A stretch of 64,000 bases of DNA from an uncultured Gammaproteobacteria bacterium. Lineage in GTDB: Bacteria > Pseudomonadota > Gammaproteobacteria > CAWCPV01. The stretch is from positions 160,001 through 224,000 of the forward strand of contig CAWCPV010000014.1 of assembly GCA_963797555.1 (NCBI GenBank), read 5' to 3'. Position 1 is the stretch's first letter, and every line of letters begins with the position of its first letter. A program made the translations under genes and the position numbers. The notes under the pieces are model-generated. The model was not told the DNA's origin. It was given only the letters and a program-made list of their open reading frames with translations, and searched no databases. Below are positions 1 to 64,000 of the stretch, in pieces.

Positions 1-416
1 GCCTAGACGACCTTCCAGAGGTGGTAGGCGTCGTCAAGGTGTCGAAGGGCACCGTGTCGATCGAGCGCCAGGGTCGCTCGCTGTCCGCGACGGTCGGCAC
101 GAGAGTGCTCCAGCCCGATCGCATCGTGACCGGCGAGGACGCTTCGGTGGGAGTCGCCTTTACGACAGCCTGTGCTATCGGCTGGTCCCGACAGTGTGCT
201 CGCGATCGATCGCTTCGCGTTCGACAGCACCACCTACGAGGGGAGGTTCGACGCTTCGTTCAAGCGCGGGACCTTGTTTTCAGTGGTCTCGGGGAAAATC
301 GTCAGGCGGTCACCTGGCGCGATGAAGGTCCGGACCCGGCTGCGGTGTTGGCAGTGCGCGGGACCGAATTCGCGGTGAAGACCACATCCGTCTGTGGAGG
401 GGGAGAAAGTGAATAG
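1..416 (+). CDS. FecR-domain protein, 5' end probably outside window, frameshifted
   Basis: Pieces in two frames join into a FecR-like sequence: VGVVKVSKGTV..DRIVTGEDASVGV / LSAGPDSVLAIDRFAFD..SGKIVRRSPGAMKVRT / LAVRGTEFAV. Confidence 0.75.
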   Translation, partial: LDDLPEVVGVVKVSKGTVSIERQGRSLSATVGTRVLQPDRIVTGEDASVGVAFTTACAIGWSRQCARDRSLRVRQHHLRGEVRRFVQARDLVFSGLGENRQAVTWRDEGPDPAAVLAVRGTEFAVKTTSVCGGGESE

Positions 417-999
417 GCTGCTGCTGATTCTGGTCGTGGCTGCGTTCCTAATTTCGGGCTGTGCGCCCCGCGACATGGTGGTGGTGCTGCCCAGCGAGGA
501 TGGGCACGTCGGCCAACTGCTGGTTACCCAGGACGGTAAGGAGACGGTCCTCGATACCGCGTACGCCTCGTTGAAGACCAGTGGTGAGGGCGGGATGGCG
601 AGAACATCGTCGAGCCCGAAAGAGGTAAAACAGGCGTTCGGTGCCTCCCTCGCGGCCCAGCCGATGCGTCCGGTCTCGTTCACTGTCTATTTCGTCGAAG
701 GGTCGGACGAACTGACGCCCGGGTCAATGCACCAAGTGGACGAAATCTTCGCTGAGATTCGCCGGCGTCCAGCACCTGAGGTGACGGTCATTGGGCACAC
801 CGACCGCGTCGGGTCGGTCGAGGACAATGATGCCCTTTCCCTGAGGAGAGCCGAAAGAGTGCGCAACGACCTCATCACACTCGGTATCCCGGCGGGCGAC
901 ATCTATGCGGCCGGACGGGGCGAGCGTGAACCCTTCGTGGCGACCGCGGACGAAGTGTCCGAGCCGCGGAACCGGCGCGTAGAGATCAGGGTGCGTTGA
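409..999 (+). CDS. OmpA-family lipoprotein
   Basis: Lipobox LISGC; OmpA C-terminal motifs VIGHTDRVGS..NDALSLRRAERV and NRRVEI. Confidence 0.9.
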   Translation: MNRLLLILVVAAFLISGCAPRDMVVVLPSEDGHVGQLLVTQDGKETVLDTAYASLKTSGEGGMARTSSSPKEVKQAFGASLAAQPMRPVSFTVYFVEGSDELTPGSMHQVDEIFAEIRRRPAPEVTVIGHTDRVGSVEDNDALSLRRAERVRNDLITLGIPAGDIYAAGRGEREPFVATADEVSEPRNRRVEIRVR

Positions 1000-1195
1000 C
1001 CGTCAGCGCGCCTCGCGGCACGGCGAGCACGGTGAAGTCGTCGCTCGCCTACGTGCCAGCCGCCAATGCGATGACGGTGTCCTGCACCGCCTCGACGAGG
1101 TGGCCGGGATGGTTGTCCTTTGCCCCGAAAGCGCTGCCTCGAACCTTTCACGCCCCAACAGCCGTCCCGAGGAGTCTATGGCTTCGGTAATTCCG
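985..1195 (-). pseudogene. PP2C/SpoIIE phosphatase C-terminal remnant
   Basis: GITEAIDSSGRLLGRERFEAAL ... SDDFTVLAV, with a frameshift and an in-frame stop. Confidence 0.6.
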
Positions 1196-1242
1196 AGGCA
1201 GTGCGCTGCTTGGGTGTATGTGCGGTACTGCCATGACCCAGA

Positions 1243-3173
1243 CGGATCTTCAACAGTCCCTGAAGCAGATCCCCGTTCAGACAATGACTTGCGGCGGTCG
1301 CGAGCGGGCGTGGCACCAGGACGCCGCTGACCGAGAGGGGATAGTGGTTCAGGCCAGGACGGTGCCCTCCATGCGGCGCACCGTCGGCGGCAGGGCCACG
1401 CCGACGGCTTGGAAGACCTTGCCGCAGGTGCCCTGGGCTTCAGCCCGCAGGCGAAAGCGCTTGCCTTCGTGCAAGACCTCGGTCTCGGTGAGGGCATCGA
1501 GATCGCGCACGATGTCGTCCCACTCCAAGGACTCGCCACGGGCTTCCAGACGCGCATGGAGATCCTTGCGCAAGATGAGCGCCAGGAACGAGCAGAACAC
1601 GTGACCGCGGATGGTCTCGTCGCAGCGGTGGAAGATGGGCCGGGTGGCGAGCAGCGACTTGGTGGTGCGAAACAGCTCCTCCACCATCCACAGCTACTTG
1701 TACTTCAGTGCCACCTCGGCGGCAGTGAGGTCGGTGTTGGTGCGCAGCACCCACTTGCCGTCGTAGCGCGCTTCGCGGCGCACCGCCTGCTCGTCGATGA
1801 CGAAGCGCTCGCCCTGGCCTGCGAGGTACTTGCGAAAGCCACGGTTGCCGATGAGCGCCTTGTCGCCCTGCTTGAGCTTCTCGCGCAACGCCGCCAGGAT
1901 GGCCGCACGGTCGGCTTCGTCCTTGCGCTTCTGGGCCTCGTTGAGGCAGACCACATAGCGGCGGCCCTCGACGTTGACCTCCTGACCCGCAGGGGGGCAG
2001 GGTCCTGGGCGTGGGCACCGGGTGGATGGACCACGCGATAGCGGCCGGCCCCGGGCCAGGACCTCCTCGCGCACCTCCTTGTGCCGGCACATGCGCGCCC
2101 CCAGGATGTAGCGCCAGCCCTGCGCTTCGAGATCCCCGAGCGTGGGCTGGCTGATCATGCCGCGGTCGGCTACCACGCACAGCTCCCCGATAGCAAAGCG
2201 CGTGCGCAGGCGCTCCACGATGGGCACCAGAGAAGTGACATCGCAGGTGTTGCCTGGCCACAGCTCGCAGCACACCGGCTGGCCTTCTCCGTCCAACACC
2301 GCGCCCACCACCATCTGCTTGAGATCCGGCCGGTGGTCCTTGCTGTGTCCGTACTGACCGAGGCTCTCTCCGCCCGCGCCCTCGAAGTACAAGGAGGTGG
2401 TGTCGAAGAACACACGTCCAGGGTAGTGAACAGGTCGCGGCGGTAGGCGAACAGGTCATCCTCGATGAGGTCCTTGATGCACCGCGGGGCGAACGGTGTG
2501 CGCCCGGCCTGCGCCTCCGCCGGCAGCGCCTCCCCCAGCCAGGCCATGGCCCGGTACAGGTGGTGGAGTCGAGCGCTTCGGTTCCCGGCAGCCGGTACAG
2601 CTCCCGCCAGCGCTCGGCCGCGCAATCCGAGCCCGGTGCGAGCAATCGGTGCAGCACCGTCAGGAACACCGCCCGCTCCACGGGAAAGCCGAACTGCCGC
2701 CGCGCCAGGCGCCGCTGCACCACCGCCTGGCAGCCGGTCTGCGCCCACAGCCGCTCGAAGATGAGCGCCGGCCCCACGCGCTCCGAGCTCACCACCGGCG
2801 TCTCGCCTGCGCCATGGGCATCGAGCATCAGCAGCGCCTCGCTGAAGCGCGCCGCTGAGCGCACCAGAGCGTCCAGCTCACCCGAGACGAGCAGCGTATC
2901 TAACCGCCCTAGTGTAGCCACCACCCGCTGTCGGGAACGCCCGTCTTCCCAGCGGTTCTCGACGACCTGAAGATACACCCGCTGCCCGGACTGTTTGCGG
3001 CGTAAGAACATGGCGGCCTCCCAAGAATGCCACCATGCTTATAGCCATTCATGAACACACAGCAACCTGACATAGCACTATGCGTGGCACCATAAGTCGG
3101 CCGATTTCCGACCGTCCGCCAGTCACATGGCGCCTTGCGGGCCGTCGTACCCCGACGACTGTTGAAGATGGGG
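1243..3173 (-). mobile_element. IS1634-family insertion sequence
   Basis: Terminal IRs cggatcttcaacagtc (1243-1258) / gactgttgaagatggg (3157-3172); flanking direct repeat caga (1239-1242, 3174-3177); transposase inside. Confidence 0.9.
1349..3011 (-). CDS. IS1634 DDE transposase (several frameshifts)
   Basis: MFLRRKQSGQRVYLQVVENRW..ATLGRLD; FFDTTSLYFEG..GHSKDHRPDLKQ; VADRGM; VEELFRTTK..RPIFHR..IRGHVFCSFLAL. Confidence 0.9.
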
Positions 3174-3243
3174 CAGAGCTATACCGGCTGGAGAGGGACG
3201 CCAGGGACGCCCACAGGGGCCTATGGATGCTGCCCGAGGCGCA

Positions 3244-3429
3244 GCAGAGGGTGGCGCCGTGAGTGGAGGCATCGTGGGCGTTCGGAGCACTGAAATGCCG
3301 GAGGCTTTCGACGCCGCCTGCTCCGGACTCGAATGCGGGGTGACATGGGAGTCGGCGGGGAGAAACTCCCGGAAACTGCTTGGCTCTCTCTTTCATTTCG
3401 ATGGCGGCTTCCGACCCAGAGCAGCCATT
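3244..3429 (+). repeat. SNase-tail + spacer + palindrome module, copy 1
   Basis: Aligns with 9160-9351 and 13276-13470; ends in palindrome atggcggcttccgacccagagcagccatt (3401-3429). Confidence 0.8.
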
Positions 3430-3600
3430 GGGCAGCCGATAGATCCGCCGCTCATCGGCAACAGCCCGCGACAGAGAGGTTGCGCGCCCATTGGACCGCC
3501 AGCCGGTCGGCGTTGGCGAAGCGGATCTCCGGGTAGCGCTCGACCTCTGCCAGGCGCGCCTGCTGGACGGCGCGCTGTAAACGAGGCAAGGGAGCAGGCC

Positions 3601-3840
3601 GTGGCACCGGTTCAGATCTTCCTGTCCACCGTGAGTGCGGAGTTCGCGAGCTACCGCGATGCCCTGCGCCGTGACCTCGACCGCCCCAACGTCACGGTCA
3701 AGGTGCAGGAGGACTTCATCGCCACCGGCACCGAGACGCTGGACAAGCTCGACGACTACATCCGCCAGTGCCACGCCGTGACCACCTGGTGGGCAACATG
3801 ACCGGGGCGCTGGCGCAGCCGCCCTCGGTGGCGGTGATAC
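3601..3840 (+). pseudogene. DUF4062 (TIR-like) domain protein, truncated
   Basis: IFLSTVSAEFASYRDALRRDL..VKVQEDF..TLDKLDDYIRQCHAV(HLVG); cut by an IS91-like remnant. Confidence 0.65.
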
Positions 3841-3930
3841 CAACCGCCCACCCACGCCCTTGCCCCTGCTGCGGTGCGCCCATGGTGATCCTCTCGACCT
3901 TCGAGCGCGCTCATGCCCCGCGTGCACCGA
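3841..3930 (+). pseudogene. IS91-family transposase C-terminal remnant
   Basis: PCPCCGAPMVILSTFERAHAPRAP resembles the C-terminus of integrase-associated IS91-like transposases. Confidence 0.6.
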
Positions 3931-4059
3931 CTGGAAGATTGCTTTGGACCTGCTGCTTACCGTGGTCGGCGGTAGGCGCCTGATAAGCCTCGGAGGAGGA
4001 AACCGCGGGGGGCGAACGATGAGGCCAGCGCAGGGAGGGGTGCTATGGGGATTTGAATG
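3931..4059 (-). repeat. End of integrase/IS91-like element, copy A
   Basis: Near-identical to 14553-14682; contains oriIS-like ttcaaatccccatagc on the minus strand. Confidence 0.8.
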
Positions 4060-4376
4060 TTGCCGGCTGGTCTTGGAATGTCCCATATCAAGACACAGCC
4101 CGACCCGACCGGTGGGCAGAATATGGGGCGTGTGCGCTGAAGCGCATGCCCTAGCTCTCCGACATCTGGCGAAGCTGGCCCGCTTGGCCGGGCTCACGTC
4201 GTCATCGTTCCAGCCGCCTTGACCTTGGTCGCCGAACCACTGCCTCGACATATTCGTCCCCGCTGGATAGCCCACGGATAGCAAATTACCCGAGCCAACA
4301 GCGACGCTTGGGTCGCAACAACTGTGAGTCAATCTACGAGGAAATGCGTTACTGTCGGAGAGACCCTTCATGGGTC

Positions 4377-6040
4377 CTATCCGTTAGAAACGAGGATCTC
4401 CCGCAGTCTCGCCCAGCTTTCCTCAGGCAAGGTGCTGAGCACCCGCACCAGGCGGGCGTCGCCGCTCTTCAAGACCATGCTCCGAACCTTCGAGGCCATC
4501 TCCTCGCCCTTTTGTACTTCGTGCTCGTCCAGATCCATACCTCGCACGATCGCCTCAGCACGCAGTGCTTCGTCTAACGTGAGGGTAAAGGCGGCACTGA
4601 ACGAGGATCCGCATACTTGGCAGGATGTCGCCATGGCAGGGTTGAGGGACCCGCAGTCGCCGCAGGGCTTGAACTGCCGCTTGGCCGCGGGAAACTCGTA
4701 CCCGCATTGCGGGCAGGTGTTCTTCCCAAGCCCGCATTCATGGCGGCAGATCGGACACCGTTTCATTCGCGGCTCTGTGTCCCCAGTCCGAGCCCCCGGT
4801 GACATCTCGTCCTCGACCCGGCGGGCATACCCTTCCAGGATCTCGAACGAGGGCATAACAACATAGGCGCGCGTGTCATCGTCCGGTCCTGCGGTCCGCA
4901 CGACGCGGCCGATGGCTTGGCGGAGGGCGAGTTCCGTTAGCGCGTGCGGCAGGTACACCAGCACCCGAAGGCGCCGAATATCCACCCCTTCGGAGACCAT
5001 GGCCACCGACACAAGCCAGCGCTTGTCGGTGTTGCGGAACGCCTTGATCTTGGCGTCCGGGTTCGGCATCTGGCTGTGTACCAGCAGCGCCGTATCCCCT
5101 TCGAGGCGCTGGATGAGCGTCACAAAGTACTTGGCCATCTCGATGGACGGGGCGATCACGAGCCCACCTGCTGCTGGCATCCGATACCGTAGCTCCGTGA
5201 GCTTGGCCCCGGCCCATGCCAACATCGTGGCCTGATAACCATTGGCCAGCGGGGTCCTGTTGTCGGCCTCATGCTGTGGCGTGCACGCCAGCCGATAGAA
5301 ATCGAGCACCCGTTGCAGCCCGGGAATGCGGACGAGATCAGGGGGGAGTTCTGCCTTCTGTTTGCCTGAGACCCTGACCGAATGTCCGTCTTCGAGATCG
5401 ACCGTGAAATGACCCTCGTGACGGTGGAACGTCACGGGACGGCAGTAGCCGAGGTCAACCGCCTCTCCATACGTCAGGGTGTAGGTGCCTTCCTCGGGGT
5501 GGGCAATCGCGCCGGTGTCATCGTAGGCAAGCCAGACCGATTGAGCGCCGTCAGACCGGATCGGTGTACCCGTCAGGACCAGGACGAACGCTGCGTCCGC
5601 AAAGGCGCTGTCGGCGCTGTCCCCCACGCGGCCTCAATGGCGGCGTGGTGGTGCTCGTCGCAGATGACCAGCACGCGGGCATGGCGGCACATCGCCTGGA
5701 GGGCATCCTGCAGGCCCTGCACGGCAGCCCAGGTCGCGCAAATGTCGGTGCTCAGGGCGCCGATATCGCCGTCCCGCCCGGTGACCTTGCTCATGAAGCG
5801 TCCGGTGACGCGGCGGAAGTCCTCGGCCCACTGGTTGACCACCTCGGCCCGCGGGGCGATCACGATGACCCGGTCAATCTCGCCGCGCTCAATGAGGGCG
5901 TCGGCAATCGCGCTGGCGCCGATCGTCTTGCCGGAGCCAGGCGCAGCATTGATCAGGAAATGCCGGTCCTGGCGCTGATCGAGCAGCCAATGGAGCGCTT
6001 TCGTGAGTGCATTCTCCTGCCAGGGACGTAGCCGAATCAT
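4377..6040 (-). CDS. SF2 DEAD/DEAH helicase with C-terminal double zinc ribbon (frameshift ~5625)
   Basis: LRPWQ, NAAPGSGKT, DEHHH, LTGTPIRSDG, MVSEGVDI, QAIGRVVR, four CxxC pairs; frameshift at a C-run. Confidence 0.85.
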
Positions 6041-6249
6041 TGCTTGGATCCTTTACGCAAGTTACACGTCCTACACAGGGCCTGGCCGTTGGCGACCACC
6101 GTCGCGCCACCGCGGGAGAACGGCACGATGTGGTCCGCATGGAAATCGTCGGTCAATGGCGCGCCGCACCGCTGACATCGACCTCCTGCCACCCAGGCGA
6201 GGATACGGCGTTGGCGATGGCTGAAGCCGCGCCTCATTTGCTTACCCAA
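6037..6249 (-). CDS. Small HNH endonuclease
   Basis: CQRCG..FHADHIVPFSRGG..NGQALCRTCNLRKG; 4-nt overlap with helicase start. Confidence 0.9.
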   Translation of the reverse strand: MGKQMRRGFSHRQRRILAWVAGGRCQRCGAPLTDDFHADHIVPFSRGGATVVANGQALCRTCNLRKGSKQ

Positions 6250-6506
6250 TACTCGGTGAGCTGAATCTCACGCACCGGGAGATTGGCCGGGGGTTGAAAC
6301 TGGGCGTGCCGATTGACTCGGGCGACCGCGGCGGCATAGGAGACCAGCCCGGATTGGATCACCCAGCCGTCGCGTCGCATGTCCGAGATCACCTTGGTCA
6401 GGCTCGGTACTCCGAACAGCGTCAGGGACTCCAGGTGGGTGATCCGATTTCCTGCGGCCAGATGCTCCTTGACGGCCAGCACCATGCCATGCCGCATCGA
6501 GGTCAT
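6234..6506 (-). CDS. Small winged-helix/HTH protein
   Basis: VKEHLAAGNRITHLESLTLFGVPSLTKVISDMRRDGWVI; overlaps both neighbours. Confidence 0.7.
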   Translation of the reverse strand: MTSMRHGMVLAVKEHLAAGNRITHLESLTLFGVPSLTKVISDMRRDGWVIQSGLVSYAAAVARVNRHAQFQPPANLPVREIQLTEYWVSK

Positions 6507-7113
6507 ACCCAGGCCTCCGTGTCCAAGTCCGCCAACGAACGCCCGATGTCGACGCTGTCCCCGTCGTTCTCGCGGTCCCTGCAACTCGTCTCCAGCGCGA
6601 GCACCCGCCAGCCGCCGTCGGCAAACGCGCGGTCGAGCGGCCACATGACGAAGGGCAAGCCACCGGTACGCAGATCGAACTCGGGCTCGTCGAGGGGACC
6701 AGCGAAGAGTTCCACAAGGGATGCTGCGCTCGCCATGATCTGCCGGGGGCTGAAGTCGGCGTCCAGGGAACGCCGGAGTCTCTTGGTACACTGCGAATAT
6801 CTGCTGTGAGCGAGTCAATGTGCTCTCCTGAGGTCCGCCACCCTCAGTGGATCGATGTGCTACCGGGCACGAGCCGGTAGGGCCGAATTCCCCGATCACT
6901 GTCTTCGACCGGTCTAAGCGCCGCAACCGCTTGCGAATTGCCCCCCAATACCCCTCGGAAGACCTTGACCGGATCATCGGTCACGACCAAGCCGAGTTCG
7001 GTCCCCGCATACAGCAGCGCAAACGAGATGCGCGCCGATGGGATTACGTCATCATCCCGCAGGCGCTGGATCAGGGTCCGCAGCCGTTCCATCGGGTTGT
7101 CCTGGGAAAGCAC
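6503..7113 (-). CDS. Hypothetical protein, probably one gene broken by a stop/frameshift
   Basis: Two protein-like ORFs (6844-7113, 6503-6736); ATGA overlap with the HTH gene. Confidence 0.45.
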
Positions 7114-7166
7114 ATGCTCTTGGTTGCTCGCATCGTCTTGTATGGCGGCTCGCCACCTGATGGATG

Positions 7167-8092
7167 TCAGTCGTACTCAGCGACGGCAGCGAGATGCACC
7201 ACACGGTCCTCGACGGTCAACACTGCCCCAGCGATGTTCATCCCATGCAGCCGCAGGTGCTGCCCTTCCCCGATGACGGAATATGCTTCAACGGGCGTAG
7301 CGGCGACGCGCTGGAGTAGCGAGTGCACCTGATCGAGCGAGACTTCCCCGCGGGGGCCGTCCTCCCCATCGAGCGCATCCAGCGCATACCCCGCCATGAT
7401 CTTGCCGAACAGCTTCTTGAAGGTCTCCGGATGGTCGAAGACCTCGACTCCATTAAGCTGTCCGCGGACGGCAAGGACACGCCGACCTGCTTGGGCTCAG
7501 GTTGCAGGGACGTTCGATAGGCGTCGACGCCCCGACGCCGCTGCTCGTAAAGATCGCTCATCGCTTCGGTCCTCGATCGCGCACGCATGCGCGACGACTT
7601 GGCAGCGATGTCTTGCCAGATCGCCCTCTGGTCAGCCTGGCAGGAGCCGTGATGCCTCAAGTTCTGAGAGACCTGGTGTATCTTTGCCGCACGGGCGCTG
7701 GCATAGAGCGTACGGTCAGCCGACCGAAATTCCTGCGAGACGTACGCCCAGCGGCCCCGTTCAACACATGAGACGGGAATGCGGATCTTCTTGAGGGGAC
7801 CGACCAGGATCGTGAGGTTGACGATTCGGTTCTGACGAGCACCGACCAACTCTTCGCCGTCCACTAGCAACACGGGCTTGTCTGAATAGTTTTCGAACCA
7901 AAGCTCGGGGACGCTGCCGCCTTCCGACACCTCGGTGACCCTGGCGAGGCTCCGCGCCAATGCTTCATCGAGCGTTAGGTAGGAAGCAGGTATATCGGTC
8001 TCGGCAAACAGTGGCACCATAGTCACGGCGCGGAAGGATCGAGGGACGCCGATGCTTAGCCGTTGCAGGACTTCTTTGATTTGGACAACCAT
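7167..8092 (-). CDS. ARPP-1 / DUF6569-family protein (frameshift ~7475)
   Basis: YLTLDEAL..VTEVSEGGSVPEL..N..DKPVLLVDGEELVGARQNRIVN..IPVSCVERGRW; RBS ggagagga. Confidence 0.8.
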
Positions 8093-8124
8093 TGTTTCCT
8101 CTCCGATTCGGTACACCACTCCTC

Positions 8125-8140
8125 TGCAGTAGGCGTGCCA
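8125..8140 (-). promoter_or_regulatory. Putative sigma-54 promoter
   Basis: TGGCACGCCTACTGCA (GG-N10-GC) about 33 nt upstream of the ARPP-1 start. Confidence 0.55.
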
Positions 8141-8269
8141 ATGGCACACGAAAACCGAGGATGTTAAGCATGATCAACGCATTAAGGCCGTTTCGACCTC
8201 CATGGCGTTGACCGGCCTCAGCGACATAGGATAAGATTGTTTGCGAAACAGAATAGGCTTTACGTCCGG

Positions 8270-8340
8270 CATGGTCTTCGACGCCGCAGCAGCCGAGCCC
8301 GTGCCGGCCTTCGAATTCGGCCAGACCCTCTCCTGGTGGA
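8270..8340 (+). pseudogene. Possible IS91/ISCR transposase C-terminal remnant
   Basis: AEPVPAFEFGQTLSW resembles the P.P.YEFDQR..W terminus of IS91-family transposases. Confidence 0.35.
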
Positions 8341-8615
8341 CCTCGCGGCGCCACCCCTCAGCAAGAAGCACGGCGGCGTTCACGCAACTCAGCGGGAAGC
8401 ACCCCAACAGCAGCCCACAAGCAATCCCAGGGCGCAAGGCTGCGCCTGCATCGGGCACCCCGACACGGCCGTTTCGCAGACCGCATCAAATCCTGCCGAG
8501 GACGCGGTCCCGGTGCACGCCCCTGTGCGGCCCGCCGCCCAAGTTGGCAGGCCGCTAGCTTCCTTGCTAGGATTTTTAGGAAGCGCCGAAAAGCAACTTC
8601 CCCCAACGGATTGCG

Positions 8616-9107
8616 ATGAGATTTTCAGCTCTTTCGCTGTTTCTGGGCAGCCTGTCCAGCGCCGCATTGGCGGGTGGTCTGAGCGAGATCGAGCTTCTCG
8701 ACGGAAGCAAGCTGTATGGAGAGATCGTCTCCGTTCGGAAGGACATATACAGGGTAAAGTCTCCCAGTCTCGGTACCATCGACATCGACAGCTCCAAGAT
8801 CCGGCTGATTCGCTTGAAGCCGACTAGCGCGCAAACAGAGGCACAGACCGGGGTATCGACCGGAATCGATTCTGCGCGTCGCTCGGAGATCGAAGTCCTG
8901 CAGAAATCCATGGTGAGCGATCAGGCCACCATGAGTCTGATCACGTCTCTTCAGAACGACCCCGAAGTGCAGGCGCTGTTGAAAGATCCGGCGATCATGT
9001 CTGCAGTGACCTCCGGTGACGTGACGACCCTCATGGCCAATCCCCAGTTTCTCCAGCTCTTGCAGAATCCGAAGATCCAGGAGATCGAGAGGAAGGCCAT
9101 CCGCTGA
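8616..9107 (+). CDS. Exported hypothetical protein with STI1-like helical C-terminus
   Basis: Signal peptide; [15 protein letters not shown]; [29 protein letters not shown]. Confidence 0.7.
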
Positions 9108-9159
9108 AAGTCGCCTCCTCACGCATCATTCCGGCGCTGGATTCGGGATCTCGCGATGC

Positions 9160-9351
9160 GCAGAGGGTCGCACCGTGGGACCGGAGATGCGCCCTCACAC
9201 TGAAGGCCGCCTGCTTTCTACCTCGCCTGGTCCGGACCCGCATGCGGGGTGACATGGGAGCGGCGGAGAGAAACCCCCGGCACCCGATTGGATCTCTATC
9301 TTTTGATGGCCGCTTCCGACCCACAACGGCCATTCGCCTCCGGCACGACAT
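9160..9351 (+). repeat. SNase-tail + spacer + palindrome module, copy 2
   Basis: gcagagggtcgcaccgtggg ... atggccgcttccgacccacaacggccatt (9306-9334). Confidence 0.8.
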
Positions 9352-9374
9352 ACCAGGTTGGAGAAGGCTGAAGC

Positions 9375-9440
9375 TTGACCGCTCCCCGCCACAGGACTAC
9401 CTTCCTCCTACGCCACGTGCGGTTAAATTTCCTATCCTTC
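9375..9440 (+). promoter_or_regulatory. Orphan ISCR/IS91 oriIS-like end with outward sigma-70 promoter
   Basis: TTGACC-N17-TACCTT, then gcggttaaatttcctatcc directly before the cpo RBS. Confidence 0.6.
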
Positions 9441-9454
9441 AAGGAGACAATGCC

Positions 9455-10279
9455 ATGCCTATCATCACGACCAAAGACGGCGTTGAGATCTTCTACAAGG
9501 ACTGGGGCAAGGGTCAGCCCATCGTGTTCAGCCATGGGTGGCCGCTGTCGGCAGATGACTGGGACACGCAAATGCTGTTTTTCCTGCGTCACGGCTATCG
9601 CGTCATAGCCCATGACCGCCGTGGCCACGGCCGGTCCACGCAAACGGGCGACGGTCACGACATGGATCATTATGCTGACGATCTTGCGGCGCTTACCGCG
9701 CATCTCGACCTGAAGAATGCCGTGCATGTCGGTCACTCCACCGGCGGCGGCGAGGTGGCGCATTACCTGGGACGGCATGGCGAAAGCCGGGTGGCCAAGG
9801 CGGCGCTCATCAGTGCGGTGCCGCCGCTAATGGTGAAGACAGCGGCCAATCCGGGGGGCCTCCCCAAGGAAGTGTTCGACGGGTTGCAAGCGCAGCTCGC
9901 GGCTAATCGCTCGCAATTCTATCGCGACCTGCCAGCGGGGCCTTTCTATGGCTTCAACCGACCGGGCGTGAACGCCTTAGAGGCAATCATTCAAAACTGG
10001 TGGCGTCAGGCCATGATGGGCGGAGCGAAGGCACACTATGATGGCATCGTTGCCTTCTCACAGACCGACTTCACCGACGATCTCAAGAAGATCACGGTAC
10101 CGGTGCTGGTCATGCACGGGGACGACGATCAGATCGTTCCCTACGCTGATGCCGGGCCGTTGTCAGCGAAGCTACTGAAGAACGGGACGCTGAAGACCTA
10201 CAAGGGCTTTCCGCACGGCATGCCTACCACGCAGGCGGACACGATCAACGCCGACCTGCTCGCGTTCATCAAGGACTGA
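9455..10279 (+). CDS. cpo: Non-heme chloroperoxidase (alpha/beta hydrolase)
   Basis: [49 protein letters not shown]. Confidence 0.95.
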
Positions 10280-10390
10280 TTGAGGCCACCATCAGGAAAG
10301 CGGCCACACGCCGCCCTCGGCGAAGGGCGCGGAATCACGAGAGTGCGGGAGGGAAGCGGACACGGTGGCAGCCGGCGTGGCGAGCCCTAA

Positions 10391-10760
10391 TCACGCGGCT
10401 CTCGCCTTCTGCTGGCCTTCCCCTCCGGCTGCACGCCATCGATGAAGGCGATACCGGCGCGAACCAGCGTGAGCAGGCGTGCGCCGTCGAGCCGCCGCCA
10501 CCGCACCTGCGCCATGTCCGGCAGTTTGTGGGCCATCAAAGAGCCCCTTCGTGCGTGAGCAGGCGCCCTTCGTCACGCGCTGCCGCAGCCGCACCGTCGC
10601 GAACGGCATTCGATTACGTAGCTGGTCCGCAGATGCTTCCAGTGCTCAGCGGGGAAGTCGAAGAACGTGAGCAGCACGTCAGCGTCCTTCTCCAGGGTCG
10701 TGACGGCCTTCGGGTACTCTGGGACGTACTCGGTGCCGAACCGCTGTACCGCGTCAGGCG
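10391..10760 (-). pseudogene. IS256-family transposase C-terminal remnant
   Basis: YPKAVTTLEKDADVLLTFFDFPAEHWKHLRTS..IE..PFATVRLRQRVTKG. Confidence 0.85.
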
Positions 10761-10769
10761 ATGGCACAG

Positions 10770-10890
10770 CTCCAAGCGGGGAGATCGGGCAATCCCAGAG
10801 GCAAGCCCAAGGCGCCAAGGACAAACGCACCGGGCTGCGGGCGCTGCTCCAGCCCCATGCCGATGCGTTGGTGAAGAAGGCCGTAGTAAT
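10770..10890 (+). pseudogene. DUF5681-like fragment
   Basis: SGNPRGKP(K)GAKDKRTGLRALLQPHADALVKKAV. Confidence 0.5.
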
Positions 10891-11072
10891 ACCGGAATCA
10901 GTGCCCGGATTCGCGCGGAATCCGCAGTCCTCGGCCGCTTCCGGGGACTTCTGCCGAAGCGCAGCGGCCATCGCCGCTATCTGCGCCCGCCCGCGCCTGC
11001 GATCACAGCGTCACGTCTCGCCTCGCTCCACTTCCACTTCGGCAAAGCGACAATCCCCGAACGCCTTCCGCC

Positions 11073-11732
11073 CTATTCGTCCTTGAACCCCACCGCCCAG
11101 TGGCTCCCGTCGCAGAAGGGCTTGTTCTTGGAGGAGCCGCAGCGGCAGAGGGTGTAGTGCTCCAGCGAAGCGCCCTCACCGCGCGCTTGGCCGAGCAGCT
11201 CGATGCCGCCCGTGACTGCGTACGGCCCGTTGCGGGTGGCGGTGACCATCGGCTCGCGGTCCTGGTCCCGGTGCTCCACGCCGCCGACGGAATAGCTGAG
11301 CGCCCCCGAAGGACACCTGCGCACGATCCGGATGATTTCCTCCACCGTGGCACCGTCGGGGTCGATCCAAGGCTCCTCGCCCATGCGGAATACCTGCTTC
11401 AGATGCTCGGTGCAAAACCCCGCGTGAGAGCAGATACCGCGGTTGTCGTGGATGGTGATGCCCCGGCCTGGGTAATCGACCCGTTTGTTTGCGTTTCCGT
11501 CCGTAAGCTTCTTGTCACTGAACCCGTTGATGCTGTGGGTGCCATCGCAAAACGGCTTGTTCTTGGAGCCGCCGCAACGGCAGAGCGCCGCGCCTTTGAC
11601 GTTGGCGCAGGCTTGCCCGTTCCACCTGCGCAGATAGGGCACCGGCGCGGGGTCCAGATCGTACAGCAGATAGTAAGGCCCGTTGGGCACGCAGGCGATC
11701 TTGGGCTTTGCGGGAGCGTCGTCGACACTCAT
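11073..11732 (-). CDS. CDGSH iron-sulfur protein (two CDGSH domains around a ferredoxin-like domain)
   Basis: LCRCGGSKNKPFCDGTH; CSHAGFC..CPSGAL; LCRCGSSKNKPFCDGSH. Confidence 0.92.
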   Translation of the reverse strand: MSVDDAPAKPKIACVPNGPYYLLYDLDPAPVPYLRRWNGQACANVKGAALCRCGGSKNKPFCDGTHSINGFSDKKLTDGNANKRVDYPGRGITIHDNRGICSHAGFCTEHLKQVFRMGEEPWIDPDGATVEEIIRIVRRCPSGALSYSVGGVEHRDQDREPMVTATRNGPYAVTGGIELLGQARGEGASLEHYTLCRCGSSKNKPFCDGSHWAVGFKDE

Positions 11733-11817
11733 GTGCAGTCTCCGTGAGTAGTTCAAGGGATGCCGCCGGTGCTCCGGACGGGCTATCGCGTCTGACGCCA
11801 GCTCTGCAGGCGTGTTT

Positions 11818-12165
11818 TCAGCCCTTGGGCGTAATCTTGCCGGTGAATGACTGGGCTGCGACCTTGCCATCCCGCACGACGAACGTGTCCGTTCCCATCT
11901 CGTACACGTTCTCGGCAGTCTCGGCCGTCCACAGAATGTAGGCATAGTCGCCCTCGACGAACCGCTGCGTCATGCTGAACGTCGCGCCAGGTTTCCCAAA
12001 CTCCGCCAACATCGCTTGGAACAACGACCTAATCGCGTCGGCTCTGAGCGGTCCGTTCGGCGTGAACAGGACGGCACCCGGCGCATAGTCAGATAGGATG
12101 CCCGCGAGGTCGCCTTCGTCAAAACACTTCAAGTGGTGGTCTAGAACCTCTTTCGTCGAAGCCAT
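11818..12165 (-). CDS. SnoaL/NTF2-like protein
   Basis: EVLDHHLKCFDEGDLAGILSDYAPGAV..GTDTFVVRDGKV. Confidence 0.85.
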   Translation of the reverse strand: MASTKEVLDHHLKCFDEGDLAGILSDYAPGAVLFTPNGPLRADAIRSLFQAMLAEFGKPGATFSMTQRFVEGDYAYILWTAETAENVYEMGTDTFVVRDGKVAAQSFTGKITPKG

Positions 12166-12307
12166 TTCACGGTCGTCCTGTGTTAGCGGTACCACTTTGC
12201 GGGCTTTCGGGAGAAAACGTCCAGTAGTCAGGATGACTTCTCTGCCATCAGGCGCTTGCGGGTCGCCAAGGAGTGATGATGGGGGACCAAGGCGGACGCA
12301 GCGCGGG

Positions 12308-12775
12308 TCAACGCCGGCCTCCGCCACCATGTCCACCCCCTCCCCAGTGTCCACCACCTCCCCAGTGTCCGCCACCTCCCCAGTGTCCGCCACCTCCCCA
12401 GTGTCCGCCACTGCCCAAGTTTCCACCACCGCCCCAGTGTCCAGCACCACCCAAGGTTCCACCACCACCCCAGTATCCGCCACCGCCCCAGGGTCGACCA
12501 CCACCCCAGTGTCCAGCATCACCCCAGTGTCGGCCACCGCCCCAGTGTCCACCACCGCCCCAGTGTCCACCACCGCCCCAGTGGCCGTAGCCTCCTGGGG
12601 CGAAGACGACGCCGAGGCTCGGCCAGTCGTAGCCATAGTTGTAGAAATAGCCCGGCTCGGAGTACCCATAGTCGGAGTAACCGTAGCCGTCATACGGGCC
12701 AGGTCCGGTGGGGACCGCCACGCATCCGGAAAGAACAGCAGCAACGGTGACCAGCAATATTCGGAGGGGTCTCAT
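12308..12775 (-). CDS. Gly-rich lipoprotein with GGGGHW repeats
   Basis: Lipobox VLSGC, Tyr-rich linker, about 15 hexapeptide repeats. Confidence 0.75.
   Translation of the reverse strand: MRPLRILLVTVAAVLSGCVAVPTGPGPYDGYGYSDYGYSEPGYFYNYGYDWPSLGVVFAPGGYGHWGGGGHWGGGGHWGGGRHWGDAGHWGGGRPWGGGGYWGGGGTLGGAGHWGGGGNLGSGGHWGGGGHWGGGGHWGGGGHWGGGGHGGGGRR
12320..12590. repeat. 18-bp tandem repeat
   Basis: Unit approximately ccccagtgtcc(a/g)ccacc(t/g), about 15 degenerate copies. Confidence 0.9.
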
Positions 12776-12974
12776 GACAGGCTCCGGGGTTCCAGACTTC
12801 ATATAGAATGCGACACGGACGCAAGGCCGCCGGTTCCATCCCCTCGGTGCAGCAACTTGCCGTTGCGCCAACCGCAGCGCCGCCGACGCCTTGGCCAACA
12901 CCCCGGAGAGATCGGGAGCACGAAGCGAACCTGCGGACACGACGCCTGTCAACGCGGCCATGTCCGCCGGGGGG

Positions 12975-13326
12975 GGTTGACGATCCGGCTGGAGTGCATC
13001 GACGCCCCGGAACTTCGTCAAAACTCACGACAAGCGCTCGAAGGAGACTTTCGCGAACTTGGTATTCGGTCGTAGCGTCCGGGTAGAAGACCACGGCCGG
13101 GACCGCTACGGTCGGCTGCTCGGGCGGGTGCGCTACCGGGATCTCGACGTGAATCTGGAGCTGGTCAGGGAGGGTGCGGCATGGGTGTATGTGCGGTACT
13201 GCCACGATCCTGAGCTGTACCGGCTGCAGAAGGAGGCCAGGAGGCGCACAGGGGCCTGTGGGGGCTGCCGGAGGCGCAGAGGGTCGCGCCGTGGGAGTGG
13301 AGGCATCATGCGCGGGAGACGCGCTG
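12975..13326 (+). pseudogene. Thermonuclease (SNase), frameshifted and 5'-degenerate
   Basis: IRLECIDAPELRQ..GRDRYGRLLGRV..DVNLELVREGAAWVY..GLW..QRVAPWEWR. Confidence 0.85.
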
Positions 13327-13470
13327 ACTGACACCCCTTGCTTCGATCCGCTCACGCGGACTGTGGGTGCTGTGGGAGGCCGGGGGAAAGAAACCGCGGC
13401 GGACCCGATTAGCTCTCTTTTTCGATGACCGCTTCCGACCCACAACCGCCATTCGCGTCCGGCACGACAT
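13276..13470 (+). repeat. SNase-tail + spacer + palindrome module, copy 3
   Basis: Palindrome atgaccgcttccgacccacaaccgccatt (13425-13453); the next 17 bp are shared with copy 2. Confidence 0.8.
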
Positions 13471-13815
13471 CCGCAGAACGGTGGCGGAGCACCCACTCTG
13501 AACCCAAGAAAGTGTGTTCCCGGCGGACATTCAACGACGATAGCTTGACCCGCCCCAAGAGACCGCTGACCCGGACCCTTGCCTTCGCCCGGCGGAATAT
13601 CGGCCGGAGTTGGCCTGCGAGTTGATCAGAGGGTGACTTGGCAGTCCCCAAGGGGCTGCCGGAATACTTCGCCTGCCCAACCCAGATCCTTCTCGACCTG
13701 GCACCCACTTCCTCCCGCACTCTGTGCCCGGCAGAATGTATTAGTATCATGTGATATCCTTATCAATAGGAACCTCCGTCAACGGGAGCAACAAACCTAC
13801 TGGGAGGACACGGTC

Positions 13816-14091
13816 ATGACTACGCTGATTATTGCTGTTGCCACTCTTTTCATCGTCGGTATCGCGTCGTACAGCCTGTTCCGCGACTCTGACCCGTTTG
13901 CCAGCCACCGCAGGGCGATGCACCGCGCCGGGTTTACCTTCGTCAGTTCGGCGCCTAACGCAAGCACAAAGCCCAAGCCCTATGAAGGCGGGGGCCGGGA
14001 GCGTCTGCACGCTGAGGGCTGGGAGCCGAGGACACTGAATCTCACCGACCAAGGGTGGGCGAACCGTCGTCGGAGCAAGGCCGCGATGTAG
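13816..14091 (+). CDS. Small membrane-anchored hypothetical protein
   Basis: RBS ggagg, N-terminal TM helix, followed by a terminator. Confidence 0.55.
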   Translation: MTTLIIAVATLFIVGIASYSLFRDSDPFASHRRAMHRAGFTFVSSAPNASTKPKPYEGGGRERLHAEGWEPRTLNLTDQGWANRRRSKAAM

Positions 14092-14156
14092 CGCTCCTTG
14101 CGCCCCGAGAGACCTCGTACCCACCCGTGGCGTGCACGCTCAATGCGGCGCACCAG

Positions 14157-14182
14157 CGGCTCCTTCGGGAGCCGTTTTTTTT
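14157..14182 (+). terminator. Rho-independent terminator
   Basis: cggctcc-ttcg-ggagccg + T8. Confidence 0.85.
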
Positions 14183-14501
14183 GGGGAGTCAGGCGGTACA
14201 CTGGGTCAGACCGTGAGAAGCCGCTACGAAGTCGTCCACTGCAACTGGTACAACGCCCGACAGAATCGAGTGAGGCAGGAGAAAGGGCAGCCCCGTGTGC
14301 AACATGGGTGAGTTGGTCCCCCTGATCGCGTGGTGGACCGCCTGGGCCGTCGTTCGAGCGGGTGAGCGCCGTCCGTTCCCAGGCACCTCGGGCGGCGGCC
14401 TGTTGCCGGAGGCAGGCGAGGTAGTCTGCGCCAACAGCAGCGTCGGCGGACTTACTGTTGCCACCCGTGAGATCGTCCCGAGCCCCAAATAGCCGCTTCT
14501 G

Positions 14502-15713
14502 TTAAGGGTTATCAGATGCCTACCGCCGTAGAGGCGATCGAGAGACGCTGCGCTGGAAGGTGGCTTTGGAGCTGCTGCTTACCGTGGTCGGCGGTAGGCG
14601 TCTGATAAGCCTCGGGGGAGGAAACCGCGGGGGGCGAACGATGAGGCCGGCAGCGGGAAGGCGCTATGGGGGGATTTGAATGGAACCTATGGGTCGCAGA
14701 GGGGGTGGGTGGGACGGTGCAGGAGAGGTGTGCAGAGTGCTGCGCGCAGGGAGTGGCACCGACGCCACGCCGGCCCGTGGTCGCGGAAGATGTCCGCGAC
14801 CTCCAAGGCCTGCCGCGGCACAGCTCAGGTGCGCGGCGGCTCCTGTGGCGTCAGCCGCTCCAGGGGACTGGTGACCTCACGCAGGGTGCGGGTGGCCACC
14901 CGGGCATAGAGCGCGGTGGTCTCCAGCTTCTTGTGCCCGAGCAGCACCTGGATGACACGGATGTCCTCCCGGTGCTCGAGCAGATGGGTAAGCTATGTCT
15001 GAGAGTATGCAGCGACACCCGCTTGGCGATCCCGGCCTCAGCGGCGGCGGTGTGGCAGGCGCGGTTGAGTTGGCGGGTCGACATCGGATCGAGCGGGTCC
15101 TGGCCGGGGAAGAGCCAGCCGTGGGGCAGCATCTTGCCGTGCACATGCGCCTCACACCACCCTTGGCGCAGCAGCGCGAGCAAGGTCGGGGAGAGCATCA
15201 CGTAGCGGTCCTTGCGCCCCTTGCCTTGTTCAACGCGGATCACCATCCGCTCGCTGTCGATATCGTCGACCTTGAGCGCCACCACCTCCGAGGTGCGCAG
15301 CCCCGCCCCGTAGGCCACCGCCAGCGCCGCCTTGTACTTCAGCCCCGGCGCCGCCTCCAGCAGGCGCATGACCTCCTCGGGGCTTAACACCACCGGGAGT
15401 TTGCGCGGCACTCGCACATGGCTCATCTTCGCCATCAGCTCGCCACGCCCGAGGGTCACCTCGCAGAAAAACCGCAGCGCCGTCACCGCCGCGTTCAGAC
15501 TGATTCGGGAAACACCGCTCTCGGTCAAGTGCAGCTGGTAGCGGCGCAGGTCCTCCGCTGTCGCGGTATCCGGGGAACGCCCAAGAAAGCGCGTGAAGCT
15601 CTTCACCCAGCGGATATAGTGGCTCTGGGTCTTCTCTGCGAGAGCTTGCGCAGGCGCATGTCCTCGATCATGCGCTGACGCAACGGGCTCACCGGTTTAT
15701 GCTCGATACTCAT
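14502..15713 (-). mobile_element. Internally deleted tyrosine recombinase + IS91-like transposase element
   Basis: Integrase, first ~21 codons of the transposase (VPRQALEVADIFRDHGPAWRR, 14821-14759), oriIS-like motif and terminal 20-bp inverted repeat (14509-14528 / 14589-14608). Confidence 0.75.
14825..15713 (-). CDS. Tyrosine recombinase of the IS91-associated type (frameshifted)
   Basis: SPLRQRMIEDMRLR..GRSPDTATAEDLRRYQLHL; YGAGLRTSE; GKGRKDR; HTLRHS; LLGH..ETTALY. Confidence 0.9.
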
Positions 15714-15724
15714 GGGTCTGCTCC

Positions 15725-15810
15725 GACGGCTTCCGGGTGCGCCACTGGGTGTTTCCCGGTAATGCGGTGGATGTCAGCACGGTCGAGCAGATCAAGCGCG
15801 ATCTCGCAGC
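15725..15810 (+). pseudogene. IS1634-type transposase fragment
   Basis: DGFRVRHWVFPGNAVDVSTVEQIKRDL. Confidence 0.6.
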
Positions 15811-16257
15811 GAGTGACTGTTCTTGGCCGGTTCCGGTCACTGGAGCCGCTGTGGGCAGCGATCCCTGAAGCTGGAGGCGAGAAGGCGGTTTCGAGGCGCC
15901 CCGTGCACGCCCCGTCCCGACGTGGGGGGGCATCCGGGCATACCGGGGGCGGGCATGGGTATGCAGCGCGTAGCCCGAACGGTGGGGTCGGCGTATCGGT
16001 GGTAGCGGAGTTGAGAGCATCCTGGCGACCGCTCGGAGGCGAGGGCTCTCGAACCCGACAGCCTGCGGTCCCCCGCTTGAACAAGGGAAGTCGACTTCAC
16101 AGTGCGATCGGCACCCTGTACAATCGGTCAGCCTTTCGTGAACCGCAGTGTCTCCCTCGCCTTCACCGGGCTTGCGGATGCCGGCCCAGCGCGCGGAGTC
16201 TCGAACATTCCGGAGCAAACTCAAGTCGCCGAGGTGACCTCGTCGGTATCATCCGAG

Positions 16258-16920
16258 ATGGCCGTTGCGCCGCACGACGAGCGGGCCCCGGAGGCGGTCG
16301 AGCCGGTGCCTCTGGAGGTGCAGGACCTGGAATGCGAGCGCGGCGACCGAACCCTGTTCAGCGGGCTAGGTTTTCGGGTCGGGCGCGGAGAGGTCCTCCA
16401 AGTGGAGGGTGCCAATGGCAGCGGCAAGACCAGCTTGCTGCGCATCCTCTGCGGTCTGGCGCTGCCCACGCAGGGCGAGGTGCTCTGGCGGGGGACGGAC
16501 ATCCAGCGCGTCCGCTCCCAATACTTCGCAGATCTCGCCTATTTGGGGCACGTGCCCGGGGTGAAGGAGGATCTGACCCCGCTGGAAAACCTGCGCATGG
16601 CCCGTGTCCTGGGGCGCGCTCGCGATGACCTCTCGCTGGACGAGGCGCTGGAGCGGATGGGGCTTTTCGGCTTCGAGGATGTCCCGGCGCGCACGCTGTC
16701 TGCCGGGCAGCGGCGGCGTGTGGCGCTGGCGCGGCTCCTGGTGCGCCAGGCCGGACTGTGGGTCCTCGACGAGCCGTTTACGGCCCTCGACCGAAAGGGG
16801 CGAGAGAAAGTCGAGAGCATGCTGGCCGATCATACGCAGCGCGGAGGCACGGCGGTCATCAGCACCCACCACGCGATCAACCTCGCTCGCTGCCGTGTCA
16901 CGCATCTGCATCTGGCGTGA
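16258..16920 (+). CDS. ccmA: Cytochrome c biogenesis ATPase CcmA
   Basis: GANGSGKTSLLRILCGL; LSAGQRRRVALARL; LDEPFTALD. Confidence 0.95.
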   Translation: MAVAPHDERAPEAVEPVPLEVQDLECERGDRTLFSGLGFRVGRGEVLQVEGANGSGKTSLLRILCGLALPTQGEVLWRGTDIQRVRSQYFADLAYLGHVPGVKEDLTPLENLRMARVLGRARDDLSLDEALERMGLFGFEDVPARTLSAGQRRRVALARLLVRQAGLWVLDEPFTALDRKGREKVESMLADHTQRGGTAVISTHHAINLARCRVTHLHLA

Positions 16921-17600
16921 ACGAGCCGAAGCTTCTCTCCGCTTTCTTCCTGCTGTTGCAACGGGATCTCACTTTAGCCTTCCGTCACCGCAGCGAGCTG
17001 GCGAATCCGCTCATCTTCTTCGTGATGGTGGTCAGCCTCTTTCCTCTGGGGCTGGGTCCCGAGCAAAGCATCCTGCAGCGCATCGCTCCTGGGGTGATAT
17101 GGGTGGCGGCGCTGCTCGCGGCGCTGCTGTCGCTGGATACTATCTTTCGCTCGGATTTCGAGGACGGGTCCCTGGAGCAGCTATTGCTGAGCCCCCACCC
17201 GGCATCGGCCCTGGTGATCGCCAAGGTGATCGCCCACTGGCTGGTAACCGGTCTGCCGCTCCTGGTGCTGGCGCCCCTGCTCGGTGTCTTGTTCCATTTG
17301 CCCGGCGCGGCCACGGTGACCCTGGTGCTGACCCTGGCGCTGGGGACTCCGGTGCTCAGCCTGGTAGGGGCCATCGGCGTCGCTCTGACCGTGGCGCTGA
17401 AACGCGGCGGGGTGCTGTTGTCATTGCTGCTCCTGCCGTTGTATATTCCGGTATTGATTTTCGCCGCGAGCGCAGTGGATAGCGCGAGCGGCGGTCTTCC
17501 CGCAACGGCACAGCTTTCTTTCCTGGGTGCGCTCCTGGCTCTCTCGCTGACCCTCGCACCGCTGGCGTCGGCCGCGGCTTTACGCATCAGCCTGGGCTGA
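16917..17600 (+). CDS. ccmB: CcmB permease
   Basis: FPLGLGPE..IAPGVIWVAALLA; DFEDGSLEQLLLS; LPLYIPVLIF. Confidence 0.95.
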   Translation: MNEPKLLSAFFLLLQRDLTLAFRHRSELANPLIFFVMVVSLFPLGLGPEQSILQRIAPGVIWVAALLAALLSLDTIFRSDFEDGSLEQLLLSPHPASALVIAKVIAHWLVTGLPLLVLAPLLGVLFHLPGAATVTLVLTLALGTPVLSLVGAIGVALTVALKRGGVLLSLLLLPLYIPVLIFAASAVDSASGGLPATAQLSFLGALLALSLTLAPLASAAALRISLG

Positions 17601-17604
17601 GCAC

Positions 17605-18342
17605 ATGTGGCAGTTTTTCCATAGACTGGCGTCGCCCAAGTACTTCTACGACATCTCCGGACGCCTCATACCCTGGTTCGGGGGAGCTGCGCTGCTGCTC
17701 ATGGTGACGGGGTTGTATCTGGGGCTGTTCGTCGCGCCGCCGGACTACCAGCAGGGAGAGAGCTACCGGATTATGTTCATCCACGTGCCGAGCGCGTGGA
17801 TGTCGCTGTTCATCTACGTCGTGATGGCTACAGCCGGCGCTATCGGGCTCATCTGGAAGATCAAGCTCGCCGACGTGATAGCGGCCTCGAGCGCCCCGTT
17901 GGGAGCCTCTTTCACGTTTTTGGCTCTGGTGACCGGCTCCCTGTGGGGCAAGCCCATGTGGGGGACGTACTGGGTGTGGGACGCGCGGCTGACTTCGGAA
18001 CTTATCCTGCTGTTCCTTTACTTAGGATTCATGGCGCTGCAGTCCGCCATCGAGGACAAGCGCACGGCGGCCCGGGCCGGCGCGGTGCTGGCGCTGGTGG
18101 GCGTGGTGAACATTCCCATCATCCACTTCTCGGTGGAGTGGTGGAACACCCTCCATCAAGGCCCCACGGTCACCAAGTTCGGCGCTCCGTCCATCGCCAT
18201 CTCCATGCTGATCCCACTACTGGTGATGGCCGTCGCATTCATGCTCTACTACGCCACCACGGTGCTCATGCGTGCGCGAGGCGAGGTGCTCGATCGCGAG
18301 CGCAGCAGCAGTTGGGTCCAGGAACTGGTCGCGGCGCTGTGA
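17605..18342 (+). CDS. ccmA-operon ccmC: CcmC
   Basis: WWD motif WGKPMWGTYWVWDARLTS; WWNTLHQ. Confidence 0.95.
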   Translation: MWQFFHRLASPKYFYDISGRLIPWFGGAALLLMVTGLYLGLFVAPPDYQQGESYRIMFIHVPSAWMSLFIYVVMATAGAIGLIWKIKLADVIAASSAPLGASFTFLALVTGSLWGKPMWGTYWVWDARLTSELILLFLYLGFMALQSAIEDKRTAARAGAVLALVGVVNIPIIHFSVEWWNTLHQGPTVTKFGAPSIAISMLIPLLVMAVAFMLYYATTVLMRARGEVLDRERSSSWVQELVAAL

Positions 18343-18512
18343 CGGCCACGCAGTTCTTCCACATGGGGGGCTACGCCTTCTACGTATGGACGTCCTACGG
18401 ACTGGCCTTCATCGTGCTGCTGATCAACATCCTGTTACCGTGGCGCCACGAACGGCGCCTGCTCAGGGAGATTGCGCGCAAGACGAGGCGCGCTAGGAGG
18501 AGGGTAGAATGA
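18339..18512 (+). CDS. ccmD: CcmD
   Basis: [16 protein letters not shown], basic C-terminus, position between ccmC and ccmE. Confidence 0.9.
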
Positions 18513-18964
18513 CTCCACGGCGGAGACGCATGCTTATCGTAGTGTTCATCGTGACCGGCATCAGCAGTGCGGCGGCGCTGGCGCTCAACGCCTTCCGCCA
18601 GAACCTGTTGTTCTTCTACAGTCCCACCCAGGTGGCGAACGGCGAGGCGCCGCCCGCGCATCTGATCCGCGTCGGCGGCCTGGTGACCAAGGGCAGCTTC
18701 AAACGCGACGGCGACGGCCTCACCGTGCATTTCGTCGTGACCGACACGGCGCACAGCGTTCCGGTCGTTTACAAGGGGATCCTGCCGGACTTGTTCCGGG
18801 AGGGGCAGGGCATCATCGCCCACGGGCGCCTGGACAAGGACGGGGTATTCGTCGCCTCCGAGGTCCTCGCGAAACACGACGAGAACTATATGCCGCCGGA
18901 GGTGGCTTCCGCGCTCAAGACCGCCAGCGCCAGCTCGGCCCACCTTTCGGGAGCCCGGCCATGA
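18509..18964 (+). CDS. ccmE: Heme chaperone CcmE
   Basis: [10 protein letters not shown]; [14 protein letters not shown]. Confidence 0.97.
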
Positions 18965-20949
18965 TCCCGGAGATCGGCCACTTCTCCCTCATGCTGGCAC
19001 TCTGTTTGGCGCTCAGCCAGGCGTTCTTCCCCCTGGCGGGCTGGGCGTGGGGGCTGCCGGGCTGGATGGCGGTGGCGCGGCCCGCCGCGCGGGCTCAGTT
19101 CCTGTTCGTGGCGGTGGCCTTCGCCTGCTTGGCGTACGCATTCGTGACCAATGACTTCTCCGTCGCCTACGTGGCCGAGAACTCCAACAGCGCCCTGCCG
19201 TTGCCCTATCGGCTCGCGGCCATTTGGGGCGCCCACGAAGGCTCGCTATTGCTGTGGACTACGGTGCTGGGGATCTGGACGGTGGCGGTGACGGTGTTCA
19301 GCCGCAGCCTGCCACAAGACTTCGCCGCGCGAGTCATCGGGGTCATGGGGCTGGTCAGTATCGGCTTCCTGTTGTTCATGCTGACGACCTCGAGCCCGTT
19401 CGACCGGCTGGTGCCTGCCGCCCTGGACGGGCGCGACCTCAACCCACTGCTTCAGGACCCCGGCATGACCATGCATCCGCCCATGCTGTACATGGGCTAC
19501 GTCGGCTTCTCGGTGGCGTTCAGCTTCGCCATCGCGGCCTTGCTGGGCGGAGAGCTGGATGCGACTTGGGCGCGCTGGTCCAGGCCCTGGACCAATGTGG
19601 CGTGGATGTTTCTCACCATCGGCATCACCGGGGGTAGCTGGTGGGCGTACAACGAGCTGGGTTGGGGCGGCTGGTGGTTCTGGGATCCGGTGGAGAACGC
19701 CTCGTTCATGCCCTGGCTGGTGGGAACCGCGCTCATGCACTCCCTGGCGGTGACCGAAAAGCGCGGCGCGTTCAAGGCGTGGACCGTGCTGTTGGCCATC
19801 TTCGCCTTCTCTCTCAGCCTGCTTGGCACCTTCCTGGTGCGGTCGGGGGTGCTGGTATCGGTGCACGCCTTTGCGACCGACCCGGCACGGGGCCTCTTCA
19901 TACTGAGCTTTCTCGGGGTCGTGATCGGGGGATCGCTCATCCTGTATGCCTGGCGCGCCCCGGCTGTCTCAGGCGGCGGCAGCTTCGGCATGGTCTCGCG
20001 GGAAACCATGCTGCTCATTAACAACGTGCTGCTGGTGACGGCGGCGACCTCCATCCTGCTCGGAACTCTCTACCCCCTGGTGCTGGACGCCCTCGGGCTC
20101 GGCAAGATATCCGTGGGCCCGCCCTATTTCTCCGGCGTCTTCGTGCCGCTGATGGTGCCTCTCGCCTTGGTGTTGGGGATAGGCCCGCTGTCCCGCTGGA
20201 AGCACAACAACCCGGCGGAGCTGTTGCTCCGGCTGCGCTATGCCTTTGTGACGGCGCTGTTCATCAGCGTGCCTTTCCCGGCCGTGGCGATGGGCGAGTA
20301 CTCCTTCGGGGCGGTGCTCGGCATTGCGTTGGCTGCCTGGGTCATGTTCACCACGCTGCAGAACCTGAGGGCCCGGGTGGCCCAGAAGGAGACGCTGCGG
20401 GCCGGCCTGGCGGCGCTGCCCCGTGGCTTCTACGGGATGACGCTGGCGCATCTCGGGGTAGGTGTCTTCATCGTGGGCGTGACCCTCACCAGCATTTACA
20501 GCGCCGAGAAGGACGTGCGCCTCGCTCCCGGGGAGGCGGTGCAACTCGCCGGTTACAGCTTCAAGTTCGAGGGCGTGCGAGACACGACCGGCCCCAACTA
20601 CACGGCGTCGCGGGGCACCGTGCGCGTGTTCCACGGCGACGACCAGGTCGCCTTGCTGCATCCGGAGAAGCGGGTGTACCGCGTGCAGACAAACCCGATG
20701 ACGGAGTCGGCGATCGACGTGGGTGTGCTGCGGGACCTCTACGTCTCCCTGGGCGAGGACCTGGGCGGCGGGGCTTGGAGCGTGCGCGCGTATTTCAAGC
20801 CCTATATACGGTGGTTATGGTTCGGTCCGCTGCTGATGGCGCTCGGCGGACTCTTGGCGGCGAGCGACCGGCGCTACCGCGTGATGGCGAGAAGAGAGCG
20901 CGAAGCCTTGCGGCAAGGGGTGCCTCACGGTTTGGTCACGCAGGGTTAG
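18961..20949 (+). CDS. ccmF: Heme lyase CcmF
   Basis: [11 protein letters not shown]; [18 protein letters not shown]; SVHAFA. Confidence 0.97.
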
Positions 20950-20954
20950 CGGCG

Positions 20955-21488
20955 ATGGTGCGGTACGTCATTCCCCTCGTTCTTTTTGTGGTGCTGGTGG
21001 TGTTCTTGGCCGTGGGGTTGTCTCTCAACCCACGGCTGGTGCCGTCGCCCCTGATCGGCAAGCCTGCGCCGGCCTTCACCTTGCCGGAGGTGCAGGACCC
21101 TGCGAAGACCCTGAGCCGCCAGGACCTGCTCGGCAAGGTATCCCTGCTCAACGTATGGGCCTCCTGGTGCGTGTCCTGCAGGGCGGAGCATCCACTCCTC
21201 ATGGAGATCGCCCGCAGCGGCCAGGTGCAGGTCTATGGGCTGAACTACAAGGATCAGCGGCAGGACGCGCTGCGCTGGCTGCAAAGCTACGGCGACCCCT
21301 ATCTCGCCAGCGCCTTCGACGAGAACGGCCGAGTGGGGATCGACTGGGGGGTGTACGGCACCCCCGAAACATTTGTCGTGGACCGCAAGGGGACCATCCG
21401 TTACAAGGTCATCGGCCCGGTGACCGAGGAGGTCTGGGAGAAGGAGCTCCTGCCGTTGGTCAAGAAGCTGGACGCGGAGTCGGCATGA
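20955..21488 (+). CDS. ccmG: Thiol:disulfide interchange protein CcmG/DsbE
   Basis: NVWASWCVSCRAEHP; GVYGTPETF. Confidence 0.95.
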   Translation: MVRYVIPLVLFVVLVVFLAVGLSLNPRLVPSPLIGKPAPAFTLPEVQDPAKTLSRQDLLGKVSLLNVWASWCVSCRAEHPLLMEIARSGQVQVYGLNYKDQRQDALRWLQSYGDPYLASAFDENGRVGIDWGVYGTPETFVVDRKGTIRYKVIGPVTEEVWEKELLPLVKKLDAESA

Positions 21489-21961
21489 GGAGGTGGTTGT
21501 TGGTCGGGATGCTCGTGGCCGCGGCGTCCACCACCGTTGCGCTGTGCGACCAGACGCTGTTCCAGTTCAAGGACGAGGCTCAGGAGGAGCGGTTCCGGAG
21601 CCTCACCTCCGAGCTGCGCTGCCTGGTCTGCCAGAACGAGTCGCTGGCCGATTCCCAGGCCAGCCTGGCCGACGACCTGCGGCGCGAGGTCTATGAGAAG
21701 ATGCAGGCCGGGGCGAGCAACAAGGAGATAGTCACCTTCCTCGTCGCCCGCTACGGCGACTTCGTGCTCTATCGTCCGCGCGTCAAGCCGGTCACCTACC
21801 TGCTGTGGTTCGGACCGGCCGCATTCGTCGTGCTGGGCCTGGGAATTCTGCTCTACACGGTGCGTCGTCGGGCCCGCAAGCCCGAGGCCGCGCTGACCGA
21901 GGAGGAGCGGCGGCGTCTTCAACAAGTTCTCGGCGGGGCCGATGAGAAGGGTGGGCCATGA
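21485..21961 (+). CDS. ccmH: CcmH
   Basis: LRCLVCQNESLADS; RYGDFVLYRP. Confidence 0.95.
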   Translation: MRRWLLVGMLVAAASTTVALCDQTLFQFKDEAQEERFRSLTSELRCLVCQNESLADSQASLADDLRREVYEKMQAGASNKEIVTFLVARYGDFVLYRPRVKPVTYLLWFGPAAFVVLGLGILLYTVRRRARKPEAALTEEERRRLQQVLGGADEKGGP

Positions 21962-23670
21962 TTTTGTTTTGGGTCATCGTTGCGGTCATGATCGCCTTGT
22001 CTCTGGCCGCTCTGCTGCCGCCTCTGCTGGGGCGCGGGCGCGATACCGGGATCCCCAGAGACCAGTTGAACATCGCCATCTACAACGAGCGTGTCGCGGA
22101 GCTGGGGGCCGACTTCAGCCGTGGCCACCTGACTCAAGGTCAATACGAGGAGACCAAACGGGAGTTGGAGCGCGAGCTGTTGGCCGACGTCTCCGGCAGC
22201 GCCAAAGGAGCAGCTCCGGTGCGCCCGAGCCGAAGCCCCGTCACCGCCGTGCTGGTTGCGGTCGCAGTGCCCCTGCTCTCGGTCGGGCTGTATCTGAAGC
22301 TCGGCGACCCTCGGCTGCTAGGTGAGCGGGGCCCCGCGGGCTCGCCGACTGAGGCGCAGCGCGCCATGCCCTCCATCTCGGACATGGTCGCCAAGCTGGA
22401 GCGACGCCTGAAAGATGAGCCGAAGGACGCCACGGGCTGGATGATGTTGGGGCGGTCCTACGTCGTGCTGCACCGCTACGGCGAAGCGAGCGATGCTTAT
22501 GCGAAGGCCTACGCGCTCGTGGGGGATGATCCGGCGTTGATGGCTGACTGGGCGGAGGCTGCCGCCCTGGCCAACAACGGTCAGCTCGGCGGCAGGCCCG
22601 CTGAGCTGGTGGACAAGGTGCTGGCGACGCAGCCGGACAACATGAAGGGCTTGTGGCTCGGCGGCATGGCGGCGTTCCAGGCGGGCGACTACAAACACGC
22701 CGCAGAGCGGTGGGGCCGTCTGGCGCCCAAGGTCCCCGCGCAGACCGACGACGGCCGCCTTGTCCGCGACTATCTGGGCCAGGCACGGTCTCACCTTTCG
22801 CCGGAGGAGTTGGCGCGTCTCGCGCCCGAAGGGACGCCGAGCGCCGCGGAGGACGGTACGAGCAAGGCCGGCTTGAAGGTGGAGGTGACCTTTGCTCCAG
22901 CCCTAGCCGGTCGGGTGTCCCCGAATGACACCGTGTTCGTCTTCGCGCGCGCCGCCAGCGGTCCGCGGATGCCGCTCGCGGTCCTGCGCAGCCCTGCGCG
23001 GGACCTGCCGGCCACGGTGACATTGGACGACTCCATGGCCATGGCGCCTGCGTTCAAGCTCTCCAGCTTTCCTCAGGTGGTCGTTGGTGCACGTATCTCC
23101 AAGACGGGCAACGCCACGCCCGAGGCTGGAGACCTGCAGGGCCTGAGCGCCCCTGTCGCCTCCGGGAGCCAAGGGCCGGTGCGGGTGGTGGTGGACCAAG
23201 TGGTCGGCGAGAACAGTAAAGCGATGCCGGAGAGCGCGCCCATCCCGGCCGAGGCGGCGGTTGGGCAGAGCGCGCCGGCGGCTGGGGCGCCGCCGGGTGC
23301 GTCAGAACCCTCGCCCGAAGGGGTCCCTGGCAAGGTGGTGGTGCGTGTGACTCTGGATAGCGCCCTCGCGGGTCGCGTGACGCCCGAGGAGACCGTCTTC
23401 ATCTTCGCGCGCGCCGCCCAGGGGCCGCGCATGCCGCTCGCCATCGCCCGCAAACAGGTGAAAGACTTGCCGGCCACGGTGACTTTGGACGACGCCATGG
23501 CCATGGCGCCGGCCTTCAGGCTCTCGCTGTTTCCGGAGGTCACGGTGGCGGCGCGTGTCTCGCGTGCGGGCAACGCCATGCCTCAGCCCGGTGACCTGGA
23601 AGGGCTGGCGGCGGGCGTGCGGGTGGGCGGTGCGCCCGTGAGTCTCGCCATCGACCACGTCGTGCCGTAG
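21958..23670 (+). CDS. ccmI: CcmI/CycH with duplicated C-terminal domain
   Basis: N-terminal TM + TPR (GWMMLGRSY), two copies of VF(V/I)FARA..GPRMPLA..LPATVTLDD.MAM. Confidence 0.92.
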   Translation: MILFWVIVAVMIALSLAALLPPLLGRGRDTGIPRDQLNIAIYNERVAELGADFSRGHLTQGQYEETKRELERELLADVSGSAKGAAPVRPSRSPVTAVLVAVAVPLLSVGLYLKLGDPRLLGERGPAGSPTEAQRAMPSISDMVAKLERRLKDEPKDATGWMMLGRSYVVLHRYGEASDAYAKAYALVGDDPALMADWAEAAALANNGQLGGRPAELVDKVLATQPDNMKGLWLGGMAAFQAGDYKHAAERWGRLAPKVPAQTDDGRLVRDYLGQARSHLSPEELARLAPEGTPSAAEDGTSKAGLKVEVTFAPALAGRVSPNDTVFVFARAASGPRMPLAVLRSPARDLPATVTLDDSMAMAPAFKLSSFPQVVVGARISKTGNATPEAGDLQGLSAPVASGSQGPVRVVVDQVVGENSKAMPESAPIPAEAAVGQSAPAAGAPPGASEPSPEGVPGKVVVRVTLDSALAGRVTPEETVFIFARAAQGPRMPLAIARKQVKDLPATVTLDDAMAMAPAFRLSLFPEVTVAARVSRAGNAMPQPGDLEGLAAGVRVGGAPVSLAIDHVVP

Positions 23671-24409
23671 CCGGCAGAGGCAGTGAAGGAAAGGGTCGCG
23701 AGCGGCCCGAGCGCAGCGACGAGACAGTCGAGTCGATAGGCGGCGAGGAGCGACCGAATGGCAGGACAGCCATTCGGCACGTCCGCAGGACGCCCCAAAG
23801 GGGTGGCGGTACAGGGAGGTACGCCATGACCACCGCGCAAGGGACGCGCAGCAGAGTCTAATTCACACGCCCTCCGTGCCGGGCTGATCTGGGACCCGCG
23901 ACGCGGTGACTCGCCGGCGGGATGGATTCGCCGTCGCTGTGGCTTGCTCCGGCAAGGTTTCCGGACTACACTGCGCGCGGCCAATAACCGAGCCGTCACG
24001 AAAGGATTGGGCGATGATAACTCAGGTCCACGCTGACCTTCGAGGCGATCCGGGGCCGGGCGCGCTCCCGCCCGATCAGACACGCGTCTTCATTACCTCG
24101 TCCGCGCTTCGCCAGCCCTGAGCCGGCGTGGCGTCCTCTGCTTACGGCGATGGGTCCGGCCCAGGCTATCGTGCGGTATAGAGCTGGCGCCGGCGCGGCC
24201 GGGGACCCGCTCAGGCGTTGCTGCGTCGCTTGCGGTATCGCCCGAGGGCCCACCGGCGGAGCTGCGGGTGCCATCGTGCGCATCACATCGGCGCGCTCTG
24301 CCCCGTCGTGGGGCTCGGGGATGCGGCCGACAAAGCCAGGCGTTGGCGCCGGCGTCTCGCCTGATAGGATTGCGCCGCTGTGGTACCGCGTTTGCAGAGC
24401 ATCTCGGGC

Positions 24410-24973
24410 ATGATGGAACCTGGCCCCGCCGCACCGCCTGTTGCCCCTTACTCTGCTACGGGGAGCGCGGGCGCTCCGCCGACACGGCGGTTCTGGCTTG
24501 CCGTCGGCGGCGTCTACGTCGTCTGGCTGCTGCTGGTGATGTCCCTCGATCCCAGCGAATGGGCTGCGGGCGCCGTGGTCGCCGTCGTGACGGCGCTGCT
24601 CGCCACGCCGCACCTCGCCCTGTTGGATGGCATCAAGCTGAGCCCCAAGCTCCCTTGGCATGTCCTGCGCTATCTCCGGGTGTTTCTTCAGGCTCTGGTG
24701 GAGTCCAACGTCGACATGGCCAGGCGCGTCCTGTCGCCGAGCCTGCCCATTCGGCCGGGGATGGTCGAGGTATTCACGCGCCTGCAGTCCCCCCTCGGGC
24801 GGCTGCTGCTGGCGAACAGCATCACTCTGACTCCCGGGACCCTGTCCGTCGACGTGCTGGAGGACCGCATCCAGGTGCACTGGATAGACATCAGCCCGGG
24901 CGCTGACATGCTGAATGCGACGCGGGCCATCGTGGAGCAGTTCGAGCGGTACCTTCGGGAGTTCCTGGAATGA
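24410..24973 (+). CDS. MrpE/MnhE-like subunit (MbsA-like)
   Basis: SNVDMARRVLSP..IRPG; LANSITLTPGTLSVD. Confidence 0.9.
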   Translation: MMEPGPAAPPVAPYSATGSAGAPPTRRFWLAVGGVYVVWLLLVMSLDPSEWAAGAVVAVVTALLATPHLALLDGIKLSPKLPWHVLRYLRVFLQALVESNVDMARRVLSPSLPIRPGMVEVFTRLQSPLGRLLLANSITLTPGTLSVDVLEDRIQVHWIDISPGADMLNATRAIVEQFERYLREFLE

Positions 24974-25230
24974 GTGCCCTGGCGTGGGCGGCCGCGGCCC
25001 TGCTGGGGGTGGCCGTGCTGCTGAGCACGGCGCGGCTGTTCCTCGGCCCGACTACCCCCGATCGCGTCGTGGCGGCAGACACGCTGGCGGTGGTGACCAC
25101 GCCGGCCCTGGCCTGGGTGGCCAGCGTCTTCGCCAATCCGATTTACCTGGACATCGCGCTCGTCTACGGCGCCCTGTCTTTCGTCGTGGTCGTAGCCATC
25201 GCCCGTGCTCTGGAGGGACCGCGGTCGTGA
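24970..25230 (+). CDS. MrpF-like subunit (MbsB-like)
   Basis: GPTTPDRVVAAD; YLDIALVY. Confidence 0.9.
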   Translation: MSALAWAAAALLGVAVLLSTARLFLGPTTPDRVVAADTLAVVTTPALAWVASVFANPIYLDIALVYGALSFVVVVAIARALEGPRS

Positions 25231-25550
25231 GCGTCGTGGGCGACCTGCTGCTGCTCGTCGGAGCGGTCTTCATGCTGCTCGGTGCGGCGGGGCTGCTGCG
25301 CATGCCGGATGTTTACACCCGCCTGCAGGCGGGCACCAAGGCGGTGACCCTGGGCTCGCTCGCGCTGCTCGGCGGGTTGGCGGTGCATCATCCCGGTTGG
25401 CTGCCGAAGCTCGGTCTGATTGCCGTTTTTGTTCTGCTGACCTCGCCCATAGGGTCTTCCACCATCGCGAGGGCGGCGCGCGTGACCGGGGTGAAGCCTT
25501 GGCAGTTGCCGCAGGATCGCATGTCCCAAAACGGGGAACAGGGCCAATGA
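25227..25550 (+). CDS. MrpG-like subunit (MbsC-like)
   Basis: GLLRMPDVYTRLQAGTKAVTLG. Confidence 0.9.
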   Translation: MSVVGDLLLLVGAVFMLLGAAGLLRMPDVYTRLQAGTKAVTLGSLALLGGLAVHHPGWLPKLGLIAVFVLLTSPIGSSTIARAARVTGVKPWQLPQDRMSQNGEQGQ

Positions 25551-25804
25551 CCTGGGTCGCTCTGGCCACGGTGGCAGTGATGTTGGCGGCGGCCATCGGG
25601 GTGGTGGTGCTGCCCAGCTACTTGGCCGCAGTGGCGGCCTCTTCGGTGGTGTCCCTGGCACTGTCGGTCCTGTTCGTCGTGCTTCGGGCACCGGACGTCG
25701 CGCTGGCCGAAGCGGCCGTGGGAGCTGGGTTGTCGGGCCTGTTGTTCGCCCTCACGCTGAGGCGCGTTGGGCTTTGGAGACAACGCGAGGAAGACGATGC
25801 GTGA
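25547..25804 (+). CDS. DUF4040 subunit (MbsD-like)
   Basis: LRAPDVALAEAAVGAG. Confidence 0.88.
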   Translation: MTWVALATVAVMLAAAIGVVVLPSYLAAVAASSVVSLALSVLFVVLRAPDVALAEAAVGAGLSGLLFALTLRRVGLWRQREEDDA

Positions 25805-26483
25805 GGTCGCCGGGTTGATCTTCGTCCTGGGGCTGACGCTGCTGCTCACCGGATTGGTAGCCGGTCTGCCCTTCGGGGGTGCGCCCATGGAGGTGGGTCA
25901 GGCGATCGTCCGCGCGGCCCCGGATCAGGTGGGTACCGCCAACATCGTTACCTCGGTGGTGCTCGCTTATCGCGGCCTCGACACTCTGGGCGAGCTGAGC
26001 ATCCTGTTCGTGGCCGCGACCGCGGCCGGGATGGTGCTCGGCAAGCGCCGTCCCCAGGCACCGCGCGACCCTCCGGGTGGGTTCATCCTGCGGACCGCGG
26101 CCGACATGCTGTTCCCGTTTCTGATCGTGCTCGGGGCATACATCATCCTGCACGGGCACCTCACGCCGGGCGGAGGTTTTCAAGGGGGTGCCATTCTCGC
26201 GGCTGCCTTCGTGATCCCCCTCCTGGGGCGGCCTGCTACACCTTTCGACGAGCGGCTTGCGGCCGTGATCGAGGGGCTGGCGGGGGCGGGGTTCATCGCC
26301 TTGGGTCTGCTGGCGCTCTGGTCCGAGGGTTATTTCCTGGCCCCGCTCTTGAGCAAGGGACAGATCGGACACCTGTTCTCCGCGGGGAGCCTCCCGCTGC
26401 TGTATTTGGCGGTGGGGCTCAAGGTGGGCGCGGAGCTGGCGAGTCTGCTGGTGCGCCTGTCCGATGCCGAGGCGTCCGACTGA
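25797..26483 (+). CDS. MrpB-like subunit
   Basis: NIVTSVVLAYRGLDTLGE; HGHLTPGGGFQGG. Confidence 0.9.
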   Translation: MREVAGLIFVLGLTLLLTGLVAGLPFGGAPMEVGQAIVRAAPDQVGTANIVTSVVLAYRGLDTLGELSILFVAATAAGMVLGKRRPQAPRDPPGGFILRTAADMLFPFLIVLGAYIILHGHLTPGGGFQGGAILAAAFVIPLLGRPATPFDERLAAVIEGLAGAGFIALGLLALWSEGYFLAPLLSKGQIGHLFSAGSLPLLYLAVGLKVGAELASLLVRLSDAEASD

Positions 26484-26938
26484 TGCACGCGGCGCTGCGC
26501 GATACCGTGGTGCTGGGTCAGGTCTTCTATGTGGGTGCTCTCGGTCTGGTGCTGCTCGGCATCTTCGCCGTGACGGCGCTGCGGCACGTGGTGAGGGTGA
26601 TCCTCGGTCTGACCCTGCTCGAGTCGGGCGTCAACCTGTTCCTGGTCGCGACCGGCTTCCGGCCTGACGCGGTGGCGCCGATCCTGGTTGGCCAAGCGCC
26701 GCTGGCCGCCATGGTGGACCCCATTCCCCAGGCACTCATCCTGACCGCCATCGTTATCGGCGTGGGGGTGCAGGCGGTGGCGCTAGCCCTTGCCATACGG
26801 GTATACCGCGCCTACGGAACTCTGGATGTGCGCGTGCTGGCCCGGGACCTCGCCTCCGAAGAAGGGGGCGGCGCGGGGGAGGGCGGCTCCGCAGTTCCCC
26901 GACGCGGGCGGCCCGTGTTGCCTGGGGAGGTGTGGTGA
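26483..26938 (+). CDS. MrpC-like subunit
   Basis: DPIPQALILTAIVIG; YRAYGTLD. Confidence 0.9.
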   Translation: MHAALRDTVVLGQVFYVGALGLVLLGIFAVTALRHVVRVILGLTLLESGVNLFLVATGFRPDAVAPILVGQAPLAAMVDPIPQALILTAIVIGVGVQAVALALAIRVYRAYGTLDVRVLARDLASEEGGGAGEGGSAVPRRGRPVLPGEVW

Positions 26939-28407
26939 CCGACCCGGTGCTGATGGTGGCGCTGCCCATCCTCGGGGCATTCCTGTTGCCCCTCGCACAG
27001 CGAGTCAGCCCTTGGGCCGGGCGGCTGTTCGGTCCGCTCTTGCTGGTGCTGGTGGGCGCGGTCGGGTGCCTGCTGTGGGTCGATGTGCAAGGCGGCGGGC
27101 CTTGGGCCGTCGCCGTGGGAGGCTTCGCCGCCCCGCTGGGGATCGTCTTCTACGTCGACACGCTCGGCGTGCTGTTCGCGCTCTTGGTGACGGCCGCCGG
27201 GCTCCTGCTCTGGCCGCTCGGGCTCCACGATCGCTTGCGCGAGGGCACCCTCACCCTGCTGCTGGTCGGCGGAAGCTGCGGATTGGCGCTGTCGGGCGAC
27301 CTGTTCAACCTGTACGTGTTCTATGAGCTGGTAGCCGTGGCTTCTTATGGCATGGCGAGCAGCGGCGGGCGACCTCGCGGTTACGCGGCGGCGGTCCGCT
27401 TCCTGGTGTTGAGCGCACTCGGGTCCGCCCTCGCCTTGCTCGGCATCGCCCTGATATACGGCGCCACCGGCACCCTGAATCTGGCGCAGCTCTCGAGCGT
27501 CGCGGCCGACGCCCTGTCCGGTCCCCTGGGCCTCGGGGCTTTCGCCCTGATGATGGTGGGCTTTGGCGTCAAGGCGGAGCTGTTTCCGGTCAACACCTGG
27601 GTGCCCGAAGTCTACCGCACTGCCCCCGCCCGTGTGTCCGCGTTGCTGGGGGGTGTGGTATCCAAGCTCGCGCTGTTGATCCTGCTGCGCCTGCTGGTGC
27701 TGATCTTCGGACAGTCGCCGGCTCCGCTCCTGCTGCTGGCGGTGGGCGTATTGGGGCTGGCGAGCGGTGAGCTGGCGGCGCTGCGTGCGCCGGACCTGCG
27801 GCGGGTGCTGGCGTACTCCTCCATCGGGCAACTGGGGCTGGCCGCCGTGGGCCTGGCGGTCTCCGGACCGGCGGGGGTAGCGGCCAGCGTCGCCGTGGCG
27901 CTGCACCACTTGGTGGTGAAGCCCGCCCTGTTCCTGTTGACCGACAGCTGGGGTGGTCCCCTGGAGCGGCTGCGCGGCGCCGCGCGAGCGTCCCCCCTTG
28001 GGGCCGGCCTGTTCCTGCTGTTTGCGTTGTCCTTGGTCGGGATTCCGCCGCTGCCCGGTTTCTGGGTCAAGTTTCTGCTGATGTCTGCCCTGATGGGGGC
28101 AGGATCTCCCGCGTACACGGCCGCGCTGATCGTCGTGATGGTGGCTACCGTGGTGGAGGCAGCATACCTGTTCCGCATCGTGCGCCTGCTCTATCAGTCC
28201 GAGGCGCCCGTCCTGCCGGGTCCGGCATCGGTGCAGCTAGCGCCGGCCCTGGCCCTGGGGAGTGCGCTGGTGATGGCGACTTTCCTGGTGACGCCTCTGT
28301 CCGCGGGGCTGTCGCACCTCGCTCGCCAAACGGCCGACGTGTCCGGCTACGTGCAGACGGTGTTCCCCTCCCGTCCACCGGGCTTGGCCCCTTACAACCG
28401 CCCATGA
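26935..28407 (+). CDS. MrpD-like proton-translocating subunit (MbsH-like)
   Basis: GDLFNLYVFYEL; KAELFPVNTWVPE; LAYSSIGQLG. Confidence 0.9.
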   Translation: MTDPVLMVALPILGAFLLPLAQRVSPWAGRLFGPLLLVLVGAVGCLLWVDVQGGGPWAVAVGGFAAPLGIVFYVDTLGVLFALLVTAAGLLLWPLGLHDRLREGTLTLLLVGGSCGLALSGDLFNLYVFYELVAVASYGMASSGGRPRGYAAAVRFLVLSALGSALALLGIALIYGATGTLNLAQLSSVAADALSGPLGLGAFALMMVGFGVKAELFPVNTWVPEVYRTAPARVSALLGGVVSKLALLILLRLLVLIFGQSPAPLLLLAVGVLGLASGELAALRAPDLRRVLAYSSIGQLGLAAVGLAVSGPAGVAASVAVALHHLVVKPALFLLTDSWGGPLERLRGAARASPLGAGLFLLFALSLVGIPPLPGFWVKFLLMSALMGAGSPAYTAALIVVMVATVVEAAYLFRIVRLLYQSEAPVLPGPASVQLAPALALGSALVMATFLVTPLSAGLSHLARQTADVSGYVQTVFPSRPPGLAPYNRP

Positions 28408-30266
28408 CCGCCCTGGATCGCCTCCTGCTTCTCAGCGCCCTGTCCGGCGCCGTGCTGTTCTGGGTCGGTCGGCGGCGCTGGGCGGGGTGGCTGAGCGTGG
28501 GTCTCTACGGCGTTCAGCTCGCCCTGTTGGCGGCCCTGCTGCCGGAGCTAAGCGCCGCGGGCGGTGCCGCGTCCTCGGTCGCTTTTACCGCCTTCGGCAA
28601 TGGAGTGGCGTGGTCGCTTTCGGGATTGGGCTGGTTCTTCGCCCTGCTGACCGTGGGCACGGCGCTGTTCTGCGCATGGTTTTCGGCGGGCGAATGGGGG
28701 CGCCACCAGAGCGGCTTACGTCTGTTTCACGGCAGCCTGGCGCTCAATGTCCTGGCGATGCTGGTGTTGCTGTCCAGCGCCGACCTGCTCAGCCTGTTCA
28801 TCGGCTGGGAGCTGGTGAGCTGGGCGAGCTACCTGATTATGACCCAGCGCGGCGGGGTGGCTGAGCGGGCCGCATTCCGCTACCTCATCTACGCCATGGT
28901 CGGCGCCATGGCCGTGCTGTGCGCCGTGGTACTCGCATACCTGCAGGTCGGCTCCCTGGGCCTAGCCGAGCTGCGCGCGGTCCTTCCCGAGCTTTCCGAC
29001 GGGGTGCTGTGGACGCTGGTGCTGCTGTTCGCCTGCGGCTTCGGCATCAAGATGGCCCTGGTGCCGTTTCACCTCTGGCAGGCCGAAGCCTATGCGGAGA
29101 CGCCGGGCCCGGCCACCGCCTTCGTCAGCGCCATCGCCGCACGCATGGGGCTGTTCGCGTTGCTGCTCGTGCTGATGCAGTTGATCGGCGCCGACCGCCT
29201 GACCCAACTGGCGCTGCCTTTCACCTTCTGGGATGCGCGCGAGCTGCTCGCCTGGGTCGCTGCCGTCACCATGGTGGTGCCGACCTACATCGCCCTCACC
29301 CAGAACGACGCCCGCATGCTGCTCGCCTGGCATGGCATCGGGCAGGGGGGCTACATGCTCCTCGGCGCCTTGGTGGCGACGCCCATGGGCGTGGCCGGCG
29401 GGCTGATGCACGTGTTCAACTACGCGACTTACCAGGCACCGCTGTTCCTTGCGGTGACCGCGGTGGCCTACCGCACCGGGACTGCGGATCTGGACCGGCT
29501 CGGCGGCCTCATCACACGCATGCCGCTGTCCTATGTCGCAATGTTGATGGGCATCATCGGTCTGGCGGGTTTGCCGCCCATGAACGGCTTCGTGTCCAAG
29601 TGGCTCATCTACAAGGCGCTGCTGGATGCCCGCATGCCGCTGCTGTTCGTGGCGGCCGTCGTCGGCACACTGGGGACCATCCTCAGCGTGTACAAGCTCA
29701 TCCACAACACCTTTCTGGGTCAACTGCGGGTCGAGCATGAGCAGGTCCGGGAGGTCCCCTGGAGTATGAGCCTCCCGATGCTGGCCATGGCGGCCATCGC
29801 GTTCATCACCGGGTTCATGCCCGGACTCGCGCTCGATCTCGTGGACGTGGCGCAGCCGGTTCTGGGCGTGGCGCCCCTGCCCCATCACCTTGGCGGCGTC
29901 GACTGGGCCACCGGCAGCCTGAACATGCTCTGGGTCGTGGGGGCGATGCTCGGATCCATCGGCTTCGGAGCACTGGTGTTCTTGATGGGGAACCGCAGCT
30001 ACCGCGTACACCAGTTGGACAATTACGCTGGTGGGCACTTCCTCTCGGCGGAGGTCCGCTACCACTACAGCCACGACTTCTACGCCGGCCTGCTGCGGGT
30101 CATCGGCCCTTGGTTCCGCGGCAGCGTCCTGTGGGCGGAGAGGGGGCTGGTGTCCCTCGCGGATCTCATGGCGTCGGCGATGCATGGCTTTTATCGGGCG
30201 GCTTACACGCCGCTCTATCTCCTGGCGGGTGCCGTACTCGCCCTGTGGTGGATGATGGGGGGCTAG
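28404..30266 (+). CDS. MrpA/D (NuoL)-like subunit (MbsH'-like)
   Basis: LFIGWELVSW; KMALVPFHLWQ; AGLPPMNGFVSKW. Confidence 0.9.
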   Translation: MTALDRLLLLSALSGAVLFWVGRRRWAGWLSVGLYGVQLALLAALLPELSAAGGAASSVAFTAFGNGVAWSLSGLGWFFALLTVGTALFCAWFSAGEWGRHQSGLRLFHGSLALNVLAMLVLLSSADLLSLFIGWELVSWASYLIMTQRGGVAERAAFRYLIYAMVGAMAVLCAVVLAYLQVGSLGLAELRAVLPELSDGVLWTLVLLFACGFGIKMALVPFHLWQAEAYAETPGPATAFVSAIAARMGLFALLLVLMQLIGADRLTQLALPFTFWDARELLAWVAAVTMVVPTYIALTQNDARMLLAWHGIGQGGYMLLGALVATPMGVAGGLMHVFNYATYQAPLFLAVTAVAYRTGTADLDRLGGLITRMPLSYVAMLMGIIGLAGLPPMNGFVSKWLIYKALLDARMPLLFVAAVVGTLGTILSVYKLIHNTFLGQLRVEHEQVREVPWSMSLPMLAMAAIAFITGFMPGLALDLVDVAQPVLGVAPLPHHLGGVDWATGSLNMLWVVGAMLGSIGFGALVFLMGNRSYRVHQLDNYAGGHFLSAEVRYHYSHDFYAGLLRVIGPWFRGSVLWAERGLVSLADLMASAMHGFYRAAYTPLYLLAGAVLALWWMMGG

Positions 30267-30267
30267 G

Positions 30268-31179
30268 ATGGACTGGGGGCGTTTGGTTCCGCAGCTCGTT
30301 CTCATGCCGCTCATCGCCTTCGGGGTGGGGCTGGTGATGGTGCTCATGATGCGCAAGGTGCGGGCACGCATCGAGCGGCGCATCGGGCCGCCGTTCCTGC
30401 AGCCTATCTACGATATCGCCAAGCTCTACAGCAAGAGGAGTCAGATCTCCCATGGGGCGATGCACGACATCGCCACCATGATGGTGCTGGGTGGGATCAT
30501 CACCACGGTCCTGTTCCTGCCGGTTCCCGGGATGGAGGGTCTGGCGCGCCAAGGAGATCTGCTGACCCTGCTGTACCTCATGATGGTGCCCTCCCTGGGG
30601 ATGGCCCTGGGGGTGGGCCAGTGCGCCAATCCGAACGGATCCATCGGGATCTCCCGCGCCCTCACCGCCATGGCCGCCTACGAGGTGCCCTTCATCATCG
30701 CCGTGGCAGGAGCGTGCATCACGTACGGCACCACCAGTCTGCCGGACATCATCGCGGCTCAGCAGGGGAGCGGCCTGCAGGGGTGGGGCCTGGTCTCCAT
30801 GCCGCTGCTGGCGTTGGCCGCCCTGATTGCGACCCACGGCATGCTGGGCAAGGAGCCCTTCGAGATCTACGTGGCGCCTGCCGAGATCGCGACGGGGCCG
30901 ATGGTGGAGATGAGCGGAAAATACCTCGGAACACTGTTCGTGATGCAGTGTTTCCAGTTGTACACCGTGGGTGTACTCTATGTCGTACTGTTCATGGGCG
31001 GCGGCCGGCACTGGTGGGCTTTGCTGCCCAAGGTGTTCGCTGTGGTGTTCGTCTCGGTGGCGATCACCAACGTCTATCCCCGCTACAAGACCGACGATGT
31101 GGTGCGCTGGATGTGGAAATGGCCCACGGCCATCGCCCTCCTGGGACTCGCCTTCGTGATGTTCAGAACAGGCCAGTGA
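30268..31179 (+). CDS. NuoH-like subunit (MbsM-like)
   Basis: RKVRARIERRIGPPFLQPIYD; EIATGPMVEMSG. Confidence 0.9.
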   Translation: MDWGRLVPQLVLMPLIAFGVGLVMVLMMRKVRARIERRIGPPFLQPIYDIAKLYSKRSQISHGAMHDIATMMVLGGIITTVLFLPVPGMEGLARQGDLLTLLYLMMVPSLGMALGVGQCANPNGSIGISRALTAMAAYEVPFIIAVAGACITYGTTSLPDIIAAQQGSGLQGWGLVSMPLLALAALIATHGMLGKEPFEIYVAPAEIATGPMVEMSGKYLGTLFVMQCFQLYTVGVLYVVLFMGGGRHWWALLPKVFAVVFVSVAITNVYPRYKTDDVVRWMWKWPTAIALLGLAFVMFRTGQ

Positions 31180-31249
31180 TCGAGAGCCGCGTTCCTGGCT
31201 GCTCGGACCCTGGAGGGTGCCATAGCGGCGCGCGGCGTGAGGTGGATCC

Positions 31250-32008
31250 ATGAGCGTGAGCGCCAAGATGATACCCGTGTACCGCGACCCCGATACGGAC
31301 ATCGCCTGCCGGCAGGTGGACCGGGATGAGCGCTCTGCGTTGCGCAAGGTTCTGGATCGCATCGCCGATCACTGCCGCGCCCGCTCCCTGTTCGTGCTGC
31401 ACTACTGCACGGGTTGCGGGGCCATCGAGCTGCCGCCGTCCATGACCTCGCGCTTCGACTTGGAGCGCATCGGTATGCAGCCGATGGTAACGCCGCGTCA
31501 GGCGGACGTCCTGCTCATCACCGGGTACCTGTCGGTGAAGACCTTGAAGCGGGTCATTCTGACCTACGAGCAGATGCAGGCGCCGAAGTACGTGATAGGC
31601 TTCGGGTCGTGCACCATCAACGGGGGCATGTACTGGCACAGCTATGCGACCATCAAGCAGCTCGACCACTACATGCCCGTCGACATGTACATCGCCGGCT
31701 GCATGCCGCGTCCGGAGGCCATCCAGCAGGGCTTCCTGCAGCTCATGGAGAACATCGACGCCGGCCATGCCCGCGCCTGGGAGGACTATTACCGGCGCTA
31801 CGACAACTACCTGGCGAACCAGCAGTACCTGTTCGGCAAAGACTTCCACACCCCTACGGACGTGGTGGGGGAGGCGAAGCGCTACCGGTTGCTGGGCGAT
31901 CAGACGCTAGGGGTGCACACCGCGCTGCTGGAAAAGTACGCCGCCTACCATGAAGAGCTGGGCGTGCGTATCCCGGCACCCCGCGAGGAGGAGAAGGTCC
32001 CGCTGTGA
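31250..32008 (+). CDS. NuoB-like Fe-S subunit (MbsJ-like)
   Basis: HYCTGCGAIE; PRQAD; GSCTINGG; GCMPRPE. Confidence 0.92.
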   Translation: MSVSAKMIPVYRDPDTDIACRQVDRDERSALRKVLDRIADHCRARSLFVLHYCTGCGAIELPPSMTSRFDLERIGMQPMVTPRQADVLLITGYLSVKTLKRVILTYEQMQAPKYVIGFGSCTINGGMYWHSYATIKQLDHYMPVDMYIAGCMPRPEAIQQGFLQLMENIDAGHARAWEDYYRRYDNYLANQQYLFGKDFHTPTDVVGEAKRYRLLGDQTLGVHTALLEKYAAYHEELGVRIPAPREEEKVPL

Positions 32009-32538
32009 AGCCTCAGCTTCCCGGCCCTCTGGACTCGGTGCTGCGCGAGCTGCCTGGCATCAAGGTGAGGCAGCAGGGCGAGCGCCGCCTGCGTGTCGAC
32101 GTGGGCGCCGACGTGTTGCCGGCCCTGTTGGAGCTGCTCAAGGGGCGGGCGGGCTATCTGCACCTGTCCGCGATCTCTTGCGTCGACTGGCCGGAAACCG
32201 GCGAGTTCGGGCTGGTCTACCACCTGTGGTCCTATGAGACCAAGATGCTGCTCTCGGCGCATGTCCGCATCCCCACGGATCCGGGGCGCTACGTGTCCGT
32301 GTACGACATCTTCACGCCAGCGGCCTTCTTCGAGCGCGACATCCACGAGATGTTCGGGGTTTACTTCGAGGGCGCGCCGGACATGAGCAAGTTCATCCTC
32401 ACTGAGTGGCACGGTCCGCCGCCCATGCGTAAGTCGTTTTCCTCCATCGGCTACGTCGAGGATACCTTCGCGTGGCGCGATTACGCTCCCGATTGGCTGC
32501 GCGAGATCCAGGCAAAGGGTGGAGGCGTGGTGTTGTGA
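32005..32538 (+). CDS. NuoC-like subunit (MbsK-like)
   Basis: ISCVDW; FERDIHEMFGVYFEG; PPMRK. Confidence 0.9.
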   Translation: MKPQLPGPLDSVLRELPGIKVRQQGERRLRVDVGADVLPALLELLKGRAGYLHLSAISCVDWPETGEFGLVYHLWSYETKMLLSAHVRIPTDPGRYVSVYDIFTPAAFFERDIHEMFGVYFEGAPDMSKFILTEWHGPPPMRKSFSSIGYVEDTFAWRDYAPDWLREIQAKGGGVVL

Positions 32539-33677
32539 GGCCAGAGAACTATCAGCCGGTCCACCACCCGCCGAGCCATGAGTATGAGCTGTACTTCGGT
32601 CCCAACCATCCGGGGATCGAGGGTAACTACGCCCTCAGGGTTCTGCTGAACGGCGATTCCGTGTTGGGCGTACGCGCGGACGGCGGCTACCTGCACCGCG
32701 GCTTCGAGAAGCTCATGGAGGAGCGGCTGTGGATCCAGAACGTGGCCCTGGTGCCGCGCATCTGCGTTCCCGATCCGGTACCCATGGAGGAGACTTACGC
32801 GCGGGGGGTAGAGACCCTCGGGGGGCTGGAGGTGCCGCAGCGTGCTCAGTGGATCCGCGTGATGCTGATCGAGATGTCGCGCATCTGTGCCCACCTGTTC
32901 ACTTTCGGCGGGCACGCGGCGACCATGGGCCTCTACAGCAACATGTTCTGGGGCGTCGCCGACCGGGACCGCCTTCTGGACCTGTTCGAGGAGGTCACCG
33001 GAGGGCGCATCTATCACATGTTCATCACCCCCGGCGGGGTCCGCCGAGACCTCCCGGATGGGTTGCTGGGCCGCCTCTCGGGCGTGCTCGACTATATCCA
33101 GTCGCGCCTGCCCGAGTTCGACGACCTGTTCTTCGAGAACGCCGTATTCGTCAACCGCTCCAGCGGGGTCGGCCGCATGACCCAGGAGCAGGCCCTGTCC
33201 TGGGGGGTGACCGGGCCCAACCTCCGCGCCTGCGGGCTTCCTTTCGACGTGCGCCGTGACGACCCCTACCTGGTCTATGACCAGATCGAGTTCGATATTC
33301 CCGTCGAGGACGACGGCGACGCGCTGGCCCGCGCCAAGGTGCGTCGCTCGGAGGTGATCCAGTCCATACGCATCCTGCGCCAAGTGATCGAGCGGTTGCC
33401 TCGCGTGAGCGGGCCCATCCGGTGTCCGCTGCCCAACCCTCTGGCCTGGAACATTCCGGCCGGCGACGCCTACGTACGCGCCGAGTCGTCCAAGGGTGAG
33501 CTGTGCTACTATCTGGTCTCCACCGGTACCACGCGGCCGTGGCGCGTACACGTGCGCGGGCCGTCTTGCATGCATGCCGTGCAGGTCCTGGAGCGGCTCT
33601 GCGTCGGCGCCCGCTTGGAGGACGTGGCCCAGATCATGTTCTCCCTGGACGCCTGTCCCCCCGAGGTCGACCGCTAG
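32535..33677 (+). CDS. NuoD-like catalytic subunit (MbsL/MbxL-like)
   Basis: GPNHPG; GYLHRGFEK; RICVPD and C-terminal DACPPEVDR (one Cys per motif, no NiFe CxxC pairs). Confidence 0.9.
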   Translation: MRPENYQPVHHPPSHEYELYFGPNHPGIEGNYALRVLLNGDSVLGVRADGGYLHRGFEKLMEERLWIQNVALVPRICVPDPVPMEETYARGVETLGGLEVPQRAQWIRVMLIEMSRICAHLFTFGGHAATMGLYSNMFWGVADRDRLLDLFEEVTGGRIYHMFITPGGVRRDLPDGLLGRLSGVLDYIQSRLPEFDDLFFENAVFVNRSSGVGRMTQEQALSWGVTGPNLRACGLPFDVRRDDPYLVYDQIEFDIPVEDDGDALARAKVRRSEVIQSIRILRQVIERLPRVSGPIRCPLPNPLAWNIPAGDAYVRAESSKGELCYYLVSTGTTRPWRVHVRGPSCMHAVQVLERLCVGARLEDVAQIMFSLDACPPEVDR

Positions 33678-35506
33678 TGGCCGAGATCAAGCAACGGTAC
33701 AAGGGGAGCATGCTGCGCCCGCTCAAGGCCCTGTCCTTCCTGGGGCGCGAGCCGGTCACGCTGCCATTCGCGCCACGCGAGGCGGCGCCGGTGTACCGAG
33801 GTCTCCACCTGAACGACTGGAAGCTGTGCATCGGGTGCGGGACATGCGCCAGCATTTGCGACAACCGGGCGATCCACATGGTGCACATCCCGGACCTGCC
33901 CGCCGACCCCTTGGAGGGCGTCAAGCCTCGCCGGCCCGCCATCGATTACGGGCGCTGCTGCTGGTGTGCCCTGTGTGTGGACGTTTGTCCCACCGGGTCA
34001 ATCTCTCTGTCGAGGGAGTACATCCACATCAGCCAGAACCTCGACACCTTCTTCATCCTTCCTGACGAGAAGGGCATTCACGGCTACGGCTTTCCGAAAG
34101 GCTGGGCCAAGTCGCAAGACTCCGACCTGCTGGACCTCGACCGCCAGCGTATGCCGCAGCTCGATCCCGAGGCGCGTCTGGAGTCGATGGCGGAGATCGT
34201 GCAGGGCTTCGATGCCCAGACCGCGCTGCTCGAGGCCTCCCGCTGCATCCAGTGCGGGATGTGCCACGATGCGTGTCCGACGCACATGAACGCCCCCGAA
34301 TACATTCGCGCCATCTGGAGCGGGGATGCCGAGGAGGCCGTGCGCCAGATTTACCATACCATGCCGTTTGGGCACGTGTGCGGGCGGGTCTGCACCCACC
34401 GCTGCGAGACCGCCTGCTCCATGGGCAAGCGCGGCGAACCCATCGCCATTCGGTGGCTGAAGCGCTTCGCCATGGACAGCGTGGCCCACGGGCGCGTGAA
34501 GGAGTTGGTCCAGGAGGGCAAGAGCACCGCCCTGGGCGGGCGCAAGATCGCCATGGTGGGTGCCGGCCCGGCCAGCCTGACGGCGGCCTTCGATCTGGCC
34601 CGGCTCGGGCACCAGGTGACGGTATTCGAAGGGCAAGCGGAGCCGGGGGGGATGGTCCGTTACGGCATCCCCGAGTACCGCATGCCGCGAGCGCGCCTCG
34701 ACGACGATGTCGACGTCATCCGCGCCATGAAGGTCGATATTCGTTGCAATACCTGGGTTGGCAAGGATATCAGCATGGACCAGTTGGAGCAGGACTGGGA
34801 TGCCGTGCTGCTGGCCACCGGCCTCCATCTGGGCCGATCGACGCGCGTCCCGGGGTCCGACCACCCGAGGGTGCTGCGCGCGGTGGATCTGCTGCGGGCG
34901 ATGTGGGAAGGGAAAGATGTGGAGGCGGCGGAGCGGATTGTGGTGATCGGCGGCGGAAACGTCGCCATGGACATCGGCCGCAGCATGGCGCGTCTGCAGA
35001 AGCGCCGCTATGGCAAGGTGGACGTGACCCTGACCTGTCTAGAGTCCAGAGAGCAGATGCTGGCCGACCCCGAGGAGATCCGCGAGGCCGAAGAGGAGGG
35101 GCTGCGCGTCTTCCCGGCACGCGGACCCGAATACTGCCTCGTCGAGAGGGATACTCTCAAAGGGCTTCACACGGTGCGCTGCACCTCCATCTTCGATGAG
35201 CAGGGTCGTTTCCATCCCCTCTACGACGAGAGCGACGAAGAGTTCTACGCGGCGGACGCCGTCATCGAGGCCATCGGGCAGGCCGCCAGCCTGGAGTTCT
35301 TGGGGCAAGCGTTGACCGAGCGTTTGGATTGGGGGCGGGCGCGGCCGAAAGTGGATGCCGACGGTCGGACCTCGGTGCCGTGGCTGTGGGCCGCGGGCGA
35401 CTTGGTCGAAGGTCCCGACGTGGTGCACGCCGTGGCGGCCGGCCACCGCGCCGCGCGCAGCATTCACGCGTACCTGACCGCCGAGCTCGTGGAGCAGGCG
35501 GCATGA
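33677..35506 (+). CDS. NuoI-like 2x[4Fe-4S] domain fused to a GltD/SudA-like FAD/NAD(P)H oxidoreductase
   Basis: CIGCGTCASIC; CCWCALCVDVCP; EASRCIQC..CP; GRVC..C; GAGPA; IGGGNVAMD; AAGD. Confidence 0.9.
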   Translation: MAEIKQRYKGSMLRPLKALSFLGREPVTLPFAPREAAPVYRGLHLNDWKLCIGCGTCASICDNRAIHMVHIPDLPADPLEGVKPRRPAIDYGRCCWCALCVDVCPTGSISLSREYIHISQNLDTFFILPDEKGIHGYGFPKGWAKSQDSDLLDLDRQRMPQLDPEARLESMAEIVQGFDAQTALLEASRCIQCGMCHDACPTHMNAPEYIRAIWSGDAEEAVRQIYHTMPFGHVCGRVCTHRCETACSMGKRGEPIAIRWLKRFAMDSVAHGRVKELVQEGKSTALGGRKIAMVGAGPASLTAAFDLARLGHQVTVFEGQAEPGGMVRYGIPEYRMPRARLDDDVDVIRAMKVDIRCNTWVGKDISMDQLEQDWDAVLLATGLHLGRSTRVPGSDHPRVLRAVDLLRAMWEGKDVEAAERIVVIGGGNVAMDIGRSMARLQKRRYGKVDVTLTCLESREQMLADPEEIREAEEEGLRVFPARGPEYCLVERDTLKGLHTVRCTSIFDEQGRFHPLYDESDEEFYAADAVIEAIGQAASLEFLGQALTERLDWGRARPKVDADGRTSVPWLWAAGDLVEGPDVVHAVAAGHRAARSIHAYLTAELVEQAA

Positions 35507-36027
35507 CGGACCAGCACGACAAGCTTGAGCCGGAGGGTGGTAGCGGCTACCATCGGCTCAAGGAGAAGCAGTCTCTGGGGGAGATCCTGGAGACCGCTAT
35601 GTCCTTCGAGCGCACGGCACGCGACTTCTACACCGCCCTGATGGACCGGGTGAGCAAGCCCACGCGCTCGCTCGTCGAAGAGCTTGCCCAGGAGGAGGTG
35701 CGTCACTACGAGCTGTTCAAGGAGCTGGCGCAGCGGCCCGACGTGAAGGAGTGCATCAGCGAAGAGATCCGGACGCCGCCCAGCGACCACCGTTTTTCGG
35801 ACTACATCCAGATCCCGCGTCTCGATGAGTTCCCCGACGAGCAGAGTATCCTGCAGTATGCCCTGGGGCGCGAGCAGGCGGCCATGGAGCAATACAGCAC
35901 GCTGGCCGCGGATACGCCCCCGGGGTCCATGCAGGACCTGTTCCGTTTCCTGGCCCAGGAGGAGTTGAGGCACAAGGGGGAGCTGGAGAAGCGTTACTAC
36001 GAGCTGGTGTACAGCACCAGCGTGTGA
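35503..36027 (+). CDS. Rubrerythrin/ferritin-like di-iron protein
   Basis: AMSFE..FY; LAQEEVRH; ALGRE..Y; LAQEELRH. Confidence 0.85.
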   Translation: MTDQHDKLEPEGGSGYHRLKEKQSLGEILETAMSFERTARDFYTALMDRVSKPTRSLVEELAQEEVRHYELFKELAQRPDVKECISEEIRTPPSDHRFSDYIQIPRLDEFPDEQSILQYALGREQAAMEQYSTLAADTPPGSMQDLFRFLAQEELRHKGELEKRYYELVYSTSV

Positions 36028-36162
36028 TGCCTGATCGGGACGCATTCTGGCGGTGGCGAGCGGCTGGCGACGAATAGCCGGTGATTGTGCGCCGAGCCGC
36101 GGTTTCGAATCACGAATCACGGCCCACGAGTCATACATAATGTAGGGACTGGAGGAGAGTTT

Positions 36163-37212
36163 ATGAGCAATGTCCTAGCGCTGCTCGGGGATGAGGCGGA
36201 AGCGCTGTTGACCTATCGCTGCAAGGGAATCCCCAAAGAGATGCTGCACCTGCCGGGTCCGGACTTCGTGGATCGCGTGGTGGCGAGCACCGACCGCGGC
36301 CCGGCGGTCATGCGCAGCCTCCAGACGCTGATGAGCCACGGCCGCCTGGCTGGGACCGGCTACCTGTCCATCCTGCCGGTAGACCAGGGGGTGGAGCACT
36401 CCGCCGGAGCCTCCTTCGCCCCCAATCCGCTCTACTTCGACCCGGAGAATATCGTCAAGCTCGCCATCGAGGGCGGCTGTAATGCCGTCGCTTCCACCCT
36501 GGGGGTGCTGGGGGCGGTCGCGCGCAAGTATGCGCACAAGATTCCCTTTCTGATGAAGATCAACCACAACGAGCACCTGAGCTACCCGAACCTGTACGAT
36601 CAGACGCTGTTCGCCAGCGTGCAGCAGGCTTTCGAGATGGGGGCGGTCGCGGTGGGCGCCACCATCTACTTCGGCTCGGAGGAGTCGCGGCGCCAAATTC
36701 AAGAGGTGAGCGAGGCATTCGCCCTGGCCCACGAGCTGGGACTGGCGACGGTGCTGTGGGCGTACCTGCGCAATGCCGCCTTCACACACGACGGGGTCGA
36801 CTACCATGCGTCCGCCGACCTCACCGGCCAGGCCAACCACTTGGCGGTGACCATCCAGGCGGACATCGTCAAACAGAAACAGGCCGTCAACAACGGCGGC
36901 TACACGGCTATCAAGTTCGGGCATACCAACCCGAAGGTCTACAGTGAGCTGACCAGCGAGCATCCCATCGACTGGGTGCGGTACCAAGTGGCCAACTGCT
37001 ACATGGGCCGGGCTGGTCTCATCAACTCCGGTGGGCCCGCCGGCAAGGATGACTTGCACCAGGCGGTGCGCACGGCGGTCATCAACAAGCGCGCCGGGGG
37101 CATGGGGGTCATCTCGGGGCGCAAGGCATTCCAGCGCCCCATGGCCGAGGGGGTGGCGCTGATGAACGCTATCCAGGACGTATATCTCTCCCCTCAAGTC
37201 AGCGTCGCTTAG
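36163..37212 (+). CDS. fbaB: Class I fructose-bisphosphate aldolase
   Basis: [22 protein letters not shown]; ADIVKQK; INKRAGGMG. Confidence 0.97.
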
Positions 37213-37230
37213 CCGTTGGGTCACTCTGTT

Positions 37231-38373
37231 GTGCCGAAAGAGGCGCCGCCGCCACGCGTCATCGGTGTCCTGACCGCCGGAGGGGACTGCCAGGGCCTGA
37301 ACGCCGCCATCCGCGGGGTGGCGAAGGCGGCCATCAGCACCTATGGGATGGAGGTCATCGGGTTCCACGACGGCTTCCGCGGCCTGGTCGAGAACCGCTT
37401 CGAGCGCCTGAGCGATGCACGCGTCTCGGGCATCCTGACGCTCGGCGGCACCATCCTCGGGACGAGCCGGGACAAGCCCCACAAGATGCCCGTGGGCGGT
37501 GCGACGGTGGATATGACCGCTCAGGCGGTGGAGAACTATCAGCGGCTGCACCTGGATGCACTGGTCTGCATAGGCGGCGGCGGGACCCAGAAGAACGCCC
37601 TGCGTCTGATGCGCAAGAGCAACCTTCGGGTCATCACCCTCCCCAAGACCATCGACAACGACGTGCCGGGGACGGACGTGTGCTTCGGCTACGATACTGC
37701 GGTGCAGATCGCCACCGAGGCCATCGACCGGCTGCATTCGACGGCTTCGAGTCACAGCCGCGTGATGTTGGTGGAGATCATGGGACATAATACGGGCTGG
37801 CTCACCGCAGCGGCGGGTCTGGCTGGGGGGGCGGACGTGGTGATCATCCCGGAGATCCCCTATCAGTTGGACAAGATGGCTCAGGCCCTGGTCGAGCGCC
37901 ACCGGCGCGGCAAGCGCTTCTCCATCGTGGCCGTGGCCGAGGGTGCGGTTTCGGTGGAGGAGCACGAGCGCCTCACCAATGAGCGGCGCGGCAAGAAGCA
38001 GACGAAGGCCGAGGCGGAAGAGGATTCGGCGGATGGCAACAACGAAAATGTGTCCGGGAGTGGCGAGCGGGCGGCTGCGATCCTCCTCCGACGCCTGCCC
38101 GAGCTGACCGGCCTGGAGACGCGGCTGACCTCGCTGGGTCACGTGATGCGCGGCGGCACGCCGTCCGCCACTGACCGCATCCTGGCGACCCAGTTGGGAA
38201 GCAAGGCCGTGGAGCTGCTGGCCGAGGATGTGTCCGGGGTCATGGTCGCGGTGCGGGGTCGACGCTTGGAGCCGGTGCCGCTGGAGGAGGTTGCGGGTCA
38301 GCGCCAAAGCGTGCCGTTGGAGCATCCCCTGCTACGGAGCTTGCGTATGCTGAACATCTCCCTTGGCGCTTGA
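37231..38373 (+). CDS. pfkA: 6-phosphofructokinase (group III-like, probably ATP-dependent)
   Basis: [12 protein letters not shown]; GGTILGTSR; IGGGGT; PKTIDND; EIMG. Confidence 0.92.
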
Positions 38374-38416
38374 CGCCTCTGGGGCCGAGACGAACGATCG
38401 AAGGAGGACGAGAGCG

Positions 38417-40889
38417 ATGAGCGAATTCAAGTATGTACGGCGTTTCGCCGAGCTGGGAATCGGAAACGTCCCGCTGGTGGGCGGCAAGAACGCGTCCCTC
38501 GGAGAAATGTACCGCGAGCTGTCATCCCAGGGTGTGAAGGTGCCCAACGGCTTTGCGACCACGGCCGCGGCCTTCCGCTATTACCTGGAGCACAATGGGC
38601 TCAAGGAACGCATCGGCGATGCGCTGGCGAAGCTGGATCCGAACGACGTCGACGCCCTGGCGCATACCGGAGCCGAGATCCGTAGCTGGATCATCGACGC
38701 CAGCCTGCCGGACGACCTCGCCGACGAGATCAAGGTGGCCTACGAGGAGCTGAGTCGTGAATCCGGGCCAAACACCGGACGTAGCCGTCCGCAGCTCCGC
38801 GACCGCCGAGGACCTGCCGGACGCCTCCTTCGCGGGCCAGCAAGAGACCTACCTGAACGTCAAGGGCGTGGACAACCTGCTGCGCACCTGCAAGCGCGTG
38901 CTCGCCTCGCTGTTCACCGACCGCGCTATCCATTATCGGGTGGACAAGGGCTTCGACCACATGAGCATCGCGCTGTCCATCGGGGTGCAGAAGATGGTGC
39001 GCTCCGACAAAGGGGCCTCGGGGGTGATTTTCACCCTGGATACCGAGTCCGGGTTCCGGGACGCGGTGTTCATCACCGGCGCCTATGGGCTGGGCGAGAA
39101 CGTGGTGCAAGGCGCGGTCAACCCCGACGAGTTCTACGTGCACAAGCCCACCCTGGAGAAGGGCTTCCGCCCCATCATCAAGCGTCACATGGGTGAAAAG
39201 GCGATCAAGATGATTTACGCCAGGGACCCGGTGACGGGGCAGGCCACGAGCAACGTGCACGTGCGCAAGGAAGAGCGGCAGCGCTTCTGCATCAGCGACG
39301 ACGACGTGCTGCAGCTCGCGCGCTACGCCGTCGTCATCGAGAAGCACTACAGCAAGAAGGCGAAGCAGCCCCGCCCGATGGACATCGAGTGGGCCAAGGA
39401 CGGGATCTCGGGCGAGCTGTTCATCGTGCAGGCGCGACCCGAGACCGTGCATTCTCTGAGGAAAGGCGCTTTCCACGACGTTTTCACCTTGGAGCAGCGC
39501 GGCAAGGTGCTGGCCCAGGGCAAGAGCGTGGGCGGCAAGATTGCAGTCGGCCGTGCCCGCGTCATCCTGGAAGCCGAGCACATGAACGAGCTCAAGCCGG
39601 GGGAGGTGCTGGTCACGGATATGACCGACCCGGACTGGGAGCCCATCATGAAGATCGCGAGCGCCATCGTCACCAACCGTGGCGGGCGCACGTGTCACGC
39701 GGCCATCATCTCGCGCGAGCTCGGCATCCCCGCGGTGGTCGGATCGGGCGATGCCACGCAAGTCCTGCACAGCGGTCAGGAGGTGACGGTCTCCTGCGCC
39801 GAAGGGGACGCCGGCTACATCTACGAGGGGGCGCTGCCGTTCCGTAAGGAAAGCATCGACATGGCCTCTCTGGGCACGCCCAAGACCAAGATCATGCTGA
39901 ACGTGGGCAGCCCCGAGCAGGCATTCGAGTTCGCCAACCTGCCATCGGCCGGGGTGGGGCTGGCGCGGCTCGAGTTCATCATCATGAACAGCATCGGCAT
40001 CCACCCCAAGGCGCTGCTCGACTATTTCTCCATGGAGCCGACGCTGCGCCACAAGATCGACAGCATGATCGCGGGTTATCCCAGCCCTAAGGATTACTAC
40101 ATTCAAAAGCTCGCGGAAGGCATCGGCACCATCGGGGCGGCGTTCTATCCCAAGCCCGTGATCGTGCGCCTGAGCGACTTCAAGTCCAACGAGTACGCTC
40201 AGCTCTTGGGCGGCGAGCACTTCGAGCCGAAAGAGGAGAACCCGATGATCGGGTTCCGCGGGGCCTTCCGCTATCCGTCCAAGCAATTCGTGGACTGCTT
40301 CGCGTTGGAGTGTGCGGCCATGAAGAAGGTGCGGGACGAGATGGGGCTCACCAACGTCGAGGTCATGATCCCCTTCGTGCGCACCATCGACGAGTTGAGC
40401 AAGGTGCTGAGCATCATGGCCAAGAACGGCCTGCGTCGTGGCGAGAACGGCCTGCGCGTGATCCTGATGTGCGAGATCCCGGCCAACGCGTTGTTGGCGG
40501 ACGAGTTCCTCAAGCACTGCGACGGGTTCTCCATCGGCTCCAACGACCTCACGCAGTGCACCTTGGGCGCGGACCGCGACTCCGGCATCCTCACCGGGCT
40601 GGACGAGCGCAACCCGGCGGTGCTCAAGCTGATGGACATGGCCATCAGTGCCTGCAACAAGCACGGCAAATACGTGGGCATCTGCGGCCAGGCGCCGTCC
40701 GATTTCCCCGAGATCACCAGTTGGCTGGTGGACAGGGGTATCCAGTCGATCTCTTTGAACCCGGACAGCGTGCTCACCATGACCGAGGTGGTGCTGGACA
40801 TGGAGCAGCAGAAGGCCGAGATCGAGTCCGGCAAGAAGGGGGCGGCCCGGGCCACGGCGCGGAAGGCCCAGCAGCGGATAGCGGTCTAA
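38417..40889 (+). CDS. ppsA: Phosphoenolpyruvate synthase (frameshift ~38765)
   Basis: [11 protein letters not shown]; [13 protein letters not shown]; [10 protein letters not shown]; SIGSNDLTQ; GICGQAPSD. Confidence 0.95.
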
Positions 40890-41005
40890 GGGTCCGAAGT
40901 CGGCGGCGCCACTGCCGACAACAGGGATGGGTCCGCGAGGCGCCGCGAGTGCCCCGCGGACCGCGACGGGATGGAACCCGCAGTCCAGCAGTGAGGAGGA
41001 ACAGG

Positions 41006-42641
41006 ATGAACGGCAAGCCGAGCGATATGACGCGCCCGGTGGACCTCAGCCATGAGGAGCGCACCGGGCCGTTCCGTACCCACCGTCCCATCTACGTCGA
41101 CCAGCTTCCGCCCTGCAACAACGCGTGCCCCGCGGGAGAGAACATCCAGGCTTGGCTGGCCTATGCCCAGGAGGGCCGCTTCCAGGACGCCTGGCAGGTC
41201 CTGATCCAGGACAACCCCATGCCCGCGGTGCACGGGCGGGTCTGTTACCACCCGTGCGAGGATAGCTGCAACCGCGGCGTTCTGGACACCTCGGTGAGCA
41301 TCCATGCGGTGGAGCGGTTTCTAGGCGAATCGAGCGATCGCCGAAGGGTGGAAGCCTGTCTGGGAGGCGCGTCCGAGCGGCAAGCGGGTGCTCATCGTGG
41401 GGGCCGGGCCCTCCGGCATATCCGCGGCCTATCATCTCATCCGCCTGGGGCATTCGGTGGAGGTCCACGACGCGGGGCCGCTCGCCGGCGGCATGATGCA
41501 TTTCGGCATTCCCGCCTATCGGCTGCCCCGGGACATGCTCGAAGCCGAGATCCATCGCATCGAGGACATGGGTGCCCGCTTGGTGATGAATCACCAGGTG
41601 GAGGACCTGTTGGCGGAGAAGGAGGCGGGCGGCTTCGACGCGGTGTTCATCGCAATCGGTGCCCACATCAGCAAGCGCACCGCGATCCCCGCCCGCGATG
41701 CCGGGAAGATGCTGGATGCGGTGACCTTCCTCCAAGACGTAGAGACCGGACAGGCGCCCAAGCTGGGGCGCCGTGTCGCGATCTACGGGGGCGGCAACAC
41801 GGCCATGGACGCCGCGCGCACTGCCAAGCGGCTGGGGGCGGAAGAAGCCCTGATCATCTATCGGCGCGACCGCGCCCATATGCCGGCCCATGAGTTCGAG
41901 GCCGATGAGGCCATGGAGGAAGGAGTCAAGATCCACTGGCTGCGCACCATCAAGCAGATCGACGAGACCCATTTCACGGTCGAAGTTATGGAGCTGGACG
42001 ACCAGGGCTATCCCCAGCCCACGGGCACGCTGGAGACCCTGGAGGCCGACTCCCTCATCATGGCCCTGGGCCAGGACGTGGATACCGGGTTCATGAAGCG
42101 CGTCCCCGGCGTGGAGTTCAAGAAGGACGGCACCGTCATCGTGGACGACAACATGATGACCGGCCACCCGGGACTTTTCGCGGGCGGGGACATGGTGCCC
42201 AGCCAGCGCACCGTCACGGTGGCGGTGGGCCACGGCAAGAAAGCGGCGCGCCACATCGATGCCTACCTGCGCGGTACCAAGTACCTCAAGCGGCCCAAGC
42301 ACGACTTGGCCTCTTTCGACAAGCTGCACGTCTGGTTCTATACCGACGCGCCGCGTCGGCCGCAAGCGCAACTGGAGGTCACTCGCCGCACCGCAGGATT
42401 CGAGGAGGTGATGGCGGGCCTGAGCGAGAAGGAGGCCCACTACGAGGCGCGCCGCTGCCTGTCCTGCGGCAACTGCTTCGAGTGCGACGGCTGCTACGGC
42501 GCATGTCCGGAGGACGCCATCGTCAAGCTGGGCACGGGCAAGCGCTACCGCTACGACTACAGCCTATGCACCGGCTGCGCTATCTGTTTCAACCAGTGTC
42601 CCTGCCACGCCATCGAAATGATTCCCGAGCCCGCCGCATGA
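41006..42641 (+). CDS. GltD-like NAD(P)/FAD oxidoreductase with C-terminal ferredoxin (frameshift ~41330)
   Basis: PPCNNACPAGE; GRVCYHPCE; GAGPSG; GGGNTAMD; CLSCGNCFECDGC; CTGCAIC..CP. Confidence 0.9.
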
Positions 42642-42648
42642 GGCTGCC

Positions 42649-46263
<3,615 letters not shown>

Positions 46264-46320
46264 GCCCCAGGGCGGAGCTTCGCATGGACCGAGTCAGGAC
46301 GCAGAACGAGAGGTAGCCAA

Positions 46321-47325
46321 ATGGACCTGCGCACCAGCTACATGGGCTTGAACCTGCAGCATCCCGTGGTGGTGTCCGCTTCGCCGCTGTCCGCGAAGCT
46401 CGAGAACATCAAGCAGATGGAGGATGCCGGCGCGGCCGCGGTGGTGATGTTCTCCCTGTTCGAGGAGCAGATTCAGCACGAGCAGGAGGCATTCGAGCAC
46501 CTGACCTCCTATGGCTCGGAGTTCTACGCCGAATCCCTCGGCTACTTCCCCAAGGTCGAGGATTACACCGTGGGTCCCGAGCAGTATCTCGATCTGCTGC
46601 GGCGCGCCTCCGAGAGCGTGAGCATCCCCGTCATCGGGAGCCTGAACGGCATCACCAACCGCGGCTGGGTGGACTATGCGCGCCAGATGGCGGAGGCCGG
46701 GGCGCAGGGAATCGAGCTCAACGTCTACTACATCCCGGCGGACTTGGACGAATCGGGCCGCGACGTGGAGGGCCGTTACCTGGACATCGTGCGCGCCGTC
46801 AGGAGCGCCGTGTCGGTGCCCGTAGCCATGAAGCTCAGCCCCTTCTTCAGCGCCACCGGAAACATGGCCCGGCAGCTCGATGAAGCCGGCGCCGACGCAC
46901 TGGTTCTGTTCAACCGCTTCTACCAGCCCGACTTCGATCTGGACGAGCTGGAAGTGGCGTCGACGCTGGAGTTGAGCACCCCTGCCGAGATCCGACTGCC
47001 GCTGCTCTGGATCGCCATCCTTTACGGGCGCGTGAGCTGCTCGCTGGCGGCCACCACCGGCGTCCACACTCCGGCCGAGGTGATCAAGTACCTGATGGCC
47101 GGCGCAGATGCGGTGATGACCACGTCCGCGCTGCTCAAGAACGGCATCGGTCACCTCACCAAGCTGGTGGACGGCCTGAAGGAGTGGATGGACCGCCGGG
47201 GCTACGTGTCGGTCCAGCAGATGAAAGGCTCCATGAGCCAGCAGAACGTCGGCGACCCGACCGCGTTCGAACGGGCCAACTACATCAAGATCCTGGAGAG
47301 CTACAAGAGCCCGTACATGGCGTAG
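46321..47325 (+). CDS. Dihydroorotate dehydrogenase-like protein (nifJ-associated)
   Basis: MDLRTSYMGLNL; SLFEEQI; LFNRFYQPD; AFERANY. Confidence 0.9.
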   Translation: MDLRTSYMGLNLQHPVVVSASPLSAKLENIKQMEDAGAAAVVMFSLFEEQIQHEQEAFEHLTSYGSEFYAESLGYFPKVEDYTVGPEQYLDLLRRASESVSIPVIGSLNGITNRGWVDYARQMAEAGAQGIELNVYYIPADLDESGRDVEGRYLDIVRAVRSAVSVPVAMKLSPFFSATGNMARQLDEAGADALVLFNRFYQPDFDLDELEVASTLELSTPAEIRLPLLWIAILYGRVSCSLAATTGVHTPAEVIKYLMAGADAVMTTSALLKNGIGHLTKLVDGLKEWMDRRGYVSVQQMKGSMSQQNVGDPTAFERANYIKILESYKSPYMA

Positions 47326-47544
47326 CACGGCGGGACGGCGGAGGACGGCGTATCGGCGGCAGATGCTGGTCCGGAGCCAGTGGTTAGGAATCAGCGGTTC
47401 GCGGGTTGGATCCTGTCGCTAGCTTCATAAAATACAGTAACTTATCAAACCATTCCCCGGCATCGCCCGGCAAGCGTCACGGTCAAGAAAAGACGTCCCG
47501 CCGGCAACCGGCTTGGGGCGGCAGTATACCATCGCACCGTGTTG

Positions 47545-47577
47545 TTCCGGACTCCGTTTCGCTTCATCCCGACTACG
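47545..47577 (-). repeat. GTAG-type REP-like palindrome
   Basis: cGTAGtcgggatgaagcgaaacggagtccggaa on the minus strand. Confidence 0.5.
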
Positions 47578-47599
47578 CTCACTTGCAGGCGAACTCCGG

Positions 47600-47885
47600 C
47601 TCCGCTTCTTCTCCTGCCCATCGTCCAGCGCCGCCTTTTGCGGCAGCCCATCGAGGTGCTGGTCGAGATTCTCCTTGGTGCGCAGCAGCGCCAAGATGCG
47701 GTTGTCACAGTGGAAAGGGAATGGTCGCTGCGTCCGCTACCAACCGGCGGAGGGCGTGGACGCTGATGTAGTCGCCGAAGACCGCGCGGGCATTCTTGTC
47801 GATCAGTTCGGTCGGCGCCCGTGAAGCCGGTGAAGACGCGTTCGGCAGCGCGTCGAATGTGGCGTGCGAAGCTGTTGAAAGAGTC
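47600..47885 (-). pseudogene. Type I restriction HsdR remnant
   Basis: SFARHIR..VFTGFTG..ELIDKNARAVFGDYISV..VADAATIP matches the HsdR helicase motif III region; degenerate. Confidence 0.6.
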
Positions 47886-48071
47886 GTGGTCGTTGCGGCG
47901 CGCCCAACCCCCTGCGCAGGGGATCGCGCCCGCGGGTTCCTTCGGCGGACTGTCCGCGAGGCGGGAATACTGCCCGGAAACGCTGCGGGATGGGGAGAAC
48001 CGCCTTGAGCGCAAAATCACGGGCTGCGTGCGGGCACGGGGAATTGCGCCGTCCCCTGGGTCGGCATGAAC

Positions 48072-48728
48072 TCACCTAGTCGGGAGGGCGGTTTGCGCGT
48101 CCCCAGTGAGACGGACAAGATCCTCACGAATCTTTTCCAACTCGTCACGAAGCTTGGCCGAGGCGCCAGTGAGCACGTCTGTCCTGGTCTCGTCCGCACA
48201 GCGTTTCAGTTCCCCAGCGATCTCTTTGAGCGTCTGGCTTATCTTGCGTGCCTCGACCCATGCCCTTTCAATCCCCCGCTCAATGAACTCTCGAAACAGC
48301 ACCAGCTCGTCATCATTGAGCTGGAGAAGCTGCTCCGTATGCTGGCCGGCAGCGTCACGGGGTTGCACCTCGAACCCCTCGAACCAGAGGTGCGAGGCCA
48401 TCACATGATGGCACGGATTGGGAATGAATATGCCCCGCTCGCCCTCTACTTTGCTGGGCCAATAGTCCGTCTTGCGGGAGTTGCAGTTGCCGCAAGCGTA
48501 GAAAAGGTTGGAGTAATTCGTCGTTAACTCGGGGAACTTCGCCGTTGGCTTGTAGTGGTCCACGCCAAAGGTGCCGCCGAGGCCGTCAGGAAGGCGGCAA
48601 TAGACGCACTTTCGGTCGAACTCATCGCGGAGGTACGGCTTGTATGATTTGTACGACCTGTACTTCTTCGGGTTCAGCCGTCTGACATGCTTCCATTTCG
48701 GATAGCGAAACGGCGTGGGCTGCTTCAC
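48072..48728 (-). CDS. HNH endonuclease
   Basis: YKPYLRDEFDRKCVYC..GVDHYKP..YSNLFYACGNCNSRK..PNPC. Confidence 0.9.
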   Translation of the reverse strand: MKQPTPFRYPKWKHVRRLNPKKYRSYKSYKPYLRDEFDRKCVYCRLPDGLGGTFGVDHYKPTAKFPELTTNYSNLFYACGNCNSRKTDYWPSKVEGERGIFIPNPCHHVMASHLWFEGFEVQPRDAAGQHTEQLLQLNDDELVLFREFIERGIERAWVEARKISQTLKEIAGELKRCADETRTDVLTGASAKLRDELEKIREDLVRLTGDAQTALPTR

Positions 48729-49234
48729 TTAAGGTCTAGCTCGTCCCTGACCTTCTGGTGCCGCTTGGCTGCCTGGTCGAGCCGTTCAGCGACCTCACCC
48801 AGGGCGGTCCATTGGTCCTCGGTCACTGGCGGCAACAATTTCCGAAGTCGCTCGCTCAAAATCGCCAGCCGCGCCTCATGCTCGGTGGATGCTCCCTGCA
48901 CGTACATCCTCGCCAGCAGCCGCACTCGCGCAGTGGCGCACCGTTCGGCTTCGTTATCCCCGAGTGGCTCTCGTACCTCATCCGCTGGCTGTTGCGGCGA
49001 GGACGTTAACGCTCCCTCGAACTCTGCTTCGACAGATGTTGTCTCAATGCGGATGGAAGACAATCGACGCAATACGTCCAGAAAGTCGGCGACACGCGTT
49101 GAAGTGCGTTCCTGTGCCAGATCCGCACTCGGTTGTCTCGTTTCGCCGTCGCTCCCCTTGAAGGCGTAGAACAGCGTCTGGTCGGGTTCCAAAGAGTTTG
49201 GCTGCCAACTGTAGGCTAGGGTGTAGGAGGCCAT
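48725..49234 (-). CDS. Hypothetical protein
   Basis: Coupled to both neighbours (7-nt gap, 4-nt overlap); helical C-terminus. Confidence 0.7.
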   Translation of the reverse strand: MASYTLAYSWQPNSLEPDQTLFYAFKGSDGETRQPSADLAQERTSTRVADFLDVLRRLSSIRIETTSVEAEFEGALTSSPQQPADEVREPLGDNEAERCATARVRLLARMYVQGASTEHEARLAILSERLRKLLPPVTEDQWTALGEVAERLDQAAKRHQKVRDELDLK

Positions 49235-49241
49235 CTCTGCT

Positions 49242-49985
49242 CTACCGCTTCTTCATGGCTTTGCCCAGGTATGCCAGCGCTTTGTCGCCAATGGCCCAAC
49301 GGAACAACTTGAAATTCTGCGCGTTAAAGGCGACGAGAAAGTTCTCGAGTTCCTTAACAGCTACTTCCTCCCGATAGAAATCGAAGTCAAGGATATAGGA
49401 CCGGTTATCTTCGAGCCCATCCTCAAGACCGTGCCGGAAGTTGTACTGACCGTCAGTGGTCGCCCCGCTGATGTTCTGCCAATATTTCGCCGGGTTTCCC
49501 AACACGTTGTCCGTGAGAGGTTTGATGATGTCGTCCCGCAACCAGCCGGATGGGTCACCCTTGACGGGAATGACATTTACATACCGAAGCCCAACTCGCG
49601 TGAAAAAGTCGGAATCAATAATTTCAGCAGCCTGCTGCACCACCCACGCAAGACGCTTCAAGAAATCCTCGAAGTTCTCGTAGGCCTGTGTCTCCAGCGC
49701 GAACGCCGACGACCGGAGAGACACCGTCCAATCCCGCTTCAGCGACCGAAAAATGTACCGAGCTTCGGAATCGCGGCCCCCGGAGGGATGGAGACTGATG
49801 TCCGCAGCGCGCTCGTAGTGAGGGTATAACTTCCGCAGTGCCTTCTGGAAGGCAGGCGGGCATTCCTGTTCAAGTTCAAGTAGGGTGGGAAACCGCAGTT
49901 CACAAACGGTAAGGCGAATGAAGTTGCGTTCAAACTCCACGCGCTCGACATCGGGCACATTCAGATATCCGTCAGGTCGAGTCAC
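49242..49985 (-). CDS. TIGR04255-family protein
   Basis: VCELRFP..YIFRS..WTVSL..LETQAYENFEDF..TRVGLRYVNVI..YILDFDFY..FRWAI. Confidence 0.85.
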   Translation of the reverse strand: MTRPDGYLNVPDVERVEFERNFIRLTVCELRFPTLLELEQECPPAFQKALRKLYPHYERAADISLHPSGGRDSEARYIFRSLKRDWTVSLRSSAFALETQAYENFEDFLKRLAWVVQQAAEIIDSDFFTRVGLRYVNVIPVKGDPSGWLRDDIIKPLTDNVLGNPAKYWQNISGATTDGQYNFRHGLEDGLEDNRSYILDFDFYREEVAVKELENFLVAFNAQNFKLFRWAIGDKALAYLGKAMKKR

Positions 49986-50526
49986 CGCATGGTCCTCTCC
50001 GATTGCACCACACCCTCCAGGCGGAGGTGATGCTCACGTCACCTGGCAAGGTTACTGGGCACTCTTCTCACAAATCGCTAGTGTTGTCAACGACCCTTTC
50101 AGCCCTTTCAGGACAGCCATCCCCTTTTTAGCCACGATTGGCCCCACTGCTCCTGGATGGAGTCGACGCCGGGGTCTCAGGTCACACAGCTTGACATGCT
50201 TGCTGAACGCCCTGCGTTACTCGCCGGCGCCATCATCCTGCTTGCTGTGAGGCCGCTGATGGACGCTCGATCACCTGTGACGGCTTCACCTGCTAGTCCA
50301 CGGTGGCCTTCGTGGTGCGCTTGAACTGGACTGGGACAAGCCACTGCTGGGCGGCCACGAGATCGTCCTCAGAGAGGGTTGTCTTGTTCTTGAGTGTGTG
50401 ACCGGCAGTCTCGGTCGCAGTAACCCGAGTGATGCCACGCGCAGCTCAAAGCGACGCCGATATGGGCTCCTCCATCGGACACCAGCGAAAGAGGAACTCC
50501 CAGTCGCCCAAGCATCGGGATCGTAG

Positions 50527-50591
50527 GAAGGACAGGAAATTCGAGAACACTATCCTCGCAGGAGCGTACTGCCTCGGCACCGATCGGTCAA
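50527..50591 (-). promoter_or_regulatory. Second oriIS-like end with outward promoter
   Basis: TTGACC-N17-TACGCT..gaatttcctgtccttc, same layout as 9375-9440. Confidence 0.55.
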
Positions 50592-51419
50592 GTTTTTTGC
50601 GTTGACAGCCTTTTTGGGGTGGTGGGGCCGGCGGGCGACGATCCAGGGAAGTCGCGAAGCGCTGAGCCGAGGAGCCTGTGGTAGCCATACGAGACCAAGT
50701 GCGGGGTCCGTCGACGTTCCGCTACTATGGCGGGCCGTCGGCCAACCGGGGGTTTGTAAACGGTGCTGGATTCTCGCCGGGGGGGCCGACGGACCTCCGA
50801 CCGCCAACCGCGACGGGCCGCCCCCGGCGCTACCTCGACGGCCTGCTGCTCAAGCGGGTCCAGGACCGGGAGGGTTTCAAGACCCGAAACCGCCTGAACC
50901 TCGGGTCCTCAAAGGTCTGTGACCGGCCGGTGGCGGGCCGTCGGGGTGGGTGGGCAGGGGACCTGTCCTTCCCTGGGGCACGCACCCCGGTCACTGGCTC
51001 CGCCCGCCCCCCGAGGTCTGGCTGGGCGCCGCCGTGGCCCCCCTCGCACAGGTGGCCGGGGCGCACCGCCATCCGAGGTGCCGCAGGTGATATTGTCCCT
51101 TCCAATCGCGAGCTCGTCACGGCACAGGCCTTCGCTCTCTGGGCTTCTGAACACATTGCGCGCCCTGCGTTCCCCAGCACAATGGCGCCCAGACGCCGAC
51201 CTTGAGGTCGACTTCACCAGGCGCGTCCGTCCTCACCTCGCCGGGTTGCCGACGGGTACCAAACAGGCGTGGCCATGCTGCCGACGACGGCCGCCGGCGC
51301 GTCAATGGGTGCGACCCGCGCCCCTGCGGCGTCCACGCGCTCATCGCCGATGCCCGATTGTCGCCCCGCGGCGCTTCAGGTAGCTTGTCAACTCTGACTC
51401 GGATGTACGGAGGTCCGGC

Positions 51420-52139
51420 GTGACCGCGACCATGCTCGATGAGTACAAGGAGCGCCTTCTGGCCAAGCTGGAGGCGGCCGCTGAGGCCGGTCTCACCCTG
51501 AGCGGGCTGGGTATCAAGGGGGCCGCCAAGACCGGCAAGCTCTTGAGGCAAGCGCTCGGCGAGCTGCAGCGTGAGGGTCGGGTCGGCAACCTCGGGCTCC
51601 TCACACAGCCACGGTACGTGCTGCAGCGCTTCTACCGGCCCTTGGACCTCGCTTACGAGCACGTGCAGGCGAAGGCCGTTCCGGGCAAGCCGCATCTCTA
51701 TACCAGGAGTGAGCTGGAGAAGGGGCTGAAGGGGCCGATGAAGGGAAAACTGGACGAGGCCATGGACCTTCTGGTGAAGGAAAGGGCACTGTTGCGTCTG
51801 AAACGAGGTAACGTGAGCCTCTATCTCCATGCTGCGTCGTTGGCGGGCCTGGTGCCCGCATCCGTGCGGCCTGTCGGGCCAGGCATAGACCGCGATCGGC
51901 TGCGCGAGGCTTACCGCCAAGCGGTGCGGGCCTCAGGCTTTTCCGACGTGCTGGTCGAGGAGGTGCAGCGGCGTCTGGACAGCTCCCTCGAGGATCTGAA
52001 GGCGCTGTTGATCGCAGAATGCCGCGCCGGGCGAGCGGTACCGAGCCTGGGGGATTGGTCGCTGTCCTCGGAGGCGGCGCGGACCGCGGCCATCGATATC
52101 AACGGCCGGCCGCACCTGCGCATCCGCCTCCTGGACTGA
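51420..52139 (+). CDS. Hypothetical protein, probable tandem winged-helix
   Basis: Repeated helix-helix-hairpin-like segments (ALGELQREGRV; AMDLLVKERALLRL); RBS ggagg; 3 nt before the ATPase. Confidence 0.7.
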   Translation: MTATMLDEYKERLLAKLEAAAEAGLTLSGLGIKGAAKTGKLLRQALGELQREGRVGNLGLLTQPRYVLQRFYRPLDLAYEHVQAKAVPGKPHLYTRSELEKGLKGPMKGKLDEAMDLLVKERALLRLKRGNVSLYLHAASLAGLVPASVRPVGPGIDRDRLREAYRQAVRASGFSDVLVEEVQRRLDSSLEDLKALLIAECRAGRAVPSLGDWSLSSEAARTAAIDINGRPHLRIRLLD

Positions 52140-52142
52140 AAC

Positions 52143-54212
52143 ATGTCAACGGCGCACGGCGCTCCGCTGCTGAATCCGTTCGACGAAGACATCGTCTACG
52201 AGCCGCGCTGCATCGAGCCGCCGGTTCCTGGCCTGAACGATGCCCCGTTCGGCGCCGTACTGGAGGAGCTTGCCCGCCTCGACGGTGAGCCGGTCTACCG
52301 CGCCGCCAAGGCCAGTCACTCGCTGCTGGTCACCTCGCCGCAGGCGGGCTACGGCAAGTCGCACCTGATAGGGCGTCTGTTCCAAGCGCTGACGGGCCGG
52401 GCCACCTGCGTCTATGTGCGCCCCTTCGAAGACCCTGCCAGTTGCTGGAAGTCCATTTTGGAGCGGCTGGTCCATGAGCTGGATTACACCGAGCGCGGAG
52501 CAGGACAGCCGGAGCCGCGGCACGAGATCACCCAACTGGATGCTTTGGCCCATGGCGTGCTGTCCCATCTGGCGGCCGACCTGTTGGCAAGCGGTGTCCT
52601 GCGCAGTCGGCGCCAGGAGTCTGCTGAGATCGTACGGATGCTGCGGGAACGGCCCCTGGAGAAATACACCCCGACCCTGCTGTCGGGCTGGACGCGCCAA
52701 CTGCAGGCGCTGTTCCGTCGGCCCGAGTTCGCGCCGGTTGTCGTCAGGCGGATGAGGGCTCTCGGCGTGGAACTTCAGGCGGCGCCGGCCAACTGGCTGC
52801 GCGTCCTGTTCAGCTACTTCCAGTGCGGCGACGAGCTGCTGCGCGAGGGGTGTCTCGATTGGCTGATGGGCGACAGCATCGACGAAGCGCTTTCGGACCG
52901 GATCGGCCTCACCGCGAGGGACCTGCCCAAGGCGGAGCTATCGGCAAGCGAAGCCAACGAGCTGTGCAAAAATCGCATCCTCGACTTGTGCCGGCTGGCC
53001 GGCTTCTACCGGCCCTTCCTGTTCTGTTTCGACCAGACCGAGAATTACGGGAAAGACCCGGCGCTCGCGCGCGCCCTTGGGGCGGTCACCCAGGTGGTTA
53101 CCGACGAGGCTCGCAATCAGCTCACCTTGATCACGGCCAACCTGGACTCTTGGGAGCAGCGCATCCGCCCTCATTGGGAGGAGGCGCAGCTCCATCGCCT
53201 GGGACGAGTCGCGCACCAACTGCAGGGTCTGACCTCGGGGCAAGGTGAGCACTTGGTGCGCCAGCGCCTGCAGGCGTGGCAGATCCCCCCGGAGCGGATT
53301 CTCGTCTTTCTCGAGAGCGGCCGGCGCCTGGGATCGATGTTCTCCGACGCGCCGCAGATGGGTGTGCGCTCTTTCCTGCAGCGATGCTACCAAGAGTGGC
53401 AGGAGTTCCAGCGGCTGCCCGCCGTAACGCCGGCGTCGCTTGCGGAGCTGTTCAAGCAATATTGTGACGAGGTAGCGAGCCAGCCGGGGCGCTTGGTGTT
53501 CGACCGGGATGCTCTGTTCTGGCTGGTGACGGAAGTGGCACGGGGGCTTCCCGGCGTGGAGGTGGACCGGGTGCAGGGACGCAGCGGCCATGCCGTTCCC
53601 AGGTGGTCCCACGAGGGCCGTCAGATCCTGTTCGACTTCGAGGGCGGCTCCCACTGGAGGCGCTGGCAGTCCATCGCCCGACGCACCGGCGAATACTGCA
53701 GCAAGCATCCGGGGAGCAAAGTGGTCTACTTTCGGACGCCGGAACTCCGGTCTATCCCCGGCCGCTGGCAGGTCGCGCCTGAGGTCGAGGACGCCAAGCG
53801 GCGCCACCTCCACATCGAGACGCTAGACCTGAGCCGGGTCACCGAGCTGTACGCCGCTCGCGAGCTGTACGCGGACGCGATCCAGGGTGACATCAGCTTC
53901 TGCGCCGAGGCGGTATTGGGGTTCCTGCGGGAACGGCTGCAGCCGTGGTGGGAGCGCGTGTTGCGAGGGCTGCCCCAGGAGTCCGGGGTGCCCGCGGTCA
54001 CACCGGCCGCAGACTCCGGTGAGCTGCTCGGTGCGGTGCGAGCTGCCGTGCAGCGCGGCAAATTCCTCAGCCTGGACGAGCTTCTGACCAGCCTGCCCTC
54101 CGAAACGAGCCGCGAGGCCGTTCTGGAGGCGTGCGGGAGAGTGCGGGAGATCCGCGTCCACGCCAGTCCCACCATGACGGTCCTGCAGTGGCAGTCCGGC
54201 GCATCACCGTGA
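52143..54212 (+). CDS. P-loop (AAA+/STAND-like) ATPase
   Basis: Walker A PQAGYGKSH; Walker B FLFCFDQTE. Confidence 0.85.
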   Translation: MSTAHGAPLLNPFDEDIVYEPRCIEPPVPGLNDAPFGAVLEELARLDGEPVYRAAKASHSLLVTSPQAGYGKSHLIGRLFQALTGRATCVYVRPFEDPASCWKSILERLVHELDYTERGAGQPEPRHEITQLDALAHGVLSHLAADLLASGVLRSRRQESAEIVRMLRERPLEKYTPTLLSGWTRQLQALFRRPEFAPVVVRRMRALGVELQAAPANWLRVLFSYFQCGDELLREGCLDWLMGDSIDEALSDRIGLTARDLPKAELSASEANELCKNRILDLCRLAGFYRPFLFCFDQTENYGKDPALARALGAVTQVVTDEARNQLTLITANLDSWEQRIRPHWEEAQLHRLGRVAHQLQGLTSGQGEHLVRQRLQAWQIPPERILVFLESGRRLGSMFSDAPQMGVRSFLQRCYQEWQEFQRLPAVTPASLAELFKQYCDEVASQPGRLVFDRDALFWLVTEVARGLPGVEVDRVQGRSGHAVPRWSHEGRQILFDFEGGSHWRRWQSIARRTGEYCSKHPGSKVVYFRTPELRSIPGRWQVAPEVEDAKRRHLHIETLDLSRVTELYAARELYADAIQGDISFCAEAVLGFLRERLQPWWERVLRGLPQESGVPAVTPAADSGELLGAVRAAVQRGKFLSLDELLTSLPSETSREAVLEACGRVREIRVHASPTMTVLQWQSGASP

Positions 54213-56053
54213 GTCAGCTCAAATGCGCTTGCCTGGACGAGGGCTGGCGCACGGCCTGGCTGCGAGGCGAGACCCCGCCTACCCGGTCCTTTGCTGCGAA
54301 CGGGGCTCGGGCGGTGCACGGGACGCTGTTCCACAAGCTGGCGGAGGACTTCGCCGCCTGGCTGAGCGGCGGACGATCGGTGCGTCGCGCCGCCAAGCTC
54401 GAGAGTGCGGAGGATCTGTGGGGTGAGCTGTACGAGAGATTCGCCGCCGCGCGGCTGGGCAGCCTGGCCGGGTCGGGAAAATTGGAGTCGGCACACCACC
54501 TCAGCCGCTGCCTCAAGGTATTCTGCCAGAGGCTGGAGGAGTTGCGCCGCCGCACCCAGGGCTTCGTCACCTGGCAGGACGTCTACCTGGACAAGGAATA
54601 TCCGCTGCACGACGTGCCGATCGCCGTGGGCGCCGGAGACACGCTGCGGGTCTCGGGCCAAGTCGACGCCCTGCGAAGCCATCCGACGTTCGGTGTAGAG
54701 GTGGTGGACTACAAGCTCTCCCACGGGGCCCAGGCCAAGCACGACCTGGTGCAGCTCGCGGTCTACGCTCGGCTGCTGGCCGTCACCAAACCGGGGCTGC
54801 GCTTCACCGGCAGCCTGGAGTATTACGAGCCTGAGCTGCGAGAGCTTCAGGTGGCGGCCGGGGATCTGGAGGGGATCTTCGACGAGCTGGTGCGACCGCT
54901 GCTGCCGGAGCTGGCGGGCGCGGGCGGACGCGGCCGTCCACGTCCGAAAGCGGCGCCGAGCACTTCGCCTCCGGGCGAGACGCAGCCGCCAATGCCGCCG
55001 CCGGACCTTTCGGGAGCCATCCGCGAGTGCTTCGCCTCCTTCAACCTCCAAGTGGAGGTGCTGGACCGGTGCGAGGCGCCGCAGCTCGTGCGTTATCGGG
55101 TACTGCCCGCCGCCGGCGTCAAGGTCGTGTCGCTGGTGAACCGCGCCCAGGACCTGCAGGTGGCCCTGTCGCTGGTACAGCCGCCGATGATCGAGCCAGC
55201 TCAGGGGTACGTGAGCATCAACGTCCCCAGGGAGCGGCCGGACACAGTTCTGTGGCGCAACGTGATGCATCGCGCGGCAGACCGGCTGGCCGCCAGCGCG
55301 GTGGCCTTCCCGGTCGGCGTCGGGGCGGACGGCAACGTCCTGGTCGCGGACTTCGCGGACCCGAACATGGCCCATGCCCTGGTCGGCGGCGCCTCGGGCA
55401 GCGGCAAGAGCGAGCTGCTCAAATCCGTCGCCGCCGCTCTGATGGTGCGGAACAGTCCCGAGACCCTGCGCGTCACCATCATCGACCCGAAGGCCCTCAC
55501 CTTCGGTGCCCTGTCGGGCGCGCCGCACCTGAGCGGCCCGGGGATCACGGACCGCAAGGAGGCGGTCGCCTGCCTGGAGCGACTGGTAGGCGACATGGAC
55601 CGGCGGTACCGGCAGCTCGCCGCAGAGGGCTACGAGAGCCTGAGTCAGCGCCATGCCGCAGGACGGCGCGGCATGCCCTTCCACGTCGTGATCTTCGACG
55701 AGTTCGCGGACCTCGTCCTGGCCGGCAGGAAGGAGAAACAAACCTTCGAGGCCCTCGTGGCGCGGCTGGCAGGCAAGGGCCGCGCAGCGGGGATACATCT
55801 GGTGTTGGCGACCCAACGGCCAGACCGTAACATCGTCACCGGGCCCATCAAGGCGAACCTCCCGCTCAAGGTCTGTCTGCGCGTGACCAGCGCCACGAAC
55901 TCGCAGATTGTCCTGGACCAGGGCGGCGCAGAAGCCCTCCTGGGCCGGGGTGACCTGCTCTGCGATCGCGGCCAGGGCGTAGAGCGGGCGCAAGCCCCCC
56001 TGGTGACGCCGGAAGACCTCGGCGGGCTCGCGCGAAAGGGCGTGCTGGGTTGA
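54188..56053 (+). CDS. PD-(D/E)XK (RecB/Cas4-like) nuclease fused to an FtsK/SpoIIIE ATPase
   Basis: GTLFH..SGQVDAL..VVDYK..QLAVY; GGASGSGKS, IIDPK, IFDEFADL, GRAAGIHLVLATQRP, GAEALLGRGDLL. Confidence 0.92.
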   Translation: MAVRRITVSQLKCACLDEGWRTAWLRGETPPTRSFAANGARAVHGTLFHKLAEDFAAWLSGGRSVRRAAKLESAEDLWGELYERFAAARLGSLAGSGKLESAHHLSRCLKVFCQRLEELRRRTQGFVTWQDVYLDKEYPLHDVPIAVGAGDTLRVSGQVDALRSHPTFGVEVVDYKLSHGAQAKHDLVQLAVYARLLAVTKPGLRFTGSLEYYEPELRELQVAAGDLEGIFDELVRPLLPELAGAGGRGRPRPKAAPSTSPPGETQPPMPPPDLSGAIRECFASFNLQVEVLDRCEAPQLVRYRVLPAAGVKVVSLVNRAQDLQVALSLVQPPMIEPAQGYVSINVPRERPDTVLWRNVMHRAADRLAASAVAFPVGVGADGNVLVADFADPNMAHALVGGASGSGKSELLKSVAAALMVRNSPETLRVTIIDPKALTFGALSGAPHLSGPGITDRKEAVACLERLVGDMDRRYRQLAAEGYESLSQRHAAGRRGMPFHVVIFDEFADLVLAGRKEKQTFEALVARLAGKGRAAGIHLVLATQRPDRNIVTGPIKANLPLKVCLRVTSATNSQIVLDQGGAEALLGRGDLLCDRGQGVERAQAPLVTPEDLGGLARKGVLG

Positions 56054-56182
56054 GTGACCCGTCGCGGGCGTGCCCGACGCGGGAGTACTGAGCCATCGCG
56101 GCGGCCGGACCCGGCAGTCGTGCGGCCCCGTGCTGCGACAGGTCGCGGAGTTCGACCGATACGGGGGAGCAGAGGTCCGCTC

Positions 56183-56899
56183 ATGAGTCGTCGTAGAGCG
56201 GAGAGCGGCATGAAGGCGTTTCTCGGCGTTGTGGTAGCCATAACTGCATCGCTGTGGTGGCGGATTACACGCAGCGTCGATGCGTCAATCGGGCGTATGC
56301 GCGAGCCCGAAGCGCGGCTACGGCAAGCGGTCGAGGAGCCAGGCGGGGACTTCGCCGCGCTGATCGAGGCTACGGATGCTTGGGCTCGCGCCCACGGGTT
56401 GACGAAGGACGAGGTGCTGGAGTTCTTCAGCCTGTCGGCGGGGAATCCCCTCCGGGTCTGTCCCTGGCGCGATGACGCTGCCGGCACGTTCCTCGCCCTC
56501 TACTACGCCAGGATCCCGCTCAGAGGGCGGACGGTTCAACGGTCGCTGCGGGACCTGGTGACGCTTTACGGGGAAGAGCGGAGCGTTACGACCTCCGACA
56601 GCAGGGATGGCGTTCTCCTGCCGCGGGCTGAGGGCGCTTACGCCCAGGCATTTCCAGGCGCCGGCCTCGATGCGCTTTATGCCGAGCACCAGACGGCGTG
56701 CCGGCTCCTGGAGGAGAAGACGGACGCTCGTGCCCAGCCCCTACGAGCCGACACGCGCGACATCATGCTGCGGGCCATTCGGCGTCAGTTGGACCATGTC
56801 ACGTCCTTGCCGCTCTGGTATCTACGGGGGGCATACTGGTACCTGGTGCGGCGCCGGCTGTTGGCCGGAAAGCCTCTGAGATCGCAGGGTCTCCTATGA
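56183..56899 (+). CDS. Hypothetical protein with N-terminal TM
   Basis: Long ORF with a hydrophobic N-terminus; no motif recognised. Confidence 0.55.
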   Translation: MSRRRAESGMKAFLGVVVAITASLWWRITRSVDASIGRMREPEARLRQAVEEPGGDFAALIEATDAWARAHGLTKDEVLEFFSLSAGNPLRVCPWRDDAAGTFLALYYARIPLRGRTVQRSLRDLVTLYGEERSVTTSDSRDGVLLPRAEGAYAQAFPGAGLDALYAEHQTACRLLEEKTDARAQPLRADTRDIMLRAIRRQLDHVTSLPLWYLRGAYWYLVRRRLLAGKPLRSQGLL

Positions 56900-57149
56900 G
56901 CCCAAACCGCGGACGGGCCCCACGGGAGCATTCGGTGCACGGTGTCACGGAGCCGTTTTTGCGATACCAAGTGCGGGCGGCGGCCCCCACAGTTCGGCAA
57001 TGGGTGCTCAACTTACAGGCGGGAGTCCTGGTTGAATGTTCGTGAGAGAGCGGCGAATGTGCTGCCGCTTCGTTGGCTCACGGTGCAATGGCGCCTGTAA
57101 GCGCGATCACAGTATGAGCCGTGGGCTGTTCCGGCGGCTCATTTGACCT

Positions 57150-58190
57150 GTGGGGGGCGACGCGTTGTCGAGAAAGACCATCGTCATCGCCCACCGGGGC
57201 GCCAGCGGCTATCTGCCGGAGCACACACTGGCTTCGTATGCGGTTGCCATCCTGCAGGGCGCGGACTACGTGGAGCCCGACCTGGTGATCACCCGGGACG
57301 GGCAACTCATCGCACGCCACGACAACATCCTCAACCTGACCACCGACGTGGGGTCTCGGCCGGAGTTCGCCGCGCGCCGCACCAGCAAGCTCGTCGATGG
57401 GACAGCCGCGACCGGCTGGTTCAGCGAGGACTTCACTCTGGAGGAGATCAAGAGGGTGCGGGCCGTGGAGCGCATTCCCGACCTACGGCCCGCCAACAGC
57501 CGTTTCGACGGCCAGTTCGAGGTGCCGACCCTGCAGGAGGTCATCGACTTGGTGAAGGCTATGGAACGAGTCACCGGGCGCGCGATAGGCATCTACCCGG
57601 AGACCAAGCACCCGACCTACTTCGAGCGCATCGGCCTGCCGCTGGAGGAGCGTTTGGTTGGCATCCTACACGCCAACGGCTATGCGGGGCGCCAAGCCCG
57701 AGTCTTCATTCAGTCCTTCGAGGTCGGCAACCTCAGGCGCCTGCGGGCGCTGACCGACCTGCCGCTCATCCAGCTCCTCGCCAGGGACGGCCGGCCCTAC
57801 GACATGGAGGCGGCCGGCGGCACCGGCGGGTACCAGCAGATGGCGACTGCCCGCGGTCTAGCGGAGATCGCGGCCTACGCGGACGGCGTCGGTCCCGACA
57901 AGCGTCTGATCATTCCCCTCGACGCGGACGGCAACGTGGATGCGGGCCGCACCACCGCGTTCGTGGCAGACGCACACGGCGTGGGCTTGCAGGTCCATCC
58001 CTACACCTTCCGCGCCGAAAACGTCTTCCTGCCCAGGAGCTTGCGGCGTGGGGCAGGCGCCCCGAGCGACCTCGGCAATCTGCCGCGCGAGCTGGACGCC
58101 TTCCTCGGCGCGGGAATCGACGGGTTCTTCGTAGACCAGCCCGACATCGGCGTCCGGGTTCGGGACCGGTTCGTTGCCGGCGGCTTCTAG
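57150..58190 (+). CDS. glpQ: Glycerophosphodiester phosphodiesterase
   Basis: IAHRGASGYLPEHTL; EPDLVITRDG; YPETKHP; IQSFE; HPYTFRAEN. Confidence 0.93.
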   Translation: MGGDALSRKTIVIAHRGASGYLPEHTLASYAVAILQGADYVEPDLVITRDGQLIARHDNILNLTTDVGSRPEFAARRTSKLVDGTAATGWFSEDFTLEEIKRVRAVERIPDLRPANSRFDGQFEVPTLQEVIDLVKAMERVTGRAIGIYPETKHPTYFERIGLPLEERLVGILHANGYAGRQARVFIQSFEVGNLRRLRALTDLPLIQLLARDGRPYDMEAAGGTGGYQQMATARGLAEIAAYADGVGPDKRLIIPLDADGNVDAGRTTAFVADAHGVGLQVHPYTFRAENVFLPRSLRRGAGAPSDLGNLPRELDAFLGAGIDGFFVDQPDIGVRVRDRFVAGGF

Positions 58191-58313
58191 ACCGCCCGGC
58201 GCGCCAGGCGTATGTTTGGGGCGGCTCCCGGCGCGGCGGGAGCCAGGATCAGGTCTGCCGTTTCAGGCCCGCGCGTTCCATAACAGCCTCAGAGCCCGGA
58301 GCGAGCGCCTTCT

Positions 58314-59657
58314 ATGGCTGACATCCTCGTCGTGGGGGCCGGGATCTCCGGCCTCGCCACTGCCTTATTCCTGCGGGAGCAGCGGCACCAGGTGCGGGTT
58401 CTGGAGCGAGCCGACCGTGTGGGCGGCACCATCCGCAGCCTTGCGGACAGCGGCTTCCTCGTGGATGCGGGGCCAAACTCGACACTGGACCGCGGGGCAG
58501 CGCTGGCCTCTCTGGTCGCCGCCCTCGGGCTGCAGGGGGAAGTTCTGGAGGCCAACCCGGCGGCGAAGCGGCGCTACGTGGCGAAGAATGGACGGCCGGT
58601 GGCCATGCCGGCAGGCGCGGTCGATTTTCTGAAAACGCCGTTGTTCAGTGTGGCGGGCAAGCTGCGCCTTCTGCTCGAGCCCTTCGCGCGCCGCTCCCGC
58701 CGAGAGGAGTCCATCGCCCAGTTCGTCAGGCGCCGGCTGGGCCGCGAGTTCCTGGACTGGGCCATCGACCCCTTCGTCTCGGGGGTGTATGCCGGCGACC
58801 CGGAGCGCCTGTCCGTGCGCGCGGCGACAGCGAAGATATACGCCTTGGAGTCGAAGTACGGCTCCTTGTTCATCGGCAGTCTCATGCGCCGGTTGAAAGG
58901 CAGGCCCACCGGTCCAGCGCCAAAGGGGCGGCTGATCTCGTTTTCGCGCGGCATGCATGCGTTGCCCCAGGCGTTGGCCGAGTCTCTGGGAGACGCGGTA
59001 ACGGCGGGAGCGGACGTGACCAGCATCTGTCGCCGAGCAGACGGGCGCTGGGAGGCGGTGAGTGCCGGCCCGCCCTATGCCGCGGATAGGCTGGTGTTGT
59101 GCGTGCCGGCCTACGTCTGCGCCGATCTGCTGCGCCCCTCGAACGCTGCTGCGGCGGATGCCTTGGCTGCCATCCCCTACGCGGCGATCGCCTCGGTGGC
59201 GCTCGGGTTCCGCCGCGCCAACGTCCAGCACCCGCTGGACGGGTTCGGAATGCTCATCCCGCACCGGGTCGGGATCGAGACGCTGGGGGTCCTGTTCTCC
59301 TCCACCCTGTTTCCCGGCCGTGCCCCGGGCGGGCACGTCCTGCTCACCGCCTTCCTGGGCGGGGCGCGGAACCCGGGGGTGGCCGACCGCGATGAGGGGA
59401 GCTTGGTCGCCCGAGTGGTGGAGGACCTCACGCCGTTCCTCGGCCTCCGCGGCCAGGCGGTCTTCCAGCACGTGACCCGCTGGCCCCGCGCAATCCCACA
59501 GTACAACCTCGGCCACCTGGACCGGCTGCAGCGCATCGACGCCGCGTTGGAGCAGTTGCCCGGTCTTTATCTGCGCGCCAACTGGAGGGACGGCACCTCG
59601 CTCGCGGACTGTGTCGCGAACGCCAGGGCTCTGGCCGAGCGCATCGGATCGGCTTGA
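58314..59657 (+). CDS. hemY: Protoporphyrinogen oxidase (HemY type)
   Basis: GAGISGL; DAGPNS; DPFVSGVYAGD; GFGMLIP; WPRAIPQY. Confidence 0.93.
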   Translation: MADILVVGAGISGLATALFLREQRHQVRVLERADRVGGTIRSLADSGFLVDAGPNSTLDRGAALASLVAALGLQGEVLEANPAAKRRYVAKNGRPVAMPAGAVDFLKTPLFSVAGKLRLLLEPFARRSRREESIAQFVRRRLGREFLDWAIDPFVSGVYAGDPERLSVRAATAKIYALESKYGSLFIGSLMRRLKGRPTGPAPKGRLISFSRGMHALPQALAESLGDAVTAGADVTSICRRADGRWEAVSAGPPYAADRLVLCVPAYVCADLLRPSNAAAADALAAIPYAAIASVALGFRRANVQHPLDGFGMLIPHRVGIETLGVLFSSTLFPGRAPGGHVLLTAFLGGARNPGVADRDEGSLVARVVEDLTPFLGLRGQAVFQHVTRWPRAIPQYNLGHLDRLQRIDAALEQLPGLYLRANWRDGTSLADCVANARALAERIGSA

Positions 59658-59702
59658 GACGGAAGACGGCCGCCGCCGCAGACCGCTACGCGGGAGAGTG
59701 CC

Positions 59703-60023
59703 ATGAGCAAGGTCGCCAACCTGCTCGAAAATGTGCCCAGGGGGCTTCCTGAAGAGGTTTTCGGCGTGCTCGCCCAGGGACCGGGGACCCGCATCGAGCG
59801 TATCGTGTCCCACGGGCATGCGTCGCCGCCGGGCTTCTGGCACGACCAGGAGACCCGCGAGTGGGTGATGGTCGTGCAGGGCAGGGCAGTCCTGGAGTTC
59901 GATCCCGGCGAGCGCATCGAGATGCGCCCTGGGGACTGGATGGATATACCGGCGCACCGGCGTCACCGGGTCGCCTGGACGACCCCAGACGAGCCCACGG
60001 TGTGGGTCGCCGTGCACTATTGA
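59703..60023 (+). CDS. Cupin-domain protein
   Basis: IERIVSHGHASPPGFWHDQ..EWV; IPAHRRHRVAWT. Confidence 0.88.
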   Translation: MSKVANLLENVPRGLPEEVFGVLAQGPGTRIERIVSHGHASPPGFWHDQETREWVMVVQGRAVLEFDPGERIEMRPGDWMDIPAHRRHRVAWTTPDEPTVWVAVHY

Positions 60024-60074
60024 AGGTATTGAAGGGAGCGGTTCGCGGCCGGCGCTGGCGGAAATCGCGGCCGG

Positions 60075-60383
60075 CTACGCCCGGCCGACGTTGGTATCGT
60101 GTGGGGAGTGGTAGTAATCGCTATCCTCGGCGAAGCGCTTGGCCTCTTCCACGAGTTTGCGCAACCGTTGCTCCGCAGTGATCACCTCGCCGCAGGACTC
60201 GCAGAACGGGTCCCCGCACGGCTGCCGCGAGTAGAGCCAGAATTGCACCGCGCCGGCCAGCAGCCCGGAGGCGACGTCCCATGCGTCCGCCTCTTTGTCC
60301 TCTTCGAGGAGACGGTTGCCCAGCTCGACGGCGCGTTGGGCAGCCTGGTCGAATGGAGTGAGGTCTTGGTCCCGGGAGGCCAT
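60075..60383 (-). CDS. Conserved-looking hypothetical protein with Cys motif
   Basis: QFWLYSRQPCGDPFCESC..SDYYHSP. Confidence 0.75.
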   Translation of the reverse strand: MASRDQDLTPFDQAAQRAVELGNRLLEEDKEADAWDVASGLLAGAVQFWLYSRQPCGDPFCESCGEVITAEQRLRKLVEEAKRFAEDSDYYHSPHDTNVGRA

Positions 60384-60563
60384 CGGTTTTTCCCACGAGG
60401 CCGCGCGATTGCGGCGGATTTTCTACATTGTACTGCGCTGTCCACCTGAGCCCAACTACGGCGTGTATGGATTACCCGAGAGCGTGTGAACGAAGCTGCT
60501 GCGCAAGCTCTGAGGGACGCAACGGCCGCGCGGCTGGCAGAGTCGTTGCAGCCGTGAAGCTCG

Positions 60564-60878
60564 CTAAAAGATGGCTCCCAAGGTCGCGCCGACGACCCGG
60601 AACGGGAATGCGATGACGGCGCCTCCCAGGTTCACGGCGCTCCCTACGATCCCGGTCGGGCGATCCTCTTGGGTCGTGGTGGTCACGGTGGTCTCGCGCT
60701 GGGCCGGAGCTGCGCCCTGGTAGCCCGACTCCGCGCCATCGGGGACAGCGGCCGCTGGCTGGGTGACCGTTTCTGTCTTTACCACGGTCGTGGAGGTGCC
60801 GGCGCAGCCGAGCAGCCCGGCGAGCAACATGGTGGTGATGAACGCTGAACCGGCAAGTTTTCTTATAGACGCACGCAT
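60564..60878 (-). CDS. Small Thr-rich lipoprotein
   Basis: Lipobox LLGC, RBS gaggag, hydrophobic C-terminal helix. Confidence 0.65.
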   Translation of the reverse strand: MRASIRKLAGSAFITTMLLAGLLGCAGTSTTVVKTETVTQPAAAVPDGAESGYQGAAPAQRETTVTTTTQEDRPTGIVGSAVNLGGAVIAFPFRVVGATLGAIF

Positions 60879-61263
60879 AATCTTCTCCTCGGAGGCTGTC
60901 CCCTCCGGCGTGACCGTGAGCCGCCTGGCCGTGGCCAGATGGCGGACCCTCGTTGCGAATGACTCGCAGTGCCGGCTCAAGTATAGCTCAGCCTCGGGGG
61001 GGTAGACGGCCAACCGAAGGGGGCGGCTTCGACGCCGTGAGGGAGTACGCGCCGATCAGGGGACAACTGCAGCGCAGGTCGAGGGGCTGGAGGCGGAGGT
61101 TTTCCTGTCCTTTGACCCCACGCTTTCTGCTGAAGGTTTATCGGGGAATACACCAGTGCCTAAAGGCTCGCGATCGCGGGCCGGCTGGCCGCAGTTCGGC
61201 GCTGACCTTGGCAAGTCACGCGGCGAGCGGCATCATTGACGCTGGCGGATGGGGGAAGGGGTG

Positions 61264-63638
61264 ATGGACCGGCAAGGGCGCAAGCGCGCAAGAGTATTCC
61301 TGAGCTACAGCCACAAGGACGAGAAGCCCTACCTCGAAGAGACTCCGGCCCTATCTCAAGTCGCTCGCCGACCGCGGAATCATCGACCTCTGGAGTGATC
61401 ATCGGATCGCCCCGAGCGAGCGCTGGCACGATGAGATCCAGTCCGCCATCGAGTCGGCGGCGGTCGCGGTGCTCCTCGTCTCGCAGGATTTTCTCGCCTC
61501 CGACTACATCCGTCAGTACGAGGTGCCGCCGCTCCTGCGGGCGCGGGAGCAGGAGGGTGTCCCGGTCGCCTGCCTGTTCGTCAAGCCCTCCCTGGTGAAA
61601 CATGAGGGCATGGTCTTCCACGCGGGTTCTGGGGGAAAGGCGGTCAGGCTCACGGAGTATCAGGGCCTGAACAGCCCCGACCGGCCGCTCTCGGGAATGG
61701 ATGACAACGAGCGGGCGAAGGCTTACGTGGCGGCGGCGGAGTGGATCGGCAAGCTGGTTGCGCAGCCCGCCCCGCAGGCCGAGTTCCGGCAGCCGCCCCC
61801 GGAGGAGCGGCGGGATCTCCAGGTTCGCCTGGAAGTGAGGCGCGGCTATCTGGAAAGGCTCTACTTCTGCGCCGGAGCCAAGATCACCGAGTACCGCTCA
61901 CCTTGGCCGCCCCTTCGGGATCGGCTCGTCGAGTGGGCAAACCGCGGTCCCCATGCCTTGCGAACGGGCCTGACGGAGGCGCTGTTCCAGGGACTGTTCG
62001 GCGACGATCGAGGCGCCGAGACGGTTCTGTCGGCAACCTTCGAGTCCGGCCCGGGCCTCGTGCCGCGCCCGATCCTGCATCCGGTCAGGGTGCGCATCGC
62101 GACCGACGAGCCGGCGCTGAATATCCCTGCCGTGGCACCACACCGCGTGGGCGGGCGAACGGCTCTGGAACAGTGCCGGGTGGACCTTCGAGCTGACGGC
62201 GTCCGGCCCGGAGGCGGAAGCCACCGGGCCTTCGGATGTCTTGCTCAAGGCGCCGTGCCCGGTGCTGCTCGTGGCTTTGAGCGCCGGGAACGAAGGCGCG
62301 CCTGCTCTGGATACTCACTTCCGGGCCGTAGAAGAGATCCTGCATCGGGCCTGGCCGGCTTACACCGAGCCGCCGCGCGTGGCCCGCGACGCCCGGACGG
62401 TCGAGCACGCCTTCCGCGAGCGAAGGCCACGCATTGTCTGCTGCTTCGGCGAGCATCTCGATCTGGACGGGCGGGCGCTCGCCGAGCTGCTGCGCGTGTC
62501 CTGGGGCGCGCAGCCGCCCCAGATTCTCCTTCTCAGCCTGGTGGGAGACCGTCTGAGCCAGGCGGCCGAGGCTCTGGCCGGGCTGCATCCGGAGGTTCCG
62601 CTGATTGCCCTGCAGTGCTCACCGGATGCGGCCGAGCTGCAGGCCTCGGCCCTGGACTGGCTGCACACGCTGCTGGAGGGCGGAGAGGACGCCGACCCGG
62701 TCTGCGCCTTGCACGAGTTCGGCGTCGAGCGGGCGGTGGTGTGGGGCGCTTACGGGCGCTGGCGCACCCGCACCGCCGGCGAACCGCCACGGGAGAAGCT
62801 CGCCCACTTGCTCCTCGACCGAAGGCTGCAGCGCGCGATGGTTCGCAGCGCTCTCGACGAGCTGGTGCACGAGGGCGACCGGCGCCTGTGCTGTCTGCTC
62901 GGCTACGGCGCCGAGGGAAACCTGGTCGACCGTCTGGGGGCGCAGCTCTTCGAGCACCTGCGTCGCACCGCCCAGGACGTGGCCCACGTCAGCCGGCTCA
63001 CGCTGAGCCTGCCCGAGGGGAAGCAGTTCGATGCCGGCACCGTGGAGGCTCAGGTGCGCCGGGATCTCGGCCTCGGCCCCCGCACCTCTCTGGGGGAAGC
63101 CCTGCGCGACCGGCGGCCCCGCATCCCCCACGGCAAGCGGCCCGTGTTGCTCCTCGACTGGGGGGTGCGCGGCGATGCCCGAGGTGCACTCGCGACGGGG
63201 GGCGTCACGGCATGGCTCGAGTTCTGCGCCGGTCCGTTGTGCGCCGAGTGCCCTCCGGATTTGCGGCTGCTGTCGTTGCTGTCCATCGAAAGCGCCAGCG
63301 AGAAACATGACCTCATCAAGGCCCTGGTCAACGGACTGCGGGGCGAGCCGCGCTTCCGGGACCGGGCGTTTCGTGTGGAGCTGCTCGAGCCCTTGGACCG
63401 GGTGTGGCCCAACGATCTCGCCGATTTTCTCGACGGTCGCGGCAACTCCTCCTGTCCGGACGATCTGCTCTCGGTCATGCCCGACCTCATCGTCGGCGAC
63501 ACTGGCGGCCACTTCGAGCGGACCCTGGCGCGCATCGAGGAGGCGGAGCGGCGAGGCTGGTACGATCTGTACGACGCGCTCCGCGGGCGGGAGCCGGTCC
63601 CGGCGAAGGTTACTGTCCAGGAAGAGGGCACGCTCTGA
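61264..63638 (+). CDS. TIR + CHAT-like + inactive STAND (iSTAND)-like protein (frameshifts ~61342, ~62125)
   Basis: VFLSYSHKD..WSDHRI..LLVSQDFLASDYIRQYEVP; LPWH; LLDRRLQ..LEPLDRVWPNDLADFL. Confidence 0.75.
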
Positions 63639-63676
63639 TCGGGGTCTGGAAAGGTTAGCCAACGAGAGAGGGCGAG

Positions 63677-64000
63677 ATGGCAGATTTTCACTTGGTGCGT
63701 CGCGACGTGGATCCCATGCGCCACGATTCCGCGGCGGCCCGCTCCAGGCTCGGCGCGCGCGTGCTGCCGAAGGCCGTCACCGATTTCGGCGCCTCGGCCC
63801 CCTATTTCCAGCTCGACCTCGGGCTGGAGACGGCCATCAACATGGCGCTCGCGGTGGGGGCGCCGCTGCTACTCACCGGCGAGCCCGGCACCGGGAAGAC
63901 CCAGGTCGCCTTCTTTCTCGGCTGGTACTTCGACATCCGGGTGTTCGCGTACCAGGTGCGTTCCACCTCGACCTCCGAAGATCTCAAGTACGACTTCGAC
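63677..64000 (+). CDS. MoxR-family AAA+ ATPase (truncated by window end)
   Basis: AINMALAVGAPLLLTGEPGTGKT..VRSTSTSEDLKYDFD. Confidence 0.9.
   Translation, partial: MADFHLVRRDVDPMRHDSAAARSRLGARVLPKAVTDFGASAPYFQLDLGLETAINMALAVGAPLLLTGEPGTGKTQVAFFLGWYFDIRVFAYQVRSTSTSEDLKYDFD

Follow-up and report, generated by a model that had tools for sequence, protein, structure and literature searches.

IS91-family elements and the related ISCRs mobilize adjacent genes, and many of them carry a recombinase gene. Their targets have been described as four bases; the classical IS91 target is the tetranucleotide GTTC/CTTG. Read-through pickup of flanking DNA is known for these elements and for Helitrons. The latter are eukaryotic, carry a Rep-helicase fusion and insert at AT dinucleotides, unlike an IS91-type element.

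According to one preprint, the recombinases of IS91 elements fall into an 'integron-like' subgroup together with IntI. Another source (PMC9229058) names mobile elements that home to integron attC hairpins, namely class C-attC group II introns and the IS1111-attC elements of the IS110 family, and places the IS91-like ISShvi3 next to an attC site. Helitrons are presented, in PMC4778049 and in a review, as rolling-circle transposons that often capture flanking DNA and have a hairpin near the 3' end.

Here we analyzed a stretch of 64,000 nucleotides (the window) from an uncultured gammaproteobacterium. The original prediction held that recurring palindromes in its first part are recombination sites at which an integrase/IS91 pair inserts and accumulates unrelated cargo, in the manner of attC arrays but not of the IntI type.

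Results

The palindromes are the core of a dispersed repeat

A 30-nt degenerate pattern matched the three palindromes with 0 mismatches, against 0.00 matches expected from 100 shuffles, and the palindromes are thus not random (Table 1). The sites proposed at 3401, 9306 and 13425 are therefore real, but they are not free-standing, each being the core of a longer repeat. This repeat is dispersed and lineage-specific, and the palindromes are the 30 bp of it that are conserved best. It comprises a decayed staphylococcal-nuclease gene and a 250-nt non-coding tail or, block by block, the nuclease gene, a tail of about 150 nt, the core (GATGRCCGCTTCC/GACCCACAACSGCCATT) and a right part of ~125 nt. 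In copy 3, this right part (R1) ends ..AACGACGATAGC. Across the genome, nhmmer returned 17 matches to the repeat, 4 of them near full length and 11 with the core; the repeat context was present at 11 of the 99 loose 14-mer matches in the genome. Pairwise identity is 0.90-0.91 in the core and 0.44-0.84 in the rest of the repeat, which makes the core its best-kept block. With only 11 full cores (about 11-14 copies), each inside a repeat of 370-600 nt, rather than very many short palindromes, the family does not qualify as REP/BIME.

The nuclease remnant of copy 3 is a staphylococcal nuclease homologue (SNase domain at 12981-13328), and the gene is frameshifted in all 4 long copies. Copy 1 is interrupted by an IS that is itself multi-copy, with sequences 92-97% identical to it on C9, C4 and C3. 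Among genomes of the same class, 0/30 carry the repeat, and no close relative of the nuclease was found in other species, where 1 locus reaches 41% identity. We ruled out a small protein encoded in the tail, since the reading frame varies among copies, and an origin of the tail from the IS91 element, since the match is limited to 12-nt half-sites. A structured RNA was also rejected: no Rfam family reached the gathering threshold in the window, two matches in 12900-13700 are at chance level, and RNAalifold gave no covariation.

As DNA, 2 of the 3 core palindromes fold into a hairpin (those at 3400 and 9305), which is absent from the one at 13424. In the alignment of copies, arm changes between cores are without compensation; covariation was seen in 0/17 alifold pairs of the repeat alignment, and RNAalifold did not predict the palindrome itself. 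Folds of 85-97 nt containing the core revealed no conserved attC-like extended structure (z -1.5 to +0.9). Such a fold of the core plus R1 was considered and discarded, as the C2 copy folds so and the other copies do not. The site at 15812, predicted to be a related palindrome, is not a member of the repeat family. It has TGGCCGnTTCCG in common with the left half of the core and a moderate score against the target motif described below, and we regard it as a weak look-alike only.

Table 1 Features of the repeat copies, cores and element remnants in the window.
Feature	Position	Strand	Evidence and remarks
Repeat copy 1, 5' piece (nuclease-gene remnant), severed by IS	1196..1242	+	matches 13167-13213; nhmmer at C14:161198-161242
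IS with frameshifted DDE transposase, interrupts repeat copy 1; limits approximate	1240..3178	-	PF01609 on 1694-2413
Repeat copy 1, 3' piece: nuclease-gene 3' end, tail, core	3174..3431	+	nhmmer E 5.5e-40; alignments
Core palindrome 1	3400..3429	.	DNA fold -7.0 kcal/mol; target score 15.8
DUF4062 gene upstream region and N-terminal fragment, joined directly to core 1	3428..3836	+	
IS91 transposase gene fragment	3840..3928	+	85.6% identical to C7:145184-145095
Fragment, downstream end region of integrase+IS91 element	3931..4077	-	90.5% identical to C7:144717-144863; 89% to 14553-14682
Repeat copy 2: last nuclease-remnant codons, tail, core, start of right part	9155..9354	+	nhmmer E 1.7e-28
Core palindrome 2, perfect 7-bp arms	9305..9334	.	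fold -7.2 kcal/mol, z -2.7; target score 15.5
Repeat copy 3: nuclease pseudogene, tail, core, right part R1	12971..13546	+	nhmmer E 1.8e-105; PF00565 E 1.3e-15
Core 3, arms degenerate, without hairpin	13424..13453	.	fold -0.1 kcal/mol; target score 12.9
Flank ATAGCCGCTTC, look-alike of core left arm, adjoins element end	14489..14499	.	
Transposase-less integrase+IS91 derivative	14500..15724	-	downstream end TG/TTAAGGG; integrase gene frameshifted, about 14851-15713; upstream end missing
Fragment of other transposase gene, truncates the window element	15724..15805	+	89% identical to C5:213209-213128, C16:44237-44156
Weak look-alike AGTGACTG..CGGTCACT, outside the repeat family	15812..15841	.	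no nhmmer match; fold z -0.3; target score 10.1

The window element is a remnant, and the full gene pair lies elsewhere

The window element derives from an integrase+IS91 element. It is a dead remnant, with no transposase gene, an integrase gene broken by a frameshift and one end lost: 76 nt stand in place of about 1.37 kb of the C7 copy, tnpA being absent, and the far end is cut by the fragment of another transposase gene. A 24-bp inverted repeat (14505-14528 / 14589-14612) lies near the downstream end. No IS91 transposase gene is present in the window, and the full pair is found on C7.

The C7 element belongs to the IS91 family, as its transposase is a Y2 HUH enzyme with a zinc-binding N-terminus (PF04986, Y2_Tnp, E 1.8e-64; PF14319, Zn_Tnp_IS91, E 2.9e-33; NF033538, 425.9 bits versus a cut-off of 125). 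On the integron-integrase model, the integrases of the window and C7 copies reach 102.8 and 107.8 bits, below the cut-off of 265; the enzyme is integron-integrase-like but, as anticipated, not of the IntI type. The true IntI of this genome (C7:47556-48500, 502.5 bits) is far from any core. Both ends of the integrase+IS91 element are conserved across Alpha- and Gammaproteobacteria, and a site-specific integrase and an IS91 transposase gene are annotated in the same order on the Methylomonas koyamae plasmid pFW12EY. Paralogues of the DUF4062 fragment occur on C2 and at C14:146-147 kb, each behind its own core-like box.

Element ends adjoin cores and related repeats

The window element was said to abut a left half-site exactly at 14489-14501, and this junction is as described: atagccgcttc(14489-14499)/tg/ttaagggttatc(14502-). 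TG/TTAAGGG is a true element end, common to 4 other copies in the genome. Read in the transposase sense, the flank is GAAGCGGCTAT, which fits the downstream-flank consensus given below and has 10/11 bases of the core arm. CCGC/GCGG lies 3-4 nt outside all 5 downstream ends, which fall within the core or R1-family repeats.

Of the upstream ends in this genome, 2/3 stop at the same core base, exactly in the loop (CTTCC^GACC): those of C5 (..GTCCTCT/GACCCACAACGGCCATTCGAG) and C7 (..GTCCTCC/GACCAGAACGGCCATTCGAG). The third, on C3, adjoins a degenerate version of the core with 12/19 bases matching. For no element in this genome could we show that its two flanks are the halves of a single core; the C7 copy was considered as such a case and rejected because its outer 'left half' comes from a separate 95-nt repeat, which is found intact. 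We found no clean pair of filled and empty sites and saw no direct repeats at the element flanks, and no contig from public sequencing runs bridges an empty site (the best runs hold ≤0.33 of the sampled words, in short contigs). A joint from 14372 to 15683 appears in 2 public runs and rests on 32 letters.

Adjacency of this kind could also result from common descent, if the half-sites travelled with the element as true termini or read-through flank and were not chosen as a target. The C5 and C7 copies share 22 nt beyond the upstream end, which could be inherited, not chosen; a homologous outer block 22-48 nt away is common to four downstream ends, and the L088 tandem pair retains both arms in its spacer. 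A review describes rolling-circle transposases as often missing the termination site. However, past these 22 nt the C5 and C7 flanks run into different sequences (R1' and R2), each with IS-free paralogues. Moreover, the inner 45 nt of the flanks are about 55-60% alike (by eye) versus 87% over the 99-nt end, and at least 11 cores lack any element. Together with the identical copies and the matrix ranking described in the next section, these observations make common descent an unlikely explanation.

An external target motif picks out the cores

We collected 79 external loci of related elements, which gave 49 upstream flanks and 28 sites with both flanks. Over these 28 insertions in other genomes, the target motif in the transposase sense is GKCCGC-n3-GGGCC, followed by the element and then RaAgCnGaC, with information peaks at -13, -12, -10, -3 to -1, +3, +5, +7, +9 and +12. 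The upstream flank ends GGGCC or GGGTC (G, C and C at -3, -2 and -1 in 22/28, 24/28 and 19/28), a short conserved target next to one end as in IS91. Six identical copies in one alphaproteobacterial MAG have flanks that vary yet follow the motif, and the motif is therefore a property of the target and not of the element. Both orientations of the core agree with the motif, offset by 1 nt.

We applied a matrix built from the 28 external sites alone to 21.38 million positions of this genome, of which 515 scored ≥12. Cores scoring ≥12.9 numbered 11/14, so that 11 of the 14 copies lie within the top 515 of 21.4 million positions, and cores make up 6 of the 40 top positions. Because element ends lie within cores, the 28 sites yield such a consensus and the external matrix ranks the cores so high, we suggest that the core is a preferred insertion site. 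It is probably a near-optimal landing site for an IS91-family subgroup that carries an integron-integrase-like tyrosine recombinase gene upstream of the Y2 HUH gene. The idea that the palindromes are used by the integrase/IS91 pair is thus retained for insertion, but not for the accumulation of cargo.

Against this landing-site reading, the C7 target as reconstructed has a low score (2.6 to 6.5), and all element copies in this genome are truncated or rearranged. The exact core was found beside none of the 79 external elements, save two loose reverse-strand look-alikes (L061, L086). Generic hairpins were not enriched at 29 reconstructed targets (mean best stem 4.38 versus 4.29 in controls); a stem of fixed geometry, picked after looking, occurs at 5/28 sites versus a 7% control rate, a marginal result (P = 0.04). 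Collection scans gave 0 matches to the exact 23-mer of the core, and the exact 21-mer was found in 1 genome and 2 metagenome contigs, which are unrelated contigs (L018-L020). Within +/-2 kb of the 21-mer in L020, which alone has readable flanks, there is no transposase ORF or IS91. L018 and L019 are ~1.1-kb contigs; the presence of the 21-mer in unrelated contigs also counts against a landing site.

Could the core instead serve the host, for instance as a binding site for a protein, a motif associated with terminators or a REP-like palindrome, with its closeness to IS91 ends incidental? It is better conserved than its surroundings, a stem resembling a terminator (GGAGAG..CTCTCT, then T's) lies ahead of it, and GGCACG-n4-nnGC, by eye, follows it, a sequence that we take to be sigma-54-like. 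A host function would leave unexplained why 2/3 upstream ends share a core base and why a matrix trained on other genomes ranks the cores so very high. The low copy number inside a long repeat is unlike that of REPs, and the Rfam comparison offered only weak chance-level matches. We consider this explanation very unlikely.

No sign that the cores delimit captured cassettes

The cores are spaced 5.9 and 4.1 kb apart, and several genes on both strands lie between them; these genes are probably ordinary neighbours, not captured cassettes. What accompanies every core is the same nuclease-gene remnant, and not a different cassette. Accumulation of cargo in the manner of attC sites is unsupported: cassettes, a consistent hairpin and covariation are all lacking. 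Nor do other hallmarks of integrons appear: the element integrase is below the IntI family cut-off, GTTRRRY/RYYYAAC motifs are absent from the cores as read (core 3 being unfolded), and the stretches between cores do not form a single-gene cassette array.

We nevertheless weighed whether the cores are attC-like sites at which the recombinase of the IS91 element, or a 210-aa one on C18, exchanges or accumulates DNA modules. At least 5 left contexts and 3 right contexts are joined at the same box, the C6/C18 junction lies 8 nt rightward of the IS91 one, as if the two marked the edges of a crossover region, and the start of the small recombinase gene on C18 is about 70 nt away from a box; the nearest relatives of IntI, as far as one source goes, are IS91 recombinases. 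Yet there are no arrays, most full cores examined are preceded by the same nuclease remnant, and the gene arrangement, motifs, folds and covariation described above all speak against such sites. In addition, the true integron integrase of the genome has no core near it, and both recombinase copies beside the window-type element are frameshifted. An attC-like role is accordingly highly improbable. Some scope for recombination at the site nevertheless follows from the different left and right contexts that meet at the core.

A related proposal is that the core and its relatives (R1 and the 'type-2' repeats) are non-IntI integron-like sites, where a recombinase, acting on them much as IntI acts on attC, guides the element in and swaps flanks. 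The recombinase would be either the IntI-like one of the IS91 element or the small one beside a core on C18. This would account for the joining of at least 5 left and 3 right contexts within one 8-nt core window. We judge this proposal distinctly unlikely.

Discussion

Our preferred reading, that the core is a landing site, accounts for the patchwork of repeats and broken genes that makes up the first 16 kb, and no new gene-capture system need be invoked. By analogy with IS91, the element would be nicked at its upstream end beside a short GGGYC flank, which would take the part of GTTC/CTTG in IS91. A single strand would then be peeled off as far as the downstream end with its hairpin, and the element would insert without target duplication. 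The symmetric target, with arms GGCCG/CGGCC about 14 nt apart, may be recognized on a single strand, through its hairpin, or on the duplex, through its dyad, and the IntI-like recombinase may be what recognizes it. The element ends of this genome are located in cores or related repeats. If a long, symmetric and conserved target is confirmed, these elements would home to particular repeats, and one could predict their spread, with that of the DNA they carry, from the sequence of a recipient genome. Such a target would also offer a concrete substrate for probing the role of the IntI-like recombinase in IS91 elements.

Comparison with known systems places the element closest to the IS91 family, and within it to members that carry a tyrosine-recombinase gene upstream. 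Like integrons, it has a recombinase of what is described as the IntI-like subgroup and an imperfect palindrome as target; the recombinase is nevertheless below the IntI cut-off, and this locus has no cassette arrays, attC core motifs or conserved fold. IS1111-attC elements and class C-attC introns are likewise mobile elements at a recurring palindromic site and not at random ones, although the site here is not attC and the enzymes differ. Helitrons share the hairpin near one end and probably the rolling-circle mode. With IS91, IS801, IS1294 and the ISCR relatives, the element has in common a Y2 HUH transposase with an N-terminal zinc domain, the lack of the usual terminal inverted repeats, a short conserved flank at one end and a hairpin near the other, and the occurrence of truncated and one-ended derivatives. 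In the literature searched, we found no description of a long dyad-symmetric target for IS91-family elements. Unlike the IS91 tetranucleotide, the flanks here are informative across about 27 nt and show dyad symmetry.

The palindromes are the core of a dispersed repeat

Palindromes had been predicted near 3401, 9306 and 13425, and a 30-nt degenerate pattern matched the window at exactly those three places with no mismatches, compared with 0.00 matches expected from 100 shuffles. As single-stranded DNA the first two form hairpins, and the third does not. A fourth site at 15812, proposed as related, lies outside the repeat family, although it has TGGCCGnTTCCG in common with the left half of the palindrome and a target score of 10.1. 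The original prediction recorded something real, yet mis-scaled it. Repeat finding, BLAST and nhmmer revealed that each palindrome is the end of a much longer repeat, with 17 nhmmer matches across the 5.35-Mb, 20-contig genome.

Four copies are near full length (13102-13497 in the window; C9:265215-264815, C17:37130-36724 and C14:371615-372000 on other contigs). Its 5' part is what is left of a staphylococcal-nuclease gene (PF00565, E 1.3e-15), and each of the four long copies carries a frameshift in that gene. There follow a tail of about 150 nt, considered non-coding because its reading frame varies among copies, and then the palindrome, which we call the core. In several copies the core is followed by another 125 nt (R1), terminating ..AACGACGATAGC. 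The first window copy is interrupted by an IS, so that 1196-1242 resumes at 3174.

The core is the most conserved block, with a pairwise identity of 0.90-0.91 versus 0.44-0.84 elsewhere in the repeat. Arm changes among core copies showed no compensation, RNAalifold detected no covariation in the repeat, and an Rfam search of the repeat region matched no family. The repeat was absent from all 30 genomes of the same class in which it was sought, and no close relative appeared among nuclease homologues in other species. The exact core 21-mer was also found in three unrelated contigs; one had readable flanks, with no IS91 close by. Loose matches to the central 14-mer lay in repeat context in 11 of 99 cases genome-wide.

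Coordinates of features in the window (plain numbers) and on other contigs of the same genome (C prefix).
Feature	Coordinates	Strand	Remarks
Core palindrome 1	3400-3429		folds as ssDNA, 7-8-bp hairpin, -7.0 kcal/mol
Core palindrome 2	9305-9334		folds as ssDNA, 7-8-bp hairpin, -7.2 kcal/mol
Core palindrome 3	13424-13453		no fold as ssDNA, -0.1 kcal/mol
ResIII/Helicase_C helicase	4377-6040	-	split over two frames
ARPP-1 domain protein	7238-8149	-	
Short repeat, ~70 nt	9368-9439		just upstream of hydrolase gene; 4 copies on C3
Short repeat, 132 nt	10754-10884		copies on C12, C13, C20, 93-94% identical
95-nt repeat	C15:70027, C18:73893, C13:3052, C4:51041, C7:144598		two IS91 downstream ends inside
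ggcggcgatcggcg..cataaccgtcatagccg	C6:89906, C7:593202, C3:114522, C20:6816, C17:11212, C13:115729		

The integron analogy

The proposal that the sites accumulate cargo in the manner of an attC array is mostly not supported. There was no sign of accumulation. Most full cores examined come after the same nuclease remnant, and the sites lack attC motifs and show no extended fold that is consistent among copies. Cores are separated by 5.9 and 4.1 kb of sequence with several unremarkable genes in both orientations, which encode the split helicase, the ARPP-1 protein, a hydrolase, CDGSH and SnoaL proteins, and a Gly-rich putative lipoprotein. The last (ORF 12308-13021) owes its GHWGGG repeats, read on the minus strand, to an 18-nt unit present 14 times in tandem at 12278-12635. 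Together with a DUF4062 fragment (3223-3801), the helicase and the ARPP-1 gene look like defence-island debris. At the core, at least five different left contexts meet at least three right ones.

A true IntI is encoded outside the window (C7:47556-48500; TIGR02249, 502.5 bits, 363-aa open frame), with no cores nearby. A GTTAGGC-type core sequence occurs about 3 kb upstream of it (C7:44520), and a partial second copy of the gene at C3:989422-989835. Another tyrosine recombinase, of 210 aa (C18:37715-38344, minus strand), has its start some 70 nt away from ..TTTAAACGACCCTGA|ACGGCCATTCGG, which resembles the core. A fragment of it lies at C6:83994-84209; the shared upstream region diverges after GACCCTGA, and this junction lies 8 nt right of the IS91 junction.

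The integrase+IS91 element adjoins core sequences

Window sequence 14500-15724 derives from an element kept more fully on C7, where an integrase gene precedes the gene for an IS91 transposase (PF04986, PF14319, NF033538). An intact natural relative of this gene pair is present on plasmid pFW12EY of Methylomonas koyamae. In the window copy, 76 nt stand in place of the ~1.37 kb containing the transposase gene, a frameshift follows RHS in the integrase gene, and the upstream end is lost, being cut at 15724 by a fragment of a different transposase gene. In two marsh-metagenome runs, contigs connect position 14372 directly with 15683 (1310 nt skipped), with only 32 letters on the far side. Against the integron-integrase model, the integrase of the element reaches 103-108 bits, under the cut-off of 265.

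In transposase sense, the element begins ..^nnnGGACTAAACCGCTCGCGCGG and terminates ..GGCATCTGATAACCCTTAA(CA)^. Two of the three upstream ends in the genome (C5 and C7) adjoin the right half of the core at the identical base (..GTCCTCY|GACCCACAACGGCCATTCGAG on the plus strand), and the third (C3) adjoins a degenerate version. Beyond the C5 and C7 ends lie differing sequences, R1' and R2, which also occur element-free (R1' at C9:262139; R2 at C18:38414, C14:146578 and C2:186988).

All five downstream ends have CCGC/GCGG 3-4 nt outside. The window end adjoins GAAGCGGCTAT, identical to the core arm at 10 of 11 bases, and the junction with a left half-site at 14489-14501 is as originally described. 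The end at C14:69157 adjoins the right arm and R1 of an oppositely oriented tail. Those on C7 and at C4:50988 sit in a 95-nt repeat (..CCGTATGACCGCTTCCAGAGTGGACC..GGCCGGAAATGGCCGATTC), an inverted relative of the core right arm plus R1. We considered whether the C7 element lies between two halves of a single core and rejected this, as the outer half is part of the 95-nt repeat. The data contained no clean pair of filled and empty sites. A miniature element of ~125 nt (C4:50866-50990) comprises nothing but the hairpin of the IS91 downstream end, bordered by TTAA on either side.

Flanks in other genomes define a target that recovers the core

Using the transposase as query, we retrieved 79 loci from other genomes, with conserved element end motifs. 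Most come from Chromatiaceae-like Gammaproteobacteria, at 80-86% identity and including Thiohalocapsa and MFD gammaproteobacterial MAGs, or from Alphaproteobacteria, at about 65%. In one of them, L088 from a Thiohalocapsa MAG, two tandem copies are spaced by 47 nt (1022-1110), and the spacer carries a perfect 7-bp inverted repeat, GCGGTCG..CGACCGC.

Upstream flanks were readable at 49 loci and both flanks at 28 sites, which are non-independent (some genomes supply more than one). Flanks differ among six identical copies in an alphaproteobacterial MAG and among six copies in a Rhodobiaceae MAG; therefore, the flank represents target rather than element. Information in the 28 sites resides at -13, -12, -10, -3 to -1, +3, +5, +7, +9 and +12, giving the motif GKCCGC-n3-GGGCC^RaAgCnGaC, whose outer parts are mutually complementary. 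Individual flanks such as ^AAAACGGCCATTC (L065) and ^GAATGCGGTCATTCGCGG (L094) resemble the core arm. A generic hairpin statistic showed no enrichment at the reconstructed targets, and a stem of fixed geometry, picked post hoc, was marginal (5/28 sites, P = 0.04).

As an independent test, a matrix built from the 28 external sites only was run over both genome strands, in an ungapped form and in one allowing a 1-nt gap (21.38 million positions). Scores reached at least 12 at 515 positions and at least 15 at 40. Eleven of the 14 cores or core-like boxes scored 12.9 or more, and the 40 highest-scoring positions include six cores. A further multi-copy sequence, ggcggcgatcggcg..cataaccgtcatagccg, also falls within this top 40.

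We conclude, with moderate confidence, that the core is an insertion target of the integrase+IS91 element. On this reading, the element belongs to a subgroup of IS91 whose target is long and dyad-symmetric. Literature searches, which covered 10.1101/542381, PMC5714925, PMC9229058 and PMC9345347, turned up no account of an extended target in IS91 elements that carry an integrase. In these papers, IS91 recombinases are grouped with IntI, as an 'integron-like' subgroup without the extra helices of IntI (preprint 10.1101/542381), and the IS91-like ISShvi3 is reported next to an attC site (PMC9229058).

What the first reader, a model, noticed from the sequence alone, without database searches (positions are those of the whole stretch)
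51420..56053. Candidate undescribed three-gene defence/DNA-processing system: wHTH + P-loop ATPase + nuclease-FtsK fusion
Seen: three tightly coupled genes (3-nt gap, then an overlap). The last fuses an intact RecB/Cas4-like PD-(D/E)XK nuclease (H..D..DYK..QxxxY) through a Pro-rich linker to an FtsK motor. It has no membrane N-terminus and no gamma domain, so it is not the cell-division FtsK. The locus sits next to an hsdR remnant and an HNH operon. Known: HerA/FtsK motors paired with nucleases recur in antiphage systems. Inference: a soluble translocase-nuclease controlled by an ATPase and a DNA-binding subunit. I cannot match this gene set to a named system.
Basis: partly seen in the sequence, partly recalled or inferred. 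Interest (0 to 1): 0.8.

Follow-up and report, generated by a model that had tools for sequence, protein, structure and literature searches.

The report
FtsK-nuclease three-gene anti-invader cassette
Three tightly linked genes (a DNA-binding protein, a switch-like ATPase, and a nuclease fused to an FtsK DNA pump) form a cassette that recurs in many bacterial phyla and fits a class of anti-phage/anti-plasmid systems predicted by computer in 2024 but never tested at the bench.

Summary
Genes A (51420-52139), B (52143-54212) and C (54131/54188-56053) are co-directional, with a 3-nt gap and then an overlap. C carries an intact RecB/Cas4-type PD-(D/E)XK nuclease, a Pro-rich linker and an FtsK alpha+beta motor. 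It has no membrane segment and no gamma domain.

The A-B-C order is conserved. It appears in 10 of 10 loci with enough upstream DNA and in 44 of 80 further loci. Three more loci have B fused to C. These loci span Thermodesulfobacteriota, Verrucomicrobiota, Pseudomonadota, Nitrospirota, Myxococcota and Spirochaetota.

"Undescribed" does not hold. The domain set matches the "Orc/CDC6-type HerA/FtsK capture systems" described in silico by Rakesh, Aravind and Krishnan (NAR 2024, PMC10853773, sections 22 and 26 read). A and B have no PADLOC 2.0 hit, and four literature searches found no experimental test.

The neighbouring hsdR remnant was not confirmed. The HNH gene is PtuB-like.

Verdict: a new member of a predicted, unvalidated defence class; moderate interest.

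The parts
51420..52139 (+). Gene A, 239 aa. It has two tandem homologous ~68-aa modules (residues 5-72 and 73-140) and a conserved C-terminal module (155-239, invariant G211-D212-W213). It is the presumed DNA-binding/specificity subunit.
   Evidence: Translation. No Pfam, PADLOC or NCBIfam family. 26 homologues. Alignment A4. hhalign of module 1 against module 2: probability 95.9%, E 5e-9 over 66 columns. The C-terminal module recurs behind KfrA_N and H-NS type N-termini in other proteins. Weak alignment of module 2 to the GntR-type wHTH of YvoA, E 0.77, not significant.
52143..54212 (+). Gene B, 689 aa P-loop ATPase. Walker A is at residues 66-73 (nt 52338-52361). Walker B-like FDQTE is at residues 296-300 (nt 53028-53042). 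A conserved non-catalytic middle region spans ~431-610. The C-terminal domain is 611-689 (nt 53973-54209).
   Evidence: Searches give the invariants G69 G71 K72 S73 and D297 Q298. Sub-threshold AAA_16 in 25 of 35 and AAA_22 in 19 of 35 family members. No PDB sequence match. 427 homologues, none with a precomputed Pfam domain among the 120 listed. 1518 cluster representatives at E<=1e-3.
54188..56053 (+). Gene C, 621 aa from the preferred GTG start (the longest ORF starts at 54131). It is a nuclease-linker-FtsK alpha/beta fusion.
   Evidence: The family profile hits the solved FtsK motor 2iuu at E 6.9e-83.
54305..54841 (+). PD-(D/E)XK (RecB/Cas4-type, PDDEXK_1) nuclease domain of C with an intact catalytic set.
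   Evidence: Pfam. H68, D179, D193, Y194, K195, Q208 and Y212 are invariant in 31 of 31 sequences. There is no conserved four-cysteine set (C32 and C34 vary).
54914..55006 (+). Pro-rich linker of variable length.
   Evidence: Alignment columns 300-400 of A3 are gap-rich and unconserved.
55013..55822 (+). FtsK alpha domain (55013-55228) and FtsK/SpoIIIE motor (55283-55822). Walker A is GSGKSE and Walker B is DE.
   Evidence: Best PADLOC match is the C-terminal motor of SspH (E 5.7e-61).
48072..48728 (-). Neighbouring PtuB-like HNH nuclease gene in a low-GC stretch. It is not part of the cassette.
   Evidence: It has no counterpart next to the cassette in 92 other loci.

Best explanation
The three genes are one stand-alone, horizontally mobile anti-invader (phage/plasmid restriction) cassette. 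It belongs to the 'Orc/CDC6-type HerA/FtsK capture' class.

Proposed mechanism; every step is inferred and none is shown biochemically:
1. A binds DNA through its two variable tandem modules. It docks to the machine through its constant C-terminal module.
2. B is an ATP-dependent switch or loader. Its C-terminal domain (residues 611-689) holds C.
3. C assembles as an FtsK-type ring that pumps double-stranded DNA. This feeds its N-terminal RecB/Cas4-type nuclease, which cuts or degrades the captured DNA.

No modification gene is linked to the cassette. Self/non-self discrimination is therefore more likely to rest on what A and B recognise than on an epigenetic mark. That could be a sequence, a free DNA end, or a replication, transfer or packaging intermediate.
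For: Anatomy is shown directly. The nuclease and both P-loops are intact and invariant. The motor is of the cellular FtsK alpha+beta type, with no gamma domain.

The genes behave as a functional unit. A-B-C order holds in 10 of 10 loci with enough upstream sequence among 15 loci found with C. Among 80 loci found with B, 44 have A+B+C as separate genes and 3 have B-C fusions. Fusion proteins also appear among cluster representatives: B+PDDEXK_1+FtsK_alpha+FtsK in P0310 and P0355.

The motor is exchangeable. The same nuclease is joined to a HerA/TrwB-type motor in L075, and B is fused to a HerA-type motor in P0350. This is the 'capture' pattern of PMC10853773 section 22.

B's C-terminal domain tracks a separate C gene. 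Of 71 scorable loci: full-length B with separate C, 48; full-length B without C, 1; short B without C, 13; short B fused to C, 3; contig ends, 6. The short-B/no-C state needs at least 6 changes on well-supported branches of a quick tree.

The cassette is accessory and horizontally spread. No full-length B was found in 40 class relatives. C homologues are 51-60% identical across phyla. IS elements flank some loci.

There is some defence context. A PtuB-like HNH gene lies 2.7 kb upstream in a low-GC stretch. GmrSD_N and AAA_15/DUF3696 genes lie beside the Desulfocicer locus. The motor's best PADLOC hit is SspH, a proven defence protein (PMC8092258, passages read).

No linked modification module was seen. 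No methylase family appeared among the flank families shown for 105 flanking ORFs (only 25 of 115 families were listed). No dndC was found in the genome (the genome is 84.6% complete).
Against: No phenotype exists for any member. Defence is inferred from architecture and from one comparative-genomics paper.

A and B match nothing in PADLOC 2.0.

The flanks of the cassette in other genomes are mostly housekeeping genes (transporters, ClpB, Tex, glycogen phosphorylase, FdhD). Only a minority of flanking ORFs hit defence models, and some of those hits are generic ATPases. Enrichment in defence islands is therefore not shown.

B's assignment to the Orc/CDC6 clade, its inactive-REase insert and A's wHTH folds could not be tested, because the structure tools were off. 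hhalign of A against three DUF4007 (SspB-like) proteins was negative, as was hhalign of B's middle region against C's nuclease.

B's Walker B reads D-Q rather than D-E, and Walker A and Walker B lie 225 residues apart. B is therefore an atypical AAA+ protein at best.

Thirteen loci carry A plus a short B with no nuclease-motor gene nearby. A and B can evidently persist without C.

Gene C is the only FtsK_SpoIIIE match above cutoff in this 84.6%-complete assembly.
Confidence: 0.6

Rival explanations
1. The cassette is a DNA repair or recombination machine. It would be a bacterial analogue of HerA-NurA or AddAB, in which a ring translocase plus a RecB-type nuclease resects double-strand breaks, loaded by B and A.
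For: RecB/Cas4-type nucleases typically process DNA ends, and ring translocase plus nuclease is the HerA-NurA logic (established knowledge, recalled). The flanks are mostly housekeeping genes. No modification gene is linked.
Against: The distribution is patchy and cross-phylum, and no full-length B was found in 40 class relatives. The DNA-binding subunit is fast-evolving and modular. The motor is exchangeable. IS elements and defence genes flank some loci. Core repair systems are usually vertically inherited.
Confidence: 0.12
2. The cassette is a module of a mobile element: a plasmid/ICE segregation or transfer function, or a domesticated Tn7-like ATPase-plus-nuclease transposition module. On this reading it serves the element's own propagation rather than host defence.
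For: FtsK/TraB-type pumps drive conjugative DNA transfer, and NCBIfam shows weak TraB and EccC similarity. PMC10853773 calls these 'mobile gene neighborhoods' and links Orc/CDC6 ATPases to Tn7/Mu. The cassette moves horizontally.
Against: No integrase, relaxase, transposase or T4SS gene, tRNA or terminal repeat lies next to it in the window. Nothing beyond the three genes is conserved. It is essentially absent from plasmids (a truncated remnant in 2 of 72,556 records), from phages (0 of 50,697) and from IMG/VR (0).
Confidence: 0.12
3. The cassette is an abortive-infection variant of the defence reading. On sensing infection, B releases C onto the host chromosome as well, and the cell dies or arrests rather than selectively degrading invader DNA.
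For: There is no linked modification or other obvious self-protection. Unrestrained SspFGH damages host DNA and is toxic (PMC8092258, passages read). B resembles switch-type STAND/KAP/BrxC-like ATPases by language-model features of a homologue.
Against: Nothing in the sequence distinguishes this from direct restriction. A dedicated DNA-binding specificity subunit argues for targeted action.
Confidence: 0.1

Closest known systems
Orc/CDC6-type 'HerA/FtsK capture' systems (Rakesh, Aravind and Krishnan, NAR 2024, PMC10853773; in silico only)
   Same: The domain list is the same: a P-loop ATPase with a long non-catalytic region and a C-terminal domain (B); an active REase-fold nuclease fused to FtsK-alpha plus FtsK (C); and an extra fast-evolving small DNA-binding protein (A). 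The domains are combined as separate or fused polypeptides, and the motor is swapped between FtsK and HerA types.
   Different: The paper's fold assignments (Orc/CDC6 clade, inactive REase insert, DndG-like wHTH) were not reproducible with the sequence tools available here. Its supplementary gene lists were closed, so I cannot say whether this exact family is listed. The paper names two REase families without saying in the text whether one is PDDEXK_1.
DndFGH / SspFGH phosphorothioate-associated restriction modules
   Same: They are three-gene modules. The largest protein ends in an FtsK-type motor next to a REase domain. There is also a Walker A protein and, in DndG, a multi-wHTH protein. C's motor hits SspH models at E 5.7e-61. 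SspFGH restricts phage and damages DNA (PMC8092258).
   Different: The match covers only SspH's last ~350 of 1766 model positions. C lacks the large N-terminal regions of DndH/SspH. A and B hit no DndF/G or SspF/G model. No dndC was found in the genome.
Cellular FtsK/SpoIIIE DNA translocase
   Same: C has alpha and beta motor domains with all ATPase motifs. The family profile against solved FtsK gives E 6.9e-83.
   Different: C has no membrane anchor, no long linker and no gamma (KOPS-reading) domain, and it is fused to a nuclease. Class relatives carry a separate canonical ~780-aa FtsK (19 of 20).
HerA-nuclease defence and repair pairs (HerA-NurA, Sir2-HerA, DUF4297-HerA)
   Same: A ring translocase of the HerA/FtsK superfamily is coupled to a nuclease or effector. 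Some relatives of this cassette use a HerA-type motor.
   Different: Here the motor and nuclease are in one chain, the motor is FtsK-type, and two further subunits are obligatory partners. PADLOC HerA hits are weak (E 6.8e-10 or worse).
Cas4 / RecB / AddB nuclease family
   Same: C matches PDDEXK_1 and has the H...D...D-Y-K...Q-x-x-x-Y motif set.
   Different: Cas4 models score only E 0.002-0.045. There is no conserved four-cysteine iron-sulfur set and no CRISPR context.

Membership tests
Orc/CDC6-type HerA/FtsK capture system (PMC10853773) | An active REase-fold nuclease | tested here: met
   PDDEXK_1 at 44.4 bits against a cutoff of 22. Catalytic residues are invariant in 31 of 31 sequences.
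Orc/CDC6-type HerA/FtsK capture system (PMC10853773) | A HerA/FtsK ATPase, in one subset preceded by the FtsK-alpha domain | tested here: met
   FtsK_alpha E 1.2e-8 and FtsK_SpoIIIE E 2e-36. PDB FtsK E 6.9e-83.
Orc/CDC6-type HerA/FtsK capture system (PMC10853773) | [quoted passage not shown] | tested here: inconclusive
B has invariant Walker A and D297. There are only sub-threshold AAA_16 (25 of 35) and AAA_22 (19 of 35) hits. There was no PDB hit. TIGR02928 found nothing at this locus.
Orc/CDC6-type HerA/FtsK capture system (PMC10853773) | An inactive REase domain inserted between the ATPase core and a C-terminal wHTH | not testable with these tools
   Residues 431-610 are conserved but have no invariant acidic/lysine set, which is compatible with an inactive domain. 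hhalign against C's nuclease gave probability 0.7%. No fold prediction was available.
Orc/CDC6-type HerA/FtsK capture system (PMC10853773) | [quoted passage not shown] | tested here: inconclusive
   A has two homologous tandem modules (hhalign 95.9%) plus a third module. It is the least conserved of the three proteins, with 21-68% identity to P0001 across alignment A4. It shows weak resemblance to a GntR wHTH (E 0.77). hhalign against 3 DUF4007 proteins was negative.
Orc/CDC6-type HerA/FtsK capture system (PMC10853773) | Domains recombined as separate or fused polypeptides, with motors from different sources | tested here: met
   B-C fusions. The nuclease is joined to a HerA-type motor in L075, and B to a HerA-type motor in P0350.
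DndFGH / SspFGH | DndH/SspH-length protein (about 1560-1770 model positions in the two PADLOC SspH profiles) with N-terminal domains, plus DndF/G or SspF/G partners | tested here: not met
   Only the C-terminal motor of the SspH models is matched (positions 1412-1761 of 1766). A and B hit no PADLOC model.
DndFGH / SspFGH | Association with a phosphorothioate modification module | tested here: not met
   No dndC (TIGR03183) match in the 84.6%-complete genome. None among the flank families shown. ssp genes were not searched separately.
Cell-division FtsK | N-terminal membrane domain and C-terminal gamma domain | tested here: not met
   The N-terminus is a nuclease domain. There is no FtsK_gamma match in the genome.
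Cas4 | Score above the family cutoff, a four-cysteine cluster, and a CRISPR context | tested here: not met
   TIGR00372 gave 15.9 bits against a cutoff of 65. The cysteines are not conserved.

The most novel reading that the evidence does not exclude
The cassette is a modification-independent restriction machine with a modular docking logic. A's constant C-terminal module plugs interchangeable DNA-reading heads (tandem modules here; KfrA-like or H-NS-like heads elsewhere) into the complex. B's last ~80 residues are the dedicated socket for the nuclease-pump: the socket is lost whenever the pump is fused or absent. The FtsK ring threads onto invader DNA, for example at free ends or transfer intermediates, and shreds it. 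The recurrent A + short-B two-gene forms would then be stand-alone sensors that serve other effectors.
Probability: 0.3. Interest if true: 0.65.

Novelty: new member of a known kind. Interest (0 to 1): 0.45.

Why it matters
FtsK pumps are known from chromosome segregation and DNA transfer. Their use as the engine of a nuclease in immunity has experimental support only in the very large DndH/SspH proteins. This compact three-gene version occurs in at least 152 species-level genomes. It is small enough for heterologous tests and for structural work.

It could show how a ring translocase is aimed at foreign DNA without an epigenetic mark. The correlated loss of B's C-terminal domain and of gene C gives a concrete, testable interaction map. 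The finding does not open a new category, because the architecture was predicted in 2024.

Tried and rejected

The protein Atlas failed once and then reported that it does not hold B's exact sequence. As that tool suggested, I used a stored homologue, P0131. It gave only feature neighbours carrying AAA_22, AAA_16, KAP_NTPase and BrxC_BrxD, and no structure search.

Profile searches of solved structures found nothing significant for B (best E 0.04, an unrelated protein) or for A (best E 0.35).

The following hhalign comparisons were all negative:
- A module 3 against modules 1 and 2
- B's C-terminal domain against each A module
- B's middle region against C's nuclease
- A against three DUF4007 proteins. 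That reference alignment had only 3 sequences, so this is weak evidence.

TIGR02928 (Orc1/Cdc6) gave only weak Walker-region hits elsewhere in the genome and returned no archaeal sequences to build a reference profile from.

The ORF directly after C (56054-56899) has no family, is unrelated to B, and is not found next to the cassette elsewhere (0 hits in 92 loci). I rejected it as a fourth gene. The three minus-strand ORFs of the HNH stretch also have no counterpart in those 92 loci.

No tRNA, no convincing flanking repeats and no promoter or terminator signal above shuffles mark the island's borders.

Expression: no RNA holder was listed.

The only plasmid hit is a 34%-coverage fragment between IS6 copies in Methylosinus trichosporium OB3b pOB3b1, present in two records of the same plasmid. 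It is a remnant.

Host placement is tentative. The neighbouring PFOR gene is 73-75% identical to Competibacteraceae/Contendobacter genes. A single, transfer-prone gene is a weak basis.

Literature: claims that no experimental test is in print rest on searches of the open library only. Supplementary files of PMC10853773 were closed and not seen. They may list this exact family and the fusion and short-B variants that I report.
Full report
WHAT IS THERE. The window is GC-rich (0.58-0.70 per 2 kb). Frame-specific GC3 marks three consecutive plus-strand genes: A 51420-52139 (239 aa), B 52143-54212 (689 aa) and C, whose longest ORF is 54131-56053 (640 aa). A and B are 3 nt apart. B's stop is at 54210-54212. 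Homologues of C begin MAxxxIxVxQLK, which corresponds to the GTG at 54188 (VAVRRITVSQLK). C therefore most likely starts there and overlaps B by 25 nt. A GTG at 54209 would give a GTGA overlap instead. Upstream lie glycolysis and pyruvate genes (DeoC-type aldolase, PFK, PPDK, an oxidoreductase, PFOR, a DHODH-like gene). Downstream lie a GDPD phosphodiesterase and an amine oxidase. Between PFOR/DHODH and gene A sits a 4-kb stretch of lower GC (0.575) with few convincing genes.

THE THREE PROTEINS. C has PDDEXK_1 (residues 59-237), FtsK_alpha (295-366) and FtsK_SpoIIIE (385-564). In an alignment of 31 family members from several phyla, the nuclease residues H68, D179, D193-Y194-K195 and Q208/Y212 are invariant. 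So are the motor's Walker A (G420-S427), Walker B (D523-E524) and T561-Q562. The linker between the nuclease and the alpha domain is Pro-rich and varies in length. A profile of the family hits solved FtsK motors at E 6.9e-83. There is no gamma domain, and the N-terminus is the nuclease, not a membrane anchor. Cas4 models score far below threshold, and the cysteines are not conserved.

B has an invariant Walker A (GxGKS, 69-73) and an invariant D297-Q298 in a Walker B-like strand 225 residues later. It also has a conserved but non-catalytic region at about 431-610 and an ~80-residue C-terminal domain. Its only family signals are sub-threshold AAA_16 (25 of 35 members) and AAA_22 (19 of 35).

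A has no family match. Its residues 5-72 and 73-140 are homologous tandem modules (hhalign 95.9%, E 5e-9). Its C-terminal module (155-239, invariant GDW) is the best conserved part. That module also occurs behind other DNA-binding heads, KfrA_N and H-NS, in other proteins.

IS IT A UNIT? Yes. A search with C found 306 relatives. Of the 120 listed, 114 carry all three precomputed Pfam domains. Fifteen loci were found in species-representative genomes. All 10 with enough upstream DNA have A-B-C in order. Four are cut by contig ends. In one (L014) A was not detected by tblastn.

A search with a B profile found 152 species, of which 80 loci were kept. HMM scans of the six-frame ORFs of those 80 loci gave 44 with A, B and C (nuclease plus motor) as separate adjacent genes and 3 with B fused to C. 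The other 33 are variants or contig-limited.

Cluster representatives include natural fusions:
- B + PDDEXK_1 + FtsK_alpha + FtsK (P0310, P0355)
- B + FtsK without a nuclease (P0317, P0346, P0368)
- B + a HerA/TrwB-type motor (P0350)

In Myxococcota locus L075 the third gene joins the same nuclease to a HerA-type motor. Nothing else is conserved beside the cassette. The window's neighbouring ORFs have no counterparts in 92 related loci.

A NEW CORRELATION. Of 71 loci with a single-ORF B (9 of the 80 were dropped because B was split or cut), the counts are:
- full-length B with a separate C-type gene: 48
- full-length B without C: 1 (L098)
- short B (ending at profile position ~600-636) with no C within at least 2.5 kb: 13
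- short B fused to C: 3
- undecidable because of contig ends: 6

On a quick maximum-likelihood tree of B, the short-B/no-C state needs 8 changes, at least 6 of them on well-supported branches. The tree was the quick one; the careful search did not finish. The recurrent truncation at one domain boundary suggests that B's C-terminal domain is the part that works with a separate C. A single deletion removing both B's 3' end and gene C could also produce each case, so these forms may be decayed. Two of the short-B loci are followed by housekeeping genes (L058, L062). One is followed by rhodanese/YceI and ADP-ribosylglycohydrolase genes (L048). One is followed by GmrSD_N and AAA_15/DUF3696 genes (L049, Desulfocicer vacuolatum DSM 3385).

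ACCESSORY AND MOBILE, BUT NOT ON KNOWN ELEMENTS. B was not found full-length in 40 class-level relatives. Only two partial matches of 140 residues or fewer turned up, one of them in G039, which is flagged unpublished. Identity of C across phyla is 51-60%. Phage records gave 0 matches, IMG/VR gave 0, and plasmids gave only a truncated remnant between IS6 copies. In the window there is no integrase, tRNA or clear repeat pair.

The flanks of 15 related loci (105 ORFs) are mostly housekeeping, with a few IS3/IS66 transposases and some hits to defence models (mad2/3/8, DolB, PDC-M37B, mREase_IV, AriA). Some of those hits may be generic ATPases. Defence-island enrichment is therefore suggestive at most. 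In the window itself, the HNH ORF 48072-48728(-) is PtuB-like (E 3.3e-21). The reported hsdR remnant was not found: there is no TIGR00348 match on contig C14.

COMPARISON WITH THE LITERATURE. PADLOC matched only C, to the C-terminal motor of SspH (E 5.7e-61), to mad8 and to HerA. SspFGH is an experimentally shown phage-restriction module whose SspH ends in an FtsK-like region (PMC8092258, passages read).

The decisive paper is Rakesh, Aravind and Krishnan 2024 (PMC10853773). I read the abstract, outline, passages, and sections 22 and 26 in full. It reports that DndH-type HerA/FtsK domains led to 'mobile gene neighborhoods' with these core domains: an Orc/CDC6 ATPase, an inactive REase always inserted before the C-terminal wHTH of that ATPase, an active REase of one of two families, a HerA/FtsK domain, and a wHTH. 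These domains are combined in single or multiple polypeptides. A subset carries an extra gene for a fast-evolving 2-4 wHTH protein, and one set has the FtsK-alpha domain 'captured' from cellular FtsK. The authors propose that the ORC-like ATPase localises the apparatus and the pump intercepts invader DNA for the nuclease.

The same group restates this in 2026 (PMC12839542, passages read). A 2025 preprint on modular discovery of defence systems contains none of the terms FtsK, translocase, Cas4 or PDDEXK. I found no experimental study. The gene set is therefore described in silico, unnamed and untested.

WHAT COULD NOT BE TESTED. Fold prediction and complex prediction were off. The fold-level claims that define the class therefore rest on the paper, not on my calls. 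These are B as an ORC/Cdc6 protein, its inactive REase insert, and A as a multi-wHTH protein. My sequence-profile attempts were negative or weak.

MECHANISM. Shown: intact catalytic motifs, gene coupling, fusions, motor swapping and accessory distribution. Inferred: A reads DNA, B is an ATP switch or loader whose C-terminal domain holds C, and C's ring pumps DNA into its own nuclease. Discrimination probably does not rely on modification, because no modification gene is linked. Rivals are a repair machine, a mobile-element function, and an abortive-infection mode.

VERDICT. This is a new member of a predicted class. Interest is moderate.

Noticed in passing
whole genome G000; gene C at window 55283-55822: Gene C is the only FtsK_SpoIIIE match above cutoff in this 84.6%-complete assembly, and no FtsK_gamma domain was found. 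By contrast, 19 of 20 class relatives carry a canonical ~780-aa FtsK. This is probably an assembly gap, but it is worth checking.
   Followed up: partly
window 48072-49985 (- strand): A low-GC stretch holds three minus-strand ORFs: a 247-aa and a 169-aa ORF with no family, then a PtuB-like HNH nuclease (E 3.3e-21). There is no PtuA-like partner. It may be an incomplete or variant Septu-like module.
   Followed up: partly
L048, L049, L058, L061, L062, L064, L066, L067, L071, L076, L077, L078, L087, L090: These loci hold two-gene forms: A plus a B that ends at the domain boundary (~position 600-636), with no nuclease-motor gene found downstream. Thirteen were scored. The fourteenth, L062, has B detected in two pieces. 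The state arose several times on the B tree. They could be functional sensors or decayed systems.
   Followed up: partly
P0264, P0265, P0267, P0269 (homologues of A residues ~146-239): The constant C-terminal module of A (60-73% identical) is attached to different N-terminal heads, including KfrA_N (PF11740) and H-NS (PF00816) domains.
   Followed up: partly
L075 8929-11250 (L094 3689-6076 probably alike): In Myxococcota locus L075 the third gene keeps the PDDEXK_1 nuclease but carries a HerA/TrwB-type motor instead of FtsK alpha/beta. L094 has the nuclease in a 795-aa ORF without an FtsK-type motor match. Its motor was not scanned.
   Followed up: partly
L024 (Methylosinus trichosporium OB3b plasmid pOB3b1, 279038-279760): A fragment equivalent to B residues 392-627 (30.5% identity) lies between two IS6 transposase genes next to an rtcR/rtcB locus. 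It is a remnant.
   Followed up: yes
window 56054-56899 (+): An ORF starts one base after C's stop. Its later part has a hydrophobic helix after an internal Met. It has no family match and no GC3 coding signal, and it is not conserved beside the cassette elsewhere.
   Followed up: yes
window 42649-46263: The PFOR gene is 73-75% identical to genes of Candidatus Contendobacter/Competibacteraceae MAGs. This hints at a gammaproteobacterial host, although the genome tool lists only class-level relatives.
   Followed up: no
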